Notes: generated from the letters alone by a model not told the origin. A DNA stretch of 12,048 bases from Candidatus Micrarchaeia archaeon (GCA_038870455.1 JAWCPB010000032.1:1-12048); one strand, 5' to 3'; shown: positions 1 to 12,048, counted from the stretch's first letter. A program made the numbers and translations.

Positions 1-18
1 CACGCAATCCCCCCACAC

Positions 19-234
19 ATCAGAACCAACCGATGACTTTTCCGTCAACGCTTTTGCCGGATCGCCGGCAAAAGGGTTGTATCGTTGGTTCCGATACCTC
101 CGAACCGCGGGAACCTACGGTTCCCCCAGTTCCAGGTTCCTCCTGACCCCTATCAGAACCAACCGACGGCTTCCTCGCTCGCAGCCCGTTCCACGGGGCT
201 CGCTCGTCGCCGAATCGTTGGTTCCGATACCTCC
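19..234. repeat. Two cassette-like units with conserved inverted-repeat arms and different 46-nt hairpin cargos, separated by a 50-nt linker homologous to a tRNA intron
   Basis: Left arm ATCAGAACCAACCGA(T/C) is at 19-34 and 152-167. Right arm ATCGTTGGTTCCGATACCTCC is at 81-101 and 214-234 (period 133). The two arms are imperfect reverse complements. Cargos 35-80 and 168-213 are unrelated to each other. Confidence 0.9.
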
Positions 235-262
235 AGCAACCTTTTTCTCTCATCGAAGAGGG

Positions 263-349
263 GGGAAGGTCCAGGACGAAGGGGGGAAACTTCCCCCCTT
301 TGTCTAGGGAAGGTCTAGGACGAAGGGGGGACACCTCCCCCCTTTGTCT
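263..349. repeat. Two tandem copies (period 44) of a G6/C6 hairpin unit
   Basis: GGGAAGGTC(C/T)AGGACGAAGGGGGG-A(A/C)AC(T/C)T-CCCCCCTTTGTCT occurs at 263-305 and 307-349. The stem is GACGAAGGGGGG/CCCCCCTTTGTC. Confidence 0.9.
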
Positions 350-532
350 TCCGTCAACGCTTTTTCGGTCCGCCGAAAAAGGGTTGGCGCCGCAGGCGCT
401 CTCTTTTTTCCGTCAACGCTTTTTCGGTCCACCGAAAAAGGGTTGGCGCCGCAGGCGCTCTCTTTTTTCCGTCAACGCTTTTTCGGTCCACCGAAAAAGG
501 GTTGTCCGCCAACGCTTTTGCCGAATCGTCGA
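349..532. repeat. Tandem 59-bp palindromic repeat (about 2.6 copies plus a degenerate fourth core)
   Basis: Core CCGTCAACGCTTTTTCGGTCC(G/A)CCGAAAAAGGGTTG starts at 351, 410 and 469, with identical linkers GCGCCGCAGGCGCTCTCTTTTTT. A degenerate core TCCGCCAACGCTTTTGCCGAATCG starts at 505. Confidence 0.92.
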
Positions 533-597
533 ATGAAGCAGCTTCCCGAAATCCTTTAAAATCCCGCCTGCGTATTCCCCCCGCGACCAGTGGAAGC

Positions 598-756
598 ATG
601 CTTTCCAGCAAAGCGGTGTGCATCAGCATTCCGGGCGACAACCCGAACTATCTGAGGATACTGCGCGCGCTGCTCGAGTCGTTCGACGGTGAAGTGGAGT
701 TTCACGTCAAGTGCAAGGACGGCATGCACTATTATCTCGTCTGGCCAAAAGAATAG
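598..756 (+). CDS. Small hypothetical protein (52 aa, MLSSKAVCISIPGDNPNY...YYLVWPKE)
   Basis: ATG at 598 lies in the 502..756 ORF, past the repeats. TTTAAAA is at 555-561 upstream, codon usage looks like that of neighbouring genes, and it is co-directional with the HEAT gene 31 nt downstream. No family recognised. Confidence 0.55.
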   Translation: MLSSKAVCISIPGDNPNYLRILRALLESFDGEVEFHVKCKDGMHYYLVWPKE

Positions 757-787
757 AGATTAAAACATTGAATGCATTCGCTTTCTC

Positions 788-1672
788 ATGGCCGACAGAG
801 AAGAGTTCAACGAGGCGCTCAAGCAGGCGCTCGCCGCGGCCGCGCCCAGCGAGCTTGAGGAGCCGCTCTCGAAAATAAGCGCGTTGGGGATGGTCAAACA
901 GGCCGTGGAGGCTTTTCTCAATGAGCTCAACAACAAAGATCCTTGGGTGAGGCACAATGCAGTCGAGGCGCTGGGCAGGCTCGGCCTCCGGGACGAGCGA
1001 GTAAAGAAAGCAGTTCCTGACCTCATTGAAGCGCTTGCCGACCCGCTCCTCCGGGCCGACATCGCCCGTGCGCTCGGCATGATCGGCGACGACAAGGCAG
1101 TGCCCGCGCTCATCGAGTGTCTGAACGACGGCAACAGGGAAGTACGCGGCAACGCAACCGAGGCGCTCGGGCACATGAAGGACAGGCGCAGCGTTCCGGC
1201 ACTCATCGAAAAGCTCGAAGACGAGAATGCGAGGGTGCGCTTCAGCGCGGCCCTCTCGCTGGGCAGGATTGGCGATGCGCGCGCGCTGCCCGCCCTCAGG
1301 AAAGCGCTTCTCGAAGACCCTGATGTCATGGTGCGCACCTACGCCGCGGCCAGCATTGGCGTCATAGGCGACCTGACCAAGGACAAGAGCGGCGCGCCGG
1401 CCCTCATCAAGGCCCTGCGCGACAAGGAAATTGAAGTTGTGCGAACCGCGGCGAGCTCCCTCGGCAGGCTCAAGGACGAGGGCGCCGTGCTTCCGCTGAC
1501 CGCGCTGCTGAGCCACGAAAACAATTTTGTGAGAAGCGACGCCGCCTGGGCTCTCGGAGTGATCGGCGACGCGTCTGCTCTGCCGGCCCTGCGCGCGAGG
1601 CTCAACGACGAGGACGACATGGTGAGGGGAAACGTGAAGCTGGCGATAGAGAAGATAGAGGGGAGAAGGTAA
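788..1672 (+). CDS. HEAT-repeat (PBS-lyase-like) protein, 294 aa
   Basis: About 8 repeats of the type L.D....VR..AA.ALG.IGD..AVPALI (e.g. LEDENARVRFSAALSLGRIGDARALPAL). Confidence 0.93.
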   Translation: MADREEFNEALKQALAAAAPSELEEPLSKISALGMVKQAVEAFLNELNNKDPWVRHNAVEALGRLGLRDERVKKAVPDLIEALADPLLRADIARALGMIGDDKAVPALIECLNDGNREVRGNATEALGHMKDRRSVPALIEKLEDENARVRFSAALSLGRIGDARALPALRKALLEDPDVMVRTYAAASIGVIGDLTKDKSGAPALIKALRDKEIEVVRTAASSLGRLKDEGAVLPLTALLSHENNFVRSDAAWALGVIGDASALPALRARLNDEDDMVRGNVKLAIEKIEGRR

Positions 1673-2076
1673 TGCCGCTCATCACCGAAGAAGAGGAGAA
1701 GAGGCTGTTCGAAAAGCTCAAGGCCTATTACGAGCGACTATACGGCATTCCGTTCAAGTCCGAGAAAGCAGTTCTAACGCCCGCTGAGATAGGCGAGCTT
1801 CACTACACTTTTCCAGGCGAAGAGGCCGAGGCGACTTTCGAGGAAAAGGTGGCCGACATCGAGTCGGCGCTGAAGACCGGCTATAACGCGCCGGCGATCA
1901 TACTCAGGAAAGAAAAACAGGGAAAAGACGTCATCATCGATGGGCATCGGCGCCTGTACGTGGCTTGGCGCAAGCGCATCTCTTGGCCGGTCCTCCTCCT
2001 CATTCCGATTAAGGAAATTGATCTCGCCATAGAGAAGACAATCACTGGAAAAATCAGGGAACTCCGGAAGGGCTAG
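1672..2076 (+). CDS. Stand-alone ParB/sulfiredoxin N-terminal-like domain protein, 134 aa
   Basis: PAIILRK...VIIDGHRRL matches the ParB/Srx (I/V)DG(H/E)RR motif. The start overlaps the HEAT gene stop (TAATG at 1670-1674). Confidence 0.8.
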   Translation: MPLITEEEEKRLFEKLKAYYERLYGIPFKSEKAVLTPAEIGELHYTFPGEEAEATFEEKVADIESALKTGYNAPAIILRKEKQGKDVIIDGHRRLYVAWRKRISWPVLLLIPIKEIDLAIEKTITGKIRELRKG

Positions 2077-2151
2077 CGAAGGGATTTTTAAACCATGTGC
2101 GCCATAACAATCACCTGAATTCTTGCTGTTTTAAAGAACAGGGGTCATGCC

Positions 2152-3462
2152 ATGCGTGTCGTGATGAAGTTCGGGGGCTCCTGCCTGAACTCGGACGAGG
2201 ACATCCGCAGGACAGTGCGCATTGTGCGCGAGCACGGGCGGCCCGTCGTCGTGCTGTCCGCGCTCAAGGGAGTAACGGACGAGCTCATAGCACAGGAAAA
2301 GGCCGCCCTCGCGGGAGGCTTTGACTTGGATAAGATAGAAGACATCCACAGGCGCGCACTCTCCGGCCTCAAGCCCGAGACGCAGGTGAAGGCGAACAAC
2401 AGGATTCATGGGAAAATAGAGGAGTTGCGCAAGCTCTACACCGCCGTTTCCTACCTAGGGGAAATCACTCCCGCGCAGCACGACCGGATAGTCTCATTCG
2501 GAGAACGCACCGTGATTGAGATCGCCGCGGCTTATTTCAACGAAGCAGGCCTGCCCGCGGTTCCGCTGTGGGGAGCCGAGGCTGGCATCGTGACGAACGA
2601 CCATTTCGGCGACGCCGTCATCCTCGAGGAGAGCGCAGAGCTGGTGAGGCAGAAGCTCCCGCACGACAAGGTGCCGGTCGTGGCCGGCTTCGTGGGTGTG
2701 ACCAAGGAGAATCAAATCACTACTCTCGGGAGGGGAGGCAGCGACTACACGGCAACATTCATAGCCGCGGCTCTAGGAAGCGCGTGCATACTGTGGAAGG
2801 ATGTGGATGGGCTTATGACCGCGGACCCGAAAATAGTCCCCGAGGCGAGAGTGGTCAAGAAGATGAACTATCTCGATGCCATGGAAATCGCGCACTACGG
2901 AAGCAAGGTCATCCAGGAGAAGAGCATTCTGCCAGCCATGATTCACAAGGTGCCCATTCACATCCGCAACGTGAATGAAAAGGGCGAGGGCACGCTCATA
3001 TCGCAGGAGGTGGGCGATTCCATGGTGGTCAGCACGGTGAAGAACGTCGCCATCATAGATCTCCTCGGCTACACGGGCATGCTCGATGTTTTGTCGCGCG
3101 TGCTACAGGAGCTGGCCAGGGACGGCATCTATCCTCTGCTCATCACGGAAAGCAGCGCGTGCGGCGAGGTGAGCATAGTCGTCGAAGAGGGAAAGGCCGG
3201 CAGGATAGAGAAGGCTGCCAAAGTCCTCATGGCGGGAAAGAAGATGACTGTCGACAGGGGGCTCGGCATGGTGAGCATCATCGGCAGCGTCATGCGCGGG
3301 AGAGTGGGAACCGCCGCCGCCGTCTTCGACTGCCTCGCGGAAGAGAGAATAAACATCATAACCATCTCGCAGAGCGCGAGCGAGAGGAGCATCAGCGTTG
3401 TCATCGAAGGCGACAAGGTGCAGAAGGCCGCCCAAGCGCTCCACAGGAAATTCGTGAAGTAG
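2152..3462 (+). CDS. lysC: Aspartate kinase with C-terminal ACT domains, 436 aa
   Basis: Motifs VMKFGGS, VVLSALKGVTD, SFGER, TTLGRGGSDYTA and WKDVDGLMTADPKIVPEAR, plus ACT-like SIIGSVMRGRVGTAAAVF...ISQSASERSIS. Candidate TATA boxes are at 2085-2092 and 2129-2136. Confidence 0.95.
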   Translation: MRVVMKFGGSCLNSDEDIRRTVRIVREHGRPVVVLSALKGVTDELIAQEKAALAGGFDLDKIEDIHRRALSGLKPETQVKANNRIHGKIEELRKLYTAVSYLGEITPAQHDRIVSFGERTVIEIAAAYFNEAGLPAVPLWGAEAGIVTNDHFGDAVILEESAELVRQKLPHDKVPVVAGFVGVTKENQITTLGRGGSDYTATFIAAALGSACILWKDVDGLMTADPKIVPEARVVKKMNYLDAMEIAHYGSKVIQEKSILPAMIHKVPIHIRNVNEKGEGTLISQEVGDSMVVSTVKNVAIIDLLGYTGMLDVLSRVLQELARDGIYPLLITESSACGEVSIVVEEGKAGRIEKAAKVLMAGKKMTVDRGLGMVSIIGSVMRGRVGTAAAVFDCLAEERINIITISQSASERSISVVIEGDKVQKAAQALHRKFVK

Positions 3463-4755
3463 TCAGCGGAGTTTTGCCCCCAGGCCCGCATACCTCGCCG
3501 CGATCTTCTCGCCTATTTTTTTCGCGTCCGCGTCCGCGTAAATGTGAAAGCGCAGCGTGACGCTCTTGCCTTCCTTCAGCTGGTAAGTGTCTATGACCTC
3601 AACTTTCAGGATGTCCTCGTCAATCCCGCTGCCGGCCGCCCTCACCGCCTCTGGCTCGCATGAGGGAAACAGAAAGGAGTAATCCCTGTAAGTCGCTCTC
3701 TTCATCTTCCACTCCCGCAGCTCGTCCTCCCCAAGCACGCGCACGTTGGCCAGCTTAAGCGCCTTCCTCGTTTTGCCCTCCATAATCTCCACCGTGTCGG
3801 CTGTCACGCTCTCCAGCCTGCCGTAGTGCACGGCGCGCGAGTAGATGTTCTCCAGCCCCACGCATCTTCCGACGCTCGCCCTCAGCGCGTTGAGCTCGGC
3901 GTAAAGCGCTCCGATGGCCTTGTCGCTCTTCGCCATGCCGTCTTCCAGGTTTCCGTAGTTCTTCGCCGCCTCCGTCATGAGGCGGATGAACCCCTCCTTG
4001 TCCTTCTCCTCAATGACCTTGCGCAGCCTGGCCGCCTGCTTGACGAAGGCAGCGCGCACGCTCTTGGCAAACGGGTTATGCATCTGAATGTCCGCGTACA
4101 GGTGCGGGTCCTGGCCGATTATCCTCGCCACCAAGTCCATGGTCAGCTCGTATACGGGCGAGGCGAATTTCCTCGAGGCCCTGACATCCGCCCCGAGTTC
4201 CTTCAGCGTGGCCGCTGTCGTTATGTAGGAAAAGTGCGTGAGCGCCTGCACGACCGCCACCATCCTGTCGTGCTCTTCCGGAGTGGTCTCGACAATGCTC
4301 GCCCCCCTCTCGGCGAAAAACGCCTTTATTCTTTCGAACCTCCCGCCTTTTCTGACGGGCGTGAACACGACCATTTGCCCATCAAGGGAGGCCACCCTCG
4401 GCCCGTGCATGGGGTGGCAGCCGACGACCTCCTCGCATGCCGCTTTTGTCATTTCCCTGACTGCCTCTGTCTTCACGCTCGTGAAGTCCATGAGCAGACA
4501 TTCCCTGCGGAGGTGCGGCAGGAGCCCTCGGACAGCCCGCACCGTCTCCGAAATGGGCACGCTGATGATTACAGCATCCGCGTTTGCCGCGGCCTCTTCA
4601 TTCGAGTCAGCGAACTCTATCCCAAGCTCTCCCGCAACCTTCCTTGCCTTGCCCGCGTCGGCATCCGAAATCGTTACCTGAAAGCCCGCTTCCTTGAACA
4701 GCCTGGCATAAAGCGAGCCGAGCGCGCCCGCGCCTCCCACTACTGCAATGCGCAT
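3463..4755 (-). CDS. tyrA: Prephenate dehydrogenase (archaeal long form with C-terminal extension), about 430 aa
   Basis: Rossmann motif MRIAVVGGAGALG, plus DFTSVK, catalytic GCHPMHGP and EEHDRMVAVVQALTH. The start is placed at the ATG at 4755 rather than the ORF-track 4776. Confidence 0.92.
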   Translation of the reverse strand: MRIAVVGGAGALGSLYARLFKEAGFQVTISDADAGKARKVAGELGIEFADSNEEAAANADAVIISVPISETVRAVRGLLPHLRRECLLMDFTSVKTEAVREMTKAACEEVVGCHPMHGPRVASLDGQMVVFTPVRKGGRFERIKAFFAERGASIVETTPEEHDRMVAVVQALTHFSYITTAATLKELGADVRASRKFASPVYELTMDLVARIIGQDPHLYADIQMHNPFAKSVRAAFVKQAARLRKVIEEKDKEGFIRLMTEAAKNYGNLEDGMAKSDKAIGALYAELNALRASVGRCVGLENIYSRAVHYGRLESVTADTVEIMEGKTRKALKLANVRVLGEDELREWKMKRATYRDYSFLFPSCEPEAVRAAGSGIDEDILKVEVIDTYQLKEGKSVTLRFHIYADADAKKIGEKIAARYAGLGAKLR

Positions 4756-4776
4756 GCACGTAATTCGCAGAAGCAA

Positions 4777-4785
4777 TTTTTAAAT
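4777..4785. promoter_or_regulatory. Putative TATA box shared by the divergent tyrA and C-N hydrolase genes
   Basis: TTTTTAAAT is centred in a 51-bp intergenic gap, about 21 nt from each start codon (4755 and 4807). Confidence 0.55.
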
Positions 4786-4806
4786 GAAGGGGTGAGAAGT
4801 TAGTCC

Positions 4807-5580
4807 GTGAGGATTGCCTTTGTCCAAACGAACCCAAAGCTTCTCGCAGTTGAGGAAAACATCGAGCGGGCGCTCTCTTTAGCAAAAGGCGTGCGCGCCG
4901 ACCTCATCGTGTTTCCGGAGCTTTTCAGCACGGGCTACAACTTCAGGAGCAAGAGGGAAGTTGTGGCTGTTGCTGAAATCGCTGGCAAAGGGCCTGCGAG
5001 CGAGGCTCTCCTCAGCGAAGCAAGGCGCAGAAACTGCATGATGGTCGCGGGCTTTGCTGAAAAAAGCGGGGGCAGGCTCTTCAACTCCGCCCTCATCGCC
5101 ACGCCCAAGGGCTTTTCGGTCTATAGAAAAACTCATCTCTTTGGCCGCGAGAAGCTCTTCTTCTCCCCGGGCGACACGGGCTTCCGCGTTTTTCCCTGGA
5201 AGGGCGCGCGCGTGGGCGTCATGGTGTGCTTCGACTGGTTCTTTCCAGAGTCCGCGCGCACGCTCATGCTGAAAGGCGCCGAGGTCATCGCGCACCCTGC
5301 GAACCTCGTGCTGCCCTGGTGCCCGGAGGCCATGCGCACGAGGTGCGTAGAGAACAGGGTGTTCGCGGTGACTGCCGACAGGGTGGGCGCCGAACGCGGC
5401 CTGCGCTTCATCGGCCGGTCTCAGATTACCGGAACGCATGGAGAGGTCATCTACAGGGCAAGCGCCGACAGGGAGGAAGTTCGCGCGGCTGAAATCAATG
5501 TGAAGAAAGCGAGGGACAAGAAAATTGGCGAGCGGAATCATCTCGTCAGGGACAGGAGGAGGGAGTTCTACCACCCGTAG
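4807..5580 (+). CDS. Nitrilase / carbon-nitrogen hydrolase superfamily protein, 257 aa
   Basis: Glu-Lys-Cys triad in LIVFPELFSTGY, YRKTHLF and MVCFDWFFPESAR. GTG start. Confidence 0.93.
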   Translation: MRIAFVQTNPKLLAVEENIERALSLAKGVRADLIVFPELFSTGYNFRSKREVVAVAEIAGKGPASEALLSEARRRNCMMVAGFAEKSGGRLFNSALIATPKGFSVYRKTHLFGREKLFFSPGDTGFRVFPWKGARVGVMVCFDWFFPESARTLMLKGAEVIAHPANLVLPWCPEAMRTRCVENRVFAVTADRVGAERGLRFIGRSQITGTHGEVIYRASADREEVRAAEINVKKARDKKIGERNHLVRDRRREFYHP

Positions 5581-6731
5581 TTCTTCGCCCTAGACATCTC
5601 GAACGACTGCATCGCTGCGAAAATGTTTTTCGTGAAGACCGACGGCCTGGCCAACAGCTTCAGCCCGCCGACGAGCTTGTCCAGCAGGCTCATTCTCGAA
5701 AGTTCTTTGGGGAGCGCGCTGCCGATGGCGTTCAGCTCGTCCTGGGTGAATGCGTAGAAGGCCCGCTTTCCCTCCACCATCCTCGCGTAATCGGGAAACT
5801 CGCTTTTCCACAGCCTCTCGTAAAGCCTGAGGATGTTCTGCGTCGTGTCGTTCCTCTTTACCGCCTGCGCCGCCACTTCCGCAGCGAGCTCGCCGCTCTT
5901 GAGCGCCAGGTGCGTTCCTCCCTCGAAGAGCGGGGAGGCGAAGCCCGCCGCGTCGCCCACGAGAAGCAGCCCGTCGCCAAAAGTTTTTGCAGAAGGGCCT
6001 GAGGCAGGGATGAGCCCGCCGAACGCCTTCTCCACGCTCTTGTTCTCCCACGCCATGCGCGAGACGAACTCATCGAGGTATTTCTTTGCGTTGCTCTTAT
6101 CGGTCGTGATCAATCCGACGTTCGCCTTTCCATCTCCTTTCGGAATCATCCACAGGTAGCCGCCCGGCGCGAGCTCGGGCCACAGGTAGAAGTCTAGGTA
6201 GCCGTCTGTCGGAATGTCGCTCATCCTGTACTGCAGGCCTATGACAGTCTCGTGCGGGGGATTAAGCCCGAGCTTTCTTGAAGCGAACGCCTGCACCCCG
6301 CTCGCGTCAATAAGCAGCTCGGCTTCGAATTCCCCGTTCGAGGCGGAAGCCCTCCAGCGGTCGCTCCTCTCCAGCCCCTCGATTTTCACCGGGAAGGCGA
6401 GCTTTGCCCCAGCAGCCTGCGCCTCGCCCGCCAGCCAGGCCTCAAACTTGTCTTTGTTCAGCACGAAGCCGGGCTCGGTGAGCACGCTCGCGGAATGGTT
6501 TGGGAAAATAACGCGCACGCCCCGCACGCTCATCGCAATCGCTTCCTGCGGGAGCTTGAGCTTGAACTTCTCGACCGCCAGCGCGCTGAGGCACTCCCCG
6601 CAGTGCACTGGCTCGCCTATTCTCGGATGCTCTTCGCAGAGCAGCACGCTCAGGCCCTTCCTTGCGGCGTGAAGGGCCGCGGAGCAGCCCGCAGGGCCCG
6701 CGCCCGTCACGAGCACGTCGTACAGCTCCAT
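5568..6731 (-). CDS. Geranylgeranyl reductase family FAD-dependent oxidoreductase (DGGR-like), 387 aa
   Basis: Motifs YDVLVTGAGPAG, GEPVHCGE, PGGYLWMIPKG and LLVGDAAGFASPLFEGG. Its 3' end overlaps the hydrolase gene by 13 nt. Confidence 0.9.
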   Translation of the reverse strand: MELYDVLVTGAGPAGCSAALHAARKGLSVLLCEEHPRIGEPVHCGECLSALAVEKFKLKLPQEAIAMSVRGVRVIFPNHSASVLTEPGFVLNKDKFEAWLAGEAQAAGAKLAFPVKIEGLERSDRWRASASNGEFEAELLIDASGVQAFASRKLGLNPPHETVIGLQYRMSDIPTDGYLDFYLWPELAPGGYLWMIPKGDGKANVGLITTDKSNAKKYLDEFVSRMAWENKSVEKAFGGLIPASGPSAKTFGDGLLLVGDAAGFASPLFEGGTHLALKSGELAAEVAAQAVKRNDTTQNILRLYERLWKSEFPDYARMVEGKRAFYAFTQDELNAIGSALPKELSRMSLLDKLVGGLKLLARPSVFTKNIFAAMQSFEMSRAKNYGW

Positions 6732-6735
6732 CTGA

Positions 6736-7470
6736 TTACCCCATGTAGGCGTGAGCTGCCGCGATCACACAGACTCCAATCAGTATGAAAGCGAGCTGAG
6801 TGAGCGATTCCTTCAGCGTGCCTGTCTTGTGCAGCTCCGGAAACAAGTCCGCGCCCGCAATGTAGATGAATCCTCCGGCTGCAAACGGTAGCATGAGGGT
6901 GGTGAAAGCCTGGGCTTGCTGGGCCAAGAAATAAGCGGCAACCGCGCCGACCACCGCTGTGAGCGCGGTCGCAAAATTGTAGAGGATTGCCTCGCGCTTG
7001 GTGAATCCGCCTTTCAGGAGGATGCTGAAGTCGCCTATTTCCTGCGGAATCTCATGCGCCGCAACGGCAATCGTCGCGGTCACTCCCGTGGCGAAGTCGG
7101 CGAGGTAAGCAACGGCTATTATCGCGCCATCCAGGAAATTGTGGATGCCGTCCCCCAGCAGGTTCATGTAAGCATATTCGTGCACCCTGCACTTCCTGTC
7201 GTGGCAGTGGTACCACCTGAGCAGCTTTTCGATTGCAAAAAAAGCAATCACCCCGAGCAGTGCGAGCGCGAAATGGCCGTTTCCCAGCGCGGCCTGCGCC
7301 TCGGGCAGGAGGTCCAGGAACGCGGCGCCCAGCAGCGTGCCGGCAGCAAAGCTGACGAGCGCGGGCAGAACCTTCCCCAGCGTCGCCTTCCGCAGCGAGA
7401 GCAGGGCCACCCCAACGAGCGAGATGAGGCTGACGGCAATCGCTGAAGCCAGAATGTACAGCAGGCTCAT
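6736..7470 (-). CDS. ZIP-family (ZupT-like) divalent metal transporter, about 244 aa
   Basis: Multiple hydrophobic helices with DLLPEA, GDGIHNFLDG, AHEIPQEIGDF, AAGGFIYIA.DLFPE and a His/Cys loop WYHCHDRKCRVHE. The start is placed at ATG 7470, downstream of a TATA box. Confidence 0.93.
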   Translation of the reverse strand: MSLLYILASAIAVSLISLVGVALLSLRKATLGKVLPALVSFAAGTLLGAAFLDLLPEAQAALGNGHFALALLGVIAFFAIEKLLRWYHCHDRKCRVHEYAYMNLLGDGIHNFLDGAIIAVAYLADFATGVTATIAVAAHEIPQEIGDFSILLKGGFTKREAILYNFATALTAVVGAVAAYFLAQQAQAFTTLMLPFAAGGFIYIAGADLFPELHKTGTLKESLTQLAFILIGVCVIAAAHAYMG

Positions 7471-7489
7471 GCGCCATATTTTTCGGGTA

Positions 7490-7500
7490 ATTATATAAAA
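7490..7500 (-). promoter_or_regulatory. Putative TATA box for the ZIP-GGR operon
   Basis: The minus strand reads TTTTATATAAT about 20-30 nt upstream of ATG 7470. Confidence 0.65.
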
Positions 7501-7525
7501 ACCAACGCCAGCCACAGCCCGCCTT

Positions 7526-7840
7526 TCAGCCCAGGGAGGATGACACGCGCCGAATTGTCTTCATACTCCTCGTTGTCACAAAAATCGGCTTTCCAAAGTA
7601 TGCTGACAGAACCCTCTCCAGCCGCGAACCAACCGTTGCGTAGTGCATGCCCCTCTTCTTGAAGACAACATTATCAGTCTTGTCAATTTTTAAAATTCTC
7701 AGGTTATCCGTCTCAATCTTTCGGCACAATGCGAACATTTTCTCCTGTGTTATCCTCGCATTTCTGTAAAAGTTAATTCCTCTCACAAACGCGATCCCTT
7801 CCTCCCAACCGCTTGCAGCCCTACGCTTCGCTCTCATCAT
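7526..7840 (-). CDS. DUF1697-like protein (N-terminal half only), about 104 aa
   Basis: IAFVRGINF...NVVF...LERVLSAYFGKPIFVTTRS resembles the DUF1697 pattern (Y/I)ALLRGINV...SGNVVF...FG..V.V.VR. The start could be 7846, 7840 or 7837. The gene is visibly more AT-rich than its neighbours. Confidence 0.65.
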   Translation of the reverse strand: MMRAKRRAASGWEEGIAFVRGINFYRNARITQEKMFALCRKIETDNLRILKIDKTDNVVFKKRGMHYATVGSRLERVLSAYFGKPIFVTTRSMKTIRRVSSSLG

Positions 7841-7865
7841 AACCACTTGTGGGCTGTATGCAAAG

Positions 7866-8072
7866 CGCCTTGGCCGGGATTCGAATTCCCTGACTCTTTT
7901 CCGTTGACGCTTTTGCGCCGAAGGCGGAAAAGGGTCACCCGGGTCGCCGGCTTTCCGCCGCCTCCCTTTGCGAAAGGAGGGGGATCCGGAGGACCCTCAA
8001 ACTGAGGGGGAACCTAGGTTCCCCCGCGGTTCGGCGACAGGCCGGTATGCTAGTCCACTACACAACCAAGGC
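7866..8072 (-). tRNA. tRNA-Asp(GTC) with two introns: 82 nt at 37/38 (7953-8034) and 52 nt at 53/54 (7886-7937)
   Basis: Spliced sequence: GCCTTGG TT GTGT AGTGGACTA GCAT A CCGGC CT GTC G^A GCCGG CGAC CCGGG ^TTCGAAT CCCGG CCAAGGC G. All four stems pair, both junction pairs fold as BHB-like motifs, and there is no encoded CCA. Confidence 0.93.
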
Positions 8073-8124
8073 GTTGCGAGGAATTGGGCGGACAAGGAAT
8101 AAAAAAGATTGCTGCTGGGGGCTG

Positions 8125-8739
8125 CTAGAGGGTTTCATTCGGCAGAATGTGTTCTTTTGGGCTGATTCCTCCCATGGCCGTTGTAATGATATGCCGAATC
8201 GCCGCTTCTTTAACTGCGAATTCCTTGGAGAGCTCTTTGAAGGACTTCGGCTCGCCTCCGTCCAAGCCAAACCTCGACAGCACGATCCCGAGCTGGTTTT
8301 GTTGAATGACGAGGATCGTGACTGCCTCGCGGATTTTCACTTTGTCTTCTTCAGAGAGTTCGCCTGATTTGATGTTTTGCTCAGGCACCCCCAGTTTTGC
8401 AAGGACTTCCGTTTCGCGGGGAGTGAAAAAGCTTCTCCTGACACGCAGCGCGCTTTCCCTGCGGGCCTCCATTTCCTTTTTTTCCTCCTCCTTCGCTTGA
8501 ACGTAGCCCTCGCCGCCTATCTCGCAGTTTATCCCCTCAATCGCGTCCACGGCGCTTTTGGCTTCAGTCAAGCGACCTAACAGCCTTTCTTCCGGCACTC
8601 CTTTCATGAAAGCGCGCACGAGCGCCCTTTTAACGTCGAATGGCCCGAATTTTTCATCGCTCTTGATTTCCGCTCCGCTGGCCTTCAGGAGATCATGGGC
8701 CTTCACCGCGAGGGCGTCGGATGGCGTGGCGTGTATCAT
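8125..8739 (-). CDS. Hypothetical protein with C-terminal sigma70 region-4-like helix-turn-helix, 204 aa
   Basis: QLGIVLSRFGLDGGEPKSFKELSKEFAVKEAAIRHIITTAM resembles the region-4 pattern VL.LRFGL.DGE..TL.EVG..F.VTRERIRQIE.KAL. AATAAATA lies on the minus strand at about 8764-8771 upstream. Confidence 0.7.
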   Translation of the reverse strand: MIHATPSDALAVKAHDLLKASGAEIKSDEKFGPFDVKRALVRAFMKGVPEERLLGRLTEAKSAVDAIEGINCEIGGEGYVQAKEEEKKEMEARRESALRVRRSFFTPRETEVLAKLGVPEQNIKSGELSEEDKVKIREAVTILVIQQNQLGIVLSRFGLDGGEPKSFKELSKEFAVKEAAIRHIITTAMGGISPKEHILPNETL

Positions 8740-8787
8740 GAGGTTGTTTTTTGCGATGGCAGGTATTTATTGCTTTTGAAAATCGAC

Positions 8788-8871
8788 GGAGGCCCTAGAA
8801 CCAACGATACAGTGACGAGCGAGCCCCGTGGCAACGGGCTGCGAGAGAAGAAGCTATCGACTAGTGCCTAG
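8788..8871 (-). repeat. Third, diverged copy of the arm-cargo-arm element (homologous to 152-234), abutting the 3' end of tRNA-Tyr
   Basis: The + strand GAACCAACGATACAGTGACGAGCGAGCCCCGTGGCAACGGGCTGCGAGAGAAGAAGC matches the reverse complement of unit 2, GAACCAACGATTCGGCGACGAGCGAGCCCCGTGG-AACGGGCTGCGAGCGAGGAAGC. Confidence 0.88.
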
Positions 8872-9020
8872 TCCCGCTGGGCGGATTTTCACGGAACCGC
8901 GGAGATGTCAACCCCTCCGCGGTTCGGTTTGAACCACCAACATTTCGGTTTCTGCCAGCAAAAAAGCGCTGGGCAAGCAAGCTACAGCCGAACGCTCTAG
9001 CCAAGTTGAGCTACAGCGGG
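8872..9020 (-). tRNA. tRNA-Tyr(GTA) with two introns: 32 nt at 37/38 (8950-8981) and 42 nt at 59/60 (8886-8927)
   Basis: Spliced sequence: CCCGCTG TA GCTC AACTTGGCTA GAGC G TTCGG CT GTA G^A CCGAA ATGTT GGTGG TTCAAA^T CCGCC CAGCGGG A. It has the C1:G72 and A73 archaeal Tyr identity elements. The 59/60 intron has central helix TTCA/TGAA with bulges AA^C and AA^T. Confidence 0.94.
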
Positions 9021-9045
9021 TGAAATGGTTATGTGCGGTTGTATT

Positions 9046-10893
9046 CTAAAAGATTGCGCGTCTGCTGAGGTGGGTGGGCAGGGAAAGAGGCTCGAAGGGC
9101 TGGCCCGCACACTCCGAGGCAATGCAGGAAACGAGCTCTGCGGGCTTCATCTTCTCCTGTTTCCCGGTGGAGCGCACGCGCACGCTGAGGAAACCCCCCT
9201 CCGCCTCCTTCTCTCCCACCACCGCGATGTACGGGATCCACTCCTTTTCCGCGTCGCGCACTTTCTTCTGAAGCGTCTCGGTGCGGTCGTCGAAATCAAC
9301 CCGAATGTTTTTGGAGGAAAGCTCCGCAAGCAGCTTCTCGCACGCCGGATTCTGCGCGTCGCTCACCGGCACGAGGCGGAGCTGGGTGGGCGCGAGCCAA
9401 GTGGGGAACAAAGGAGTTTTCCCCATGGCGATTTTGCGCGCTTGTTCCTCCAGGAGCGCGTAGACATTGCGGTCGGTCGAGCCGGAGAGAGAGGCGTGCA
9501 GCAGGACAGGCTTCTGCTTCTCTCCTTTTTCATTCACGAAGCTGATGTCGTAAGTCTCTGCGTTCTCCACGTCGATCTGCACTGTCGAAAGCGCGCTGGC
9601 CTTGTCCAGGTTGTCGATGAAGTTGAACTCGAACTTCGTTATGAAATAGGCGTATCTTTCGGCAAACATCTCGATGAAAATGGGCTTGCCGAGCCGTTTT
9701 GCAAACCGCTTGTACCACCCCCCGTTTTCCTCATAGAAGTCCTTCTGGACGCGGAAGGCGGTTTCGAACGGGAGGGCGAGGCCTGCCAGCCACTGCTGGC
9801 ACAGCTCAAACTGCTTGGCGAACTCTTCCTTGGCCTGAGGCAGGTCCCTGCACAGCGTGTGCATGTCTGGCATGGTGAATGCGCGCAGCCTGCGCAGGCC
9901 GGCCACCTCGCCGCTCTGTTCCCTGCGGAAGCTGTATTTCGTGAGCTCGTAAATCTTGAGGGGAAGAGAGCGGTGGCTGATGACAGCGTCGCGGGCTATG
10001 AGGAATTGCCCGAAGCACGCCGCGAACCTCAGGAAAAGCTCCTTGTCCTCGCTCTCGACCACGTACTGCCTCGCAGGAAACCTGTCGAGGTATTTTTTGA
10101 GCGTCGGATGCTCGAAGTCGTACATGACGGGCGTCTCGACTTCCATCGCGCCGTAGGAAATGCAGAGGCTGGAAACTTTTTTTTCAAGCAGCTTTTTCAC
10201 GAGCCTGCCGGCCGGGTACCAGCGGAGGTTTCCCGAGTCGCTTCCGGGCTCGAACCACGCTATGGCGTGCTCGCGCATGAGGCGGATGTGAGGCGGCTCC
10301 TTTTCGTAAGCGCGCACCTTGTGAATCTCGTAGTCGGCCAGCTTCTTGAGCTGCGGAAACTTCTTGAAGTCGAAAGAGGCGACTGGGACGAGCTCCCCTT
10401 CTGGCGTGAGGATGAAGTACTCGCTTTTTGCCTTCGCTTCGGTCTGCAGTGCTTTGGAAACACGTTCTTTGGGCGCTCCCTCCCCTCTTATCTCCCTAGA
10501 CAGCTCGGCGAGAGGGTGGCCCTTTGCCTTGAGGTCGAAGCTCTTGTACCAGCCGAATGGCGCGCGCACAACCTCGTACTCCATCTCTTCAAGCAGCTTG
10601 GCCGCCTGCTTAAGCAGGGCGAGCGCTTTCTCAGGCTTGGCGGGCCTGCTGGTGAGATGCACCCACGGGTAGAGGACGATGCGGTCGGCCTTCACCTGCT
10701 CCGCCACCCCGTCGATTTCATCAGCAGCTTTCGCCGCTGCCAGCTCGTCGTCGCCTTCCTCGGCCGCGCAGAAAGCCACGAGGCAATCGGTCACCCTCGT
10801 TGTTTCTCCGGCTGCGGCCTCTTCGGCTGCCTTCACCGCTTTCTGCACGGGCGTGAATTCGATGAAGTCGCTGTGAACAGTTACCAGCCTCAC
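9046..10893 (-). CDS. thrS: Threonine--tRNA ligase, archaeal type with N-terminal DTD-like editing domain, 615 aa
   Basis: N-terminal VRLVTVHSDFIEF, YPWVHL, RAPFGWYKSFDLKAKGHPLAELSREI; core FLRFAACFG, YSFRREQSGE..GLRRLRAFTMPDMH; anticodon domain WLAPTQLRLVPV. The GTG start at 10893 overlaps the Lrp stop (GTGA) and is preceded by SD-like AAGGTGA. Confidence 0.97.
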   Translation of the reverse strand: MRLVTVHSDFIEFTPVQKAVKAAEEAAAGETTRVTDCLVAFCAAEEGDDELAAAKAADEIDGVAEQVKADRIVLYPWVHLTSRPAKPEKALALLKQAAKLLEEMEYEVVRAPFGWYKSFDLKAKGHPLAELSREIRGEGAPKERVSKALQTEAKAKSEYFILTPEGELVPVASFDFKKFPQLKKLADYEIHKVRAYEKEPPHIRLMREHAIAWFEPGSDSGNLRWYPAGRLVKKLLEKKVSSLCISYGAMEVETPVMYDFEHPTLKKYLDRFPARQYVVESEDKELFLRFAACFGQFLIARDAVISHRSLPLKIYELTKYSFRREQSGEVAGLRRLRAFTMPDMHTLCRDLPQAKEEFAKQFELCQQWLAGLALPFETAFRVQKDFYEENGGWYKRFAKRLGKPIFIEMFAERYAYFITKFEFNFIDNLDKASALSTVQIDVENAETYDISFVNEKGEKQKPVLLHASLSGSTDRNVYALLEEQARKIAMGKTPLFPTWLAPTQLRLVPVSDAQNPACEKLLAELSSKNIRVDFDDRTETLQKKVRDAEKEWIPYIAVVGEKEAEGGFLSVRVRSTGKQEKMKPAELVSCIASECAGQPFEPLSLPTHLSRRAIF

Positions 10894-11357
10894 GGCATCA
10901 CCTTCAGCATTTCGGGGCGCGCGGCGATGTCCTCCTTGACGCAGTTGAGCACGGTAGAGGTGAGCGTGTGCTCTATGTTTGGGTTGGAGAGAAGGCGTTT
11001 CACGAAAGCGTTCAGCTCGCTCATATCCCTGAATTTGGCGATAACGAGCACATCCCATTCTCCGGTGATGTCGTACACCGCGATGACGTTCGGCATCTGC
11101 GCGATTTCCTTCTCGACTTCCTCAAGCATCCCCCCTCGCGCCTTGACGCTGATGGCCACGGTCACGCCGTACCCAAGCTTCTCCGGATTGATCAGCGGCA
11201 CGAAGCCCTTAAGCACCCCCTCCTCCTGCATTTTCCTCACTCTCACGAGAATGGTGCTGGGGCTCAGCCTCAGCGCCCTGGCCATGTCGCGGAAGCTCGC
11301 GCGCGCGTCCCGCCCCAGCAGCTCGAGTATCCTGCGGTCGGTGGCATCCAGTTCCAT
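10890..11357 (-). CDS. Lrp/AsnC family transcriptional regulator, about 155 aa
   Basis: HTH MELDATDRRILELLGRDARASFRDMARALRLSPSTILVRVRKMQEEGVLKGF and RAM domain VYDITGEWDVLV. The start is placed at ATG 11357. Confidence 0.95.
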   Translation of the reverse strand: MELDATDRRILELLGRDARASFRDMARALRLSPSTILVRVRKMQEEGVLKGFVPLINPEKLGYGVTVAISVKARGGMLEEVEKEIAQMPNVIAVYDITGEWDVLVIAKFRDMSELNAFVKRLLSNPNIEHTLTSTVLNCVKEDIAARPEMLKVMP

Positions 11358-11380
11358 CGAGAGAAAATTGGCGTCAAACA

Positions 11381-11388
11381 TTTAAATA
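11381..11388. promoter_or_regulatory. Putative TATA box between the divergent Lrp and TPR genes
   Basis: TTTAAATA lies about 23 nt from the Lrp ATG (11357) and about 27 nt from the TPR ATG (11416). Confidence 0.55.
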
Positions 11389-11415
11389 GGTGGCTGGATT
11401 ATTGATATGGTTGCC

Positions 11416-12048
11416 ATGCCAAGGAAGGACAGCGAAGCCGAGGCGATCGACGAGGAGGAGACAGGGGGGAAGCCCTCCCCCACCGATGCCCGGACGTATT
11501 ATCACAGGGGAAACGCCTACTACGAGAAAGGCGATTACGACCGGGCCATAGAAAACTACAACATGGCCATCGTGCTGAACCCGAACTTCAGCGAGGCCTA
11601 CTTCAACCGCGGCCTGGCCTACTACAACAAGAAAGAGTTCGACAAGGCCATAGCCGACTACACGCGCTCGGCCGAGCTCGACCCTCGCAACGCAGTCATC
11701 TATAACAACCGGGGCGATGCGCACTACCGCAAGCAAGACTTTGACAAGGCCATTCTCGACTACGACAAGGCCATCAGCCTCAACCCTAGGTACCTCAAGG
11801 CGTATTACAACAGGGGCCTGGCCTATGCCTGCCAGCAGGACTACGAGCGGGCGGTCGAAGACTTTGACAAGGTCATCGAGCTCAACCCGAACTTTGCTGA
11901 AGCGTGGCACATCCGCGGGCTCGCCTACGATTACATGGGCGACTACGAGAAGGCCATCGCGGACTATGACAAGGCCATCGAGCTCAACCCGAACTTCACT
12001 GAAGCCATCAACCACAGGGAGCTCGCCAAGGGAAAAATGGAGCGTGGA
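11416..12048 (+). CDS. Tetratricopeptide-repeat protein (partial, runs off the window; absent from the ORF track)
   Basis: Translated by hand from ATG 11416 (alternative in-frame ATG 11407): MPRKDSEAEAIDEEETGGKPSPTDARTYYHRGNAYYEKGDYDRAIENYNMAIVLNPNFSEAYFNRGLAYYNKKEFDKAIADY... It has five 34-aa TPRs and no stop before 12048. Confidence 0.95.
   Translation, partial: MPRKDSEAEAIDEEETGGKPSPTDARTYYHRGNAYYEKGDYDRAIENYNMAIVLNPNFSEAYFNRGLAYYNKKEFDKAIADYTRSAELDPRNAVIYNNRGDAHYRKQDFDKAILDYDKAISLNPRYLKAYYNRGLAYACQQDYERAVEDFDKVIELNPNFAEAWHIRGLAYDYMGDYEKAIADYDKAIELNPNFTEAINHRELAKGKMERG

Follow-up and report, generated by a model that had tools for sequence, protein, structure and literature searches.

Bacterial REP elements and BIME mosaics are considered to owe their spread to RAYT (HUH) transposases. 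In the archaeal Thermoproteales, tRNA introns have been described as transposed (Fujishima et al. 2010, Mol Biol Evol, as reported in PMC4090602, PMC4033280 and 10.64898/2026.10.13.758758). According to the available parts of these sources, related sequences there occupy introns of different tRNAs at positions 37/38, 53/54 and 59/60, the splicing endonuclease is of broad specificity and transposition is believed to proceed through DNA, three respects in which the system described below appears to be alike. A whole-intron family is recognized there by about 80% identity and lengths within 20% (10.64898/2026.10.13.758758).

Candidatus Micrarchaeum acidiphilum ARMAN-2 is a relative from the same or a neighbouring class. 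As far as the accessible portions of its descriptions go (PMC3239211, PMC12397907), it likewise has multiple introns, positions 53/54 and 59/60 among those used, and bulge-helix-bulge (BHB) motifs of the strict as well as the relaxed kind; 56% of its tRNA genes are disrupted, and its epsilon2 endonuclease cleaves relaxed BHB motifs (PMC3239211). The intron lengths given are 13 and 25 nt, against up to 242 nt here, and the accessible text of PMC3239211 names no repeats shared by introns and flanks, the words 'repeat', 'trailer' and 'intergenic' occurring 0 times in it. A further precedent comes from split and tri-split tRNAs, whose leaders, in the excerpts at hand, have counterparts among the introns of related species (PMC10714607, PMC4033280). 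As here, one sequence can be intronic in one gene and flank a tRNA piece elsewhere. However, those leaders are described as occurring in unique, mutually complementary pairs by which two transcripts are zipped together, whereas the sequences reported here are self-folding multi-locus repeats, with array flanks borne by intact tRNAs.

We analysed a 12,048-nucleotide stretch of DNA, hereafter the window (GCA_038870455.1, JAWCPB010000032.1:1-12048), for which a sequence-only reading had proposed that tRNA introns and a distant cluster are built from the same palindromic modules. That reading had drawn its parallel from the Thermoproteales; the host lineage is a different one, the Micrarchaeia (DPANN).

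Layout of the array

Positions 1-540 of the window form an array of hairpin modules, consisting of M1, M2, a linker and tandem 44-bp and 59-bp units. It starts at the first bases of the window, the window edge being its left limit. M1a (19-101, plus strand), supported by its fold and the module map, has conserved arms, ATCAGAACC... and ...GGTTCCGATACCTCC, and an interior with the motif TTTTCCGTCAACGCTTTT, which is also present in intron 2 of tRNA-Asp. M2 (100-151, plus) begins with CCGAACCGCGG, carries the central hairpin GGAACCTACGGTTCC and terminates in CAGTTCCAGGTTCCTCCTGA. M1b (152-234, plus) has the arms of M1a around a different interior, and the linker behind it (235-262, plus), which begins AGCAACC, folds into a hairpin together with the first part of the 44-bp array. 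The 44-bp unit, U44, is repeated 2.0 times (263-349, plus), each copy being a 12-bp G-rich hairpin, GACGAAGGGGGG-loop-CCCCCCTTTGTC. The 59-bp tandem array seen in the earlier reading was recovered as M4, repeated 2.6 times (349-504, plus), with a TTCCGTCAACGCTTTT motif and two hairpins in each unit. The right end is a final, degenerate M4 5' motif (TCCGCCAACGCTTTTGC; 505-540, plus). To the right of the array lie a TATA-like box near 556 and then a small ORF.

The motif TCCGYYRACGCTTTTKC is present in six copies in the window, five within 41-521 and one in intron 2 of tRNA-Asp, against a chance expectation of 0.06. Inverted repeats were also detected in the array. Reading frames over this and the related arrays described below vary by locus and extend through tRNA exons; the arrays are non-coding.

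tRNA genes, introns and trailer

ARAGORN called no tRNA in the raw window, and ARAGORN together with Rfam missed the tRNA-Asp gene in the unspliced sequence. When exons were joined by coordinates, ARAGORN identified a 73-nt tRNA-Asp(gtc) and a 75-nt tRNA-Tyr(gta). The tRNA-Asp(GTC) gene (7866-8072, minus strand; exons 8072-8035, 7952-7938 and 7885-7866) is interrupted at 37/38 by intron 1 (7953-8034, minus, 82 nt) and at 53/54 by intron 2 (7886-7937, minus, 52 nt). The tRNA-Tyr(GTA) gene (8872-9020, minus; exons 9020-8982, 8949-8928 and 8885-8872) also has two, intron 1 at 37/38 (8950-8981, minus, 32 nt) and intron 2 at 59/60 (8886-8927, minus, 42 nt).

Within intron 1 of tRNA-Asp, an M2 copy in tRNA sense is followed by another hairpin and by the 3' adaptor GCGG-AA, whose pairing partner is CUGU at positions 32-35. 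Smith-Waterman alignment of window 99-150 (plus) with nucleotides 1-55 of this intron in tRNA sense gave a score of 56, with 45 of 55 columns identical. Window 36-77 (plus) aligned with the plus strand of intron 2 at a score of 38 (34/42 columns); here the M4 motif lies on the plus strand, that is, antisense to the tRNA. Both alignments had been reported in the earlier reading and withstood the matched shuffling on which it had staked them: the observed scores were reached by 0/300 dinucleotide shuffles of each intron (z 13.4 and 7.1, respectively) and by 0/500 shuffles of each that preserved the predicted base pairs. On this evidence M2 is a homologue of the opening 55 nt of tRNA-Asp intron 1.

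In tRNA-Tyr, intron 2 opens with the 11-mer CCGAACCGCGG that starts M2, and a variant of M1 (8788-8871, minus, tRNA sense; alignment score 82) begins right after the discriminator base as a 3' trailer, with a T-run behind it. Intron 1 of tRNA-Tyr is a negative case, with no significant similarity to the arrays; the other three of the four window introns match them. Judged by sequence similarity, the cluster at 1-540 and these three introns constitute one lineage-specific family of palindromic modules, comprising M1, M2, the 44-bp unit, the 59-bp unit and the 15-nt core GGAACCTACGGTTCC, which combine into mosaic arrays.

Near-identical introns shared between tRNAs, to which the sequence-only reading had appealed, were not what we found. 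Only one of 21 intron pairs, tRNA-Asp intron 1 and tRNA-Tyr intron 2, beat all 300 shuffles, and its likeness is confined to the first 14 nt (13/14). A whole-intron family of the Thermoproteales type was considered and rejected on this count and on the lengths of the pair (82 and 42 nt). The Thermoproteales share whole introns, to judge from the parts of the accounts available, whereas here modules of 11-55 nt are shared.

Related arrays in a Micrarchaeia MAG

A sequence collection was scanned with one exact motif, the 3' arm of M1, and about 2 kb of flank per side was retrieved. The scan returned 13 loci, namely five in one Micrarchaeia MAG and eight single hits in unrelated bacteria. The family is described from the window and these five loci. 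All five MAG arrays touch tRNA exons. Two of them are 3' trailers and one is a 5' leader; of the other two, one is a 242-nt tRNA-Arg intron and one probably a second intron. At locus L010 the array runs throughout the 242-nt intron of tRNA-Arg(ccg). At L004, read by eye, it adjoins a tRNA 3' part and is followed by the contig end; at L006 it forms the 3' trailer, 2 nt from tRNA-Thr(ggt); at L008 it makes up the 3' trailer of tRNA-Gly(ccc); and at L011 it immediately adjoins base 1 of tRNA-Val. L008 also holds two further tRNA-Gly genes that have no array and a candidate circularly permuted tRNA-Gly(tcc).

A regular-expression map of the 12-kb window and 16 kb of MAG loci confined the modules to arrays and introns; among seven small introns searched, four had none (tRNA-Tyr intron 1, the Gly intron at L008 and Thr introns A and B at L006). 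The family is linked to tRNA genes in both orientations, with four sense and five antisense among nine contexts. That the window cluster is free-standing and intergenic, as had been claimed, is doubtful: all five related arrays adjoin or sit within a tRNA gene, and the third M1 of the window is the tRNA-Tyr trailer. Since the cluster sits on the window edge, its free-standing status is unsupported.

The position at the edge could also hint at an assembly artefact, and the contigs of L004 and L011 terminate inside arrays, which shows that repeats of this kind do interrupt assembly. However, three independent contigs, 128-152 kb in length (L006, L008 and L010), have the architecture of the window in their interior, and chance likeness of GC-rich hairpins is at odds with the shuffles, none of which reached the observed scores. 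Chance or artefact, scarcely credible as an account of the family, is already contradicted.

The same loci bear on whether the arrays are leftovers of tRNA-gene rearrangement, that is, 'zipper' leaders and trailers of split or permuted tRNAs, or integration scars, later copied by recombination. The lineage does rearrange tRNA genes, given the candidate permuted tRNA-Gly(tcc), and the order at L004 (tRNA 3' part, array, contig end) would fit. M2 adjoins exons in both orientations, so that a 5' piece trailed by M2 could pair with a 3' piece that has the complement of M2 in front, and Caldivirga split-tRNA leaders match introns of relatives in the excerpted account (PMC10714607). On the other hand, neither flank of the permuted tRNA-Gly, leader or trailer, is an array module, no complementary array pair was found among the window and five MAG loci, the MAG-flank ORFs include no integrase or recombinase, and the arrays at L010, L006 and L008 stand within long contigs beside intact genes. 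We consider such an origin distinctly improbable.

Folding and conservation of the modules

The modules of any one array are co-oriented, occupying a single strand in 6/6 arrays. M1 has invariant arms and replaceable interiors; the 15-nt palindrome core is nested in three of eight long M1 copies and doubled at L008. The AGCAACC linker follows M1 in 6/10 copies from the window and MAG loci, and the order M1, linker, U44 is conserved. M1b is identical to the M1 copy of L004 at 83/83 positions, and the U44 stems are unchanged in all nine copies from two genomes, variation being restricted to the loop and one flank base. Folding gave z-scores of -6.3 (1-250) and -8.8 (236-545). Rfam assigned the modules to no family (best match 26.6 bits, gathering score 100).

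These features raise the possibility that the modules are functional RNA elements under selection, either elements acting in cis within pre-tRNAs, as protein-binding hairpins or as signals for folding, processing or stability, or else small or circular RNAs set free by tRNA processing, on the model of the haloarchaeal tRNA-Trp intron with its C/D-box guide. The identity of M1, the invariant U44 stems, the module order and the strong folds would suit a function, as would a C-to-U change in the M1 inner stem that, read by eye, retains G-U pairing on the M1 strand. However, the orientation to the tRNA transcript is mixed, and therefore a single RNA strand cannot be the conserved thing. The mismatch clues conflict, with a G-U in U44 on the M1 strand and a mismatch in the M1 outer stem that is A-C on the M1 strand and G-U on the opposite one. 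M1 interiors are exchanged wholesale, Rfam provides no match and other tRNAs manage without modules. Functional RNA is in our judgement unlikely; the conserved order and the M1 identity fit functional selection or recombinational block copying as well as transposition.

As in REP elements and BIMEs, the modules are short imperfect palindromes with stable hairpins, and the window and five loci present mosaics of few module types with conserved linkers; the alternating palindrome orientation of BIMEs is missing in all six arrays. The M1 arms, GAACCAAC..GTTGGTTC, are inverted repeats, as the terminal inverted repeats of a MITE would be. The flanks of ten M1 copies, C-rich on the left and made of other modules on the right, held no consistent direct repeat of the kind expected of a target-site duplication.

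Predicted processing

Removal of the introns from tRNA-Asp and tRNA-Tyr restores a canonical cloverleaf. The central BHB helix has 4/4 pairs with 3-nt bulges in six of eight introns tested, among them tRNA-Asp intron 1 and both tRNA-Tyr introns, of which intron 1 has a canonical BHB and intron 2 a canonical 3-4-3 BHB (UUCA/UGAA). Intron 2 of tRNA-Asp has a relaxed form with 3/4 central pairs, and intron A at L006 has no central pairs. The window introns are thus archaeal BHB introns by sequence, predicted to be excised. In the minimum free energy fold of the 316-nt pre-tRNA-Arg, all four tRNA stems are retained and the intron forms separate hairpins. The 3' adaptors of the introns differ from tRNA to tRNA.

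Excised introns, often circular, might instead have moved through RNA, being reverse-spliced or reverse-transcribed to seed the flank and intergenic copies, as the earlier reading had entertained. M2 starts exactly at the 5' splice sites of the Asp 37/38 and Tyr 59/60 introns, the pair alike in their first 14 nt, and module ends meet splice sites with no spacer, as this would lead one to expect. Copying through RNA nevertheless predicts one orientation and both are seen, which counts against it. Copies also adjoin mature tRNA termini, 5' as well as 3', where the processing sites are those of RNase P and RNase Z instead of a BHB, the 3' adaptors are tRNA-specific, and the 31 ORFs examined include no reverse transcriptase. 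We hold this route to be very unlikely.

Discussion

We think it probable, by a modest degree of confidence, that a REP/BIME-like mosaic family of palindromes occupies the discarded parts of tRNA transcripts as non-autonomous repeats that multiply at the DNA level and are tolerated through processing. The earlier suggestion of small hairpin elements tolerated by splicing stands insofar as the modules were found only in regions that processing discards; their mobility, tolerance and direction of spread are of a more conjectural kind.

In this lineage the arrays fill the throwaway parts of tRNA transcription units, either within introns (37/38, 53/54, 59/60) or alongside the gene, as 5' leader or 3' trailer. 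The modules probably multiply as selfish DNA, for which nesting in hairpin loops, tandem duplication and block copying between tRNA loci are likely routes. They may persist because splicing and end-trimming take them off, through the splicing endonuclease, RNase P and RNase Z, with BHB junctions assembled from a few tRNA-specific adaptor bases. Self-folding of every module would, in addition, leave the tRNA body undisturbed.

A search for a gene that could drive this mobility had been suggested in the earlier reading. The 17 ORFs in the roughly 2 kb on each side of the MAG loci encode no transposase, integrase or reverse transcriptase, and neither these genes nor HUH/RAYT or IS200/IS605 genes occur among the 14 window ORFs and 17 MAG-flank ORFs taken together. 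This is still compatible with mobility, since a non-autonomous element needs no such gene nearby.

REP elements and BIMEs also lie in transcribed non-coding DNA, carry no gene of their own and concentrate variation in loops. They characteristically number tens to hundreds per genome, alongside a RAYT (HUH) gene; here one exact motif retrieved five arrays from the MAG. Unlike them, the present modules are archaeal, linked to tRNA genes, interiors included, and co-oriented within each array, with no RAYT in the limited flanking DNA of 31 ORFs. In contrast to the Thermoproteales, as portrayed in the available parts of those sources, the same modules also make 5' leaders, 3' trailers and tandem arrays, an entire 242-nt intron is module-built, and the phylum is that of the DPANN Micrarchaeia. 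In a tiny Micrarchaeia archaeon, one hairpin-repeat family supplies both tRNA introns and the flanks of tRNA genes, and the repeats shared by the two provide a concrete lead on the origin and growth of archaeal tRNA introns.

Hairpin modules and tRNA genes of the window

Positions 1-540 (+) of the window are a chain of self-folding modules. Two copies of the hairpin module M1, M1a (19-101, +) and M1b (152-234, +), agree in their arms (ATCAGAACC... and ...GGTTCCGATACCTCC), with no difference over the final 21 nt, and have unrelated interiors. The module M2 (100-151, +), 3' of M1a, carries the 15-nt palindrome GGAACCTACGGTTCC at its middle, a 14-nt variant of which is present within the 37/38 intron of tRNA-Asp. 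A linker beginning AGCAACC (235-262, +) is followed by U44, two 44-bp hairpin units (263-349, +; 44 bp x2.0 in Tandem Repeats Finder), by M4, 2.6 copies of a 59-bp unit found with the same program (349-504, +), and by a decayed M4 start (505-540, +). Both halves of the cluster fold into structures much more stable than those of shuffled sequences (z of -6.3 and -8.8). Positions 1-18, 5' of the array (CACGCAATCCCCCCACAC), resemble the tail of another G/C hairpin; read as the start of a tRNA on the - strand, they would not have A at position 14. Around the right end (550-756, +), a TATA-like TTTAAAA near 556 is preceded by CGAAA, and an ATG at 598, about 40 nt 3' of this box, opens a 52-codon ORF without a Pfam match.

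ARAGORN found no tRNA gene in the raw window, and Rfam gave five weak matches at E<=1, none to tRNA. We set exon borders by eye, joined the exons by their coordinates and then ran ARAGORN. A 73-nt tRNA-Asp(gtc) was called from exons 8072-8035, 7952-7938 and 7885-7866 (-), and a 75-nt tRNA-Tyr(gta) with the archaeal C1-G72 pair from exons 9020-8982, 8949-8928 and 8885-8872 (-). The latter (8872-9020), absent from the earlier sequence-only reading, is the second multi-intron gene of the window; its 37/38 intron has 32 nt and its 59/60 intron 42 nt. As both genes escaped ARAGORN and Rfam, tRNA inventories of such genomes are undercounted. Both introns of tRNA-Tyr and the 37/38 intron of tRNA-Asp are bounded by bulge-helix-bulge (BHB) motifs with 3-nt bulges and a central helix with four of four pairs; that of the tRNA-Asp 53/54 intron has 3-nt bulges and three of four pairs. 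In each case the four intron bases of the central helix complement exon bases of their own tRNA, so that an intron consists of a short tRNA-specific adaptor and a filling. Sizeable ORFs lie between the two tRNA genes (8125-8739, -, 204 aa) and at 9025-11385 (+, 786 aa). They have no convincing Pfam family, the sole match being to Got1 (E 9e-4, under its cut-off). A 102-bp periodic repeat at 11533-12027 (+; 4 copies, 63-70% identity) is coding DNA, namely that of tandem TPR repeats within an ORF starting at 11407.

The claim that the tRNA-Asp introns are built from the modules of the cluster was borne out. Window 99-150 (+) and the first 55 nt of the 37/38 intron, read in tRNA sense, align with a score of 56 (45 of 55 columns identical), and window 36-77 (+) aligns with the + strand of the 53/54 intron (score 38, 34 of 42 columns). 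For each intron the observed score was attained in none of 300 dinucleotide-preserving shuffles and, in the structure-matched control called for by the sequence-only reading, in none of 500 base-pair-preserving shuffles. Of the six copies of the motif TCCGYYRACGCTTTTKC in the window, five lie in 41-521 and one in the 53/54 intron; 0.06 copies are expected by chance. The 11-mer CCGAACCGCGG begins M2, the tRNA-Asp 37/38 intron and the tRNA-Tyr 59/60 intron, with three exact copies in the window and, when one mismatch is allowed, six sites against 0.5 expected. We also found a third M1 copy at 8871-8788 (-; score 82, attained in 0 of 300 shuffles), which directly follows the discriminator base of tRNA-Tyr and is thus its 3' trailer, in tRNA sense.

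Related arrays in a micrarchaeal MAG

We scanned a genome collection with a pattern for the M1 3' arm that covers all three window variants. Among the 13 loci found, five belong to Candidatus Micrarchaeia archaeon isolate QQ_201907_bins_60, each on a contig of its own. The other eight (L001-L003, L005, L007, L009, L012 and L013) are single matches in unrelated bacterial MAGs that have only the 21-nt pattern in common with the window; we took them as chance, our rough estimate being about nine chance matches to the pattern in 596 Gb. The scan did not return the window's own loci, and the window's genome therefore lies outside that collection. Our sample is one window and five loci, chosen by one exact motif; arrays without M1, and non-tRNA copies without the M1 3' arm motif, fall outside it. 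For the aspartate kinase of the window, the best named relatives are from Micrarchaeota/Micrarchaeia with identities of at most 58%, and one metagenome protein reaches 84%.

In blastn, the modules of window 81-352 recur at the five loci with 75-96% identity; no coding DNA is common to the window and these loci. M1b is identical to its copy in L004 at 83 of 83 positions, a figure for the repeat alone. The M2 of L004 shares both flanks with that of the window and differs in its central hairpin. The 15-nt palindrome is nested in the M1 interior of L006, L010 and, in two copies, L008. When arrays were pooled and compared with the window introns, both tRNA-Asp introns and the tRNA-Tyr 59/60 intron were significant (0 of 200 shuffles each); the tRNA-Tyr 37/38 intron was not (95 of 200 shuffles reached its score).

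All five MAG arrays touch tRNA exons. In L010, a tRNA-Arg(ccg) called by ARAGORN after joining exons 1840-1878 and 2121-2155 has a 242-nt intron at 37/38 (1879-2120, +) that, apart from the six adaptor bases GGAGAA, consists wholly of array modules in reverse orientation: M1, the linker and two U44 units. In L008, tRNA-Gly(ccc) is followed, in tRNA sense, by an M2-like hairpin, M1, the linker and two U44 units, and two further tRNA-Gly genes have no array modules. In L011, an intact tRNA-Val(gac) is directly adjoined at base 1 by M2, which lies in reverse orientation. In L006, 2 nt lie between the array and the 3' end of a tRNA-Thr(ggt) with two introns, a gene confirmed once the anticodon arm had been solved by eye; a BHB was looked for at its first intron (28 nt) and none was found. 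No module was found in the small introns of the L008 tRNA-Gly and L006 tRNA-Thr genes. Of nine contexts, four in the window and five in the MAG, four have the modules in sense to the tRNA and five have them antisense.

In L004 the array adjoins what by eye is a tRNA T-arm with its acceptor end in reverse complement, for which neither ARAGORN nor Rfam made a call. Since the array reaches the contig end, this may be either a long intron or a split gene. That the modules are remnants of rearrangement in split or permuted tRNA genes is an explanation which we regard as unlikely.

Taking into account that tRNA genes with their immediate flanks make up roughly 1% of such a genome by our estimate, the presence of five of five arrays at tRNA exons is not a matter of chance. 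The sequence-only reading had also raised misassembly. Three of the related arrays are embedded in contigs of 128-152 kb, so this type of cluster is no assembly artefact, and chance or artefact is scarcely credible as an explanation.

Two contigs, L004 (1-191) and L011 (1-189), end within the same array, at the linker after a short M1. This indicates that the repeats break short-read assemblies, and they may hide tRNA exons.

L008 contains three tRNA-Gly genes (gcc, tcc, ccc) inside 1.7 kb. The tRNA-Gly(tcc) at 399-545 (JAWAFC010000004.1) is a candidate circularly permuted gene, with a 3' fragment (414-427) upstream of the 5' fragment (479-537); the joined fragments form a 73-nt tRNA in ARAGORN. 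Leader and trailer pair by eye, with a UUCA/UGAA 59/60 BHB as in the second intron of the window tRNA-Tyr.

Candidate identities of the arrays

No known RNA family was found among the arrays with Rfam. Matches to mir-641, BjrC80 and Clostridiales-2 on 232-355 were far under the gathering scores, and we rejected them as G-rich hairpin look-alikes. Those to mir-641, an animal model (window 272-351, L006 2222-2299 and L008 2066-2153; 26-29 bits, where the gathering score is 100), are artefacts of two paired G-rich 44-bp hairpins. Long open frames cross every array; the M1 frame varies by locus, the open frames run through tRNA exons, and a protein-collection search with the translation of 2-304 found nothing, so that we discarded a coding role. 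A plasmid or virus origin was likewise dropped after blastn (distant mode) of 1-545 against plasmid and phage collections, neither of them rich in DPANN elements, gave no match. A resemblance seen by eye between the L008 tRNA-Gly(ccc) intron and the tRNA-Asp 53/54 intron (TGACC..TTTTCCG..CGGAAAAGA) was not significant (7 of 300 shuffles reach the score); against the arrays, 77 of 200 shuffles reached the score of the same intron. G-U versus A-C mismatches gave no verdict on a functional strand, U44 and the M1 outer stem indicating opposite strands.

Origin of the modules and relation to known systems

The arrays and introns hold one palindromic module family with mosaic, tandem and nested organisation, in both orientations and with proper BHB junctions, and the modules are strictly tied to the discarded parts of tRNA transcription units. 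We lean towards the reading that they are selfish non-autonomous DNA repeats, kept where tRNA processing removes them. They would multiply by nesting, slippage and block copying among tRNA loci, and would survive only where processing discards them, the splicing endonuclease excising introns and RNase P and RNase Z taking off leaders and trailers. Their palindromic nature may itself act as a filter, since a self-folding module is no competitor to tRNA folding; the predicted MFE structure of the 316-nt pre-tRNA-Arg retains all four tRNA stems, with the intron in hairpins of its own. By analogy with ARMAN-2, a permissive splicing enzyme is plausible in this lineage. For that member of the same group, the accessible text of PMC3239211 describes an epsilon2 endonuclease able to cut both strict and relaxed motifs, and gives 56% of the tRNA genes as disrupted, with 53/54 and 59/60 among the intron positions. 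Because the adaptor bases are tRNA-specific, we think that the modules chiefly entered or expanded pre-existing introns and flanks, rather than creating introns in one step; the common start of the tRNA-Asp 37/38 and tRNA-Tyr 59/60 introns leaves room for some that may have been gained de novo.

Against mobile repeats, we found no consistent target-site duplication at module flanks, and no transposase, integrase or reverse transcriptase that could be the driver among 14 window ORFs and 17 ORFs flanking the MAG arrays, all of which are housekeeping genes or have no Pfam match. The earlier proposal that hairpin elements invade tRNA genes and are tolerated where they are removed is supported in part: the tie to discarded parts stands, and the marks of transposition were not seen. 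That the order of modules is conserved, the stems do not vary and M1b is identical at 83 of 83 positions fits a selected function as well as mobility. A functional RNA element would account for these three features; we hold it to be doubtful, yet the likeliest of the competing explanations.

The nearest known architecture is that of bacterial REP/BIME mosaics, from which the modules differ in being co-oriented and tRNA-bound. The closest precedent is intron transposition in Thermoproteales, where, in the accessible parts of PMC4090602, PMC4033280 and the preprint 10.64898/2026.10.13.758758, whole introns recur in different tRNAs. Here, in contrast, the common units are modules that are found also outside exon-bounded introns, and the introns compared do not form whole-intron families. 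Intron mobility through RNA we consider very improbable. The 242-nt intron of L010 is much longer than the 13- and 25-nt introns of ARMAN-2 given in the available text of PMC3239211. A full-text literature search, covering main texts and few subscription journals, found no paper in which archaeal tRNA introns are tied to repeats of one family that lie in intergenic DNA or flank tRNA genes.

A bolder reading, which we put forward as tentative, is that a tRNA-targeted non-autonomous hairpin family supplies the material from which BHB introns arise and grow in Micrarchaeia, and that its arrays also have a part in the splitting and permutation of tRNA genes. Leader or trailer modules would enter tRNA genes or existing introns, the acquisition of a few adaptor bases would complete a BHB, nesting and tandem duplication would enlarge introns to 242 nt or more, and the arrays would supply recombination sites that split or permute the genes. 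If this holds, a donor pool of archaeal tRNA introns would have been identified for the first time.

It is still an open question how tRNA introns arrive in archaea: the accessible part of the review PMC4090602 calls the mechanism of tRNA intron transposition unknown, and the available text of the preprint 10.64898/2026.10.13.758758 concludes that the arrival of introns is still open. Our findings, which rest on one window and five loci, are of real interest for research on tRNA gene disruption. In this lineage intron sequence is traceable to a repeat family that also resides beside tRNA genes and that, in a relative, constitutes a complete 242-nt intron. The question of intron origin thereby becomes countable, through module gain and loss per tRNA locus in close strains, the junctions and an accompanying enzyme gene.
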